In this document: positions 1 through 64,000 of the stretch, in pieces
Numbering within the stretch: position 1 is the stretch's first letter
How the letters are laid out: the number at the start of each line of letters is the position of its first letter
NCBI RefSeq assembly: GCF_030384885.1
Contig: NZ_CP128613.1
Strand: one strand, 5' to 3'
DNA from: Escherichia coli
GTDB taxonomy: Bacteria; Pseudomonadota; Gammaproteobacteria; Enterobacterales; Enterobacteriaceae
DNA: 64,000 nucleotides
Translations under genes and position numbers: made by a program
Notes under the pieces: model-generated
What the model was told of the DNA's origin: nothing
The model's input: the letters and a program-made list of their open reading frames with translations, nothing else
Databases searched by the model: none

Positions 1-1010
1 TCTGCTCCTAATCCTTGCCATGCCTGAAAACGTTTAACGGCTTCTACCAATTCATTATTGTAGGCGGCACGAACGGCAGGCGCAGGTTTACTACGAGACG
101 TCGTTTGCTGGTCCATCGCCTTAGTTTCTGCTGTTTCAGCAGTAACAGCGGATGGGCTGACCACCGCGTCAGTTGGCGTGTCATCGCCAGGCAGAGTTAT
201 TTTCGGCCCCCCGTCCAGCATGCCTGTACGTTGCAATATTTCGCGCAATGCCGGTATGTCGTTACTCCACTGCCCTGGACGCAATGTTGCTTTGCCAGTC
301 AGTTGGGGCCACGGTTTGGTGTCACTGAGTAAGGCCAGTAACGATTCATGCATCGCCGCATATTGCGGATGCTGCGGTGCCAGTCCTGCAACAAACGTCG
401 GCAATTGACCTTTATCCAGCGCCAGCTGCCATTGGTTAATCACCGAAAGCGGCGGCGTTGCAAGCGCATAAGGTTTACTGCTATATAGCCAGCGAGTGCC
501 TTTGACCGGAATATTTGCAATGAAATGGAGATAGCCCATCATCGCATCAGAGAGCACGACGTCGCGTGCCATCCCGTTAACACCAGGATCGGTCAGTAAC
601 TCTACCCATTTATTAAACTGCGGCTGGAAACCGGCAATCGCCACCTCTGCCAGCTGTTGCTGGAAGGCTTTAACAGCATCACGGTTTTCCCACATGGGTT
701 GCATATCGCGTGCGGCATACAACAATTGAAGCTGGTTAAGATAAACCGGCTTATAACCTGCGGGTAATTGAGATTCGATTTGCGTGCGGGCTCTTTCAGC
801 CGCACCTTCAGGCAATGGCTGGATCCCCGCCATTATTGCCGTGGCTTGCGCCTGCGGCAGTGCCTCGCCCTGTTCACTGACAGCCACCGGGCTGTCGCCA
901 GGGATTACTTCAGGCTCATCGGCCTGCGCATTGAACAGTGGAGCGAATGTTACGGCCAGGCACAAACTGATTGCCGACAGCCGACGACCACACATCATAT
1001 TAAGCAACAT
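1..1010 (-). CDS. ldtD: L,D-transpeptidase LdtD (YcbB), N-terminal part only; 3' end lies beyond the window
   Basis: Reverse-complement translation from ATG at 1010 reads [20 protein letters not shown]... (signal-peptide-like) and stays open to the window edge; sits downstream of mukB as in E. coli. Absent from the ORF track because it has no in-window stop. Confidence 0.85.
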
Positions 1011-1246
1011 CCCTTGCCCCCTGTTTTTATCATACTCTGAATAGCCAGGCTGTTATTTTACGACTTGCCTGTACAACGCCAATACTCACGAAAGTATGAC
1101 GAGCAAGCCTGTTACTCATCAGGCTTATCTTCAGTATATAAACGCCGATACGTTTTTACATAACCTAATGTAAAGAAGTTTAAAGAAAAGCGCGCCAGAA
1201 TGTGGCACTTTTTTAGTGCAGAAACGGAGTTTTCAGAAACAGGAAA

Positions 1247-1264
1247 GGCGGCATCGCTGCCGCC
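1247..1264 (-). terminator. Intrinsic terminator downstream of mukB
   Basis: Hairpin ggcggca-tcgc-tgccgcc 7 nt after the mukB stop, followed on the minus strand by a T-rich tract. Confidence 0.6.
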
Positions 1265-1270
1265 TCAATC

Positions 1271-4200
1271 TTAACTCGCCTGGGAAGGCGCTTCGTCAGT
1301 TCCTGGAAGCGTTTCAGGGAGTTGCGGTGCAAAACCACGCAGACCGACTACGTGAACGTGTTCGGTATTCTGGAAGACTTTACGCACCAGTTTATAGGTG
1401 GTGCCTTTTTCCGGGCTGATATTTTCCGGCGCTGCGATGATGAGCTGCATTTGCAAACGCTCACACAATTCAAACAGCGTGGCGATGGAACGGGCGTCCA
1501 GTCGCGCTGCTTCATCGAGGAACAGCAGGCGGCAAGGAGAGATATCTTTACCGCGCAGGCGGCGAGATTCATCTTCCCAGCTTTGTACCACCATCACCAG
1601 AATCGACATACCGGTACCAATCGCCTCACCGGTCGACAGTGCGCCAGACTCCGCGCGCAACCAACCATCGGAACCACGGTTAACCTCAACTTCCATTTCC
1701 AGATAGTTGCGGTAATCCAGCAGTTCTTCACCGATAGTCTGCGGCGTGCGCTGCCCCATATCAATCTGCGGGTTAAGACGTTGATACAGTTTCGCCAGCG
1801 CTTCCGAGAAGGTCAGACGGTTGCTGTTAAACAGATCCTGATGCTGCTCGTGCTGTTCAGAGAGCACATCCAGCAGCATGGCGTGCGTTTCACGTACGTT
1901 CACGTTCAGACGTACGCTGTTCACCTGACCGAACGATACGTTCTGCAAGCCCTGGTTGAGCATACGGATACGATTCTGTTCGCGCTGAATGGTTTTGCGA
2001 ATGATGTTCGCCACGCTGCGGGAACTGATCGCCAGTTTCTGTTCGCGGGACGTTAACTCTTCAGTCAGACGGCTAAGTTCGATCTCCATCTGCTCGATAG
2101 CTTCAACCGGATCATCAGTACGAATAATATCCTGACGAATACGTTCACGCAGATGCTGATAAACCGCCACGAAGAACTGAATTTTACGCTCCGGACGTTT
2201 TGGATCTTCTGACAAACGCAGCACGTCGCGCAGATGTTCATTATCCGCCACCGCCAGACGCAGCGCGCCTAACGCCTTATCCGACATGGAACGCAAATCA
2301 TCAGCGGAGAGATAAGCCAGCTCACGACGGTGTAAGCGGCGCTCAACGCCGTTATCTTTCACCATGCGCATGACTGCACACCAGCCCGCTTTCGCGGTCA
2401 CTACCTGCTCGCGCATCTCAAAGTAATCACGCTCCAGCTTGCGCAGTTTGCGGGTCAGGTTGTCCATCTCCGCTTCGCAGAAGGTAAGCGCTTTTTCCAG
2501 TTGGTTGCGACGTGAACGGTTATTGTTCAGCTGCGCATGTAACTCATCACGGCGAATACGCGCCCGCTCTTCTGCCCCGCTATCAGCACGCACGCCGATA
2601 TCCTGCAATTCACGTTGCAGATCGTTGAGTAGCTCTTTTTTGGTGTCATACGAACTTTTCAGCGAAGCCAGTACCTGATTGTACTGACTTAACTGCGCGG
2701 CGTGTCCGCGCAACGCTTCACGAGCGCGGGTACGCTCCGCTTCCGCCTGTTCCAGACGTTCACGCAGTTTTTCGTTGAGATCGCTGTTACCGCTAAGCAT
2801 TTCTGCCGAGTCAGAGTAGCTAAAGTGCGCACGACGCTGCACCACTTCCGTCAGGGCAAACGCCTGCTGACGGGCATCGCGCTGCATCTGCTGAGAGTAC
2901 GCGTAATCTTCTTTTAGCTGTTCGAACTGTTCCGGGTCACTCTGCAATACCGAAACGATCGGTTCCAGTTTCGCCAGTTGATTACCGAACTGCTGAACAA
3001 AACGCGCGGCTTCCTGGGCTTCATCCAGACGTTCGCGGATTTCATCGACGCGATCCGCCAGGCTGTCATCAGCCAACAAGTTGAGACGCGGCAGAATGCG
3101 GTTCAGCGCCGTAACACCCTCTTTCGCCTGCTCAAACTGAATACGCTGCTGCTGGTTATCATTTTCATGATTACTCAACGCCCGCTCCAGTTCGACGCGA
3201 CGGCTGTTCAGTTGACGGATTTCGGCTTCCGGATCAGACTCAAACGCCACCGCCAGATGGCTGCCGATAAAGCGGCTGAACGCCTGATGCAGACGCTGGG
3301 TTTTCTGTACATCAAAGGAGAGCGTGGCGAAGCGTTCGGAAAGCACTTCACGCTCGGCATGGAGGCTTTCGATACGGCTTTCGCGCGCCGCGCGTCCAAA
3401 CAGCGGCACTTCCGGGAAACGTGAATAACGCCACTGACGATCGGCGATTTTCACCACTACCGCTTTTTCCAGCTCATCAACGCTGAACACGCTGTCATCG
3501 AATGACTGCGGATCCCCTTCGATCAAATAGAGATCTTCCGGGCAATCGGTCAAGCCTTCCAGGTGTTCGGTTACCTGTGACAGATCTGGCACCACGATGG
3601 CGTGGCGTGACGGGCCATACAGCGCTGAGAAGTACGGCGCATCTTCCAGGCTAACGTCGTCATAAATTTCTGACAGCAGCACGCCGCCAAAACGCTCCGC
3701 CAGCGCATTCAAACGCTGGTCTTCAGAACCACCTGGCTGGCTTAAACGTTCGATCTCTTCATCGACGGCGTTTTTGCGCGCGCCTACTTCATCGCGTTCA
3801 ACAATGGCTTCGCGCTCACGCTCCAGCAACTGTTGCAGATATTCGGTGACATCCTGGCTGGAAGAGAACTCTTCGCCGCACTGTTCGCTCAACTGGTTGA
3901 GGCTGTTTTGCGCTGCCAGCCAAACCGGCGCACGCTGCATCAAACTCTGAATGCGAGACTGCAGCTGTTCCTGCTCCTGACGCAGTGCCATGCGCTCTTC
4001 ACGGGCGTTAGAAACACTGTCGGAAAGAGAGGCAATGCGCGCTTCCAGCTCCTGATGCAGGGCTTCCAGCTCGTCGATATCAAAATTCTTGCCCTGACGT
4101 TTGCAGAAATCTGCCAACAGACGCTCAGCTTCTTGCTGCTCGCGCAGACGCTGTTCCAGTTCGCTTAAGCGCATCCGCAACGGCTGAACCTGCTCTGCCA

Positions 4201-5731
4201 GGTGACGCTGATCGACCCCTTCGCGCAATAGTTCGCGAGCGACATCCCACGCCTCGTTACGCGCCAGCGGGCCGTTGATTGCCACCACCAGCTGATAAGC
4301 CTGCTCAAACTGGCTGTGCGCGGTTTGCGCCATGCTCATTTTCTGCTCAAGAGAGAGCATTTTTTCGGTCGCTTCCAGCTCTTTCGCCTGGAAGGTTTCC
4401 AGCCATTCGGCAGCGCTGTCGGCGGTTAAGTCCGGCAGATGGCACAGTTCTTTGGCACGATTAAGCGCAGCAATCGCCTGGTTATACTGGATCGCGCGCG
4501 TTTGCTGGACGTCCAGCGCCTGCTGGTAGTCAGCAAGCTGGCTTTTCAGCTCGTCCACTTCCAGCTCGGCAGCTTCCGCACGAGCCTCGTTCTCTTCCTG
4601 GCGCTCGATGGCTTCTGCCACCACTTCGTTTTGCTCTTCCAGGCGGACCTGCAACTCATCGAGATCCGCTTCGTAGCGTTCAATCTTTTCCTGCTGACGC
4701 AGTGCGGTTTGCACCAGGTTCAGATGATCGCTGGCCGCCTGATAATCCGCCTCCAGATCGCCTTCGGCACCGTTGTGCTCAGCCAGCTCTCGCGCCATGT
4801 CGACGTGTTTGTACTGCTCAGCCGCCAGTTGCTGACGCGAAGTATGTAGCTCGCGACGAAACTCCAGGGCCTTATCGAGATGAACACGGCGCTCGTTGGC
4901 GTGACGCATGTAGTCCGCCGCCACGTAGTTAGTCGCTTCGCTGATCAGATGCTTGAACAAGTCACGGTCAGACTGGGTAACACGAATCGCTTCCAGCGTC
5001 ATACGGTTTTCACGCAGCGCCGCTTCCATGTCCTGAAACGCTTTACGCACGCCGCTATTTTCTGGCAACAGGTAGTCGCGCAGAGAACGGGTGATGGCGC
5101 TGGAAATCCCGCCGTACAGCGAAGCTTCAATCAGACGATAGAATTTACTACGATCAGACGCTGAGCGCAGACGACGTGCGATGATGCCCAGATCGAACAT
5201 CAGCGAGTGGTAATCGGTAATAGAGTTGAACTGCTTAAACTGCACGCCTTCCATCGCTTCGAGCTTGTCTTTCAGCTCGTTAAGCGGCAGTACACGCGCC
5301 TGACGTTCATTCAGAGTTTCGGTCACCAGTTGTGTCGGCTGCACCGACATCGGCAAGCCCTGAATGGCAAATGGTTTAATATCCACTTTACGATCGCGCC
5401 CGGCAACCTGTTGCAGACGCACGCCGACCACCACGCGCTGATGGCGCGAGTTAATGGTGTCGAGCATCGAATAGCAGACACCCGCTTTCAGCTTACCGTG
5501 CAGACCTTTATCGCGCGAACCGCTGGTGGCCCCGGCTTCCGTAGTGTTACGGAAATGCAGCAGGGTCAGGTCGGGGATCAGCGCCGTAACGAACGCCGCC
5601 ATGGTGGTGGATTTACCCGCCCCGTTACCGCCAGAAAGCGTCGTGACCAGCTCGTCAAGGTCAAAAGTTCGGGCAAAAAAGCCGTTCCAGTTAATCAGCG
5701 TCAGTGAGCGAAATTTACCGCGTTCAATCAT
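1271..5731 (-). CDS. mukB: Chromosome partition protein MukB (SMC-like condensin subunit)
   Basis: 1486-aa ORF; N-terminal Walker A (GGNGAGKST), long coiled-coil region, C-terminal ATPase part; 1-nt TAATG overlap with the mukE stop. Confidence 0.97.
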
Positions 5732-6435
5732 TATTCTTCCTCTCCGCTATCTGGCTGATTCTCTTCGGTTTCATCGTTGAGTTGCAGATGATTTTCAATC
5801 GGCATTGCTTCGCCATCACGAATCAGGCGACGCTGTGCTTCACGGGGATCGTCGCCAGCACGCACATCGGCTCCGAAGCGGAACACCGATTCGGTAATGC
5901 GGAACTTGCTGCTGTCGTGGCCCATAAACCACACCATGCCTAAACGACGCAGACGGTTGAGCGAAGAACGTACTTTCTCCTGCAACTTCTGCCGGTCAAC
6001 GTCTGAACCGGTTGAACGGTTGTTCACCAGTTTCAGCAGTTTCGCTTCATCGGCCAGGGTGAGCAGTTCATCGTACAGTTCCTGCTGGGTGAAAATCCCC
6101 TCATTCGCCAGCCGTTCCGGGCTGAGATAAAGATAACAGAGGATTTTCCCGACCATCATATCCAGTTCCGACAAGACGGAACGAGGGATAATAGTGGTGG
6201 AACGTGGGCGTAAATAGAAGAACCCCTCCGGTGCGCGAATAAGCTCAACGTTATAACGCGCGTAAAATTCTTCCAGATATTCCTGAAAATCCATCAGGAA
6301 TGCATGATTATCCAGTTCGTCAAGGCCAATATGGCGGCCTGAACGTAAGGCGCTATCCAGCGCCGGAAATAACGGATTCGCCAGCGCCTGCGCCAGCTTA
6401 ACCGGCATCACTTGTTCAATATTTGTCGATGACAT
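5731..6435 (-). CDS. mukE: Condensin subunit MukE
   Basis: Track ORF 5731..6462; start chosen at ATG 6435 ([16 protein letters not shown]..., 234 aa), which overlaps the mukF 3' end by 20 nt. Alternative starts at 6462 and 6408 cannot be excluded from sequence alone. Confidence 0.88.
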
Positions 6436-7738
6436 GCGCCTGTACCTTGGCTCCGTAATCATTAATCGGCTGCCATTTCGCTGGCAGTCCGGTGAAATCT
6501 GCTTGCGCTACGCCAAGACGTACCGCCTGATCAATAACAATGCGCGCAACGTCAAAGTGACGTGCACGCGGATACTGTGACAGATATTCGCGTACCACCA
6601 GACCAAGATCCAACGGCACTTGTCTGGTTTTGTACACGGCAAGTTGTTCTTCGATGATCGCCGCCAGCTGTTCGCGGATCTCGTTAAACTCTTCGTACTC
6701 CAGATCCTCAGGAAGTTCCCCAGTCACTTCTTCATCGCGCAGTGCCATCTCTTCGTCACGCATATCCAGCAGACGATCGGCATTGGCATAAGTTAGCGCC
6801 CACGGTTCATCAAAATAGGTTTGTACCGACTGACGTAACCGCTGAGCAAAGACGCGGTTTTTATCCATATCGATAGCGGTACGAATAAATTTGTGTACGT
6901 GGCGGTCGTAGCCAATCCATAAGTCGATGGATTGCTGGCCCCAGCTGATAATACGGTCAAGTTTGCTTTGCAGATCGAACACCAGACGATCGACGAAATG
7001 CAGATCATCATGAGTCATCGTCGCATCCTGAATGCGTAACAGATTAGCCTGCAATTTATCACCTGCCGCTTCCAGCGTATCCTGCAATTCACGCAGCGTT
7101 CCGGAAGTTTCTGAAAGCAACAATTCGCAGCTGGAAATCGCCGCCCGCCAGTCTTTGTTCAGCAACTGGGCGATATCATCTTTCACCTGCTGCTGCTGTT
7201 CGTCCATCAGACGTTGCGTCAGGTCGATGCTGTCGAAAATTTCTGCTACCGAATATTTCAGTGGCGCATAGACATTACGGTGCCAGTGAAATTCATCACC
7301 GCCCTCTTCGGCGGCATCTGCCGCGCGTTTCAGTTCGCCCGCCACAATCGACAACTGCATAGAAAGGCGCAGCGTCGAAAACTCGCGCTGACGGATGTAG
7401 TAATCGGTAATACCGATGCCAAGCGGCGTCAGACGGTAAATTGCGTTCCCTTCAGCCTGCTCGCTGGTAAAGCGGTTCAGCAGACGTTGACGAACCATGT
7501 CGTTGATCGCGTTGTTGGCGCGCACGCCGATGGTTTCGCTGGTTTGCTCAAACGCATCACTCACATGGCGGAATGCATCCACCAGCTCGCCTTCGCTCAT
7601 CTCACCATCCAGACGCTCGCCGTTCAGCGTGGCAACCGCCAGCAGAAAAGAGAGTCGTTCTACCGGCAGCGAGATGGAGAAGTCATTTTTTCTGGCCCAG
7701 GCAACCAGTTCGGGGACTGTCTGGGAAAATTCACTCAT
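6416..7738 (-). CDS. mukF: Condensin kleisin subunit MukF
   Basis: 440-aa [23 protein letters not shown]...; ATGA overlap with the upstream cmoM stop. Confidence 0.95.
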
Positions 7739-8520
7739 ACTTTATCCTTGCTCTGCGGTTTGCGCGCGGTGACATGAATATAACGCCCCAGGGTAATATA
7801 CGGTTCCTGACGGCAATAACGCGTTTCTAATTCAAGTAATGCTTCATAGCAGTCGCACTGCTGGTGCTTCTCGCGCAGATAATCATGAAACACGCGAACG
7901 CCGGTCTTACCCATAATTTGCCAACCAGCTTCTTCCAGCCACAGATAAACCTGCGCCGGGTCGCGTGGATAATCTGGCGAAAGCGTCCGTTTTTTCTTTT
8001 TCGGCATTCCCGCCTGCACGTAATCAAAATTCCCTGCAACCATGTTATGCATCAGCAAGCCGTGCGCATTGTAGAACATTAACGACAACACACCGCCTGG
8101 ACGTAACACTGACCACAGGGTCTGCAATACGCTGCGGGGATCGGCCACCCACTCGAGCACCGCATGGAACAATATCAGATCAACGGGCGTTTCCAAATGC
8201 GAAGCAACATCCTGAGCGGCGCAATGTATAAATTGCATGTTGTCGCTCACACCTTTTGCTTCTGCCGCCTGTTTTGCGCGGTCGATCATCTGCGCTGAAA
8301 GATCGCATAAAATGACCTGATGCCCACGCTCGGCCATTTTGATTGCGGTCTGCCCTTCTCCACCGCCAGCATCCAGCACACGCAGTTTTTGCGAGCCCAT
8401 TTCCGCCAGCACGCGATCGAGATCCTGCCACAGAATAGCCTGTCGAAGCTGCCCTTTGGTGGTGCCGTAAATGTTACGGGAAAACTTTTCCGCAATATCA
8501 TCAAAATTGCGATCCTGCAT
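7735..8520 (-). CDS. cmoM: SAM-dependent methyltransferase CmoM (SmtA), tRNA cmo5U methylation
   Basis: Track ORF 7735..8532; start taken at ATG 8520 ([13 protein letters not shown]..., 261 aa); SAM-binding motif VLDAGGGEG; first gene of the mukFEB operon. Confidence 0.9.
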
Positions 8521-8655
8521 TGCTTTCTCCACCGGTTGGCTAAGACGTTTTCTGATAAAGACGCTATTTTGTCACAGCCACGGCGAGAATGAACCCGTCT
8601 GGTGTAATATCGCTGGCGATCCCTTGCTATATGGTCAAAAAAGGAACCAGAAAGG

Positions 8656-9435
8656 ATGCTTTTTACACTGAAAAAAGTGATTGGCAATATGTTGCTGCCA
8701 CTTCCGCTGATGTTGCTTATTATTGGCGCTGGCCTGGCGCTGCTGTGGTTTAGCCGTTTTCAAAAAACTGGGAAGATTTTTATTAGCATTGGGTGGCTGG
8801 CGCTCTTGTTATTGAGTTTGCAACCGATAGCCGACCGCCTGCTGCGTCCCATCGAAAGCACCTATCCGACATGGAATAATTCGCAAAAAGTGGACTATAT
8901 CGTGGTGCTCGGAGGTGGTTATACCTGGAACCCGCAGTGGGCACCGAGCTCTAATTTAATCAATAACAGTCTGCCACGCCTGAATGAAGGTATCCGCTTA
9001 TGGCGCGAAAATCCGGGATCAAAACTGATCTTCACGGGAGGCGTAGCAAAAACCAATACGGTGAGTACAGCCGAAGTAGGTGCCCGAGTTGCGCAATCGC
9101 TGGGTGTCCCTCGCGAGCAAATTATCACCCTGGATTTGCCAAAAGATACCGAAGAAGAAGCTGCGGCAGTGAAACAGGCGATTGGTGACGCCCCTTTCCT
9201 GCTGGTAACCTCCGCATCACATCTGCCGCGCGCGATGATCTTTTTTCAGCAGGAAGGGTTAAATCCGCTGCCAGCCCCGGCGAACCAGTTGGCCATCGAC
9301 TCGCCGCTTAATCCGTGGGAACGAGCAATCCCTTCTCCAGTCTGGTTAATGCATAGCGACCGCGTTGGCTATGAAACGCTTGGCCGGATCTGGCAGTGGC
9401 TGAAAGGTTCGTCAGGCGAGCCACGGCAAGAGTGA
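8656..9435 (+). CDS. elyC: Envelope biogenesis factor ElyC (YcbC), DUF218 membrane protein
   Basis: 259-aa ORF with N-terminal TM segment; diverges from cmoM; ATG preceded by aaagg. Confidence 0.9.
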   Translation: MLFTLKKVIGNMLLPLPLMLLIIGAGLALLWFSRFQKTGKIFISIGWLALLLLSLQPIADRLLRPIESTYPTWNNSQKVDYIVVLGGGYTWNPQWAPSSNLINNSLPRLNEGIRLWRENPGSKLIFTGGVAKTNTVSTAEVGARVAQSLGVPREQIITLDLPKDTEEEAAAVKQAIGDAPFLLVTSASHLPRAMIFFQQEGLNPLPAPANQLAIDSPLNPWERAIPSPVWLMHSDRVGYETLGRIWQWLKGSSGEPRQE

Positions 9436-10305
9436 TTTTGATGCCAGATCGAAGTTACGCCGACTAAATCGTCCGGTGTTGACCAGTTGCGCAACTTCAT
9501 CCCATAACACATATAACCAACGCCGCCAGATGAACGACTCCGCCACTGGCGCGCGTTGCAGATAACTCCAGAGCAAATCTTCCGCCAGAGAATTATCCAT
9601 TAGTCGGAACAGTTCGTATTCTCGCGGTGCCCAAAGCATTAGTCCCGGTCCGACCATCGCCAGTAACTGATCGCTGCGCGAATCTTTCAGCATGCTGCGT
9701 AAACAGAAGTTACCGTGAATCAGCACACAATTGTCGTTAAAGCCTTCGAATAATGCCGGGAGACATTCGCGAGTGCGAAACAGGATCCGCTTATCCTGCA
9801 TCGTTAGACCGGTGTTATTGAACTGATTGAGCGTAGTCCATAGCACTTCAACATGTTGCCGGTACCATGAGGGCCAGAAATTTTCCTGAGTATTGTCGAC
9901 CGCGCCGACGCAACCACGACTGTCCTGACGGTGCCAGGCCAGTAAGGCTTCAACGATTTGGTCTTTGAGTTGTTCCCAGCGTTCTGGTGTTCGGGCTGGA
10001 GCCTCCACCGAAACACCACGCATCCGCTCCAGTAGCAGGACATCGGGGCCGGGGTGTTCTTCATGCGTCATCACACCATAAATAGTCGGCATACGGACAG
10101 TCCCACTTCTTGCCAGCATGGTGGTTTTCCATGCCAGCTGTCGGGCTTTTCCGGGCGTACTAAAGCTTCTTGCCATTAACGGCATTGGGTTTCCCTGGCT
10201 GTCATACAAAGCCCACAACGCCGTATCCGCTTTTTCATTGACGCACTCAATACGACTGAGTTTTTCGCCCAGTAAATGGCTTAATTCGGCACGCAGCTGT
10301 TCCAT
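9412..10305 (-). CDS. ycbJ: Putative phosphotransferase/kinase-like protein YcbJ
   Basis: 297-aa ORF; identified by position between elyC and kdsB and by translation. Confidence 0.88.
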   Translation of the reverse strand: MEQLRAELSHLLGEKLSRIECVNEKADTALWALYDSQGNPMPLMARSFSTPGKARQLAWKTTMLARSGTVRMPTIYGVMTHEEHPGPDVLLLERMRGVSVEAPARTPERWEQLKDQIVEALLAWHRQDSRGCVGAVDNTQENFWPSWYRQHVEVLWTTLNQFNNTGLTMQDKRILFRTRECLPALFEGFNDNCVLIHGNFCLRSMLKDSRSDQLLAMVGPGLMLWAPREYELFRLMDNSLAEDLLWSYLQRAPVAESFIWRRWLYVLWDEVAQLVNTGRFSRRNFDLASKSLLPWLA

Positions 10306-10458
10306 TCAGATTACCCTCATAAAAGCTACTGCTTTCATAATGAGCGCCAATATAAAAGATGTCACCTGAATGAGATCAATTGTTGAAAAGAAAAATTGAG
10401 GAAAATCGTAACGGTACGACACTCCTCCCAAAATTGGCTGGAGTGTCGTGAAGTGAAA

Positions 10459-11384
<926 letters not shown>

Positions 11385-11435
11385 AGTTCCTCCAGATGGA
11401 TCGGGTTATGAATGCATAAATCTTATCATAATCAT

Positions 11436-12668
11436 TTATGCGACGGGGTCTATTTCCCAGCCGGCGCGGCAATCAGTAAAGAGGCCTTGCGGGCAGCGTC
11501 CTAATGTCACCCGCGTTGCCTGCTGCCAGTTAGCGAAATCAGTAATCGCCTGACGTAACCCTTTTTGCAGCGTTGTCGTTGGTTTAATGCCTTCCTGTAA
11601 CCACAGAGAGATAACTTCAAGGATGCCTGTCTGGCGATGCATTTTGGCATCCATTCGCCCAACTAATTGCCCACGATGTAATAACGGCAGAACAAAATAG
11701 CCATACTGGCGTTTCGGCGCTGGGGTATAGCACTCCAGCCGGTAGCTAAAATCAAAAAGCTGCTCCGCGCGTTTGCGATCCCAGACAACAGGATCAAAAG
11801 GCGAAAGTACCGCGCTGTGCGTTGCAGTGAGCTTTCCGGCGAGCGCGCGTTCGAGTAGCGGCAGCAAATCAGCATGCAGCCAAAGATTGCCCAATTTTTC
11901 AACATGCACAGCAATGATTTGCTGCTGTTCAGCCCTCGCTTCGCGCCAAGCCGCCAGTGCCGGACGTTTCAGCCGATAGTAATCTGCCAGCCACTGTTCG
12001 CGGAATATGCCCAGGCTACGCGCACTGTTATCCAGCATGATGATTTCTGCTTCTGTTTGCGAAACGAGATCGCGCTCATCATCCCAGTCAGGCATGACAC
12101 GGTGGGTTAAATCATAAACGCGCTGGAAGTTGCGCCGTTCAATCACCATCACCTTTCCGGCAGTAAATAAACCTTCCAGATGCCGTTTATGCGGCTTCCA
12201 TTCCCACCAGCCGCTTGCACCTTTACGAGAATGCTCGAAATCGGCTGAACGTACCGGCCCCTTATCATGAATATGTTGAATTAACTGTGCAATTTCTGCC
12301 GCATGTTCCTGCATCCAGGCGTCTTTGTATTTCCAGCCCATTTTTTCAGGTGCCAGCATGCGGTGGCGAATAAGACGAAAATCGCTACGTGGCATAAAGC
12401 AGGCTTCATGCGCCCAGTATTCCATTAATTCGCCACGCGCCAGAGACTCATCCAACCACTGCGCAGGATAATTTCCCAGACGACTGAAAAGCACCAGATA
12501 TGGGCTACGGGCAACAATATTGATGGTATCAATTTGCAGCAAGGACATGCGGGAAATCGTTGCCAGAATATCTTCCAACGACGCTCGACGGCGGGGTTTG
12601 TTTAACAGGCCTTGCGCAGCAAGGTGAAGATTACGCGCATCAGCAAGGGAGAGGTGCGGCAGCGACAT
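11436..12668 (-). CDS. ycaQ: Winged-helix DNA glycosylase-like protein YcaQ (interstrand crosslink repair family)
   Basis: 410-aa ORF; synteny upstream of ycaR-kdsB. Confidence 0.88.
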   Translation of the reverse strand: MSLPHLSLADARNLHLAAQGLLNKPRRRASLEDILATISRMSLLQIDTINIVARSPYLVLFSRLGNYPAQWLDESLARGELMEYWAHEACFMPRSDFRLIRHRMLAPEKMGWKYKDAWMQEHAAEIAQLIQHIHDKGPVRSADFEHSRKGASGWWEWKPHKRHLEGLFTAGKVMVIERRNFQRVYDLTHRVMPDWDDERDLVSQTEAEIIMLDNSARSLGIFREQWLADYYRLKRPALAAWREARAEQQQIIAVHVEKLGNLWLHADLLPLLERALAGKLTATHSAVLSPFDPVVWDRKRAEQLFDFSYRLECYTPAPKRQYGYFVLPLLHRGQLVGRMDAKMHRQTGILEVISLWLQEGIKPTTTLQKGLRQAITDFANWQQATRVTLGRCPQGLFTDCRAGWEIDPVA

Positions 12669-12704
12669 TCATGACTCCATCAATCGAACGCTGCCGCGGC
12701 GTAA

Positions 12705-13691
12705 CTAGTTGCCAGAAGCCAGCGAGGTTAGTTGCGCAAGCAGTTTCGCTGGTTCATCGCCTGAAAGCTGTGCGTCAACAGGCAAATACCACCAATTTTC
12801 ATCTGCAAAGGCCCGGCATTTCACCGCATCTTTTTCAGTCATTACTAGCGTTTGCCCGTCGCTTACCAACGCGCTGACATCCTTATAATTCAAAGACTGA
12901 TGATCGGCCAGTGGTACACATTTTTCCGGTTGTACGCCGCACATCTTCAGCGTGGCAAAAAAGCGAGGCGGATGCCCAATCCCCGCCATCGCCACCACAT
13001 GTTCAAGTTGAGCAACGTCACAACGCGTACCGGTACGTAAATTCACCGCCTGCCCCGGCAGCAGATGCATGGGGATTTCACCGCTGCGGGGGACACCGCC
13101 GTTGACGATTACCGCATCAACCGACTTTAAGCGCCCCGCTCGCTCACGCATTGGCCCCGCCGGCAACCACCAGCCATTGCCAAAGCGACGCACGCCATCA
13201 ATAACGACGATTTCCACATCACGCGCCAGACGATAATGCTGTAAACCGTCGTCGGTTACGATGATCTGCACATCAGGGTGTTGCGCCAGAATGGCTTTTA
13301 CCGCATCAGAACGCACGGGAGAAACCGCAACAGGCGCACCAGTGCGTTGATAAATCAACACAGGTTCATCACCCGCCTGTGCTGTGGTGGTATCTGCCGA
13401 CAATAACAGCGGATAAGATTCAGCCTTACCACCATATCCCCGCGATACGACCCCCACGTGAATACCGCGCTGTTGCAGCTGTTCCACCAGCCAGACAACG
13501 ACCGGGGTTTTTCCATTGCCGCCAGCGGTGAGATTACCAACCACGACAACCGGTACGGGGGCACGCCAGGCGCGCTTCAGTTTTAGTTTATAGCAAAGAC
13601 GGATCGCGCCACTCACCAGACCATACAACCAGGAGAGTGGCAGCAATAGCCGCCACAAAGGGGATTCACCAGACCAGATTTTTTCGATCAT
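12705..13691 (-). CDS. lpxK: Tetraacyldisaccharide 4'-kinase LpxK
   Basis: 328-aa ORF; P-loop [11 protein letters not shown]; ATGA overlap with the msbA stop. Confidence 0.95.
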
Positions 13692-15436
13692 TGGCCAAAC
13701 TGCATTTTGTGAAGTTGCGCGTAAACGCCACGGTGCTCAAGCAAATCGTTATGCGTACCGCGTTCCACAATGACACCATCCTCGACGACCACGATTTCGT
13801 CTGCCTTTTCAATAGTAGACAAACGGTGGGCAATCACCAGAGAGGTACGGTTTTTCTGCAACTCATCCAGTGCCGCCTGAATCGCACGTTCAGATTCGGT
13901 ATCCAGCGCCGAGGTAGCTTCGTCCAGAATCAGAATCGGGCTATCACGCAACAAGGCTCGAGCGATGGCAATACGCTGACGCTGACCGCCAGAGAGCAGC
14001 ACGCCGTTTTCACCAATCACTGTATCGAGACCGTTATCCATCTTATTGATGAAGTCCATGGCGTAGGCCATACGCGCCGCTTCTTCAATTTGCTCACGGC
14101 TGTACTGTTCTGTCCGTGCGTAAGCAATGTTGTTGGCAACCGTATCGTTAAACAGATGGACATTCTGCGACACCAGAGCAACCTGGTTACGTAAAGACGC
14201 CAGGGTATACTCGCGCAGATCGTGACCATCCATCAGGATTTCGCCTTCATCAATATCGTAAAAACGTGTGATTAGGCTGGCGATGGTTGATTTACCTGAA
14301 CCAGAGCGTCCAACCAGAGCGACCGTTTTTCCTGCCGGAATTTTCAGGTTGATGTTACGCAATGCGGGTACATCACGTCCCGGATAAGTAAAGGTGACAT
14401 TGCGGAATTCTACGTCACCAGTCGCACGTTCGAGCACACGCTTACCTTCGTCTTTCTCCTGCTCACTGTCCAGAATGGTAAACAGCGTCTGACAAGCCGC
14501 CATACCGCGCTGGAATTGGGCGTTAACGTTGGTCAGCGACTTCAGCGGACGCATCAGCGCAATCATTGAAGAGAAAACAACGGTAATCGTACCGGCAGTC
14601 AGGCTATCCATGACGCTAGGGAAGCTCGCCGCATACAGAACAAACGCCAGCGCTAAAGAGGCGATCAACTGAATGATCGGATCAGAGATAGAAGAGGCTG
14701 AAACCATTTTCATCCCCTGAAGACGCATTCGGTTACTGACTTTGTCGAAGCGTTTGGTCTCCACCTCCTGACCACCAAAAATCAATACTTCTTTGTGGCC
14801 CTTCAGCATCTGTTCTGCGCTGGTGGTCACCTGACCCATGGTGTTCTGCATGTTTTTACTGATGTTGCGAAAACGCTTCGATACGACACGAATCGCAATC
14901 GAAACAATCGGTGCCAGCACAATTAAAATGATCGACAGTTGCCAGCTGTAATAGAACATCATGATGAACAGGCCGATGATCGACGCACCTTCACGCACAA
15001 CAGTAATCAATGCGCCAGAAGAAGAAGAAGCAACCTGTTCGGAATCGTAGGTGATACGTGACAACAGCGTACCCGTTGACTGTTTGTCAAAGAATGAAAC
15101 TGGCATTCCCATCATGTGACCAAACAGGCGGCGACGCATGGTCATTACCACCTTTCCTGATACCCAGGAGATACAGTAGCTGGAGACATAGCTGGTGATA
15201 CCACGTAAAATCATCAGCCCGATCACCACCAGCGGCATCCACACCAGCACGGAGCGATCTGTTTTACCAAAGCCATCATCAAGAAGTGGCTTAAGGAGCG
15301 ATAACATGAAGGTATCGCTGGCTGCGTTGAGGATTAACGCTACGCCCGCCACGATCAGACCCGCTTTAAAAGGCGCAATGGTTGGCCACAGTCGGCGGAA
15401 CGTCTGCCACGTAGAGAGATCTTTGTCGTTATGCAT
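13688..15436 (-). CDS. msbA: Lipid A/LPS flippase MsbA (ABC exporter)
   Basis: 582-aa ORF; N-terminal TM domain plus ABC ATPase (Walker [10 protein letters not shown], signature LSGGQRQR). Confidence 0.97.
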
Positions 15437-15472
15437 TCAAAAAACCAGCATTTGTTGAAATAGCCGCATATT

Positions 15473-17737
15473 CTACCCGTTATCCACTGGCACGCCAAAC
15501 CACTGATGATACCAACGAGGTAAAATTTGCTCTCTGAGGCTGCTAATCCGCCAGCCTTGCGCTGAAAAATTGACCGTTATTTGACCCTGATGTGGAGTAT
15601 CAAGCCACTTATAACCCTGTTGTTGATAGCGATGTTTAACTTTGCTTGAGGGCAGTCGCCATGCGTTATAGCGCGATGCCGATGCGAGTGCCACTTTTCC
15701 ATTCACTCGCTGAATTAATGGCAACGATGATGAGGTATTACTGCCATGGTGAGGTACCTGAAGTAATATTGCTTGTACTTGCTGCCAGTAACGGCTTAGC
15801 ATCTTTTGTTCAGCGGGGGCTTCAATATCACCGGTTAGAAGAATGCTATTCGTCCCGTCATCAATCTTAACCACACAGGAATGGTTATTTCCTTTATCGT
15901 TGCTACCTTGTAAAGGCCAGTGCGCGCTGAAACGCAATCCTTGCCATTGCCACGCTTCGCCACGCACACAGGGCTGATGATGTTCCCAGTTTAACGGACT
16001 TCGGATCCATAACATCGGCCATGTGTGCAATATTGAGTCCAGCCCTCCCCGGTGATCCAGATGTTCATGACTCAAAATAACGCCTTCCGGTTCAAGATTA
16101 TGCCAGTGGAGCCAGGGGATAATCAGTTGTTGCCCACTATCCCCATCGGGCCAGGCCAGTCCCGTGTCATAGAGAATCGCTTTGCCGTTTCGCGCAATGA
16201 CCATTGCCAGCCCTTGCCCGACATCAAGCATGTACACTTGCCACTCGTCAGGTCGAGGTTTTTGCCACAGCGGCAAGCACATCAGCAAGCCTACAGCCAC
16301 ACACATTGCTGGCAACGTTCGCCAGGCGTTTAATCGCCATACCACCAGTAAGAACCATGGGGAAAATGTTAGCCATTGCCAACGTTCAGCAATGTTGATC
16401 CACCCTTCCGGCAAACTCTTTAACCCCCAGAAAAGTAAAGCCAAAGACCGGTCGGCAAGAAACCATACTCCTTGTTCCACGATTAACGGCCCGCTTAAAT
16501 GCACAACCATCGCGGCGAGAATCAACGGAACCGTGATAAATGTCACCAGGGGAATTGCAAATAGGTTTGCAATAAACGAGGTCAGACTAATGCCATGAAA
16601 TATGACGATTTGCACAGGCATTAGCAGGAGCGTGATTCCAAGTTGTAGATGGATGAGGGAAACAACCGCGCGCAATACCGGCGGCAGCTGCCACTCCGGA
16701 CAGGGAAACCACTGATACCAAAAAATCAGTGCCGCGACCGCAGCGGCAGAGAGCCATAAACTTTGCGAGAGAATGGCAACAGGATCCATCAGCAAAATTG
16801 CCGCCAGACAACATATCCATACATCCCAGCCACTCCATTGTCGTCCACTTAACTTAAGCATTCCCCAAATGGCAAGCGCCACCACGGTACGCAATGCAGG
16901 AGGTTGCATTCCCGTTAGCCAGGCATAAAAAGCAGCACAGCAGATTCCACCAATTAATGGCATTTGCCAGTGGATCCAGCACCCAGGCAGAAAAACTTGC
17001 CCACCGCGAATGAGTCCTGCAGCCAGCAACGCCGCAAAAGCGATGTGCAATCCTGATATCGCCATTAAATGCGCCGTTCCAGTATCACGCATGATATTTT
17101 TGATTTCTTTGGGGACGGATAACCGTTCCCCCATACCTAATCCAAGAATAACCGCGTTCCACATATAGGGTTGCAGCGTTGTTTGTAGTGACGCCAGATA
17201 CTGTGCACGCAGGCTACAATTCGGTTCAATGACACTTGCCTGCAGAAAACGGCCGGTGAGCGGTTGATGCTGGGCAATGGCATAACGCTGGCTATCAAAG
17301 CCGCCATCATTAAGTTGGCCATGAACTGCACGAACTTTGAGTTTCATTGACCATACTTGTCCGGCACAAACCGCTTGCGGAAGATATTCGCCATACAGTA
17401 CGAGGCCTGGCGCAGGGAATATACGTCGACCTTGTAGATGAGTAATTTGACCGTAATGAGTGGTCATGCCGTCAGTAGCAATGATCTCAACAATTGCATC
17501 CTGCGTCGAGCCAGTTAAGGTTTCTCCTGCCCACAAAATTTGCTTTGCTGCTAATATGCCCCAAACGAAAAACAGCAACGTCAGCGCGATATAACGGACG
17601 GCTTTAACACGAATAAATGCCAGTACGCAGGCGAAGACAGTCAGAAACGCAAGGGTTAATGTCCCAGGCAATTGGGGCAAAACCAGCAACGGAAAAATTC
17701 CGCAAATTATGCATACGCCGACTGTCGTTATTTTCAT
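15473..17737 (-). CDS. ycaI: ComEC/Rec2-family DNA internalisation channel homologue YcaI
   Basis: Track ORF 780 aa; start taken at ATG 17737 (MKITTVGVCIICGIF..., 754 aa) with GGGAGG upstream; polytopic membrane domain plus C-terminal metallo-beta-lactamase-like region (HEHLDH). Confidence 0.9.
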   Translation of the reverse strand: MKITTVGVCIICGIFPLLVLPQLPGTLTLAFLTVFACVLAFIRVKAVRYIALTLLFFVWGILAAKQILWAGETLTGSTQDAIVEIIATDGMTTHYGQITHLQGRRIFPAPGLVLYGEYLPQAVCAGQVWSMKLKVRAVHGQLNDGGFDSQRYAIAQHQPLTGRFLQASVIEPNCSLRAQYLASLQTTLQPYMWNAVILGLGMGERLSVPKEIKNIMRDTGTAHLMAISGLHIAFAALLAAGLIRGGQVFLPGCWIHWQMPLIGGICCAAFYAWLTGMQPPALRTVVALAIWGMLKLSGRQWSGWDVWICCLAAILLMDPVAILSQSLWLSAAAVAALIFWYQWFPCPEWQLPPVLRAVVSLIHLQLGITLLLMPVQIVIFHGISLTSFIANLFAIPLVTFITVPLILAAMVVHLSGPLIVEQGVWFLADRSLALLFWGLKSLPEGWINIAERWQWLTFSPWFLLVVWRLNAWRTLPAMCVAVGLLMCLPLWQKPRPDEWQVYMLDVGQGLAMVIARNGKAILYDTGLAWPDGDSGQQLIIPWLHWHNLEPEGVILSHEHLDHRGGLDSILHTWPMLWIRSPLNWEHHQPCVRGEAWQWQGLRFSAHWPLQGSNDKGNNHSCVVKIDDGTNSILLTGDIEAPAEQKMLSRYWQQVQAILLQVPHHGSNTSSSLPLIQRVNGKVALASASRYNAWRLPSSKVKHRYQQQGYKWLDTPHQGQITVNFSAQGWRISSLREQILPRWYHQWFGVPVDNG

Positions 17738-17892
17738 GCACCCCTCCCTGTTTATGGAAAGTGTGCAACTTTGTTGAGCGGTTGTCTGGTGGGAGTTTTG
17801 CGTTCCCCGAGGCACGTTCAGAAGAATTTAACGAGAGGGTGAAAACTGTTCAAAACTCTGCGAGGCAGCTTCCAGTTCCAGATTAGAGAAAT

Positions 17893-17919
17893 GAAAAAAG
17901 CACCCGACAGGTGCTTTTC
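17893..17919 (-). terminator. Intrinsic terminator downstream of ihfB
   Basis: Hairpin gcacc-cgaca-ggtgc flanked by A6 on the plus strand (T6 on the minus strand), 25 nt after the ihfB stop. Confidence 0.7.
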
Positions 17920-17943
17920 TCGCGTTCAAGTTTGAGTAAAAAC

Positions 17944-18228
17944 TTAACCGTAAATATTGGCGCGATCGCGCAGTTCTTTACCTGGTTTAAAGTGAGGAAC
18001 GTATTTTCCTTCCAGTTCTACTTTATCGCCAGTCTTCGGATTACGTCCGGTACGTGGTGCGCGGTAGTGCAAAGAGAAACTGCCGAAACCGCGGATTTCA
18101 ATACGCTCGCCCTGCGCAAGAGTCGAGGCCATATGCTCCAGCATCTCTTTTACTGCATCTTCAACCGTCTTGGCGGGAATGTGCGATTGCTGGGTGGCAA
18201 GTCTTTCTATCAATTCTGACTTGGTCAT
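17944..18228 (-). CDS. ihfB: Integration host factor beta subunit
   Basis: 94-aa [23 protein letters not shown]...; GGAGG upstream. Confidence 0.97.
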
Positions 18229-18339
18229 GATTCCTCCGGTTCCTTAAAGGCAAATTTAGCGGCTGCTGTTGCTGCATTGATTAAGGGCGGCCGTAGCCGC
18301 CCTTAGTGCTTGATTACAGGACGAAACCTGCAATCTGTC

Positions 18340-18377
18340 AAGTAAACTCAACAAACTTCGGAATAAAAATCCCGAAG
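18340..18377 (-). terminator. Intrinsic terminator downstream of rpsA
   Basis: Hairpin cttcgg...ccgaag 11 nt after the rpsA stop, followed on the minus strand by a T-rich tract. Confidence 0.6.
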
Positions 18378-18387
18378 AGTCAGAGAA

Positions 18388-20061
18388 TTACTCGCCTTTA
18401 GCTGCTTTGAAAGCTTCAGCCATTGCGTTGTTGGAGAAGTTTGCATCTTCCTGTTTGTTAACAGTTGCGATTGCATCTTTCTCGTCAGCTTCGTCTTTCG
18501 CACGAACAGACAGGCTGATTGCGCGGTTTTTACGATCAACGCCGGTGAATTTAGCTTCAACTTCGTCGCCAACGCTCAGAACCAAGGTAGCGTCTTCAAC
18601 GCGGTCACGGGATGCTTCAGAAGCACGCAGGTAACCTTCAACGCCGTCAGCCAGTTCTACGGTTGCGCCTTTAGCGTCAACTGCAGTTACTTTACCGGTT
18701 ACGATAGCGCCTTTCTTGTTCAGAGCAACCCAGTTGTTGAACGGATCTTCTGCGAGCTGTTTAACGCCCAGGGAGATACGTTCACGTTCTGCGTCAACCT
18801 GCAGAACAACTGCAGCGATTTCGTCGCCTTTTTTGTATTCACGAACTGCTTCTTCGCCTGCAACGTTCCAGGAGATGTCAGACAGGTGAACCAGGCCGTC
18901 GATGCCGCCGTCCAGGCCGATGAAGATACCGAAGTCAGTGATAGACTTGATTTTACCTTCAACACGGTCACCCTTGTTGTGGGTTTCCGCGAACTGCTGC
19001 CACGGGTTAGCTTTGCACTGTTTCAGACCCAGGGAGATACGACGACGTTCTTCGTCGATATCCAGAACCATAACTTCCACGACATCGCCAACGTTAACAA
19101 CTTTGGACGGGTGGATGTTTTTGTTGGTCCAATCCATTTCGGAAACGTGTACCAGGCCTTCAACGCCTTCTTCGATTTCAACGAAGCAGCCGTAGTCGGT
19201 CAGGTTGGTCACGCGACCAGTCAGTTTGGTACCTTCCGGATAACGTTTAGCGATAGCTACCCACGGATCTTCGCCCAGCTGTTTCAGGCCCAGGGATACA
19301 CGGGTACGTTCGCGGTCGAACTTCAGCACTTTAACAGTGATTTCGTCGCCCACGTTGACGATTTCGCTTGGATGCTTAACGCGTTTCCAGGCCATATCAG
19401 TGATGTGCAGCAGGCCGTCAACGCCGCCCAGATCAACGAATGCACCGTAGTCAGTGAGGTTCTTAACGATACCTTTAACTTCCATGCCTTCCTGCAGGTT
19501 TTCCAGCAGCTGATCGCGCTCTGCGCTGTTTTCGGATTCGATAACGGCACGACGAGAAACAACAACGTTGTTGCGCTTCTGATCCAGCTTGATTACTTTG
19601 AATTCAAGCTCTTTGCCTTCCAGGTGCAGAGTGTCACGCACCGGACGAACGTCTACCAGAGAACCTGGCAGGAACGCACGAATACCGTTCAGCTCAACAG
19701 TGAAGCCGCCCTTAACTTTGCCGTTGATAACACCGGTAACAGTTTCAGCATCTTCGTAAGCTTTTTCCAGCGTGATCCAGGCTTCGTGACGTTTAGCTTT
19801 CTCACGGGACAGCAGAGTTTCACCGAAGCCGTCTTCTACTGCGTCCAGAGCAACGTCAACTTCGTCACCTACCTGGATTTCCAGCTCGCCCTGGGCGTTT
19901 TTGAACTGCTCAGCCGGGATGGCGGACTCAGATTTCAGACCAGCGTCAACCAGTACTACGTCTTTGTCGATAGCAACAACAACGCCACGAACGATAGAAC
20001 CCGGGCGGGTTTCGATTTCTTTTAAGGACTCTTCAAAGAGTTGAGCAAAAGATTCAGTCAT
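18388..20061 (-). CDS. rpsA: 30S ribosomal protein S1
   Basis: 557-aa ORF with repeated S1 domains; strong codon bias, which leaves long stop-free antisense frames. Confidence 0.98.
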
Positions 20062-20171
20062 GTTTAATCTTCAGGTTTATATTTAACGTCCACCTGGCTC
20101 CATGCCGGATGGGGTTGTTTAACATACCCGCTGTCATTCCATTGCAACGGGGGTACTGCAAATTCGGTCGC

Positions 20172-20855
20172 TTATGCGAGAGCCAATTTCTGGCGCGCGT
20201 ATTGTAGCGCTTTTTCAATCACTTGCTCAATGCTTAAGGTGGTGGAATCCAACACTAAAGCATCGGCTGCCGGAACCAGTGGCGCTACCGCTCGGTTACG
20301 ATCGCGGTCGTCGCGTTCTTTGATCTCGGCCAAAAGGCGCTCAAAGTTAACACTAAAGCCCTTCTCCTGCAACTGTAGCATGCGGCGATGCGCACGTTCT
20401 TCCGAGGAGGCGTCAAGGAAAATTTTCACTGGCGCATCAGGGAATACCACCGTTCCCATATCGCGGCCATCGGCAATCAAGCCTGGTAATTCGCGAAACG
20501 CGCGTTGGCGACGCAATAATGCTTCACGAACGCGTGGGAATGCCGCGACTTGTGAAGCAGCATTCGCCACTTCCTGAGTACGAATTTCGCCGCTGACATC
20601 TTCCCCTTCGAGGATCACTTCCAGATTGCCATTGGTCGACACAAAACGGACATCCAGATGGGATGCCAGCGGCACGAGCGCATCTTCCGATGCAACATCA
20701 ACATGGTGATGTAATGCCGCCAGTGCCAGTACGCGATAAATTGCACCCGAGTCCAGCAGATGCCATTGCAACGCTTCCGCCATAGCCTTACACAAGGTGC
20801 CTTTCCCTGCACCGCTTGGGCCATCAATGGTAATAACCGGGGCAATTGCCGTCAT
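20172..20855 (-). CDS. cmk: Cytidylate kinase
   Basis: 227-aa ORF; P-loop GPSGAGKGT. Confidence 0.96.
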
Positions 20856-21027
20856 CTTTATCTCCTTAAAACAGGCGTACCGTTAACATAACCGCGCGCA
20901 TTATACGCGCCGACGCCACAAATCGTTAACGTTGTGTGCAAAAACCAGTTTTGTCTGTATTCAGATGGGGATTTATTGCGCAATTATAGCGGGCTGGCAG
21001 AAGACCAGCCCGAAAGATGACAATGAT

Positions 21028-21792
21028 TTACTTACCAGAGGCGATACGATCACGGATGTGTTGCGCACGCTCTGTTGATGGTGGGTGAGAGTCAAACATG
21101 GACTGGGTACGGCCGCCATCCAGGCTGGCCAATTTTTCAAAGCTGCCAACCAGCCCCTGGGTGCTGATGCCACGTTTCTTCAACAGATCAAAGGAGAAAT
21201 CATCTGCTTCGGACTCTTTATCGCGGGAGTATTTAGCATTGATCGCGCCTTCTGCGATATCACCTAATTGTGAGCGAGAAAGCTGGGAAGCCACACCGCT
21301 GGTAGCGGAAATCGCATCACGTGCGGCAACGATCGCATAAGAAGCTTTCATTTCAGCCAGCGAGTGACCCAACGCGACGTGGCCCAGTTCATGACCCAGA
21401 ACGCCTTCAATTTCGTTGTCGTTCATCATGTCCATCAGGCCACTATAGACACGAACACAGCCGTTCGCCATCGCCCATGCGTTGACGTCGCTGGTCATAT
21501 AAACCTTATAGTTGACCGGCGTGCCATTAATATTGTTACCCAATGCTTTGGCGATTTTTGCCAGACGTTTACCGTACTTGCTGGATTTACTTGCGACTTG
21601 ATTGCCGCTGTCCATTTCGGCACAGCCCTGATTGGCAATCGCTTTTGCATCAGCATCGCTTAACGTTGCTGCTTTATAGGCATTTAAACCTGAGCTGATA
21701 GCCATATTGGTATCAATACCGTGGGTATTCTGACACCCTGTCAGTAAAGCTGCAGAGGCCGCAATCGCCAGCAGTAATTTAGTATTCTTCAT
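21028..21792 (-). CDS. ycaL: M48-family metalloprotease lipoprotein YcaL
   Basis: Track ORF 262 aa; start taken at ATG 21792 (MKNTKLLLAIAASAALLTGC, lipobox); HELGH zinc motif. Confidence 0.88.
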   Translation of the reverse strand: MKNTKLLLAIAASAALLTGCQNTHGIDTNMAISSGLNAYKAATLSDADAKAIANQGCAEMDSGNQVASKSSKYGKRLAKIAKALGNNINGTPVNYKVYMTSDVNAWAMANGCVRVYSGLMDMMNDNEIEGVLGHELGHVALGHSLAEMKASYAIVAARDAISATSGVASQLSRSQLGDIAEGAINAKYSRDKESEADDFSFDLLKKRGISTQGLVGSFEKLASLDGGRTQSMFDSHPPSTERAQHIRDRIASGK

Positions 21793-21898
21793 GTGAATCA
21801 TCCGTTGATTAATCATATATAAATATTATGTATCAATAACTTACATTGACAAACGACGCTACCATTAATCAAAATGACTCACAAGGTCCGAAAAAAAA

Positions 21899-21925
21899 CG
21901 CCGGCAATGTGCCGACGTTTTGATA
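21899..21925 (-). terminator. Intrinsic terminator downstream of aroA
   Basis: Hairpin cgccggca-atg-tgccgacg flanked by A8 on the plus strand (T8 on the minus strand), about 35 nt after the aroA stop. Confidence 0.7.
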
Positions 21926-21960
21926 AAGAAAGATTTGGCTATTTATTGCACGTTGTTCAT

Positions 21961-23244
21961 TCAGGCTGCCTGGCTAATCCGCGCCAGCTGCTCGAAATAA
22001 TCCGGAAATGTTTTGGCCGTGCATTTGGGATCAAGAATCGTCACTGGTGTATCTGACAACGCCACCAGCGAGAAACACATCGCCATCCGGTGATCATTGT
22101 ATGTTGCGATCTCGGCAAAGTTCAGTTTTTCCGGTGGAGTGATACGAATGTAATCGTGCCCCTCTTCTACTTCCGCACCAACTTTACGCAGTTCTGTTGC
22201 CATCGCAAACAGGCGATCGGTCTCTTTAACACGCCAGTTATAGATATTGCGCAGCGTGGTGGTGCCTTTTGCAAATAACGCCGCCGTGGCAATGGTCATC
22301 GCCGCATCAGGAATATGGTTCATATCCATATCAATAGCGTTCAGTTCACCCCGCGTGCAGGAAATATAATCATCGCCCCAGCAAATGGTCGCGCCCATTT
22401 TTTCCAGCACATCAGCAAAGCGAATATCACCCTGCATACTGTTGCGTCCAATGCCGGTCACTTTTACAGTGCCGCCTTTGATTGCTGCTGCTGCCAGGAA
22501 GTAAGAAGCCGAAGATGCATCGCCTTCGACCAAATAAGTACCCGGAGACTGATAAGACTGCCCGCCTTTTACGACAAATTGTTGATAGTGCTGATTTTCA
22601 ATTTCAACACCAAACGTCTTCATCAGATTGAGTGTGATGTCGATATAAGGTTTAGAGACCAGATCGCCTTTAATACGAATCACCGTATCTTCCGGCGCAA
22701 GAGGCGCAGTCATTAACAGTGCGGTGAGAAACTGACTGGAAACGGAGCCATCAACGTCAACGTTGCCGCCAGTAAAGCCGCCCTGTAAACGCAATGGTGG
22801 ATAATTTTCTTGTTCCAGGTAAGTGATCTTCGCCCCACCCAGGCGCAGCGCATCCACCAGATGACCAATGGGGCGTTCTTTCATACGCGGTTCACCGGTC
22901 AGCACAATATCATTGCTACCCAGACAAAGAGCTGCCGCCAGCGGACGCATTGCCGTTCCGGCGTTACCGAGGAACAACTCCAGGGCACTTTTTGCGTGTA
23001 ATGGACCGCCGTTACCGATGATTTCGCAACGCGTACGATCGGCTGAAAGCGTATAGCTTACCCCTAACGCTGTTAATGCATTCAGCATATGGCGCACGTC
23101 ATCGCTATCCAGCAGATTGGTTAATACTGTTTTGCCGTGTGCTAATGCCGCCAGCAATAAAGCGCGGTTAGAAACGCTCTTGGAACCGGGCAGATTAATG
23201 GTGCCATCGACACGAGCGATGGGTTGTAACGTCAGGGATTCCAT
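21961..23244 (-). CDS. aroA: 3-phosphoshikimate 1-carboxyvinyltransferase (EPSP synthase)
   Basis: 427-aa [26 protein letters not shown]... Confidence 0.97.
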
Positions 23245-23267
23245 GAACTCAACTCTCTACAACAGAA

Positions 23268-23295
23268 ATAAAAACCCCACAGGCTGGCTGTGGGG
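23268..23295 (-). terminator. Intercistronic hairpin/partial terminator between serC and aroA
   Basis: Perfect 8-bp stem ccccacag/ctgtgggg followed on the minus strand by TTTTTATTT, within the 70-bp serC-aroA spacer. Confidence 0.65.
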
Positions 23296-23314
23296 ATTAA
23301 GCAAAATTTCGGCA

Positions 23315-24403
23315 TTAGCCGTGACGGCGTTCGAACTCAATCATGAAGTCTGTCAGCGCTTTAACGCCTTCCAGAGGCATTGCGTTATAAATTGACGCAC
23401 GCATACCGCCGACCACACGATGCCCTTTCAGGGCATGCAGCCCCGCAGCAAAAGACTCTTCAAGGAACAATTTGTCAAGCGCACTGTCCGCCAACTGGAA
23501 CGGCACGTTCATCCGCGAACGGTTAGCTTTCGCCACGTCATTGCGGTAGAAATCGCTGTTATCAATCACCCCATACAGCAGTTCTGCTTTTTGCTGATTG
23601 ATTTTATCCATTGCAGCCACGCCGCCGTTCGCTTTCAGCCATTTGAATACCAGACCGGACAGGTACCAGGCAAATGTCGGCGGCGTGTTAAACATGGAGT
23701 CGTTATCGTTAAGGATGGAATAATCCAGAATCGACGGACAAGCGATATTCGCTTTACCCAGTAAGTCTTCACGAACGATGACGATTGTCAGGCCCGCCGG
23801 GCCGATATTTTTCTGTGCGCCAGCATAAATCACACCGTAACGACTGACGTCAATTGGACGGGAAAGAATCGTTGAAGAGAAGTCGGCTGCAACCACCACT
23901 TCTTTACCAAAGTCTGGCGTTTCGTCGATGGCGATACCATCGATGGTCTCATTTGGGCAGTAATGCATATAAGCGGCATTATCAGAGAGCTGCCATTCAC
24001 GCATTGGCTTAACCGCACGAAGACCATCAACAGTCACTTTGGCGTCAAAGACATTTGGCTTGCAGTATTTTTTCGCTTCTTTAATGGCACTTGCCGCCCA
24101 GTAACCGGCATCAACATAATCTGCAGTGGTTTTATCACCAAGAATATTCAACGGTACTGCAGCAAATTGACCGCGACCACCGCCGTGGCAGAACAATACT
24201 TTATAGTTGGAGGGGATATTAAGAAGATCGCGAAAATCCTTCTCGGCTTCCTCTGCAACCTGAATGAACTCTTTACCACGGTGGCTCACTTCCATCACCG
24301 ACGTACCAAGACCGTTCCAGTCGCGCAGTTCCTGTTGAGCCTGTTTAAGCACCTCTGCCGGTAGCATTGCCGGACCAGAACTAAAATTGAAGATTTGAGC
24401 CAT
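23315..24403 (-). CDS. serC: Phosphoserine aminotransferase
   Basis: 362-aa [23 protein letters not shown]... Confidence 0.97.
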
Positions 24404-24601
24404 TTCCCCTCACCACGTTGCGTTGCCATTAACCCACGGACAATCGATTGCGACCGCGGGTAATACATTATTCCTGTGGCTATCGGTTTTATCATTCAGT
24501 GGCGCGCATCGCAATGGGTAAAACAGTCGAGGGCAAAAATGCGGCACGCGTCACACAATAGAATCTCTCGGATTATTGTCCAAAAACCGATTTTTTTGCT
24601 G

Positions 24602-25294
24602 TCAGGTCACCCGTTTAGCCCGACTTGCCTTCGTCCATTCTGGATTTGCACAGCGCGGACATAATTGTTTTTCCCCTGCATTCATATGAATGATCTCACT
24701 GCAACGGATGCAAGCATAGTCCGCCGACTCAGGCACCACTTTGTAACGCTGAGTACAGTCACTGGGTAAAATAAGTAATCCCGGTTTGACCTTGTCATCT
24801 TCAAAGAAATAGACACTGATTTGCCCGTTGGTTTCGAGAATCGCCAGACGTACCTGCCCCAACTGCTCCACTCCACGCAGTCGCAGCTCCATAAAGAACT
24901 CAAATTCCGTCATGTTGGAGTTATTAAGTTTCGACCAGGCCAGCTCACCATCCTCAATAATGACAACCGGCTTGCCTTCCAGAAGATCCTCCAGTTTTTC
25001 ACTGTGCGCCATCAACCACATTACCAGACGGTATAACAACGCCAGAGTAATAAAGACGATAAGCACCGGAACCATCGGCACATCATCATAAAACGCCACA
25101 TCCCCCGCCGCTGACCCCAGCGTCAGAATGATTAACACTTCAAACAGCGACATCTGCCGCACACCGCGTCTGCCGGTCATTTTGAGGAACAAAAAAACCA
25201 GTACAAAGGTATAAAGACTACGTAGTGCAACTTCGCCAAGGAAATCAAAAGGCACTTTATCAAATGCCATACGGTGGAGATCGAATGCCTTCAT
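24602..25294 (-). CDS. ycaP: DUF421-family inner membrane protein YcaP
   Basis: 230-aa ORF with N-terminal TM helices; synteny. Confidence 0.85.
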   Translation of the reverse strand: MKAFDLHRMAFDKVPFDFLGEVALRSLYTFVLVFLFLKMTGRRGVRQMSLFEVLIILTLGSAAGDVAFYDDVPMVPVLIVFITLALLYRLVMWLMAHSEKLEDLLEGKPVVIIEDGELAWSKLNNSNMTEFEFFMELRLRGVEQLGQVRLAILETNGQISVYFFEDDKVKPGLLILPSDCTQRYKVVPESADYACIRCSEIIHMNAGEKQLCPRCANPEWTKASRAKRVT

Positions 25295-25423
25295 TTTTAT
25301 GCTCTTATCGTGGTTTATCCGCTAAAAGCATAGTCAACAGTTCATCTGCCTGGCGGCGGTGATAGCGCCTTTGAGATAAAACCCGTATTATTGCGCGCTT
25401 TCCGTACGACTAAAGTGATTTTC

Positions 25424-27184
25424 ATGACGCAAACATTTATCCCCGGCAAAGATGCCGCCCTGGAAGATTCCATCGCTCGCTTCCAACAAAAACTTTCAGA
25501 CCTTGGTTTTCAGATTGAAGAGGCCTCCTGGCTGAATCCCGTGCCTAACGTCTGGTCAGTGCACATTCGCGACAAAGAGTGCGCACTGTGTTTTACCAAC
25601 GGTAAAGGCGCAACCAAAAAAGCGGCGCTGGCATCTGCCCTCGGTGAATATTTCGAGCGTCTGTCTACCAACTACTTTTTTGCTGATTTCTGGCTGGGCG
25701 AAACCATCGCCAACGGTCCATTCGTGCATTATCCCAACGAAAAATGGTTCCCACTGACCGAAAACGACGATGTACCAGAAGGGCTGCTCGATGACCGTCT
25801 GCGCGCATTTTACGATCCGGAGAATGAACTGACCGGCAGCATGCTGATTGACCTACAATCTGGTAACGAAGATCGTGGTATTTGCGGTCTGCCGTTTACG
25901 CGCCAGTCCGACAATCAGATCGTTTATATTCCGATGAATATCATTGGTAACCTGTACGTTTCTAACGGTATGTCCGCTGGCAATACCCGAAACGAAGCAC
26001 GCGTTCAGGGGTTGTCCGAAGTTTTCGAACGCTACGTGAAAAACCGCATTATTGCTGAAAGCATCAGCCTGCCAGAGATCCCGGCAGACGTGCTGGCGCG
26101 TTATCCAGCGGTGGTTGAAGCGATCGAAACACTGGAAGCGGAAGGTTTCCCGATCTTCGCTTATGATGCCTCGCTTGGCGGCCAGTATCCGGTGATCTGC
26201 GTGGTACTGTTCAATCCAGCTAACGGTACCTGCTTTGCCTCTTTCGGTGCGCATCCTGATTTTGGCGTAGCACTGGAACGTACCGTGACCGAGCTGCTGC
26301 AAGGTCGTGGCCTGAAAGATTTGGATGTGTTTACTCCGCCAACCTTTGATGATGAAGAAGTTGCTGAACATACCAACCTCGAAACGCACTTTATCGATTC
26401 CAGCGGTTTAATCTCCTGGGACCTGTTCAAGCAGGATGCCGATTATCCGTTTGTGGACTGGAGCTTCTCAGGCACCACGGAAGAAGAGTTTGCTACGCTG
26501 ATGGCTATCTTCAACAAAGAAGATAAAGAAGTTTATATTGCCGATTACGAGCATCTGGGCGTTTATGCTTGCCGTATTATCGTGCCTGGCATGTCCGATA
26601 TTTATCCGGCTGAAGATCTGTGGCTGGCGAATAACAGTATGGGCAGCCATTTACGTGAAACGATTCTTTCGTTACCAGGCAGCGAGTGGGAAAAAGAAGA
26701 TTACCTGAACCTCATCGAGCAACTGGATGAAGAAGGTTTTGATGACTTTACCCGCGTGCGTGAGCTATTGGGTCTGGCAACCGGGCCGGATAACGGCTGG
26801 TACACTCTGCGTATCGGTGAATTAAAGGCTATGCTGGCGCTGGCTGGTGGCGATCTGGAACAGGCTCTGGTCTGGACTGAATGGACGATGGAATTTAACT
26901 CATCAGTGTTCAGTCCGGAACGCGCCAACTATTATCGCTGTCTGCAAACGTTGTTATTACTGGCACAGGAAGAAGACCGCCAACCACTGCAATATCTGAA
27001 TGCCTTCGTTCGTATGTATGGCGCAGATGCCGTAGAAGCCGCCAGTGCGGCAATGAGCGGTGAATCGGCGTTTTATGGCTTGCAACCCGTAGATAGCGAT
27101 CTGCACGCGTTTGCTGCACATCAGTCGTTGTTGAAGGCCTACGAAAAGCTGCAACGCGCCAAAGCAGCATTCTGGGCAAAATAA
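25424..27184 (+). CDS. ycaO: YcaO-domain protein (ribosomal protein S12 methylthiotransferase accessory factor)
   Basis: Track ORF starts at TTG 25391; start taken at ATG 25424 (MTQTFIPGKDAALEDS..., 586 aa). Confidence 0.9.
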   Translation: MTQTFIPGKDAALEDSIARFQQKLSDLGFQIEEASWLNPVPNVWSVHIRDKECALCFTNGKGATKKAALASALGEYFERLSTNYFFADFWLGETIANGPFVHYPNEKWFPLTENDDVPEGLLDDRLRAFYDPENELTGSMLIDLQSGNEDRGICGLPFTRQSDNQIVYIPMNIIGNLYVSNGMSAGNTRNEARVQGLSEVFERYVKNRIIAESISLPEIPADVLARYPAVVEAIETLEAEGFPIFAYDASLGGQYPVICVVLFNPANGTCFASFGAHPDFGVALERTVTELLQGRGLKDLDVFTPPTFDDEEVAEHTNLETHFIDSSGLISWDLFKQDADYPFVDWSFSGTTEEEFATLMAIFNKEDKEVYIADYEHLGVYACRIIVPGMSDIYPAEDLWLANNSMGSHLRETILSLPGSEWEKEDYLNLIEQLDEEGFDDFTRVRELLGLATGPDNGWYTLRIGELKAMLALAGGDLEQALVWTEWTMEFNSSVFSPERANYYRCLQTLLLLAQEEDRQPLQYLNAFVRMYGADAVEAASAAMSGESAFYGLQPVDSDLHAFAAHQSLLKAYEKLQRAKAAFWAK

Positions 27185-27192
27185 AATCAAAT

Positions 27193-27211
27193 AGCCTACG
27201 CAATGTAGGCT
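27193..27211 (+). terminator. Putative hairpin terminator downstream of ycaO
   Basis: agcctac-gcaat-gtaggct hairpin 9 nt after the ycaO stop; the T-tract is weak. Confidence 0.45.
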
Positions 27212-27515
27212 TAATGATTCGTCTGAGTTATATTACGGGGCGTTTTTTTAATGCCCCGCTTTACATATATTTGCATTAATAAAATAATTGTAATTATAAA
27301 GTTAAATATAGGTAATTTGTATTTAATAAATACGATCGATATTGTTACTTTATTCGCCTGGTGCTCCCTTTTAATTAACTGTTTTAGCGGAGGATGCGGA
27401 AAAAATTCAACTCATTTGTTAATTTTTAAAATTTATTTTTATTTGGATAATCAAATATTTACTCCGTATTTGCATAAAAACCATGCGAGTTACGGGCCTA
27501 TAAGCCAGGCGAGAT

Positions 27516-27529
27516 ATGATCTATATCAA
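27516..27529 (+). promoter_or_regulatory. FNR-type binding site in the focA-pflB promoter region
   Basis: aTGATctatATCAA matches the FNR consensus TTGAT-N4-ATCAA at 9 of 10 positions; a TAGTAT -10-like hexamer at 27552..27557 puts the site near -41.5 of a start about 26 nt upstream of the focA GTG. Confidence 0.6.
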
Positions 27530-27589
27530 TTTCTCATCTATAATGCTTTGTTAGTATCTCGTCGCCGACTTAATAAAGAGAGAGTTAGT

Positions 27590-28447
27590 GTGAAAGCTGA
27601 CAACCCTTTTGATCTTTTACTTCCTGCAGCAATGGCCAAAGTGGCCGAAGAGGCAGGTGTCTATAAAGCAACGAAACATCCGCTTAAGACTTTCTATCTG
27701 GCGATTACCGCCGGTGTTTTCATCTCAATCGCATTCGTCTTCTATATCACAGCAACCACTGGCACAGGAACAATGCCCTTCGGCATGGCAAAACTGGTTG
27801 GCGGCATTTGCTTCTCTCTGGGGCTGATTCTTTGTGTTGTCTGCGGAGCCGATCTCTTTACTTCCACAGTGTTGATTGTTGTTGCTAAGGCGAGTGGGCG
27901 CATCACCTGGGGTCAGTTGGCGAAAAACTGGCTAAATGTCTATTTTGGCAACCTGGTCGGCGCACTGCTGTTTGTACTTTTAATGTGGCTTTCCGGCGAG
28001 TATATGACCGCGAATGGTCAATGGGGACTAAACGTCCTACAAACCGCCGACCACAAAGTGCACCATACTTTTATTGAGGCCGTCTGCCTTGGTATCCTGG
28101 CAAACCTGATGGTATGTCTGGCAGTATGGATGAGTTATTCTGGCCGCAGCCTGATGGATAAAGCGTTCATTATGGTGCTGCCGGTCGCGATGTTTGTTGC
28201 CAGCGGTTTTGAGCACAGTATCGCAAACATGTTTATGATCCCGATGGGTATTGTAATCCGCGACTTCGCATCTCCGGAATTCTGGACCGCTGTCGGTTCT
28301 GCACCGGAAAATTTTTCTCACCTGACCGTGATGAACTTCATCACTGATAACCTGATTCCGGTTACGATCGGTAATATTATCGGCGGTGGTTTGTTGGTTG
28401 GGTTGACATACTGGGTCATTTACCTGCGTGAAAACGATCACCATTAA
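27590..28447 (+). CDS. focA: Formate channel FocA (FNT family)
   Basis: Track ORF 398 aa is over-extended; start taken at GTG 27590 (VKADNPFDLLLPAAMAK..., 285 aa) preceded by aaagagagag; polytopic membrane protein. Confidence 0.9.
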   Translation: MKADNPFDLLLPAAMAKVAEEAGVYKATKHPLKTFYLAITAGVFISIAFVFYITATTGTGTMPFGMAKLVGGICFSLGLILCVVCGADLFTSTVLIVVAKASGRITWGQLAKNWLNVYFGNLVGALLFVLLMWLSGEYMTANGQWGLNVLQTADHKVHHTFIEAVCLGILANLMVCLAVWMSYSGRSLMDKAFIMVLPVAMFVASGFEHSIANMFMIPMGIVIRDFASPEFWTAVGSAPENFSHLTVMNFITDNLIPVTIGNIIGGGLLVGLTYWVIYLRENDHH

Positions 28448-28501
28448 TGGTTGTCGAAGTACGCAGTAAATAAAAAATCCACTTAAGAAGGTAGGTGTTA
28501 C

Positions 28502-30784
28502 ATGTCCGAGCTTAATGAAAAGTTAGCCACAGCCTGGGAAGGTTTTACCAAAGGTGACTGGCAGAATGAAGTAAACGTCCGTGACTTCATTCAGAAAAAC
28601 TACACTCCGTACGAGGGTGACGAGTCCTTCCTGGCTGGCGCTACTGAAGCGACCACCACCCTGTGGGACAAAGTAATGGAAGGCGTTAAACTGGAAAACC
28701 GCACTCACGCGCCAGTTGACTTTGACACCGCTGTTGCTTCCACCATCACCTCTCACGACGCTGGCTACATCAACAAAGCGTTGGAAAAAGTTGTTGGTCT
28801 GCAGACTGAAGCTCCGCTGAAACGTGCTCTTATCCCGTTCGGTGGTATCAAAATGATCGAAGGTTCCTGCAAAGCGTACAACCGCGAACTGGACCCGATG
28901 ATCAAAAAAATCTTCACTGAATACCGTAAAACTCACAACCAGGGCGTGTTCGACGTTTACACTCCGGACATCCTGCGTTGCCGTAAATCCGGTGTTCTGA
29001 CCGGTCTGCCAGATGCTTATGGCCGTGGTCGTATCATCGGTGACTACCGTCGCGTTGCGCTGTACGGTATCGACTACCTGATGAAAGACAAATACGCTCA
29101 GTTCACCTCTCTGCAGGCTGATCTGGAAAACGGCGTAAACCTGGAACAGACTATCCGTCTGCGCGAAGAAATCGCTGAACAGCACCGCGCTCTGGGTCAG
29201 ATGAAAGAAATGGCTGCGAAATACGGCTACGACATCTCTGGTCCGGCTACCAACGCTCAGGAAGCTATCCAGTGGACTTACTTCGGCTACCTGGCTGCTG
29301 TTAAGTCTCAGAACGGTGCTGCAATGTCCTTCGGTCGTACCTCCACCTTCCTGGATGTGTACATCGAACGTGACCTGAAAGCTGGCAAGATCACCGAACA
29401 AGAAGCGCAGGAAATGGTTGACCACCTGGTCATGAAACTGCGTATGGTTCGCTTCCTGCGTACTCCGGAATACGATGAACTGTTCTCTGGCGACCCGATC
29501 TGGGCAACCGAATCTATCGGTGGTATGGGCCTCGACGGTCGTACCCTGGTTACCAAAAACAGCTTCCGTTTCCTGAACACCCTGTACACCATGGGTCCGT
29601 CTCCGGAACCGAACATGACCATTCTGTGGTCTGAAAAACTGCCGCTGAACTTCAAGAAATTCGCCGCTAAAGTGTCTATTGACACCTCTTCTCTGCAGTA
29701 TGAGAACGATGACCTGATGCGTCCGGATTTCAACAACGATGACTACGCTATCGCTTGCTGCGTAAGCCCGATGATCGTTGGTAAACAAATGCAGTTCTTC
29801 GGTGCGCGTGCAAACCTGGCGAAAACCATGCTGTACGCAATCAACGGCGGCGTTGACGAAAAACTGAAAATGCAGGTTGGTCCGAAGTCTGAACCGATCA
29901 AAGGCGATCTCCTGAACTACGATGAAGTGATGGAGCGCATGGATCACTTCATGGACTGGCTGGCTAAACAGTACATCACTGCACTGAACATCATCCACTA
30001 CATGCACGACAAGTACAGCTACGAAGCCTCTCTGATGGCGCTGCACGACCGTGACGTTATCCGCACCATGGCGTGTGGTATCGCTGGTCTGTCCGTTGCT
30101 GCTGACTCCCTGTCTGCAATCAAATATGCGAAAGTTAAACCGATTCGTGACGAAGACGGTCTGGCTATCGACTTCGAAATCGAAGGCGAATACCCGCAGT
30201 TTGGTAACAACGACCCGCGTGTAGATGACCTGGCGGTTGACCTGGTAGAACGTTTCATGAAGAAAATTCAGAAACTGCACACCTACCGTGACGCAATCCC
30301 GACTCAGTCTGTTCTGACCATCACTTCTAACGTTGTGTATGGTAAGAAAACTGGTAACACCCCAGACGGTCGTCGTGCTGGCGCGCCGTTCGGACCGGGT
30401 GCTAACCCGATGCACGGTCGTGACCAGAAAGGTGCTGTAGCATCTCTGACTTCCGTTGCTAAACTGCCGTTTGCTTACGCTAAAGATGGTATCTCCTACA
30501 CCTTCTCTATCGTTCCGAACGCACTGGGTAAAGACGACGAAGTTCGTAAGACCAACCTGGCTGGTCTGATGGATGGTTACTTCCACCACGAAGCATCCAT
30601 CGAAGGTGGTCAGCACCTGAACGTTAACGTGATGAACCGTGAAATGCTGCTCGACGCGATGGAAAACCCGGAAAAATATCCGCAGCTGACCATCCGTGTA
30701 TCTGGCTACGCAGTACGTTTCAACTCGCTGACTAAAGAACAGCAGCAGGACGTTATTACTCGTACCTTCACTCAATCTATGTAA
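28502..30784 (+). CDS. pflB: Pyruvate formate-lyase (glycyl radical enzyme)
   Basis: 760-aa ORF; C-terminal glycyl-radical motif RVSGYAV; very strong codon bias. Confidence 0.98.
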
Positions 30785-30825
30785 TTAGTTTTGACTGAAA
30801 TCGTACAGTAAAAAGCGTACAATAA

Positions 30826-30852
30826 AGGCTCCACGAAAGTGGGGCCTTTTTT
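30826..30852 (+). terminator. Intrinsic terminator downstream of pflB
   Basis: Hairpin aggctccac-gaaa-gtggggcct followed by TTTTTT; a second gagagcc-TTTTTT element follows immediately. Confidence 0.75.
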
Positions 30853-30975
30853 AGCACGAGAGCCTTTTTTGTCAGCTATCTATACTTTAAGGTGACTGCC
30901 AAAACAGACTCGACGTAGCCTTCGAGCTGCGCACCAACACGGCCTCAGATGGGCCACATCTGGAGAAACACCGCA

Positions 30976-31716
30976 ATGTCAGTTATTGGTCGCATTCACT
31001 CCTTTGAATCCTGTGGAACCGTAGACGGCCCGGGTATTCGCTTTATCACCTTTTTCCAGGGCTGCCTGATGCGCTGCCTGTATTGTCATAACCGCGACAC
31101 CTGGGACACGCATGGCGGTAAAGAAGTTACCGTTGAAGATTTGATGAAGGAAGTGGTGACCTATCGCCACTTTATGAACGCTTCCGGCGGCGGCGTTACC
31201 GCATCCGGCGGTGAAGCAATCCTGCAAGCTGAGTTTGTTCGTGACTGGTTCCGCGCCTGCAAAAAAGAAGGCATTCATACCTGTCTGGATACCAACGGTT
31301 TTGTTCGTCGTTACGATCCGGTGATTGATGAACTGCTGGAAGTAACCGACCTGGTAATGCTCGATCTCAAACAGATGAACGACGAGATCCACCAAAATCT
31401 GGTTGGAGTTTCCAACCACCGCACGCTGGAGTTTGCTAAATATCTGGCGAATAAAAATGTGAAGGTGTGGATCCGCTACGTTGTTGTCCCTGGCTGGTCT
31501 GACGATGACGATTCAGCGCATCGCCTCGGTGAATTTACCCGTGATATGGGCAACGTTGAGAAAATCGAGCTTCTCCCCTACCACGAGCTGGGCAAACACA
31601 AATGGGTGGCGATGGGTGAAGAATACAAACTTGATGGTGTTAAACCACCGAAGAAAGAGACCATGGAACGCGTGAAAGGCATTCTTGAGCAGTACGGTCA
31701 CAAGGTAATGTTCTAA
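30976..31716 (+). CDS. pflA: Pyruvate formate-lyase activating enzyme (radical SAM)
   Basis: Track ORF 255 aa; start taken at ATG 30976 ([20 protein letters not shown], 246 aa) preceded by GGAG; CxxxCxxC motif CLMRCLYC. Confidence 0.95.
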
Positions 31717-31726
31717 TTTCCCCGTA

Positions 31727-31757
31727 AAGCGGCAACTTTATTGAGTTGCCGCTTTGT
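31727..31757. terminator. Hairpin terminator between convergent pflA and ycaK
   Basis: gcggcaac-tttattga-gttgccgc stem followed by TTTG; lies between two convergent stops. Confidence 0.65.
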
Positions 31758-31797
31758 TATTCCGCGCTTCATTCTGCTACAGCGTTTTTAACACATC

Positions 31798-32388
31798 TTA
31801 TAGTGCATCTACCATATCCCGTACCTGAGATAATAACGACTGATAATAGCTCGCGTGAAGTTCTTCCCCATCGAATACCACTGTATTACACAAGAAAGTG
31901 ACATCGGCATCTTCAATACCAAGATAACTGCACATATTTATCAAATATTCGCTTATATTTTTTTCCCAGCCCATCTGGACAAATGATTCTTTGTCTCCTC
32001 CAACCAGCGCCACCCAACGAACTTTATTGAATGGTAATTTGTGCCCATCTCCATAAGCCAGCCCATTATTCCATACTCTGTCAATATATCCTTTTAGCAT
32101 TGCTGGGAAGCTGTACCACCAGAGAGGAAAAACCACCACTAACGTGTCATGTTCAAGCAGCTCTGAATAAAGCTGATGAACCTCTGGAGAATAACGTTTA
32201 TCCATATTCTTCCAGTCTGGTTCATCTTCCGGCGTCATCACCGGGTTGAAATTACGCCGATATAAATCGAGTTCCGTCACCTGTATTTTCCGCTCCATTG
32301 CCCGCTGATGGATCGCATCAGCAATATGTGCGGTCAATGAATCATGACGAGGATGGGCCCATACCAAATAAATACGTTCAGACTGCAT
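31798..32388 (-). CDS. ycaK: Flavodoxin-like NAD(P)H-dependent oxidoreductase family protein YcaK
   Basis: 196-aa ORF; GGAGG upstream; diverges from the LysR gene ycaN. Confidence 0.85.
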   Translation of the reverse strand: MQSERIYLVWAHPRHDSLTAHIADAIHQRAMERKIQVTELDLYRRNFNPVMTPEDEPDWKNMDKRYSPEVHQLYSELLEHDTLVVVFPLWWYSFPAMLKGYIDRVWNNGLAYGDGHKLPFNKVRWVALVGGDKESFVQMGWEKNISEYLINMCSYLGIEDADVTFLCNTVVFDGEELHASYYQSLLSQVRDMVDAL

Positions 32389-32487
32389 AATTTTACCTCC
32401 ACGTTAAGTTCTGGAGCGCACTTTACGCAGGCGGCATCATCCTGTAAACGTGATGATTCAGGATGAGTTAATGAAGGATTTTCACTA

Positions 32488-33396
32488 ATGCGGATGAATA
32501 TGTCTGACTTTGCCACTTTCTTTGCCGTGGCCCGTAATCAAAGCTTTCGCGCAGCAGGCGATGAGTTAGGCTTATCTTCGTCCGCCATTAGCCATAGTAT
32601 TAAAACACTGGAACAACGTCTTAAAATTCGCTTATTCAATCGGACAACCCGAAGCGTATCGTTAACGGAAGCGGGTTCTAATCTCTATGAACGATTGCGC
32701 CCAGCTTTCGACGAAATTCAGATCATGTTAGATGAGATGAATGATTTTCGTCTGACACCGACAGGTACGCTCAAAATCAATGCCGCCCGGGTAGCTGCAC
32801 GTATATTTTTAATGCCTTTACTGGTTGGTTTCACACGTGAATATCCTGATATTAAAGTCGAGCTCACAACTGACGACTCTCTTGTTGATATCGTCCAGCA
32901 GGGCTTTGACGCTGGCGTTCGACTTAGTGGCATCGTCGAAAAAGATATGATCAGCGTGGCGATCGGCCCGCCAGTGAAATTATGTGTAGCAGCAACGCCA
33001 GAGTACTTTGCAAGATATGGCAAACCCCGCCATCCTCATGATCTGCTTAATCATCAATGTGTTGTTTTTCGTTATCCCAGCGGCAAACCTTTCCACTGGC
33101 AATTTGCAAAGGAGCTGGAAATTGCTGTCGCAGGAAATATCATTCTGGATGATGTTGATGCTGAACTGGATGCCGTTTTGATGGGTGCTGGTATCGGGTA
33201 TCTGCTCTATGAACAGATCAAGGAGTACCTTGATACCGGTCGTTTAGAATGTGTACTGGAAGACTGGATCACAGAGCGTCCAGGCTTCCAGATCTATTAC
33301 CCAAACCGCCAGTATATGTCCTGCGGCTTGCGCGCATTTCTCGATTATGTAAAAACGGGTCAGATCTGCCAGAGTCAGCGTCACCGACCACAATAA
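32488..33396 (+). CDS. ycaN: LysR-family transcriptional regulator YcaN
   Basis: 302-aa ORF; N-terminal helix-turn-helix region and LysR substrate-binding domain. Confidence 0.88.
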   Translation: MRMNMSDFATFFAVARNQSFRAAGDELGLSSSAISHSIKTLEQRLKIRLFNRTTRSVSLTEAGSNLYERLRPAFDEIQIMLDEMNDFRLTPTGTLKINAARVAARIFLMPLLVGFTREYPDIKVELTTDDSLVDIVQQGFDAGVRLSGIVEKDMISVAIGPPVKLCVAATPEYFARYGKPRHPHDLLNHQCVVFRYPSGKPFHWQFAKELEIAVAGNIILDDVDAELDAVLMGAGIGYLLYEQIKEYLDTGRLECVLEDWITERPGFQIYYPNRQYMSCGLRAFLDYVKTGQICQSQRHRPQ

Positions 33397-34827
33397 TTAT
33401 TTGCTATTCGCTTTACGCGCCAGCAGCGGGAATATCAGCCCTAATCCCACCAGCACAAACGGCGTTGCAACATTCAGCGCCAACTGGAATGTCCACTCTG
33501 CGGTGAAGGCTTCCATTTTCGGGAAAATACCCGTCAGGCAGGCAAAAGCGGTAAAGGCAAAACACCAAATTCCGACGGTCATTGCCAGCGGCTTATTACG
33601 AATAAAAACATATTCCGGCTTATATTTCTGCGCCAGGCGAACAACTGCAATAAATGCAACAAATACCCATAAATAACGCAGCGGCATCACTACCGAGTTA
33701 AGGTTCAACAGCCATTTATAGAGATTGTTCATATCACCGATGCCGAGAGTCGGCAGCATAATCAGGATCGCCACCAGCACCAGGGTCAGAAAATAGCCAT
33801 TAACGGGCGTACCAGATGCGTTGGTACGACATAAACTGGCAGGAATATATTTGCTGTCAGCATCGCCTAATAATACTTTAAGCGGCGCATCAATCGAGAA
33901 TACCAGCGCAGCTACTTGACCCAGAGTATTCGCAATGGCGTAAATCACCATTAAAGTATTACCCATGCTGTAATACTCGCCCAGCTTCTGGAAGGCGTAA
34001 TACTGGCCGTTGGTCATTAAGTCATCGGGAATATTGCGGGAGTCAAACATCATCCCCATTGCAAGCGATCCAAGGATCGCGCACACCGCAACCATCACCG
34101 CCAGGCATAACATCCCTTTTGGAAATTCTTTTCCTGGGTTGCGCGTTTGATTAACGTAGGGAGAAATCTTCTCTGCTCCACCAACCGCAAAGACCAGCAT
34201 TGAAATAGTGGTAATGTAGGTAAAGTCGATATGAGGAATAAACGTTTCCCAGGTAATGTTTGTGGTCGCAATATGCACTTCAGTAATCGCAGGCGCGGTT
34301 ACCGCCATCGCCACATACAGGAGCGACATAACAAACATCGCAATCCCTGCCACAGAACCGACGATTTTCAGCGATTTCATACCGCGTGAAGCAACCCACA
34401 TAAAGAAGACAAACAGCACCAGCGTTAACCCCTGTAACGCTACGACTGAATATTCTTTGATTAGCGAACCGTCGCCTTTCATCGCCCAACCGAGCGCAAT
34501 CAGTATTGCCTGGGGTTTTTGTGCCAGATAGGGAATATGCACTACCCAGTAGGTCCACGCGGCGAGGTAAGCCAGTCCGGGTCCCATCGTGTGTTTAATC
34601 CAGGTACTGACCCCGCCCTTCCCATCTTTGAAGGTCGAGCCTAACTGACCAACAATTAGCGCATAAGGTGTGAAATAGAGCGCAAAGATAAACACCCATG
34701 AAAAAACAACCACCAGCCCCTGGTTGGCGTAGTTATTAACAACGTTGCCAAAACCCCAGACAGTGATAAAAGACATCAGCGCAATGTTGTACCATCGCAG
34801 CTGTTTTTCCTGAACATTCCCAGCCAT
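33397..34827 (-). CDS. ycaM: APC-family amino acid/polyamine transporter YcaM
   Basis: Track ORF 540 aa; start taken at ATG 34827 (MAGNVQEKQLRWYNIALMSF, 476 aa); polytopic membrane protein. Confidence 0.83.
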   Translation of the reverse strand: MAGNVQEKQLRWYNIALMSFITVWGFGNVVNNYANQGLVVVFSWVFIFALYFTPYALIVGQLGSTFKDGKGGVSTWIKHTMGPGLAYLAAWTYWVVHIPYLAQKPQAILIALGWAMKGDGSLIKEYSVVALQGLTLVLFVFFMWVASRGMKSLKIVGSVAGIAMFVMSLLYVAMAVTAPAITEVHIATTNITWETFIPHIDFTYITTISMLVFAVGGAEKISPYVNQTRNPGKEFPKGMLCLAVMVAVCAILGSLAMGMMFDSRNIPDDLMTNGQYYAFQKLGEYYSMGNTLMVIYAIANTLGQVAALVFSIDAPLKVLLGDADSKYIPASLCRTNASGTPVNGYFLTLVLVAILIMLPTLGIGDMNNLYKWLLNLNSVVMPLRYLWVFVAFIAVVRLAQKYKPEYVFIRNKPLAMTVGIWCFAFTAFACLTGIFPKMEAFTAEWTFQLALNVATPFVLVGLGLIFPLLARKANSK

Positions 34828-35036
34828 AGACAAATCCTTCGCCAAAATTAAAGGGGCATCTGTAAAACGAGGGATTATGCGCGGCAAATAAGAAGTGCGG
34901 AAATAGCGAAATGCAAAATTATAACCTGCTGCACATTTTATTTTGAAACGAATAAAATTTTGAAAAAAGCAAGTCAGAGAGAAGAAACAAAAAAGCAGAG
35001 TGTGAAACAGTAAGTTCACACTCTGCGTTAATTCAT

Positions 35037-36185
35037 TTACACGTGAGCAACGGGTTTCGGCGTATGACCGGCGTTGCGAAGCAGCATCAGCAAATAGATA
35101 AACGATACGCTGGCGATCATGATAAACAATAAATTATCGGAGAAATTCTGCATTAGCATGGCAGTAAATGACGGGCCAAGCAGACTTCCCACAGTATAGC
35201 TCAACAGTAAGGCCTGGTTCATCGCCACCAGTTGATGATGTTCAACTTTCTCGCAAGCCCATGCCATCGCCACCGGATATAGCGTAAAGCCAGCGGCACC
35301 GAGGATGAATAACGCTGGGGCCATCGCCGCCTGGCTAAGCATCGCGATACTGCCGAGAATGACGACAAAGACCTGAACACGCAACACCAGCAGTCGACCA
35401 AACTTATCGGCCAGACGTCCAATCGGCCATTGTCCAAGGATACCCGCACTGACCAGTACCGCCATCCAGAAACCAATGCTGGCATTGCTCACCCCTTTGT
35501 GATTGAGGTACAGCGGCATCAGGCCATATAGAGATCCCCGAACGATTCCTGAGATAATGCAGCCATTCACGCCAAGCCGCGCCTGACGGAGTTTTAGCAT
35601 TGACGTAATTGACGTCGAATCATGGTTTTCAGCCTGCTGATTCAGCACACGCGTAAACAACAGCGGTAAGATCCCTGCCAACGTCAAACCTGTAACCCAC
35701 GGCAATACGGACATCAGCTCGGTTGAAACTTTGCTGACCAGTAACTGGCCTAAAAACGTTCCCACGTAATAAACCATCATATACGCAGCAAGCAAACGAC
35801 CACGGTTACGTGACGTCCCACTGCACATCAGCGCGCTCTCAACGACCACCCAAATCATGGCACAGCCGACACCCGCTACAAAACGCCACGCCAACCAGCT
35901 CCAGAAACCAATCATCAGGCCAAGACCTGCACAGCCAGCGGCAAAAATGAAGGAGGCCAGATAATAGCTGCGGTTAAAGCCAATGCGCTTAATGACATAC
36001 CCTGTCAGCAATGTACCGACCAGGTTGCCGGTAAAATAGGATGAGCTGACAACGCCTACCTGCCATGTGGACATATGTTCCTGGGCGAGCCAAAGCGGCA
36101 CGAGTGTATTTAACACTGCGATCGCCAAAGTCAACAAAAGCAGGCCAGACAGCAAAAGCATGACAGGCCGGGTATACGTGGACAT
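35037..36185 (-). CDS. ycaD: MFS transporter YcaD
   Basis: 382-aa ORF with about 12 predicted TM segments. Confidence 0.88.
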
Positions 36186-36499
36186 GAATTAAAACCGTGA
36201 GGAAGTTCAAATTTCATGCGCATCATGCCACCGCCAAAAACATTGTCAATGGGTGAAAATACGCGCATATCGCAGCTGAGGTATTATCGATTTATATTAC
36301 TCATTCATAACGCTAATGCTGGAGAGACGATTAATCTCATCTGATTGTTTTTATTGATCTAACACAAATTTCATACGCTTCGTTCAGTCGAAAAATTTCA
36401 TGGTCACAGCAAACTCATATTTCCCGTCTATGCTTTCAGAGCAATGCATCGCGTCTGACCGATTTCAGACGTACCGCTGACTCTCGAAAGGAGAAGAGG

Positions 36500-37126
36500 A
36501 TGACCAAACCGTATGTTCGTCTCGATAAAAATGATGCTGCCGTTTTGCTTGTTGATCACCAGGCTGGTTTACTTTCCCTTGTACGGGATATTGAACCCGA
36601 TAAGTTTAAAAATAACGTGCTGGCGCTGGGTGATCTGGCTAAGTATTTCAACTTACCTACTATTCTTACCACCAGTTTTGAAACCGGCCCTAACGGCCCA
36701 TTAGTTCCGGAACTGAAAGCACAGTTCCCTGATGCACCTTACATTGCTCGCCCGGGAAATATTAACGCCTGGGATAACGAAGATTTTGTGAAAGCGGTAA
36801 AAGCGACAGGTAAAAAACAATTGATTATCGCTGGTGTGGTAACCGAAGTTTGCGTTGCGTTCCCGGCACTTTCGGCAATTGAAGAAGGGTTTGATGTCTT
36901 TGTCGTGACTGACGCGTCAGGAACCTTTAACGAAATTACCCGGCACTCGGCGTGGGATCGAATGTCGCAAGCGGGTGCGCAATTGATGACATGGTTCGGC
37001 GTGGCGTGCGAGCTGCATCGCGACTGGCGTAATGATATTGAAGGACTGGCGACGTTGTTCTCTAACCATATTCCTGATTATCGTAATTTGATGACCAGTT
37101 ATGACACGTTAACGAAGCAGAAATAA
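36500..37126 (+). CDS. ycaC: Isochorismatase-family hydrolase YcaC
   Basis: 208-aa ORF; RBS aaggagaag; conserved Cys in the ...VCVAFPA... region. Confidence 0.9.
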   Translation: MTKPYVRLDKNDAAVLLVDHQAGLLSLVRDIEPDKFKNNVLALGDLAKYFNLPTILTTSFETGPNGPLVPELKAQFPDAPYIARPGNINAWDNEDFVKAVKATGKKQLIIAGVVTEVCVAFPALSAIEEGFDVFVVTDASGTFNEITRHSAWDRMSQAGAQLMTWFGVACELHRDWRNDIEGLATLFSNHIPDYRNLMTSYDTLTKQK

Positions 37127-37130
37127 AAGA

Positions 37131-37154
37131 GAACCGGGGCCGAAACCCCGGTTG
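37131..37154. terminator. Hairpin terminator between convergent ycaC and dmsC
   Basis: ccggggc-cgaaa-ccccgg hairpin in the 34-bp gap between two convergent stops. Confidence 0.6.
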
Positions 37155-37160
37155 TTATGA

Positions 37161-38024
37161 TTAGCTTGCGACGGCCATTCCCACGGTCATATGCAAACCA
37201 TAGAATACGCCACGACCGATTAATTCCCCTGCCAGAAGCAGAATGAATGATACGGAAAGTAGCGGAACCGCAGGCTGATAACCTTTTAGCTGTGGGGCAA
37301 TCCACAAGCACAGGGCAACAGCCAAAAGCACGATCCGCCAGGACATCAGCGCACCATAGTCCGGCACCAGCGCTGCGGCCTGCTGCACAGAGCTATGAAT
37401 AGTCGCCAGCTCTGCGCCCTGCATCACTGACACCACGCCACTCACTACCAGGGCCAGTACAGAAATAGCTGGCAGCAGACGCATCGCCCAGCCATCGACG
37501 CCAGCCAGACTCAGTAACAGGTAACCCAGTAACGGGCCGCCCATGAACATCGTCAGGAAGAAGCCCATCGGTGTCCAGATGCTGTACCAGGTGGGTACGG
37601 TATCGATGCTGTTATAGACACGCACCATCATCCAGACAAAGACTACGCCAAGAACCATCGTCACCACCAGCCACAGCGTACGCAATGCCGGTGACAGCTT
37701 TTTCAGCATTGCCAGTAACCAGCCGATGCCACCAACAGCAAAAAAGATCGAACCGCTGGCGATTTCGTTACTGAGTGCTGAAGCCCCTACCCGGTTGAGC
37801 GAGTTAAAGGCGCGCATCGGTGAACCAAGATGAAGCATAGAGGCGATAAAGCCAATCCCCATCAGCACCCATAAGCCAAACATGCAGGCGATAACACGCT
37901 GCTGGGCTTCTGCTCGCAGGTCGCCTTTGAGCAGCGCCAAAGCCAGAACGATAAAACCACCTGCTACACATTGCCCGAAGACCGTGAAGATCATCAGCGG
38001 CCATTCATGCCATCCACTTCCCAT
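37161..38024 (-). CDS. dmsC: DMSO reductase membrane anchor subunit DmsC
   Basis: Track ORF 308 aa; start taken at ATG 38024 (MGSGWHEWPLMIFTVF..., 287 aa), 1 nt after the dmsB stop. Confidence 0.92.
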   Translation of the reverse strand: MGSGWHEWPLMIFTVFGQCVAGGFIVLALALLKGDLRAEAQQRVIACMFGLWVLMGIGFIASMLHLGSPMRAFNSLNRVGASALSNEIASGSIFFAVGGIGWLLAMLKKLSPALRTLWLVVTMVLGVVFVWMMVRVYNSIDTVPTWYSIWTPMGFFLTMFMGGPLLGYLLLSLAGVDGWAMRLLPAISVLALVVSGVVSVMQGAELATIHSSVQQAAALVPDYGALMSWRIVLLAVALCLWIAPQLKGYQPAVPLLSVSFILLLAGELIGRGVFYGLHMTVGMAVAS

Positions 38025-38025
38025 C

Positions 38026-38643
38026 TCACACCTCCTTCGGGTTTGCCAGATAGCCAGTGGTATCCCCGGTCGGGCGGCTGTTGGCATTGGGTTTGATCAC
38101 AATATTCGGTTTGGTAAAGTGAGCTCGCGGCAACGGCGCAACAGCCGCCAAATCGCCATGTTTTTTACGCAGCTCGTCGATAGGGCCGAAATCCAGCGCC
38201 CGCAGCGGGCAAGATTCAACACAGATCGGCTTCTTCCCCTCCGCAACACGGTCATAACAACCATCGCATTTGGTCATATGGCCTTTCGTTTCGTTATATT
38301 GCGGTGCGCCATACGGGCAAGCCATATGGCAGTAGCGGCAGCCAATGCACACATCTTCATCGACCACAACAAAACCATCTTCACGTTTATGCATCGCACC
38401 GCTCGGGCAGACTTTAGTACAAGCCGGATCTTCGCAGTGGTTACATGAAATCGACAGATAGTAGGCAAACACGTTCTGATGCCAGACACCGTTATCTTCC
38501 TGCCAGTCACCGCCAGCATATTCATAAATGCGGCGGAAGCTGACTTCCGGCGTCAGATCTTTATAGTCTTTACAGGCCAGCTCGCAGGTTTTGCAACCGG
38601 TGCAACGGCTGGAATCAATAAAAAATCCATACTGGGTTGTCAT
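38026..38643 (-). CDS. dmsB: DMSO reductase iron-sulfur subunit DmsB
   Basis: 205-aa ORF with four Cys clusters typical of 4Fe-4S ferredoxin-type subunits. Confidence 0.96.
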   Translation of the reverse strand: MTTQYGFFIDSSRCTGCKTCELACKDYKDLTPEVSFRRIYEYAGGDWQEDNGVWHQNVFAYYLSISCNHCEDPACTKVCPSGAMHKREDGFVVVDEDVCIGCRYCHMACPYGAPQYNETKGHMTKCDGCYDRVAEGKKPICVESCPLRALDFGPIDELRKKHGDLAAVAPLPRAHFTKPNIVIKPNANSRPTGDTTGYLANPKEV

Positions 38644-38653
38644 CGGTTACTCC

Positions 38654-41098
38654 TTACACCTTTTCAACCTGAACCAGGTTTGTATGTGACGGATTCCCCT
38701 TAGCGAGAGGAGACGGACGTTGAGTGGTCAGTACGTTAATACAACCGCCCTTATCGACACGTTTTGCATCCGGGTCATACCAGGCACCTTCACCCAGTGC
38801 GACCACACCCGGCATCATTCGTGGCGTCACTTTTGCCTCAATGTGAACCTCACCACGGTCGTTAAAGATCCTGACCTTATCGCCGTTGTTGATACCGCGT
38901 TTTTGTGCATCAAGCGGGTTGATCCACATTTCCTGACGGCAAGCTGCTTTCAGCACATCAACGTTGCCGTAAGTTGAGTGAACGCGAGATTTGTAGTGGA
39001 AGCCAGTAAGCTGCAGCGGATATTGTTTGTTCAGCGGATCCTGATAACTTTCAAAGCCCGGCGTGTAGATCGGCAGTGGATCGATCACGTCGCCTTCTGG
39101 CAATTCCCAGGTCGCGGCAATGTCAGCCAGCGCCTGCGAATAAATCTCAATTTTACCCGATGGCGTGGTCAGCGGATTTGCCTGCGGATCTTCACGGAAA
39201 GCTTTATAAGCAACGTGATGCCCTTGTGGGTCGCGCTTTTTAAAGATCCCCTGCTTGCGGAACTCTTCAAACGTTGGCAGTTCAGGAATCGCTTCCCGCG
39301 ACTGGGCATACAGATGCCGCATCCACTCTTCCTGTGTACGGCCTTCAGTAAACTGTTGCTCAACGCCAAGACGTTTTGCCAGTTCGCTGGTCATTTCATA
39401 GATGGTCTTACATTCAAAGCGCGGTTTAATCACCTGATCGTTGAAAATCACGTAAGACATATTCCCGCAGGATGCATCCAGTGCAAAGTCCATCTGTTCG
39501 GAAGCAGTGCAGTCAGGCAGCAGGATGTCAGCATATTTCGCCGATGAAGTCATGTGGCAGTCGATAACCACAATCAGCTCGCACTTCTTATCATCCTGAA
39601 GGATTTCATGGGTACGGTTGATTTCAGAATGCTGGTTAATCAGGCAGTTACCGGCATAGTTCCAGATCATTTTGATCGGCACATCCAGCTTATCTTTCCC
39701 GCGCACACCATCACGCAGCGCTGTCATTTCCGGGCCACGTTCAATGGCATCGGTCCACATAAACATCGAAATGCTGGTCTGGATCGGGTTTTCGAGGGTC
39801 GGCATACGGACAAAAGGTAAGCTGTATGAACCTTCACGCGCGCCGCTGTTGCCCCCGTTAATACCAACGTTACCGGTCAGAATCGCCAGCATCGAGATAG
39901 CACGGGTTGCGATTTCACCGTTAGCGTGACGCTGCGGGCCCCATCCCTGGCTGATAAACGCCGGTTTGGTACTACCGATTTCACGAGCCAATTTGATGAT
40001 TTTGTCTGCCGGAACACCGGTGATTTGCGAGGCCCATTCCGGCGTTTTAGCCACGCCATCTGGCCCTTCACCCAGAATATAAGCTTTATAGTGGCCATTT
40101 TTCGGTGCACTGGCTGGTAGGGTTTTCTCGTCGTAGCCAACGCAATATTTATCGAGGAATGCCTGATCCACCAGGTTTTCGGTGATCATGACATACGCCA
40201 GACCGTTAACCAGTGCGGCATCTGTTCCCGGACGAATAGGGATCCACTCATCTTCGCGCCCGGCACCGGTGTCAGTATAGCGCGGATCGATGATGATCAT
40301 GCGAGCATTAGATTTCTGGCGCGCCTGTTCAAGATAGTAAGTCACCCCACCGCCACTCATTCGCGTTTCGCCAGGGTTATTACCAAACAGCACTACCAGT
40401 TTACTGTTTTCGATATCCGACGGGCTGTTACCATCTGCCCAGCCGCCGTAGGTATAGTTCAAACCTTCCGCAATTTGCGCGGAAGAGTAGTCACCGTAAT
40501 GGTTCAGGTAACCGCCGCAGCAGTTCATCAGGCGAGCGACCAGGGTATTTCCCGGCGGCCAGGAGCGGGTCATGGTGCCGCCCAGCGTACCGGTACCATA
40601 GTTCAGATAGATAGACTCGTTGCCGTACTCTTTGATCAGGCGCTGCATATTGGTCGCGATGATGTCGTAGGCTTCTTCCCAGCTAATGCGCTCGAATTTG
40701 CCTTCACCGCGCGCCCCGACTCGTTTCATCGGATATTTCAGGCGGTCCGGATTGTAGACACGGCGACGCATGGAACGCCCACGCAGACAGGCGCGCACCT
40801 GGTGCAGGCCGTCATAGTTGTCATCGCCGGTATTATCCGTTTCAACATATTTAATTTCACCGTCCACAACGTGCATACGTAGCGGGCAGCGGCTACCACA
40901 GTTAACTGTACAGGCGCTCCAGATTACCTTTTCGTCTGACTTTGCCGGAAGGGCACTATCAACAGCGTGCGCAATCCGACTAAAAGGTAATGTTAATGCG
41001 CTGCTGGCCATTGCCAGGCCGCCGATCGCTGTCGTTTTTACCAAACCACGGCGACTCACCTCAGCAGCCAATACCGCATCAGGGATTTTCGTTTTCAT
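38654..41098 (-). CDS. dmsA: DMSO reductase catalytic subunit DmsA (molybdopterin)
   Basis: 814-aa ORF with N-terminal twin-arginine signal (SRRGLVKT...AHA). Confidence 0.96.
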   Translation of the reverse strand: MKTKIPDAVLAAEVSRRGLVKTTAIGGLAMASSALTLPFSRIAHAVDSALPAKSDEKVIWSACTVNCGSRCPLRMHVVDGEIKYVETDNTGDDNYDGLHQVRACLRGRSMRRRVYNPDRLKYPMKRVGARGEGKFERISWEEAYDIIATNMQRLIKEYGNESIYLNYGTGTLGGTMTRSWPPGNTLVARLMNCCGGYLNHYGDYSSAQIAEGLNYTYGGWADGNSPSDIENSKLVVLFGNNPGETRMSGGGVTYYLEQARQKSNARMIIIDPRYTDTGAGREDEWIPIRPGTDAALVNGLAYVMITENLVDQAFLDKYCVGYDEKTLPASAPKNGHYKAYILGEGPDGVAKTPEWASQITGVPADKIIKLAREIGSTKPAFISQGWGPQRHANGEIATRAISMLAILTGNVGINGGNSGAREGSYSLPFVRMPTLENPIQTSISMFMWTDAIERGPEMTALRDGVRGKDKLDVPIKMIWNYAGNCLINQHSEINRTHEILQDDKKCELIVVIDCHMTSSAKYADILLPDCTASEQMDFALDASCGNMSYVIFNDQVIKPRFECKTIYEMTSELAKRLGVEQQFTEGRTQEEWMRHLYAQSREAIPELPTFEEFRKQGIFKKRDPQGHHVAYKAFREDPQANPLTTPSGKIEIYSQALADIAATWELPEGDVIDPLPIYTPGFESYQDPLNKQYPLQLTGFHYKSRVHSTYGNVDVLKAACRQEMWINPLDAQKRGINNGDKVRIFNDRGEVHIEAKVTPRMMPGVVALGEGAWYDPDAKRVDKGGCINVLTTQRPSPLAKGNPSHTNLVQVEKV

Positions 41099-41268
41099 AA
41101 TGGCTCACTCAAGCTTGCTCACGATTGATTCCAGTAACAAACCGTATTGTGTAATTATTTCTATAGCAGTTCGCTATATAGGCTTGTATATATCGAATGA
41201 TTTGAAAATCAAAGAGATAGGTAGATTTTCACTCGAAAGTAGTATTACGTGTTAGTGAGGAGTAATTA

Positions 41269-41282
41269 TTGTTCGGTATCAA
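41269..41282 (-). promoter_or_regulatory. FNR-type site in the dmsA promoter
   Basis: Minus strand reads TTGATaccgAACAA, the TTGAT-N4-ATCAA pattern with one mismatch in the right half, about 175 nt upstream of the dmsA ATG; dmsABC is an FNR-activated anaerobic operon. Confidence 0.6.
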
Positions 41283-41290
41283 AGGGAGAC

Positions 41291-41316
41291 AAAAAAAGCG
41301 CCCGCAGGCGCTTTTT
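41291..41316 (-). terminator. Intrinsic terminator downstream of serS
   Basis: gcgcc-cgca-ggcgc hairpin flanked by A7 and T5 (effectively bidirectional), 21 nt after the serS stop. Confidence 0.8.
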
Positions 41317-41336
41317 AGATTCAGAAAAATTGGGTA

Positions 41337-42650
<1,314 letters not shown>

Positions 42651-42719
42651 TTAAATGGGAGATGTGGCCACAGCCTGCGACCACAGGGATACAGTAACAA
42701 CATTACCGCAACGATAACA

Positions 42720-44063
42720 TTAACGGTAGCGTTTTATGGGGCTATTTTGATCCTGTTCAGCCAGCCAGGCGAGCTTTTCGCCAATCTTGCCTTCAAGGCC
42801 CCTGTTTGTCGGGAAATAATAGCGTGTTTGTGCTATTTCCGGCGGGAAGTAAACCTCACCGGCAGCATAAGCGTTTGCTTCATCATGAGCATAACGATAT
42901 TCCTGACCGTAGCCCATTTCCTTCATTAATTTTGTCGGCGCATTACGCAAATGAACCGGCACGTCATAATCCGGACGTTCGCGAGCATCGGCCAGCGCGG
43001 CTTTAAATGCGGTATAGACAGCGTTACTTTTTGGCGCGCAGGCCAGGTAAACAATCGCCTGAGCAATGGCACGTTCACCTTCAGCCGGACCAACGCGAGT
43101 AAAGCAATCCCAAGCCGCAATTGCCACCTGCATCGCTCGTGGATCAGCATTACCCACATCTTCCGACGCTATCGCCAGACAGCGACGCGCGACATATAAC
43201 GGATCGCCTCCGGCGGTAATAATTCGCGCATACCAGTACAGCGCCGCATCGGGTGCGCTACCACGTACCGACTTATGCAGTGCGGAAATGAGATCGTAAA
43301 AGCGATCGCCTTTGTTATCAAAGCGGGCGCTACGTTCACCGGCGATTTCGGTCAGTAATTCAGGTTTCAGGACCCGCTTACCGCTATCATCGACTTCGGC
43401 CATATCCGCCATCATTTCCAACGTATTTAACGCCCGGCGCGCGTCGCCATTCACCAGTTCAGCAATGGCGCGTCGTGTTTCATCTGGCAGAACAATATCC
43501 TGACCACCATAGCCACGGGTTTTGTCTTCCATCGCCTGAGTCAGTACTTGCTCAATATCCTCTGTACTGAGGGATTTCAGCAGATAGACACGGGCACGGG
43601 AAAGCAGTGCCGAATTAAGCTCAAATGACGGGTTTTCAGTGGTTGCACCAATAAAAGTGATGGTACCGTCTTCAATATGTGGCAGAAATGCATCCTGCTG
43701 ACTTTTGTTGAAACGGTGAACTTCGTCAACAAAAAGAATAGTGCGGCGACCAGCATTGCGGTTTTGCCGAGCGCGCTCGATCGCCTCACGAATCTCTTTC
43801 ACGCCAGAGGTGACGGCAGAAATACGTTCCACATCAGCGTTCGCATAACGGGCTATAACTTCAGCGAGGGTTGTTTTGCCGGTACCCGGTGGCCCCCAGA
43901 GGATCATAGAATGCAAATGCCCGGCTTCGATAGCGCGCGGCAATGGCTTCCCGGCAGCCAGCAAATGTTGCTGGCCGATATACTGTGCTAAATTTTCTGG
44001 CCGCATACGCGCGGCCAGAGGTTGAAAAGTATTATCCGAAAAATCGAGCGACAGATTGCTCAC
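42720..44063 (-). CDS. rarA: Replication-associated recombination protein RarA (MgsA), AAA+ ATPase
   Basis: 447-aa ORF beginning at GTG; Walker [10 protein letters not shown]. Confidence 0.94.
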
Positions 44064-44073
44064 TCAGGTGCCT

Positions 44074-44685
44074 CTACTTACGTTGATCATCTACCGTGAC
44101 GCCTTGCGGCGGGGTGAAGGTAAATTTCGCTGCATCCACAGCCCCATTTTGCTGGGATTTCAGCTGATAACTGCTGCGCTGATCGTCCTGCTCCACCGCG
44201 CTAAACTGATGGATTGTGCCATCACGCCCTACGTTAATGGTGAACTGCTTCAAATTGCCATTGCTGGCTTTCGGCGTCAGGACAAAGTCATCGCCATTCT
44301 GTTTGATATTGTACTGCTGCCAGTCGCTGGACTGGTTGCGGGCAATCAGCATAAACGGCGTATTACCGGTGGCATCTTTCAGCCAGGTTGCCGTAGCTTG
44401 CTCAACGAACGGGTTATAGAACCACAGTGTTTTACCGTCAGAAACCAGAATGCTTTCGTCAGGTTGAGTCATATGCCAGTTGAATAAGTTTGGACGTTTC
44501 ACCCACAGATCGCCCTGACCTTCCTGCACCGCCGCACCGCTACCGTCAGTCACTTTTTGTGTGAAGCTGGCGTGGAAGCTGCTGACTTTATCCAGACGGC
44601 TTTTCAGATCGCTTGCGGCATCAGCCCAAACGCTGCTTGCTACTAAGCTTGAGAGTAATGCACAGGTGATGGCAATTTTTTTCAT
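44074..44685 (-). CDS. lolA: Outer-membrane lipoprotein carrier protein LolA
   Basis: Track ORF 204 aa; start taken at the second ATG ([21 protein letters not shown], signal peptide). Confidence 0.93.
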
Positions 44686-44795
44686 CATTATTCCTCAAAT
44701 TACGTCACTCCCGACCGGGAGCTCCCTCTACTCTCTATTCCAGGCTAATAATCAGCTTGAGGAAAGAAGAAAATACTGAATTTTCAGTTACCAGA

Positions 44796-44833
44796 TTGCC
44801 GGATGCGACGCTACCGCGCCTTATCCGGCATAC
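44796..44833. repeat. REP (repetitive extragenic palindromic) element
   Basis: gccggatgcgacgctaccgcgccttatccggcatac matches the canonical enterobacterial REP form; sits just downstream of the ftsK stop. Confidence 0.8.
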
Positions 44834-44843
44834 GATGCATTAA

Positions 44844-47800
44844 TTAGTCAAACGGCGGTGGGGCCAGCACTTCACGATTACCGTTGTGCCCCTGTTCGCT
44901 GACAATCCCTTGCGCTTCCATCTGTTCGATAATACGCGCTGCACGGTTATAACCAATGCGGAACTGACGCTGTACGCCTGAAATTGACGCTTTGCGTTTT
45001 TCAATGACAAACTGCACCGCCTGATCGAACAACGGATCCAATTCTTCAGCGCCATCGAAACCACCCGCACCACCTTCGCTTTCGCTGTCGGAGGTGATGC
45101 CGTCAACATACTGTGGGCGACCACGCGCTTTCCAGTCCTGCACCACGGCATGAACTTCCTGATCGCGAACAAAAGCACCATGAACACGTACCGGCAACGT
45201 GGAGTTCGGCCCAGAGTAAAGCATATCCCCCATACCCAGCAGTGATTCCGCGCCAGCCTGATCAAGAATGGTACGTGAGTCAATCTTACTGGATACGGTA
45301 AAGGCGATACGGGTCGGAATATTCGCTTTAATCAGACCAGTAATAACATCAACCGATGGACGCTGAGTTGCCAGTACGAGGTGGATACCCGCGGCACGGG
45401 CTTTTTGCGCCAGACGTGCTATCAGCTCTTCCACTTTTTTACCTACCGTCATCATCAGGTCGGCAAATTCGTCCACCAACACCACAATGTACGGTTCCTT
45501 TTTCAGCACCGGATGCTGCGCATCCATACTGTCACCCGGCTTCCAGTACGGGTCTGGAATCGGACGCATCATGCGATCGGCTTCAGCAATTTTTTCGTTA
45601 TAACCCGCCAGATTACGCACACCCAGTGCAGACATCAGTTTATAACGACGCTCCATCTCGTTAACACACCAGCGCAGCGCGTTGGCGGCATCTTTCATAT
45701 CGGTAACGACTTCCGTTAACAGGTGCGGAATGCCTTCATAAACCGAAAGCTCCAGCATTTTCGGGTCGATCATGATGAAACGCACATCTTCTGGCTGTGC
45801 TTTATAAAGCATGCTCAGGATCATCGCGTTCACACCGACAGACTTACCGGAACCGGTAGTCCCCGCAACCAACAAGTGCGGCATTTTCGCCAGATCGGCA
45901 ACCACCGGCTCACCGGCGATATCTTTACCCAGCACCACGGTTAATGGCGACGGATTATCGCGGAATTTGGCGTTATCCAAAACTTCGCGCAGATAAACGG
46001 TTTGTCGTTTTTTATTCGGTAACTCCAGACCTACATAGGGTTTGCCAGGAATAACTTCAACGACACGCACCGCCACCGTCGAAAGTGAACGGGCAAGGTC
46101 ACGAGACAAGTTAGAAATGCGCGCCGCTTTTACGCCCGGTGCCAGGTTTAATTCAAAGCGAGTGATAACCGGCCCCGGAGAGTAATTGACGACATCGGCT
46201 TTAATACGGAAATCAGCCAGACGCGCTTCCACCAGACGCGCCATTTGTTCAAGCGCAAAGGTATCTACCGGCTCCACTTCGCTCGGCGGCGGTGTCAGCA
46301 AATCCAGAGAAGGCAGCGGCGTCGTCGGTTTATGCAACGGACGGCTGTCGCCATTACGCATCAACAGCGGATGAAGCAGGGTATCCTGCGGCTGCGGCGC
46401 AACCGGTTGTTGTGGCTGCTGATACTGCGGCTGCGGCGCAACTGGCTGTTGCGGCTGCTGATATTGCTGCTGTGGTGCAACCGGCTGTTGCGGCTGCTGA
46501 TATTGCTGCTGCGGTGCAACCGGTTGTTGTGGCTGCTGATATTGCGGCTGCTGATATTGTTGCTGCGGTGCAATCGGTTGTTGCGGCTGCTGTACAGGTT
46601 CAACAATTGGCGTAAACAACGGTTCGTGTGGACCATCATCCAGCAACGCTTTCATTGGCGAAAATTCAAAATCATCCAGCGAGAACGGATTCGCCCCAGC
46701 CGGTTGTTCGCCCGAATAACGTTGCTGTTGAGTTTGAGCAAACTGACGAGCCAGTTCTGCCTCTGCTGCAGCATCTGTATCTTCTGCGTTGACTGGCACA
46801 TCATGTTGATACTGTTCGCCATAGCGTTGCTGCTGCGTCTGGGCGAACTGACGCGCCAGTTCATCCTGCTGCATCGCATCGATTTCATCATCGTTATACT
46901 GATCGCCGGAATCGTACTGATTGCGCTGGGCTTCACGGGCTTTTTCTTCTGCTGCACGCTGTGAGGGCAGCTTAATACCGTAAGACGCCAGTTCACGACG
47001 AGTTGGCACGCGGATGCGTTTCGGTCGTGGCAACTGCGGGCCAATCCCCTCTTTGACCTGCGGACGCGGTCCAGCGCTATTTGCCAGACTGAAAACTGGC
47101 GCGGCAACGGTTGCGGCAGCCCCCGTCGCCAGTGTCGCTTTTTTCACACCAGATGCCAGCGGAGAAACAGCGGCAGCGGCTTCTACTGGAGGTACTGCTG
47201 CAACAGAAGGTGCTTTCAGCGAAGATTTGATCGATTCCGGTTCTTTAACCGGTTCTGGAATCGGTTGATACCAGGCCGCAAGTTGTTCACGTTCACGGGC
47301 TCGCTTCTCTTCCACTTCTTCAAAATAGTAAAGCGGCGGACGCGTGGGTTTTGTCTCTTCTACAACGGGTTCAGGCTCCACAACAGGCTGCTGTTCAACG
47401 GGTTGCGGCTGTTGGTACAACGGCTCCTGAGCGGCTGGCTGCTGATAAGTTTGCTCAGTCTGGTATGTAGACTGTGGAGCAAAAGTGGATTGCTGCTCTT
47501 CGGCTTGCCAGGCGTTACCTGCCATCGATTGTTCTGGCGCAGGGGCGTAATACGGCTGTTGCGCAGACTGTTCCGCCGCAGTTGTGTAATACGGCTGCTG
47601 AACAGGTTGTTCCGCCGCAGGAGCGTAGTAAGGTTGTTGCACAGGTTGTTCCGCCGCAGGCGCATAATACGGCTGCTGTGGCTGTACAGGTTGTTGCAGC
47701 GGCTCATTATATTGCACTGCAGGCTGCGCATATTGTGGCTGCTGAGGGTAACCTTCCGGTGCAGGAGCAATAACCGGCTCTCCCGTTTGTGGCCCCGGTA

Positions 47801-48887
47801 CAGGCTGCCAGGCTACTGTAGGTTGCGCAGGTGGAACATCAACAGAGGCAACTGGCGGCGTCTGAGTCACAGGTTCAACCGGTGCAGCCCAGCTTTGTGT
47901 CGCCGTGGAAGCAGCAGCTGCTACAGCAACAGGTTCGGTAATTGGCGCACCGTTTAATAATGGATCGTATTCGTCATATTCTGGCTGCGTTGCACGATTG
48001 CCCGAAAAGAGGACGTCGTCAGGGTCGGCAGCCACACCGCGTGCAGTGTAGGTAATCTCTTCTTCATCATCCATCCGCTTACCGGAGAACAACGCAGCAT
48101 CTGTTTGCCGCCCCATCGGATTAATAAATTTTTCCGCCAACCGTTTACGACGCGCTAACGCGCCGCGAAGAATACGGGCACGGCGCGATTCATGCTGTTT
48201 GCCGTGATTTTCATCTTCATATTCTTCGTCGTCTTCATACTCATCTTCATCGACCCAGGTATCATCGCGACGGGTACGATTACTGGCGAAGGTGAGAATG
48301 TTTAAAATCCAGCCGCCAAGTTTTTCAGCAATGGTCACCCATGACCAACCGGTAAACAGTGTCAGGCCCGCCGCCCAAACGCAGAGCAGCGCAATAGTTC
48401 CCCCGCTACTGTGTAGCAGTGGTTGTAGCGTAGTGCTTAGTAAGCTGCCGATGACGCCACCGGAGGCAAAATACCAGATATCGTCAGCGTTGATTGCCGC
48501 CAGACCACAAGAGGTAAGGATGAGCGCCAAAACGCCAATGATGCGTAGCGAAACGGCAAAATAATCAATGTATTCGTCACTGGACTGATGACGCCAGGCA
48601 AACCAACAGCCGCCGACGATAATGACGGGAATGGTGTAAGCCATCACGCCAAAAATAAAGAACAGCGTATCTGCCAGCCACGCACCGGGCATCCCACCTA
48701 AATTATGGATAGGTTCATGCCAGGCCGTTTGCGACCAGCTGGGGTCCGAAGGGTTAAAGCTTAGTAAGGCAGCCATCAACCAGACGGCAAACAGGACAAT
48801 AAGGATCAGCAACGCCTCCAGAAGGCGGCGGCCGCTACTTAACTTTGTCAATGTGACTTCTTTGTCTTCAGTGTATTCCTGGCTCAA
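44844..48887 (-). CDS. ftsK: DNA translocase FtsK
   Basis: 1347-aa ORF beginning at TTG 48887 with GGAG upstream; N-terminal TM domain, long Pro/Gln-rich linker with tandem repeats, C-terminal motor with Walker A GTTGSGKS. Confidence 0.95.
46388..46592 (-). repeat. In-frame 39-bp tandem repeats within the ftsK linker (about 5 units, [13 protein letters not shown]-like)
   Basis: Direct reading: a ctgcggYgcaaYcggYtgttgYggctgctgataYtgc unit recurs head to tail. Confidence 0.85.
47540..47700 (-). repeat. Second in-frame 39-bp tandem repeat array in the ftsK linker (about 4 units, [13 protein letters not shown]-like)
   Basis: Direct reading: a gYRtaatacggctgYtg...ggttgttccgccgcag unit repeats four times. 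Confidence 0.85.
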
Positions 48888-49021
48888 GAAAGGCTCTCCA
48901 GGTTACAGGCTTTTCCTGCCCGATGCTAAAACGGACAACAGTACCAGGTTACCCCAGTACTGTTGCTGTATGGATTAACAGGAGTGTAATCAAAATACGC
49001 CGATTTTGCACCTGTTCCGTG

Positions 49022-49516
49022 TTAGCGCGTCTTAATAACCAGACGATTACTCTGCTTGACTTCTTCCATAACAACGTATGTCCGCGTGTCATTGACGCCA
49101 GGCAGACGCAGCAGGGTTTCCCCTAGCAACTTACGGTAAGCCGACATATCCGGCACGCGTGTTTTCAACAGGTAGTCGAAATCACCGGATACTAAATGAC
49201 ACTCCTGAATTTCTTCAAGTTTTTGTACAGCGGTATTGAATTGTTCAAACACATCCGGTGCGCCACGATTCAGAGTAATCTCAACGAATACCAGAAGTGA
49301 TGCATCCAGATAATGGGGGTTCAGCAGCGCTGTATAGCCCTGAATAAACCCTTGTCTTTCCAGCCGACGCACACGCTCAAGGCACGGCGTTGGGGAAAGT
49401 CCCACACGTTTAGAAAGCTCGACGTTAGAAATACGCCCATCCTTTTGCAACTCATTAAGAATGTTACGATCGATACGGTCGAGATCTTTGCCAGGGCGCT
49501 TCTTGCTATCTACCAT
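49022..49516 (-). CDS. lrp: Leucine-responsive regulatory protein Lrp
   Basis: Track ORF 182 aa; start taken at ATG 49516 (MVDSKKRPGKDLDRIDRNILNELQ, 164 aa). Confidence 0.95.
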   Translation of the reverse strand: MVDSKKRPGKDLDRIDRNILNELQKDGRISNVELSKRVGLSPTPCLERVRRLERQGFIQGYTALLNPHYLDASLLVFVEITLNRGAPDVFEQFNTAVQKLEEIQECHLVSGDFDYLLKTRVPDMSAYRKLLGETLLRLPGVNDTRTYVVMEEVKQSNRLVIKTR

Positions 49517-49943
49517 TATTATTGTCTCTCTGTATTCCTTCCCTACTCCTGTCTGACCCTGAAACATCACTGTTCAGAGTCGCTACCCGTCACGATAGAC
49601 CGAAATCATTAAGATTCACGGCGCGCAATGCCTGGTCTACGGTGAGAAGACCGTTGCCTGGTGGCAGCTATCGACATCACGAATGGCGTCTGTCCACGCC
49701 ATACGTAGATTTCACTAGCACGGTAAACATGGTATTTACATGCATGGTTATGCGCATATAAGAATACTGTTTTTTTTCTTCCTCGAATGTTTTCGCAAAA
49801 CACCAGGGGATTGTCAAAGCAAAACATCGATTTTTAGTACAACATGCCAGATATTCATTAACAGGGGCGTTTATTCATCATTTAATCGGCTTATAACGCG
49901 GGAAATTTAAGTAGCAGAGGTGATAATGCCGGAGGGAGTTTGA

Positions 49944-51026
<1,083 letters not shown>

Positions 51027-51054
51027 TTTTACAAATCAGTAACAAAAGTAAAGA

Positions 51055-51092
51055 AGGCGACACCATGCGACTATGGGTCGCCTTTATTTTTT
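51055..51092 (+). terminator. Intrinsic terminator downstream of trxB
   Basis: aggcgac...gtcgcct hairpin followed by TTATTTTTT. Confidence 0.75.
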
Positions 51093-51148
51093 CCCCGTTG
51101 TAACATTGCTCTGCAAATAATTCTGATAACTCACCTGCTAAGCGTGCA

Positions 51149-52915
51149 ATGAATAAATCCCGTCAAAAAGAGTTAACCCGCTGGTTAAAACAGCAAAGCG
51201 TCATCTCCCAACGTTGGCTGAATATTTCTCGTCTACTGGGCTTTGTGAGCGGCATATTGATCATTGCCCAAGCCTGGTTCATGGCGCGTATTCTGCAACA
51301 TATGATTATGGAGAGTATTCCCCGTGAAGCCCTGCTGCTTCCCTTTACGTTACTGGTTCTGACCTTTGTACTGCGCGCATGGGTGGTCTGGTTACGAGAA
51401 CGGGTGGGTTATCACGCCGGGCAGCATATCCGCTTTGCCATCCGACGTCAGGTTCTCGACCGTCTGCAACAAGCAGGGCCAGCGTGGATTCAGGGTAAAC
51501 CGGCGGGGAGCTGGGCGACGCTGGTACTCGAGCAAATTGACGATATGCATGATTACTATGCACGCTACCTGCCGCAAATGGCGCTGGCAGTGTCGGTGCC
51601 GTTGCTGATTGTGGTGGCGATCTTCCCCTCTAACTGGGCTGCGGCGCTCATTCTGCTGGGCACTGCTCCGTTAATTCCGTTATTTATGGCGCTGGTTGGA
51701 ATGGGGGCTGCCGATGCTAACCGACGCAACTTTCTCGCTCTTGCTCGCTTAAGTGGGCATTTTCTCGATCGCCTGCGCGGCATGGAAACATTGCGTATTT
51801 TTGGTCGTGGTGAAGCTGAAATTGAAAGTATTCGTTCTGCTTCGGAAGATTTCCGCCAACGGACAATGGAAGTGCTACGGCTGGCGTTTTTATCCTCCGG
51901 CATTCTCGAATTTTTTACCTCGCTGTCAATTGCTCTGGTCGCGGTCTACTTTGGTTTTTCCTATCTCGGTGAGCTGGATTTTGGGCACTACGATACTGGC
52001 GTGACGCTGGCTGCGGGTTTTCTGGCCCTGATCCTTGCGCCGGAGTTTTTCCAGCCATTGCGCGATCTGGGTACGTTTTATCATGCTAAAGCCCAGGCTG
52101 TTGGCGCGGCAGACAGTCTGAAAACGTTTATGGAAACCCCGCTCGCCCATCCGCAGCGCGGTGAGGCTGAATTAACGTCGGCCGATCCGGTGACCATTGA
52201 GGCCGAGGATCTGTTTATCACGTCGCCGGAAGGTAAAACGCTGGCAGGTCCGTTGAACTTTACTTTGCCAGCAGGCCAACGAGCGGTGTTGGTTGGTCGT
52301 AGCGGTTCAGGTAAAAGCTCACTACTGAATGCGCTTTCCGGTTTTCTTTCATATCAGGGATCGCTACGAATCAACGGAATAGAATTACGTGATTTATCAC
52401 CGGAATCATGGTGTAAGCATCTCTCCTGGGTTGGTCAAAATCCACAATTACCAGCAGCAACACTACGAGATAACGTACTGCTGGCACGACCTGATGCCAG
52501 CGAACAAGAGTTACAAACAGCACTGGATAACGCGTGGGTCAGTGAGTTTCTACCGCTCCTGCCACAAGGAGTTGATACGCCTGTTGGCGACCAGGCTGCC
52601 CGCCTTTCCGTAGGCCAGGCACAACGTGTGGCGGTGGCGCGTGCATTACTGAATCCCTGTTCGCTATTACTGTTGGATGAACCCGCAGCAAGCCTTGATG
52701 CTCACAGTGAACAGCGCGTAATGGAGGCGCTGAATGCCGCCTCTCTGCGCCAGACAACGTTAATGGTCACCCACCAGTTAGAAGATCTTGCGGACTGGGA
52801 TGTCATTTGGGTAATGCAGGATGGTCAGATTATCGAGCAAGGACGTTACGCGGAATTAAGCGTGGCTAACGGTCCTTTTGCCACATTGCTGGCCCATCGT
52901 CAGGAGGAGATTTAA
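51149..52915 (+). CDS. cydD: ABC transporter CydD (cysteine/glutathione exporter needed for cytochrome bd assembly)
   Basis: 588-aa ORF; TM domain plus ABC ATPase (GRSGSGKSS). Confidence 0.95.
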   Translation: MNKSRQKELTRWLKQQSVISQRWLNISRLLGFVSGILIIAQAWFMARILQHMIMESIPREALLLPFTLLVLTFVLRAWVVWLRERVGYHAGQHIRFAIRRQVLDRLQQAGPAWIQGKPAGSWATLVLEQIDDMHDYYARYLPQMALAVSVPLLIVVAIFPSNWAAALILLGTAPLIPLFMALVGMGAADANRRNFLALARLSGHFLDRLRGMETLRIFGRGEAEIESIRSASEDFRQRTMEVLRLAFLSSGILEFFTSLSIALVAVYFGFSYLGELDFGHYDTGVTLAAGFLALILAPEFFQPLRDLGTFYHAKAQAVGAADSLKTFMETPLAHPQRGEAELTSADPVTIEAEDLFITSPEGKTLAGPLNFTLPAGQRAVLVGRSGSGKSSLLNALSGFLSYQGSLRINGIELRDLSPESWCKHLSWVGQNPQLPAATLRDNVLLARPDASEQELQTALDNAWVSEFLPLLPQGVDTPVGDQAARLSVGQAQRVAVARALLNPCSLLLLDEPAASLDAHSEQRVMEALNAASLRQTTLMVTHQLEDLADWDVIWVMQDGQIIEQGRYAELSVANGPFATLLAHRQEEI

Positions 52916-54637
52916 ATGCGCGCTTTGCTACCCTATCTGGCTCTGTATAAACGTCATAAATGGATGTTAAGCCTTGGCATTGTGCTGGCAATTGTCACAC
53001 TGCTCGCCAGTATCGGTCTGTTGACACTTTCCGGCTGGTTCCTCTCCGCCTCAGCGGTGGCGGGCGTTGCAGGACTGTATAGCTTCAACTATATGCTACC
53101 CGCTGCAGGCGTGCGTGGCGCAGCAATCACCCGTACCGCCGGGCGTTATTTTGAACGTCTGGTGAGCCATGACGCGACTTTCCGCGTGTTGCAGCATCTG
53201 CGCATTTACACCTTCAGCAAATTGCTCCCCCTCTCCCCTGCCGGACTGGCGCGCTATCGTCAGGGCGAATTGCTCAACCGCGTCGTGGCGGATGTTGATA
53301 CGCTCGATCATCTTTACCTGCGCGTTATCTCGCCGCTGGTGGGCGCTTTTGTGGTGATTATGGTGGTGACAATCGGGTTAAGTTTCCTTGATTTCACCCT
53401 CGCCTTTACGCTGGGCGGCATTATGTTACTGACGCTTTTGCTGATGCCACCGCTGTTTTATCGTGCGGGGAAAAGCACCGGGCAAAATCTGACTCATCTT
53501 CGCGGGCAGTATCGCCAACAACTGACAGCCTGGCTGCAAGGGCAAGCTGAGCTGACCATTTTTGGTGCCAGCGATCGTTATCGCACGCAATTAGAGAATA
53601 CTGAAATTCAGTGGCTGGAAGCGCAACGCCGTCAATCTGAACTGACAGCTTTGTCGCAAGCAATAATGCTGTTAATTGGCGCGTTAGCGGTGATCCTGAT
53701 GCTGTGGATGGCGTCTGGCGGCGTTGGTGGCAATACTCAACCAGGCGCGTTAATTGCCCTGTTTGTCTTCTGTGCGTTAGCCGCGTTTGAAGCACTGGCA
53801 CCAGTAACGGGTGCATTTCAGCATCTGGGGCAAGTCATTGCCTCTGCCGTACGGATCACCGATTTAACGGATCAAAAACCTGAAGTCACCTTCCCTGATA
53901 CCCAAACCCGTGTTGCCGATTGCGTTTCGCTGACGTTACGGGATGTTCAGTTCACTTATCCGGAGCAGTCCCAACAGGCACTTAAAGGGATTTCTCTTCA
54001 GGTAAACGCCGGAGAACATATGGCGATTCTCGGGCGAACCGGATGCGGTAAATCAACATTGTTACAACTGCTGACCCGCGCATGGGACCCGCAACAGGGC
54101 GAGATTTTAATTAACGATAGCCCCATAGCCAGCCTGAACGAAGCAACTCTACGACAGACCATCAGCGTTGTGCCACAGCGAGTGCATCTGTTTAGCGCCA
54201 CACTGCGTGATAATCTGTTACTCGCCTCGCCTGGCAGTAGTGATGAAGTTTTGGCGGAGATCTTGCGTCGAGTTGGTCTGGAGAAGCTGCTCGAGGATGC
54301 AGGTCTCAACAGTTGGTTAGGTGAAGGCGGACGCCAGCTCTCCGGTGGTGAACTGCGCCGTCTGGCTATCGCCCGTGCGCTGTTACATGATGCGCCACTG
54401 GTATTGCTGGATGAACCTACCGAAGGCTTAGATGCCACAACTGAAAGTCAGATCCTTGAATTACTTGCAGAAATGATGCGTGAGAAAACGGTGTTAATGG
54501 TCACCCATCGACTTCGCGGGCTCTCTCGTTTCCAGCAAATAATAGTGATGGACAACGGGCAAATTATTGAGCAAGGTACTCACGCAGAACTGCTTGCCCG
54601 ACAGGGGCGTTATTACCAGTTTAAGCAGGGTTTGTAA
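52916..54637 (+). CDS. cydC: ABC transporter CydC
   Basis: 573-aa ORF whose ATG directly abuts the cydD TAA; Walker A GRTGCGKST. Confidence 0.95.
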   Translation: MRALLPYLALYKRHKWMLSLGIVLAIVTLLASIGLLTLSGWFLSASAVAGVAGLYSFNYMLPAAGVRGAAITRTAGRYFERLVSHDATFRVLQHLRIYTFSKLLPLSPAGLARYRQGELLNRVVADVDTLDHLYLRVISPLVGAFVVIMVVTIGLSFLDFTLAFTLGGIMLLTLLLMPPLFYRAGKSTGQNLTHLRGQYRQQLTAWLQGQAELTIFGASDRYRTQLENTEIQWLEAQRRQSELTALSQAIMLLIGALAVILMLWMASGGVGGNTQPGALIALFVFCALAAFEALAPVTGAFQHLGQVIASAVRITDLTDQKPEVTFPDTQTRVADCVSLTLRDVQFTYPEQSQQALKGISLQVNAGEHMAILGRTGCGKSTLLQLLTRAWDPQQGEILINDSPIASLNEATLRQTISVVPQRVHLFSATLRDNLLLASPGSSDEVLAEILRRVGLEKLLEDAGLNSWLGEGGRQLSGGELRRLAIARALLHDAPLVLLDEPTEGLDATTESQILELLAEMMREKTVLMVTHRLRGLSRFQQIIVMDNGQIIEQGTHAELLARQGRYYQFKQGL

Positions 54638-54678
54638 GCTATTATTGAACGATCCGACTTGCGTGGAGTTTTGCGGTC

Positions 54679-55383
54679 ATGCGCCTGGTTCAGCTTTCTC
54701 GCCATTCAATAGCCTTCCCTTCCCCGGAAGGCGCATTACGTGAGCCTAACGGCCTGCTGGCACTGGGGGGCGATCTTAGCCCTGCGCGCCTGTTAATGGC
54801 TTATCAGCGTGGTATTTTTCCGTGGTTTTCTCCAGGCGACCCCATCCTGTGGTGGTCGCCCGATCCCCGCGCGGTGCTATGGCCTGAATCATTACATATC
54901 AGCCGTAGTATGAAACGATTTCATAAACGCTCACCCTATCGCGTCACGATGAATTACGCCTTTGGTCAGGTCATTGAAGGCTGTGCCAGCGATCGCGAAG
55001 AAGGAACCTGGATCACGCGTGGCGTGGTCGAAGCCTACCATCGCCTTCACGAACTCGGTCATGCCCACTCCATCGAAGTCTGGTGTGAAGATGAGCTTGT
55101 TGGCGGTATGTACGGCGTGGCCCAGGGAACGCTATTTTGTGGCGAGTCCATGTTCAGCCGGATGGAAAATGCGTCTAAAACGGCGCTTCTGGTATTCTGT
55201 GAGGAATTTATTGGTCATGGCGGTAAACTTATCGACTGCCAGGTACTTAACGATCACACAGCGTCGCTTGGTGCCTGCGAAATTCTCCGCCGGGATTATC
55301 TGAATTATCTCAACCAAATGCGCCTCGGACGATTGCCGAATAATTTCTGGGTACCACGATGCTTGTTTTCACCACAAGAATGA
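54679..55383 (+). CDS. aat: Leucyl/phenylalanyl-tRNA--protein transferase
   Basis: 234-aa [38 protein letters not shown]... Confidence 0.93.
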
Positions 55384-55664
55384 ATGTTTTCGGCACATTT
55401 CTCCCCAGAGTGTTATAATTGCGGTCGCAGAGTTGGTTACGCTCATTACCCCGCTGCCGATAAGGAATTTTTCGCGTCAGGTAACGCCCATCGTTTATCT
55501 CACCGCTCCCTTATACGTTGCGCTTTTGGTGCGGCTTAGCCGTGTGTTTTCGGAGTAATGTGCCGAACCTGTTTGTTGCGATTTAGCGCGCAAATCTTTA
55601 CTTATTTACAGAACTTCGGCATTATCTTGCCGGTTCAAATTACGGTAGTGATACCCCAGAGGAT

Positions 55665-55886
<222 letters not shown>

Positions 55887-55928
55887 TTGTTTTACCGCCT
55901 GATGGGCGAAGAGAAAGAACGAGTAAAA

Positions 55929-55956
55929 GGTCGGTTTAACCGGCCTTTTTATTTTG
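55929..55956 (+). terminator. Intrinsic terminator downstream of infA
   Basis: ggtcggtt-taa-ccggcc hairpin followed by TTTTTATTTT. Confidence 0.75.
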
Positions 55957-56132
55957 TACGAAGAACGTTGGAAGTATAAGTACATAACTTGTCTCGATGT
56001 AGATATACTGCACAACTTGTTTACAGTATGAGCAAACGAGAATTGTCAGTAAAATTCTTCTTGACCGTTTTACTCCAACTCCCTATAGTAGCGCCCCGTT
56101 GCCCCCCATGAGGTCAGGCAGCAAAACAATTT

Positions 56133-56220
56133 GGTGAGGTGTCCGAGTGGCTGAAGGAGCACGCCTGGAAAGTGTGTATACGGCAACGTATCCGGGGTTC
56201 GAATCCCCGCCTCACCGCCA
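56133..56220 (+). tRNA. serW: tRNA-Ser (anticodon GGA), class II with long variable arm, encoded CCA
   Basis: GGTGAGG acceptor 5' side pairing with CCTCACC, D-arm GTCCGAGTGG, anticodon loop CUGGAAA, T-arm GGTTCGAATCC, 3' GCCA. Confidence 0.93.
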
Positions 56221-56231
56221 TATTCAAGAAA

Positions 56232-56261
56232 GAGCTCGTACGAAAGTACGGGCTTTTTTTT
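56232..56261 (+). terminator. Intrinsic terminator downstream of tRNA-Ser
   Basis: gctcgtac-gaaa-gtacgggc hairpin followed by T8. Confidence 0.8.
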
Positions 56262-56299
56262 CGCATGTTGCACAGTCTGGCGGGGATGAGAAGCCCGGA

Positions 56300-56444
56300 C
56301 CGGGGTTCGACAACTGGCGACAGCCAGTTGGACAGACCGCGAACGCAGTGAACGGGCTGCCCGCAGGGCGAGCGAAGCGAGTCAATCCCCGCCTCACCGC
56401 CATATTCAAGAAAGAGCTCGTAGGAAAGTACGAGCTATTTTCGC
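56300..56444 (+). repeat. Degenerate partial copy of the tRNA-Ser 3' part plus terminator, interrupted by a 73-nt insert (possible att-site scar or tRNA pseudo-fragment)
   Basis: ccggggttcga (56300..56310) equals tRNA 56192..56202; 56384..56435 equals 56202..56253 at 50 of 52 positions; the 73-nt insert 56311..56383 contains the perfect hairpin caactggc-gaca-gccagttg. Confidence 0.6.
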
Positions 56445-56691
56445 ATTTTAGCTGCCTGTCCGGCAGTGAACTCAAATACTACACGCTTAACCCGTTGTTA
56501 ATAAAGCGAAACCATCAATATTCCCCGCTCAGACCCTTTTTTATCCCTATATCCCAGCGAATATTATTATCAATAACTTACGTCACCCCCACAAAAAAAG
56601 GTCAAATCTGCTCCACCGAAGCACAAAAAAAGCCCGTAACCCCATATTGGATTACGGACTCAGATTGTTGACAACGTGCGATTTGTTTATG

Positions 56692-56788
56692 TCAGATGCG
56701 GCGTGTTCACCTTATCCGACCTACAAAATCATGCAAATTCAACAGATTGCAGTTACCTTGTAGGCCTGATAAGCGCAGCGCATCAGGC
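56692..56788. repeat. BIME: two REP elements in inverted orientation, just downstream of clpA
   Basis: tcagatgcggcgtgttcaccttatccgacctac and cttgtaggcctgataagcgcagcgcatcaggca both match the REP form. Confidence 0.8.
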
Positions 56789-56808
56789 ATTTTTCCTTCG
56801 CCATCAGA

Positions 56809-59085
56809 TTAATGCGCTGCTTCCGCCTTGTGCTTTTGTGCACTCTGAAATCCGTAAGTCAGCTCATTTTTCTCTTTATCCAGCGCAACCGTCACCTGAC
56901 CGCCGTCCACCAGCGAACCAAACAACAGTTCGTTGGCGAGCGGTTTTTTCAGGTTGTCCTGGATGACACGCGCCATCGGACGTGCGCCCATCGCCCGGTC
57001 GTAACCTTTCTCGGCCAGCCAGTTACGCGCTTCCTGACTCACTTCCAGGGAAACACCTTTCTGATCCAGCTGAACCTGCAACTCGACGATGAACTTATCC
57101 ACCACCTGATGGATCACGTCGGTTGACAGATGATCGAACCAGATAATGTTGTCGAGACGGTTACGGAATTCCGGTGTAAAGATCTTCTTGATCTCTTCCA
57201 TCGCATCGGTGCTGTTATCCTGGTGGATAAGACCAATGGATTTACGCTCAGTTTCCCGTACCCCGGCATTAGTGGTCATCACCAGCACCACGTTACGGAA
57301 GTCCGCTTTGCGTCCGTTGTTATCGGTCAGCGTACCGTTGTCCATCACCTGCAACAGAATATTGAACACGTCCGGGTGCGCTTTCTCGATTTCGTCCAGC
57401 AGCAGCACCGCATGAGGATGCTTGATGACCGCATCAGTCAGCAAACCGCCCTGATCAAAACCAACGTATCCCGGAGGCGCACCAATCAGACGGCTGACGG
57501 TATGGCGTTCCATATACTCGGACATATCAAAGCGCAGAAGCTCAATGCCCAAAGCTTTCGAAAGCTGTACCGTCACCTCTGTTTTCCCGACCCCGGTAGG
57601 GCCGGCAAACAGGAACGAACCGACTGGTTTATGTTCGTGACCTAAACCTGCACGCGCCATCTTAATGGCTTCAGTCAGCGCCTCAATGGCTTTATCCTGA
57701 CCGAAGACCAGCATTTTCAGGCGATCGCTGAGGTTTTTCAGGGTATCGCGGTCACTCTGAGAAACACTCTTCTCTGGAATGCGCGCAATACGGGCCACCA
57801 CGGACTCAATATCCGCCACATTAACGGTTTTCTTGCGTTTGCTTACCGGCATCAGGCGTGCGCGAGCGCCCGCTTCGTCGATAACGTCAATGGCTTTATC
57901 CGGCAGATGACGATCGTTAATGTATTTCACCGCCAGCTCTACCGCTGCACGCACCGCTTTTGCGGTATAACGCACGTCATGGTGCGCTTCGTACTTCGGT
58001 TTCAGGCCGTTGATGATCTGTACGGTTTCTTCAATCGACGGTTCAGTAATATCAATTTTCTGGAAGCGACGCGCCAAAGCACGGTCTTTCTCGAAAATGT
58101 TGCTGAACTCCTGATAGGTTGTCGAACCAATTACGCGAATTTTACCGCTTGAGAGCAACGGTTTGATCAGGTTAGCCGCATCAACCTGACCACCAGAGGC
58201 TGCCCCCGCACCGATAATGGTGTGGATCTCATCAATAAACAGGATGCTGTTAGTGTCCTGCTCCAGCTGCTTGAGCAACGCTTTAAAACGTTTTTCAAAG
58301 TCGCCGCGATATTTTGTGCCCGCTAACAGAGAACCGATATCGAGAGAGTAAATCGTACAGTCAGCCATCACTTCCGGCACATCGCCCTGAACAATTCGCC
58401 AGGCAAGACCTTCCGCAATCGCGGTTTTGCCGACACCGGATTCCCCCACCAGCAGCGGGTTGTTTTTACGGCGACGGCAGAGAACCTGAATAGCACGCTC
58501 CAGCTCCTTCTCACGACCAATCAGTGGGTCGATTCCGCCCACACGCGCAAGCTGATTCAGGTTCGTCGTGAAATTCTCCATACGTTCCTCCCCACCAGCT
58601 TGTTCTTCGCTGTTTGGCTGGCTGCCAGGATCAGAAGACTGTGTCGGCTCGTCTTTACGCGTGCCATGAGAGATAAAGTTCACCACATCGAGACGGCTGA
58701 CTTCATGTTTGCGCAACAGATATGCCGCCTGCGACTCCTGTTCGCTAAAGATAGCGACCAGAACGTTTGCACCGGTAACCTCATTGCGACCGGAGGACTG
58801 GACATGGAAGACCGCACGTTGCAGTACACGCTGAAAACTCAGCGTTGGCTGTGTGTCGCGCTCCTCTTCACTGGCAGGCAGAACGGGTGTGGTTTGTTCA
58901 ATAAAGGCTTCCAGTTCCTGACGGAGCGCAACCAAATCCACGGAACACGCTTCCAGCGCCTCCCGGGCAGATGGGTTACTGAGCAGCGCCAGTAACAAGT
59001 GCTCGACGGTCATAAACTCATGACGGTGCTCGCGCGCTCTGGCGAAAGCCATATTTAAACTGAGTTCCAGTTCTTGATTGAGCAT
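56809..59085 (-). CDS. clpA: ATP-dependent Clp protease ATP-binding subunit ClpA
   Basis: Track ORF 763 aa; start taken at ATG 59085 ([19 protein letters not shown], 758 aa) with GGAGG upstream; two AAA+ modules. Confidence 0.95.
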
Positions 59086-59115
59086 AGGCACCTCCCCCAA
59101 TTTTTATGCCTGCAT

Positions 59116-59436
59116 TCAGGCTTTTTCTAGCGTACACAGCAATGGATGCTCATTCTCCCTCGCGTACTTGTTCACCATCGCCACTTTGGTTTCTGCAACC
59201 TCGGCGGTAAAGACTCCGCAAATGGCCTTCCCCTGGTAGTGAACAGCGAGCATCAATTGCGTTGCACGTTCTACATCATAAGAAAAGAATTTTTGTAACA
59301 CGTCAATAACAAACTCCATCGGAGTGTAATCATCATTGACTAATATCACTTTATACATAGATGGCGGTTTTAGCGCGTCGCGAACTTTTTCTTCCGCCAG
59401 TTGATCAAAGTCCAGCCAGTCGTTCGTTTTACCCAT
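59116..59436 (-). CDS. clpS: ClpA adaptor protein ClpS (N-degron recognition)
   Basis: 106-aa [46 protein letters not shown]... Confidence 0.95.
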
Positions 59437-59758
59437 TGTCAGTTATCATCTTCGGTTACGGTTATCGGCAGAACGCCCTGCCGCTGACAAGAGCTTATTT
59501 GCCTGACCAATCTACTCCACATGATAGATAACTATCATCTATCGTTGGCATCAGCGACATCTGTCACATTCCTGTCAATAGCGTTAACTGCTTCAAATTT
59601 TTGATTCATACCTGCCCCCTGGCCCCTGTCAAATGCTTGACGGCTCGCCCTAATTCTCTAAATTGTATTTCTAGAGTTGGCGAGGTTTTGAACAGCCCCC
59701 TCTCTGACCCCGGTTTATTCCATCTTACTTGTATAAGATTTGCGAAGGATGTCGAAGC

Positions 59759-59983
59759 ATGGAAAAGGGTACTGTTAAGTGGTTCAACAATGCCAAAGGG
59801 TTTGGTTTCATCTGCCCTGAAGGCGGCGGCGAAGATATTTTCGCTCATTATTCCACCATTCAGATGGATGGTTACAGAACGCTAAAAGCTGGACAATCCG
59901 TTCAGTTTGATGTCCACCAGGGGCCAAAAGGCAATCACGCCAGTGTTATTGTGCCCGTCGAAGTAGAAGCGGCAGTCGCATAG
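59759..59983 (+). CDS. cspD: Cold-shock-domain protein CspD (stationary-phase replication inhibitor)
   Basis: Track ORF 84 aa; start taken at ATG 59759 (MEKGTVKWFNNAKGFGFI, 74 aa) preceded by gaagga. Confidence 0.93.
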   Translation: MEKGTVKWFNNAKGFGFICPEGGGEDIFAHYSTIQMDGYRTLKAGQSVQFDVHQGPKGNHASVIVPVEVEAAVA

Positions 59984-60055
59984 CTCTTCTGTCTCATTGT
60001 GTACATCCTACAGGCAAAATGCCAGCCCGATCGGCTGGCATTTTTATCTCAAAAA

Positions 60056-62002
60056 TTACTCTCGTGCCAAAGCATCTACTGGATCCAGTCGTGCCGCATT
60101 TCGTGCGGGTAACCAGCCAAATAAAATCCCGGTGACCGTCGAGCAGAGAAACGCCAGCAGCAGCGCCAACGGTGAAAAACCGATCTCCCAACCGGGTAAG
60201 AAAAGCTGCAAGGTGAAAGCAATTAACAGTGACAGTGTTATTCCCAACGCACCGCCGACCAGACAAACCAGCACGGCTTCGATCAGAAACTGTTGCAAAA
60301 CATCGCTTGCTCGCGCACCTACAGCCATGCGAATGCCAATTTCCCGCGTCCGCTCGGTCACTGACACCAGCATAATATTCATTACACCAATACCGCCCAC
60401 CACCAGCGAAATCACCGCCACCAGCGTCAGAAACAGTTGTAAAGTACGTGTGGTCTTTTCAACGGTTTTCAAGACGCCGTCCATGTTCCAGGTAAAGAAA
60501 TCCTTCTTACCGTGGCGCAGTGAAAGTAAACGCGTGAGTTGCTGTTCCGCCTCAGCGCTGTCAAATCCTTCTTTCACCCTGACAGTAATGGAGTTCAGCC
60601 ACGACTGGCCCATAACTCGCCCGGACATCGTGCTGTAAGGTAGCCAGACACGCAGCACTTTACTGCTACCAAACATCGACTGTTTTTCTTCCGCCACACC
60701 AATGACTCTGGCGGGCATATTGCCGACCAGAATCACCTCGCCAACCACATCTGCTTTATGGGGGAAAAGCTGGCGGCGAGTATTACTGTCGAGAACCACC
60801 ACCTGCGCACGACCGTTCAGCTGCTCCTGATTAAAGGTGTTCCCTTCACTGAAGGTCATGCCATAGACATTAAAATAATCGCCGCTCACGCCATTGGCAC
60901 TGGCAGCCACATCGACATTGTTATAACGCAGGCGCAGATTTTGCGAGACGGCAGGTGTGGCTGAGGCGACCCACGGTTGTTTTTGGATGGCGATTAAGTC
61001 GTCGTACTTCAGCGCCTGCTGATATTGCGGATCGTCATCGCCAAAATCTTTCCCGGGATAGACATCAATAGTATTCGTACCAATAGAACGAATATCCGCC
61101 AGCACCATTTGTTTGGCGGCGTCGCCGACCACGACAATGGAAACCACCGACGCAATACCGATAATAATCCCCAGCATGGTCAGTAAAGTACGCATTTTAT
61201 TCGCTGCCAGCGCCCGCCACGCCATCGTCAGCGCCTCGTTAAAACCGCTGACAAACTGCCGCCAGCCAGACGCCGTATTGATAACAGGCTCCGTCCCGCC
61301 AGCAACATTCACTTTTTCAATGGCGGGAGGATTGCGCACAATTTCGCCGTCGCGAATTTCGATCACCCGCTCGGCCTGAGCAGCGACCTGCGGATCGTGG
61401 GTAACGATAATCACCGTATGCCCGCGATCGCGCAGCTGATGCAGGATCGCCATCACCTCTTCGCCAGAATGACTGTCCAGTGCGCCGGTTGGTTCATCGG
61501 CAAGAATTACCTGACCGCCGTTCATCAATGCCCGCGCGATGCTGACGCGCTGTTGCTGACCACCCGAAAGCTGTGCCGGGTAATACTCTGTACGGTCTTC
61601 CAGCCCCAGTCGTTGCAGTAACTCCTGGGCGCGAAGCAACCGCTGTTTCCGCTCAAGACCGGCATAGACGGCGGGTACTTCAACGTTCTGCTCGGCGGTT
61701 AAATGTGAAAGCAAATGGTAACGCTGGAAAATAAAGCCGAAGTGTTCGCGACGCAGTTGCGCCAGCGCATCGGCGTCCAGCATGGCAACATCCTGACCGG
61801 CGACGCGATAGGTGCCGCTGGTGGCCTTATCCAGGCAGCCGAGAATATTCATCAGGGTCGATTTACCGGAACCCGAAGCGCCGACAATCGCCACCATCTC
61901 ACCAGCATAAATATCGAGGGTGATGCCCTTCAGCACCTCAACCTGCTCATCACCGGCAGGATAGCTGCGACGAATATCCTTTAATTCGAGCAAGGGCGTC
62001 AT
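60056..62002 (-). CDS. macB: Macrolide export ABC transporter MacB (ATPase and permease)
   Basis: 648-aa ORF; N-terminal ABC ATPase (GASGSGKST), C-terminal FtsX-like permease; ATGA overlap with the macA stop. Confidence 0.95.
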
Positions 62003-63114
62003 TGTGCAGCTCCTGGTTTGGCCTCACCAATCACCACTTCATCGCCCGCTTCCAGCCCTTTGACAATCTCAACATCGGTATCGTTACGTGCGCCAATCGT
62101 CACTTCACGCTCGCGTGTTTCACCATTACGCAACAATTTGACTTTATAACGATTATCGCCAACCGGATCGCCTAACGCCGACAGAGGGATCGTCAGCACA
62201 TTTTTCACATCGGTGAGCTGAATATGCACTTGCGCGGTCATATCCAGCCGCAGCAAACCATTGGGGTTGGGTACTTCAAAACGGGCGTAATAGAAAATAG
62301 CGTCGTTAACCTTTTCCGGCGTCGGTAGCACATCCTTGATTTGCCCCTCATAGCGCGTCAGCGGATCGCCAAGCACCGTAAACCAGGCTTTTTGCCCCGG
62401 CTTCAGGTGGATTACATCCGCTTCAGAAACCTGCGCTTTTACCAGCATGGTGCTCATATCTGCCAGCGTCAGAATGTTCGGTGCTTGTTGTGCGGCAATC
62501 ACCGTCTGGCCTTGCAGAGTGGTGATTTGCGTGACTTCCCCGGCCATCGGGGCAACGATGCGGGTGTAATCGAGATTGGTTTTAGCCGTATCGAGTGAGG
62601 CCTGATTGCGCTTGATTTGCGCGTCAATGGTGCCAATTTGCGCCTGTTTCACAGCCATCTCCGTCGCGGCAGTATCGAGATCCTGCTGTGAAACCGCCTG
62701 CGTTTGTGCAAGACGTTGCTGACGGGAATACGTCACCCGCGCCAGTTTCAGCTCCGCTTCCGCCTGCTGCCGCTGCGCGCGTAGCTCCATCAGCGTTGCT
62801 TCCACCTCCTTGATCTGGTTTTCAGCTTGTTCAGGATCAATAACCCCTAAAAGCTGGTCTTTTTTTACTTTATCGCCAATCGCCACCGACAGCGTTTTCA
62901 ACTGACCGCTGACCTGTGCACCCACGTCAACCTTACGCAGCGCGTCCAGCTTTCCGGTCGCCAGCACGCTTTGCTGTAAATCACCGGGGCGCACAATCAG
63001 CGTCTGATAAGTCGGCACGGGTGCGTTAAGAATTCTCCATAACGCAATCAGTCCGGCAATGATTATCACCAGCGCAATAACGTAACGCTTCTTCACGGTT
63101 TTCCGCTTTTTCAT
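61999..63114 (-). CDS. macA: Macrolide export periplasmic adaptor MacA (membrane fusion protein)
   Basis: Track ORF 380 aa; start taken at ATG 63114 ([22 protein letters not shown], 371 aa). Confidence 0.92.
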
Positions 63115-63264
63115 AAATATTCTGAATACTCCATATGCCAATCCGGGTCATTAACTTCAACGAAATATCAACAAAACCCTAAAATTTACGTTAGTAATCA
63201 CACTATTGATGTTTGGTTAAGATACGCCATGGTGAAATCGACGTTATGTATAACCATTGATTTC

Positions 63265-64000
63265 ATGAATATGTCGCAGCTAACTGAACGGACCTTTACG
63301 CCATCTGACTCTCTCAGCAGCCTGTCACTTTTTCTTAGTCTGGCACGTGGACAGTGTCGGCCGGGTAAATTTTGGCATCGCCGTAGTTTTCGCCAGAAAT
63401 TTTTGCTGCGCTCGTTGATTATGCCGCGTTTAAGCGTTGAGTGGATGAACGAACTTTCCCACTGGCCGAATCTCCATGTGTTGTTAACGCGCCAGCCGCG
63501 ACTGCCTGTGCGTCTGCATCGCCCTTACCTTGCGGCGAATCTTAGCCGCAAGCAATTGCTGGAGGCGTTACGTTACCATTATGCATTGCTTCGTGCCTGC
63601 ATGTCGGCAGAAGAATTCAGCTTATATTTGAATACTCCCGGGCTGCAACTGGCGAAGCTGGAAGGCAAAAACGGCGAGCAGTTCACACTTGAGCTGACCA
63701 TGATGATCTCAATGGATAAAGAAGGTGACAGCACAATCCTGTTCCGCAACAGCGAAGGTATTCCTCTGGCAGAGATCACCTTTACTCTGTGTGAATACCA
63801 GGGGAAAAGAACAATGTTTATTGGCGGGCTGCAAGGTGCGAAATGGGAAATTCCACATCAGGAAATCCAGAATGCGACGAAAGCCTGCCACGGGCTATTT
63901 CCCAAACGCCTTGTGATGGAAGCGGCCTGTCTGTTTGCCCAACGTTTGCAGGTAGAGCAGATCATTGCCGTCAGCAATGAAACACATATTTACCGCAGCC
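63265..64000 (+). CDS. ybjX: VirK/YbjX-family protein (DUF535), N-terminal part; continues beyond the window
   Basis: Open frame from ATG 63265 (MNMSQLTERTFTPSDSLSSL...) to the window edge with no stop; diverges from macA. In-frame ATGs at 63229 and 63271 are alternative starts. Confidence 0.7.
   Translation, partial: MNMSQLTERTFTPSDSLSSLSLFLSLARGQCRPGKFWHRRSFRQKFLLRSLIMPRLSVEWMNELSHWPNLHVLLTRQPRLPVRLHRPYLAANLSRKQLLEALRYHYALLRACMSAEEFSLYLNTPGLQLAKLEGKNGEQFTLELTMMISMDKEGDSTILFRNSEGIPLAEITFTLCEYQGKRTMFIGGLQGAKWEIPHQEIQNATKACHGLFPKRLVMEAACLFAQRLQVEQIIAVSNETHIYRS

Follow-up and report, generated by a model that had tools for sequence, protein, structure and literature searches.

Two in-frame 39-bp repeat arrays in the FtsK linker of an Escherichia coli strain are copy-number-variable VNTR typing loci

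FtsK of Escherichia coli comprises a membrane domain, a Pro/Gln-rich linker of ~640 aa and a C-terminal DNA translocase, and in the window (the whole stretch of 64,000 nucleotides of E. coli DNA analysed here) two arrays of 39-bp tandem repeats lie within the linker-encoding part of the gene. This raises the question of what these arrays are, whether their copy number differs among strains and, if so, how the differences arise and what they mean for the protein. The product contains the Pfam domains FtsK_4TM, FtsK_alpha, FtsK_SpoIIIE and FtsK_gamma, and the gene is identical to ftsK of E. coli strain 2013C-4282 (NZ_CP027579.1), for which RefSeq gives the same boundaries, the product name "DNA translocase FtsK" and a position between lrp and lolA. 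In PMC2800217 and PMC5357621, the FtsK linker is described as an unstructured P/Q-rich tether of ~650 aa whose length differs between species and parts of which touch FtsZ, FtsQ, FtsL and FtsI. The initial annotation of the window had given its FtsK as 1347 aa and the K-12 protein as about 1329 aa, 18 aa shorter, and both figures are correct: in K-12 MG1655, ftsK measures 3990 nt, corresponding to 1329 aa (computed here, in agreement with PMC2800217). The coordinates of the gene, the arrays, the primer sites used to identify them and the open reading frames on the opposite strand are collected in Table 1.

Table 1. Features of ftsK and its repeat arrays in the window
Feature	Coordinates	Strand	Size	Content or location	Basis or reading
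ftsK CDS	44844..48887	minus	4044 nt = 1347 aa	TTG start	ORF and RefSeq CDS WP_074501054.1
Array 1	46386..46592	minus	207 bp, aa 766-834	C-proximal end of linker	TRF and in-frame unit reading
15-bp partial unit	46539..46553	minus	15 bp	QQPQY, after unit 1 of array 1	
Array 2	47523..47678	minus	156 bp, aa 404-455	N-proximal linker	four exact 39-bp units
CVN001 primer site	46687..46707	minus		flanks array 1	0 mismatches
CVN001 primer site	46294..46315	plus		flanks array 1	0 mismatches
ms07 forward primer site	46833..46852	minus			1 mismatch
ms07 reverse primer site	46290..46309	plus			0 mismatches
ms06 primer site	47769..47788	minus		flanks array 2	0 mismatches
ms06 primer site	47410..47429	plus		flanks array 2	0 mismatches
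Antisense ORF	46245..46964	plus	239 aa	Arg/Leu-rich low complexity	shadow ORF, not gene
Antisense ORF	47265..47957	plus	230 aa	Arg/Leu-rich low complexity	shadow ORF, not gene

The presence of two in-frame 39-bp arrays in the Pro/Gln-rich linker had already been noticed in the initial annotation, and was confirmed by TRF and by reading the units in frame. Array 1, which had been placed at 46388..46592 with about five units (right to within 2 nt), consists of five 39-bp units encoding QQPQQP[IV]APQ[QP]QY and one 15-bp partial unit, the last of the five measuring 36 bp as it is without the Tyr codon. TRF reports it with period 39 at 46387..46551 (4.2 copies, 90% matches, score 253), and further rows with periods 54 and 15 (the latter at 46527..46566) extend it to 46592. 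The partial unit accounts for these two additional periods and also takes the window allele off the 39-bp ladder of allele lengths. Array 2, encoding a YY-containing 13-aa peptide, is reported by TRF at 47529..47675/47678 (3.8 copies, 77% matches, score 182); the interval first assigned to it, 47540..47700, referred to the same object and to the correct number of four units, but lay ~20 nt too far towards the gene's 5' end. Both tandem arrays are far beyond chance: identity at a lag of 39 nt peaks at 0.91 within ftsK (best 156-nt window), against a mean of 0.42 and a maximum of 0.50 when the linker was codon-shuffled 500 times.

Both arrays are already established strain-typing markers, a point that the initial annotation had not recognised. 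This was determined with the published primer sequences for CVN001, ms07 and ms06 (PMC11773471 and PMC8215070). Array 1 is the VNTR locus CVN001/ms07, known as CVN001 in the generic E. coli MLVA (Lindstedt scheme) and as ms07 in the Shigella/E. coli MLVA panel (ms06, ms07, ms09, ms11, ms21, ms23 and ms32). The primers of both schemes flank the array and have no further sites in the window, where 0 would be expected by chance, and the 39-bp unit, the location inside ftsK and the strain-variable copy number all agree with this locus, which an E. coli MLVA primer table lists as 'CNV001 (ftsK)' (PMC11773471). Published alleles comprise 4-8 units for CVN001 (PMC5217547) and 1-12 units, also of 39 bp, for ms07 (PMC8215070). 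The window allele does not differ from these in kind and is merely off-ladder, with in-silico amplicons of 414 bp for the CVN001 primers and 563 bp for those of ms07, both of which correspond to 5 units + 15 bp; in typing by fragment size, such a product could be mis-binned. Array 2, in turn, is the VNTR locus ms06, for which a 39-bp unit and alleles of 2, 3 and 4 units, giving fragments of 301-379 bp, have been published (PMC8215070). No difference was found between the two: the copy number of array 2 takes the same three states among strains, and the in-silico amplicon of the window, 379 bp, is the 4-unit allele at the top of the published range.

The proposal that linker length is strain-variable through these arrays was examined by a whole-gene megablast against 5,426 complete E. 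coli genomes, of which all but one gave a match and 5,315 covered at least 80% of ftsK in one place. Among 58 full-length rows sampled evenly down the ranking, ftsK spans 3987, 3990, 4029, 4044, 4068, 4107, 4110 or 4146 nt, lengths that form a ladder in steps of 39 nt (3990, 4029, 4068, 4107 and 4146) with 3987, 4044 and 4110 in addition; alleles of 3951 and 4224 nt were found outside this sample. Each array was also searched separately, together with its unique flanks, in spread samples of the 5,426 genomes. Array 1 ranges from 4 to 11 units in 58 sampled genomes, 7 units (n=25) and 6 units (n=21) being followed by 8 (n=3), by 5, 9 and 6 units with a 15-bp partial (n=2 each), and by 4 and 11 (n=1 each). 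The same search returned two partial matches, in H119 and H120. Array 2 has 4, 3 or 2 units in 20, 19 and 20 genomes, respectively (record spans of 761, 722 and 683 bp). As initially suspected, repeat counts therefore differ between strains and are not identical. K-12 carries 6 units in array 1 and 2 in array 2, and the 18 aa by which the window protein exceeds that of K-12 are explained exactly by +26 from array 2 (two units more), -13 from array 1 (one unit fewer) and +5 from the partial unit.

All 18 alleles that were typed unit by unit are intact ORFs, encoding proteins of 1316-1407 aa, and the off-ladder changes of 15 bp and 3 bp are likewise in frame; the FtsK linker thus tolerates natural differences of ~90 aa in its length. 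The arrays differ in two respects from a phase-variable contingency locus acting as an on/off switch: their unit amounts to 13 codons and does not shift the frame, and copy number does not switch at a high rate. Within the O157:H7 and K-12 groups it shows no variation among the genomes sampled for array 1, where four of four O157:H7-type genomes have 7 units and all K-12 derivatives have 6; independent assemblies from one and the same lineage carry identical ftsK DNA, and ST131 has been reported as almost monomorphic at CVN001 (PMC3407997, PMC5217547). The variation is slow and occurs at the level of lineages, rather than representing hypermutation.

How the alleles are related becomes apparent from the 18 typed alleles, in which every 39-nt unit was typed at the DNA level, yielding 54 DNA types in array 1; single units can thus be told apart and the events read off from their order. 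In this array, strain Bongo reads 27-31-32-29-33-34-35, and strains 05-3629 and 204446 carry (27-31)x2 and (27-31)x3, respectively, with the remainder as in Bongo, so that the one-, two- and three-fold forms represent successive 78-bp block duplications. A clean loss of a single unit distinguishes strain 81 (7-8-10-11-12) from K-12 (7-8-9-10-11-12), and in O68:H12 97.3 a single unit lacks 3 bp relative to K-12. In array 2, four-unit alleles such as 5-2-10-6 coexist with a common three-unit allele, 5-2-11, whose unit 11 is a chimera of the 5' half of unit 10 and the 3' half of units 6/19 from four-unit alleles. A second three-unit allele, 12-13-9, has a chimeric unit 12 derived from units 1 and 2, and the two-unit alleles are 5-6 and 15-16, unit 16 being a chimera that begins as unit 2. 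Two-unit alleles of array 2 arose at least twice, and the independent origins of two- and three-unit alleles mean that contractions recurred. Chimeric junction units are the products that misaligned pairing of neighbouring units yields. Together with the block duplications, they bear the signature of replication slippage or unequal recombination, acting more than once, which supports the slipped-strand or recombinational expansion and contraction put forward in the initial annotation. In E. coli, repeats as short as these would be expected to rearrange mostly by RecA-independent misalignment. Finally, the closest allele in a complete genome, that of strain N96 (98.2%), has array 2 exactly as in the window and a different array 1 of 7 units, and some of the differences between alleles probably come from lineages exchanging segments of ftsK.

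The two arrays are thus very probably coding minisatellites (VNTRs) in an intrinsically disordered linker of FtsK, an essential protein of division and DNA translocation, in which units are gained and lost in frame by misalignment or unequal exchange. Misalignment of units at replication (slipped-strand or sister-strand) or unequal homologous exchange would add or remove whole 13-residue modules. Since 39 bp equal 13 codons, the frame never shifts and every length variant stays in frame; each variant would then encode a functional protein, and variants would build up as lineage-level polymorphism. The linker, which joins the motor to the membrane-anchored N-terminal domain and contacts divisome proteins, would tolerate about +/-50 residues. 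Length changes would be nearly neutral, and their molecular route would be either RecA-independent slippage or recombination. When a 2-unit ftsK indel was exchanged between strains of Salmonella Enteritidis, none of the phenotypes tested was altered (PMC6137255). The synonymous divergence among units leads to the expectation of a lower slippage rate, which fits the slow, lineage-level variation.

Related loci place the arrays in a wider context. In the Salmonella FtsK proteins inspected, the 13-aa unit of array 1 is present in 6-10 copies directly before a conserved D(S/T)L(I/L)HPLLMRNGD, and STTR7, also termed SENTR2, a 39-bp ftsK VNTR of Salmonella enterica used in MLVA (PMC2430564, PMC8627665), is on comparison at the protein level the orthologue of array 1, although Salmonella generally has more copies than E. 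coli. For Salmonella ftsK, deletions of 84 and 195 bp that preserve the frame are also on record (PMC2430564, PMC8627665, PMC6137255). A counterpart of array 2 was sought in the retrieved Salmonella FtsK sequences and none was found, the corresponding linker stretch being non-repetitive. As Salmonella has array 1 and is without array 2, array 1 predates the split between Escherichia and Salmonella, and array 2 is specific to Escherichia relative to Salmonella. Outside ftsK, coding minisatellites of other envelope and division proteins in the same MLVA panels, such as tolA (CVN004/SENTR1), can be likened to the arrays on the basis of the literature, as cases of in-frame repeats in the low-complexity or extended linker of an essential or near-essential protein that remains functional although its length is polymorphic (PMC11773471 Table 1, PMC2430564 Table 1), although gene, unit length and motif differ.

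Whether the repeats have a function beyond occupying the linker can be approached from the divergence of their units. The 45 distinct full-length DNA units of array 1 encode 10 peptides (pS 0.415, pN 0.034, pN/pS 0.08), the 21 DNA units of array 2 encode 11 (pN/pS 0.14, pS 0.53), and the non-repeated linker between the arrays, compared between the window and K-12, has a pN/pS of ~0.06. By these figures, the copies are old and the repeat peptides are under purifying selection, much like the remaining linker, and because the constraint is no stronger than on the surrounding non-repeated linker, the arrays are not singled out by it. This gives a hint that the sequence of the linker may matter as well as its length, and represents a modest addition to what is known of these loci; the practical value of the findings as a whole is modest.

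Two functional readings of the arrays have been considered. According to the first, which is improbable, the 13-residue, Tyr-containing, Q/P-rich modules would form a multivalent 'sticker-spacer' module for interaction or condensation, of which array 2 would be a younger second instance. This reading draws on the conservation of the motif in both Escherichia and Salmonella and on its purifying selection despite heavy synonymous divergence. If it were true, the copy number (4-11) would tune the clustering of FtsK or its contacts with the divisome beside the motor. According to the second, copy number would act as a knob for adaptive tuning or as a contingency locus, in which linker length or valency would be selected depending on the niche and the arrays would be kept as a source of variation. 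The conserved repeat peptide, the occurrence of the same 13-aa motif at the same position in Salmonella and the intermediate frequencies of the array 2 alleles, about one third each, are in keeping with such a role. However, the variation follows lineage, with no rapid switching (including in PMC3407997), a 39-bp unit makes on/off control by frameshifting impossible, the Salmonella experiment mentioned above, which is the sole allele-swap test, had no phenotype, and the purifying selection on the motif does not exceed that on the linker around it, all of which makes adaptive tuning quite improbable.

Coding minisatellites with lineage-level variation therefore remain the preferred explanation, and it has to be considered whether the window allele is itself genuine. 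At least 99% whole-gene identity to the window ftsK is reached by only one of the 5,426 complete genomes, and the window's own strain is the sole one among them to carry the array 1 allele of five units plus a 15-bp partial. The explanation that the allele is foreign or unusually divergent was rejected: outside the arrays, the gene shares 96.4-98.7% identity with other alleles of E. coli, a divergence only slightly above that among those others, and the low whole-gene identity is largely due to gaps and mismatches inside the arrays. For the neighbouring Lrp, LolA and RarA, the protein alleles are ones common in E. coli.

It is highly unlikely that the copy numbers of the window, including the 15-bp partial unit, are an artefact of assembly collapse or expansion. 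Difficulties of this kind with ftsK are in general evident from the many database entries for FtsK that are labelled 'partial' and whose first or last residues fall in the arrays, such as P0006 (2317 member sequences), which starts right after array 2, and P0050 (2236), which ends inside array 1, as well as by P0048, frameshifted in array 1, and by the ftsK of strain CRE10, described as 'frameshifted'; in draft assemblies, contigs often break and gene calls are often truncated within ftsK. Nevertheless, two independent assemblies, GCA_033972545.1 and GCA_023869285.1, have 0 mismatches to the window ftsK over 4044 nt and reproduce its repeat count base for base, the index of a public assembly collection places the exact 1347-aa protein in 373 blocks, and the identical 15-bp insert is found, at a different position within array 1, in clone D i14, a strain of an unrelated lineage. 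Moreover, at 207 and 156 bp the arrays are short enough, and their units different enough from each other, for ordinary reads to span them. The artefact reading was rejected on the identity of the ftsK DNA in the two other assemblies, and the window allele is genuine. Among the complete genomes, those with a coverage of 60-64% were considered as candidates for IS insertions or rearrangements in ftsK, which was unsupported in the two records checked: TUM14697 has an intact ftsK of 4107 nt, its split match being a BLAST fragmentation across the repeats, and in the CRE10 assembly trxB is 'frameshifted' in addition to ftsK.

The open reading frames on the opposite strand exist exactly as initially given. 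That they are real overlapping antisense genes is scarcely credible and was rejected since, although they are stop-free over 239 and 230 codons, they are aligned with the ftsK codons and stop-free by the scarcity of sense TTA, CTA and TCA, their Arg/Leu-rich translations mirror Gln, Pro and Ala codons, and their length would shift with every VNTR allele. Both are in phase 0 with ftsK, where an antisense stop needs one of these three sense codons, which make up 24 of the 1348 codons of the gene and are absent between codons 311-642 and 642-913. The arrays had been named as the cause of the open frames, which is only partly right: they fill 52 and 69 codons of the stop-free stretches of 331 and 271 codons, which are due to the codon composition of the whole linker and not to the arrays alone.

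The array 1 allele of the window falls off the 39-bp ladder along which ftsK lengths step by whole repeat units among E. coli strains, because this array carries a 15-bp partial unit encoding QQPQY. An identical 15-bp insert is present in strain clone D i14 (NC_017652.1), which is unrelated to the strain of the window, and there it occupies another position in array 1; the form of the array with six units plus 15 bp, as in clone D i14, was found in about 2 of 58 sampled genomes. The two inserts may represent independent events, or they may derive from one event followed by remodelling of the array.

In addition to the 39-bp arrays, ftsK contains shorter in-frame tracts and a further direct repeat within the linker, a 14-aa motif whose two copies lie 105 nt apart and differ synonymously. 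This motif is likewise present twice, in slightly diverged form, in the FtsK of Salmonella, and no variation in its copy number was seen among the inspected alleles.

Minor repeat features of ftsK, with window coordinates
Feature	Position	Strand	Remarks
15-bp partial unit (QQPQY)	46539..46553		Inside TRF period-15 row 46527..46566
6-bp tract, 7 copies	48210..48251		In frame; encodes a 14-residue acidic run
12-bp tract, 2.5 copies	47237..47266		In frame; encodes 10 residues
14-aa motif, one copy	46821..46862 (aa 676-689)	minus	Linker
14-aa motif, other copy	46716..46757 (aa 711-724)	minus	Linker

Many public FtsK protein entries or clusters (P0005, P0006, P0018, P0019, P0020, P0034, P0048 and P0050) are truncated exactly at the arrays, either starting inside or right after array 2, or ending or undergoing a frameshift inside array 1. 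Some of these truncated clusters represent more than 2,000 sequences; draft assemblies and gene predictions are thus commonly interrupted at the repeats of ftsK.

Regarding the spread of the allele, a single one of 5,426 complete E. coli genomes matches the whole ftsK gene (44844..48887) at 99% identity or more, namely that of strain 2013C-4282, from which the window itself comes; the runner-up is strain N96 (98.2%). Draft assemblies, in contrast, often encode the exact FtsK protein, which is indexed in 373 blocks, and the lineage is therefore under-represented among complete genomes. An ftsK match was absent altogether in one of the 5,426 genomes searched, and eight matches lay on plasmid-labelled records. 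Finally, the annotation of strain CRE10 (NZ_CP034404.1) marks both ftsK and trxB as frameshifted, a pattern suggestive of errors in the assembly.

Follow-up and report, generated by a model that had tools for sequence, protein, structure and literature searches.

A tRNA-linked repeat of the TLR/RtT family downstream of a variant serW gene in Escherichia coli

The stretch of Escherichia coli DNA considered here (64,000 nucleotides of contig NZ_CP128613.1, assembly GCF_030384885.1; the window) carries the conserved gene order cydC-aat-infA-serW-clpA-clpS, a region with a 100% match in strain 2013C-4282 (NZ_CP027579.1). The gene serW encodes tRNA-Ser(GGA) at 56133-56220 on the plus strand, as called by ARAGORN and by a local Rfam scan (tRNA, 52.2 bits). 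It is preceded on the same strand by a promoter-like site at 56061-56089 (TTGACC, 17 nt, TATAGT), recovered by a scan for sigma-70-like sites; clpA lies on the minus strand and ends at 56809. An Rfam scan of the whole window gave a sole match above cut-off, the STnc130 sRNA at 41189-41323 on the plus strand (139.5 bits). The serW tRNA was omitted from that scan, probably through filtering in the larger search.

The last 19 nt of the tRNA and the trailer that follows them (56202-56269, plus strand) occur twice in the interval between serW and clpA. The original prediction, made from the letters of the window, had described a 52-nt duplication with two mismatches, and this is confirmed: the direct repeat relates 56202-56259 to 56384-56441 with 95% identity over 58 nt and continues weakly to 56269 and 56449. 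A 52-nt repeat with two mismatches within 250 nt lies far beyond chance, and the same arrangement is seen again in other genomes. The prediction was equally right that the T-arm 5' segment CCGGGGTTCGA recurs as an exact 11-nt repeat (56192-56202 and 56300-56310), and that the recurring parts are separated by a 73-nt insert at 56311-56383 opening with a perfect 8-bp hairpin, as both repeat search and folding show. The hairpin, CAACUGGC-GACA-GCCAGUUG, occupies 56311-56330 (-14.1 kcal/mol, z = -5.0). One component had been missed: the whole T arm recurs, nearly intact and in inverted orientation, at 56279-56299, a stretch with 86% complementarity to 56191-56211.

Taken in order along the plus strand, the unit consists of trailer and terminator, a T-arm complement with an ATGAGAA loop, the 5' half of the T arm, an insert of ~70 nt, and the last 19 nt of the tRNA. 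The first terminator (T1, 56226-56261) combines a GAAA-looped hairpin with a U8 tract after it (-20.5 kcal/mol, z = -7.0). The repeat body, delimited by its match to the Rfam RtT RNA model, spans 56265-56402. Within it, the complement stretch covers the host T arm and 2-4 nt of the acceptor 3' strand. Its first part, GGCGGGGAU at 56279-56287, complements the T-stem 3' strand as well as 2 nt of the acceptor, and forms the 5' strand of helix P1 in the minimum free energy (MFE) fold. The loop motif ATGAGAA at 56286-56292, placed by an alignment of 16 units, is the T-loop complement with its two central bases altered (ATTCGAA would be expected). The direct copy of the T-arm 5' half (CCGGGGTTCGA, 56300-56310) is the T-stem 5' strand, ending in TTCGA; with its complement it forms a predicted hairpin, P2, at 56290-56308 (GAA-CCCG paired with CGGG-UUC). 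The insert folds into P3 (56311-56330) and P4 (56335-56383, including GCCCGCAGGGCGA). A hammerhead-like reading of GAUGAGAA was rejected, as the core misfits and no Rfam ribozyme family matches. The 3' part of the unit completes the 3' strand of the T arm and adds that of the acceptor, with CCA; this copy of the tRNA end lies at 56384-56402 and contains the 3' strand of P1 (56385-56393). A second trailer copy with a second terminator (T2) follows at 56403-56449, with its hairpin at 56410-56442 and an interrupted U tract (-15.3 kcal/mol, z = -4.1).

The MFE fold of the unit contains all four helices, P1 to P4 (-62.9 kcal/mol, z = -2.9). P1 joins 56279-56287 to 56385-56393 through 9 bp, corresponding to the outer helix of the Rfam RtT model. 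When the whole serW-T1-unit-T2 transcript (56133-56449) is folded instead (-150.5 kcal/mol, z = -8.2), the complement within the unit is predicted to pair with the T arm of the tRNA itself in place of P1, and the 5' acceptor strand of the tRNA is predicted to pair with the acceptor 3' strand as copied in the unit. Such pairing could be a competing structure of the precursor or an artefact of equilibrium folding.

How the unit would be expressed can be approached from its layout. A scan of 55880-56830 for sigma-70-like sites gave nothing besides the serW site, leaving the repeat with no predicted promoter of its own, and the promoter scan likewise found no promoter-like site in the interval from T1 to the unit. 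The terminator scan called the T1 and T2 hairpins on the minus strand only; the plus-strand terminators were read from the sequence and then folded, and T2 is the weaker of the two (-15.3 vs -20.5 kcal/mol). The T1-unit-T2 layout equals the arrangement after rrnB, where the unit between T1 and T2 is described as a product of read-through (PMC8144298). Since no promoter of its own is predicted, the serW unit would be reached by read-through of T1, in a serW transcript extended at its 3' end. The enzymes of tRNA maturation would then trim the 3' end of the unit, given that it bears the tRNA's own 3' end; the processed RNA would end at or near ...CACCGCCA and would fold into a junction closed by P1 (56279-56287 with 56385-56393). 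Read-through, tRNA-like trimming and a P1-closed fold are together the most likely course, judged from the layout and by analogy with the rrn members. T1 looks strong (a 9-bp G+C-rich stem and U8), so transcription of the unit may be very low.

The surroundings of the unit hold several features of their own. Directly after T2, at 56444-56471 on the minus strand, lies one degenerate type I-F CRISPR repeat (GTTCACTGCCGGACAGGCAGCTAAAATG), scoring 34.8 bits against a cut-off of 35 for Rfam CRISPR-DR4. The same place holds two CRISPR repeats and one spacer in K-12 and in strain 23CRST050, and one repeat in E2348/69. This is presumably the residual clpA-infA CRISPR array of strains that have no I-F cas genes. 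The serW-clpA spacer at 56440-56690 finds a megablast match in 1 of 5426 genomes and is 77% identical to K-12, where the flanking genes are 96-98% identical. Further along, 56676-56800 adds ~120 nt, placed between the terminator and the stop codon of clpA, that are absent in K-12, E2348/69, ETEC4068 and F95; this stretch looks like two REP-type palindromic units and gives weak matches to Rfam ES036 and naRNA4.

The unit after serW belongs to a long-known repeat family located just 3' of tRNA genes, and in this respect the finding is an ordinary one. The TLR hallmark, according to PMC8144298, is that the 3' 18-19 bp of a unit equal those that end the tRNA or rRNA gene upstream; TLRs are located in tRNA and rRNA operons, directly 3' of the gene with matching orientation, and are co-transcribed with it and then released by processing. 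Their discovery at tyrT dates from 1978, and the catalogue of Rudd (1999) comprised 22 units at ten K-12 loci (PMC8144298). For tRNA-linked members, the same source gives the function as not known. The window unit begins 45 nt after serW on the same strand, its 56384-56402 is identical to 56202-56220 at 19/19 positions, and its relatives include annotated RtT units at serX and serW as well as the tyrT units, with which it has plan and motifs in common.

The Rfam RtT RNA model (RF00391) matches the body over its full length with 43.9 bits (E = 5.5e-7), 1.1 bits short of the curated gathering cut-off (45 bits); the window unit thus falls below the threshold, and for this reason has no RefSeq annotation. 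Its sister Ser-type units score 45.0-48.6 bits and the Tyr units of tyrT/tyrV 132-137 bits. Identity between the window unit and units annotated in RefSeq as 'RtT sRNA' at serX and serW is 90-93%. The Rfam cut-off misses the unit of this strain by just that small difference in score. Membership of the TLR family, of which the tRNA-Tyr members are RtT RNA (RF00391), very probably explains the locus as a whole, with the proposed dynamics, read-through, trimming and P1-closed fold included; the identity and architecture of the unit, its presence or absence across genomes and its separateness from island integration are direct observations.

Comparison with named members of the family shows what is held in common and what varies. 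RtT RNA, or rttR, is reportedly the 178-bp repeat of the tyrT-tyrV operon described by Egan and Landy in 1978. Its parts come in the same order as those of the window unit: a complement with a ATGAGAAG loop first, then the T-arm 5' half with TTCGA, an insert of ~70 nt with CCCGMAGGGCGA, and the last 18-19 nt of the tRNA. Both are organized as tandem repeats and both have the outer helix P1. The arms differ, being tRNA-Ser-like in the window unit and tRNA-Tyr-like in the tyrT/tyrV units, and the inserts are only loosely similar, which accounts for the window's 43.9 bits against 132-137. The insert motif CCCGMAGGG is common to Ser-type, Tyr-type and Chlorobium units. Because Tyr and Ser units share this plan, the splitting of the T-arm fragment by an insert is a property of the family and no local accident. 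Each Ser-type unit includes an intrinsic terminator, whereas no hairpin followed by a T run was seen in the Tyr units of tyrT/tyrV.

Among Ser-type units, those at serW in E2348/69, ETEC4068 and F95 occupy the same site as the window unit, and those at serX in K-12 a paralogous site; identity is 90-93% and the period 181-182 nt at both. The window copy differs from these relatives in two ways. It is unannotated, within a serW-clpA spacer allele found in 1/5426 genomes, whereas its serX and serW relatives are annotated, and it alone has C-G for G-C at the T-stem-derived positions, in step with its own variant tRNA. More distant relatives are rrA, rrB and rrF, after the 5S genes of rrnA, rrnB and rrnD. 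As described in PMC8144298, these repeat 18 bp from the 3' end of the gene before them and lie, like the window unit, between terminators T1 and T2; they copy the end of 5S rRNA where the window unit copies that of a tRNA. The same source reports that they are products of T1 read-through, processed near the repeated end, and that they bind Hfq and CsrA in vitro, whereas for 19 tRNA-linked members CsrA binding is predicted to be absent (probability <0.01).

Units of this kind come and go within the species. A query made of serW, the unit and downstream sequence matched over at least 80% in 22 of the 5426 complete E. coli genomes searched; in the three that were opened (E2348/69, ETEC4068 and F95) the unit is at serW and is annotated 'RtT sRNA' in RefSeq. 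A K-12-type genome has three tandem 181-bp units after serX, two of them annotated 'RtT sRNA', while alignment places the one 182-bp unit missing from K-12 serW between breakpoints within 66-nt direct repeats. Gain and loss would thus proceed by recombination between the unit's own 66-nt direct repeats, or by conversion from serX. The original prediction had listed a local duplication among its readings; this stands in the loose sense that the unit is of a tandem type whose gain and loss map to those 66-nt repeats; as a neutral copy, a reading taken up below, it is improbable.

The most distinctive property of the window copy concerns a single base pair of the tRNA and its reflections in the unit. 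The T-stem pair 49:65 of serW, usually G-C, is C-G here (56193/56209), a variant unique to 1 of the 5426 complete genomes; serX of the same genome has the usual G-C tRNA and the usual unit. About 12 substitutions separate the window from all four reference loci, and five of these fall at corresponding T-arm-derived positions: 56193, 56209, 56281, 56297 and 56391. The concerted change therefore comprises the tRNA pair and three unit positions (56281, 56297 and 56391). Of the three, 56281 pairs with 56391 in P1, and 56297 disrupts a pair of the Rfam model yet stays complementary to tRNA position 49. The change may reflect either selection on RNA pairing or copying at the DNA level between inverted repeats.

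P1 is the sole helix of the consensus structure in the 16-unit alignment, with 90% of cells paired and 5/9 pairs changed on both sides across the units; its pairing and covariation scores were reached by 0/500 shuffles. The covariation could also come from inverted copying of the T arm at the DNA level in place of selection on an RNA helix. P2, assessed by MFE folds and the family alignment, has 81% of cells paired with limited covariation, a moderate level of support. The motif ATGAGAA is invariant in 16/16 aligned units, representing 4 tRNA identities and 6 phyla.

That breadth was explored by pattern searches beyond E. coli. The loose pattern GGRTGAGAASN12GTTCGA gave at least 123 matches in species-representative genomes, ~106 of those listed being noise, so that the number is not a census; among the matches listed, 17/123 lie within 400 nt downstream of a tRNA gene on the same strand. 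RtT-like units follow tRNA-Ser, -Pro, -Arg and -Tyr in Chlorobi, Fibrobacter, Bacteroidota, Verrucomicrobia, Alphaproteobacteria and other Enterobacteriaceae. In distant phyla they are often tandem, and they also occur in many metagenome contigs. Two RtT-like loci checked in Rfam reached 19-25 bits for RtT, below the cut-off, and matched no other family. A stricter scan of metagenomes, biased to T stems that fit the pattern, gave at least 151 matches. Among those listed, 106/151 have a same-strand tRNA at most 1200 nt upstream, mostly tRNA-Ser and tRNA-Pro, and in 79/106 the T-stem 3'-strand complement matches the host over at least 6 consecutive pairs.

Every unit read by eye had a T-stem 3'-strand complement matching its host tRNA, including units whose host T-stem pairs are G-U or mismatched. 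At G-U pairs or mismatches of the host T stem, both arms are exact strand complements in the tRNA-Pro and tRNA-Arg units read, and because the arms thus complement both strands at such sites, P1 and P2 are favoured over a single T-arm-like hairpin. The T-stem 5'-strand complement is less regular, and fails to match in one unit from Leclercia and in those from Chlorobi. It is possible, and is offered here tentatively, that RtT/TLR units are far more widespread than the Rfam model or the E. coli literature describes. No description of such breadth was found in the literature searched, which mostly leaves subscription journals outside, and novelty is not claimed.

Placement after so many tRNAs invites other explanations. 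The unit could derive, as relic or passenger, from a small mobile element whose targets are tRNA T loops and which takes up a copy of the host's T-arm sequence on insertion. Such an element would account for related inserts after different tRNAs with host-matched arms; the insert does interrupt the T loop at one position, after TTCGA, in Ser, Tyr, Pro and Arg units alike, the motifs ATGAGAA and CCCGMAGGG are common across phyla, and units lie downstream of many tRNA identities. It is quite unlikely all the same: the window shows no associated transposase, integrase or reverse transcriptase, target-site duplications are not evident, no intact tRNA gene was seen to be polymorphic for an insertion, and the tandem arrays have a period that includes the host trailer, as unequal recombination predicts.

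Another reading is a neutral duplication of the tRNA 3' end, its sequence unconstrained. The unit is dispensable at serW, since K-12 is without it and the carrier allele is matched by 22/5426 genomes, and, as stated in PMC8144298, the function of tRNA-linked members is not known. Against neutrality stand the retention of plan and motifs from Enterobacteriaceae to Chlorobi, Fibrobacter and Bacteroidota, the compensatory changes in P1 and the five-site concerted change in the window copy, all of which make this reading quite improbable.

Direct repeats of a tRNA 3' end also call integration to mind, and serW and serX are real island sites in other strains. In 23CRST050 the space between serW and T1 is taken up by a 46-kb island (3155-49250 of the extracted serW locus), with a P4-type integrase (WP_000279860.1) at its right end and a cargo of iha, blaCTX-M-15, blaTEM-1, aac(3)-IId, mph(A), sul1, dfrA12 and a class 1 integron remnant. 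It is flanked by a 14-nt direct repeat (CCCCCTCACCGCCA) whose core is inside the last 14 nt of the tRNA, and downstream of the island two repeat units and then clpA follow unchanged. At serX of strain 12689, a related integrase is found at the same junction with a 14-nt direct repeat of the tRNA end. Because the 14-nt core is in the tRNA in both the serW and the serX allele, crossover takes place within the tRNA and the units stay outside the island. The expectation that related genomes might carry an island between the two repeat copies is thus not borne out, as the serW and serX islands sit between tRNA and T1. The attL/attR repeats of an island resemble the window repeat in being direct repeats of a tRNA 3' end beside a proven island-target tRNA, but they are 14 nt long and flank 46 kb of foreign DNA and an integrase, whereas the window repeat is 58-66 nt long, includes a terminator and flanks a conserved, structured module of 116 nt.

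One might still suppose that the unit's copy of the tRNA 3' end works as a secondary attB, an alternative landing site for the serW/serX islands. The exact 14-nt core is indeed present in each unit of other E. coli, the window copies being one position off. This reading, also put forward originally, is very improbable. A chimeric query built on one island left end found that end joined to the repeat copy in 0/5426 genomes; among the matches listed, the island end adjoins the tRNA itself, for example in O104:H4 strains. In the window, moreover, tRNA and unit each depart from the core by one base (G at 56209 and at 56391). The unit segment 56262-56383 is found in 15 records of a plasmid collection, several of them multi-megabase, chromosome-sized sequences filed as plasmids, and no mobile-element junction is annotated among the 15.

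Least credible, and largely refuted, is the first choice of the original prediction, a tyrosine-integrase scar in which an old attR would survive as the second tRNA 3' end, and an element remnant as the DNA between the copies: the islands of 23CRST050 (46 kb) and 12689, each with its 14-nt repeat of the tRNA end, lend it plausibility, but they lie upstream of T1 and of unchanged units, their ends (gattataagcgcatg... and ...atttatttcaggcggt) show no resemblance to the unit or its 73-nt insert and were not found there, the repeat extends 47 nt past the tRNA into trailer and terminator, beyond an att core, units of this type also follow tRNA-Tyr at tyrT/tyrV and other tRNAs in other phyla with arms matching the local tRNA, 56262-56383 has no match in 50,697 phage records (the suggested search for phage similarity), and no integrase-like ORF or remnant is present among the window ORFs. 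The duplicated tRNA 3' end beside serW is not evidence of a lost prophage or island, and a false annotation lead is thereby removed.

A TLR-family unit, then, is what lies after serW. tRNA-linked repeats have been known since 1978 and are still without an assigned function, and two observations made here supply handles on it: the T-arm complement tracks the host tRNA across phyla, and tRNA and unit have changed together at five sites. If the wider distribution proves true, it would point to a conserved function linked to the adjacent tRNA through its T arm, possibly as a cis-acting 'anti-T-arm' in the folding, processing or quality control of the precursor. The window copy, in which the tRNA pair 49:65 has changed and three unit positions along with it, is a natural experiment on that relationship.
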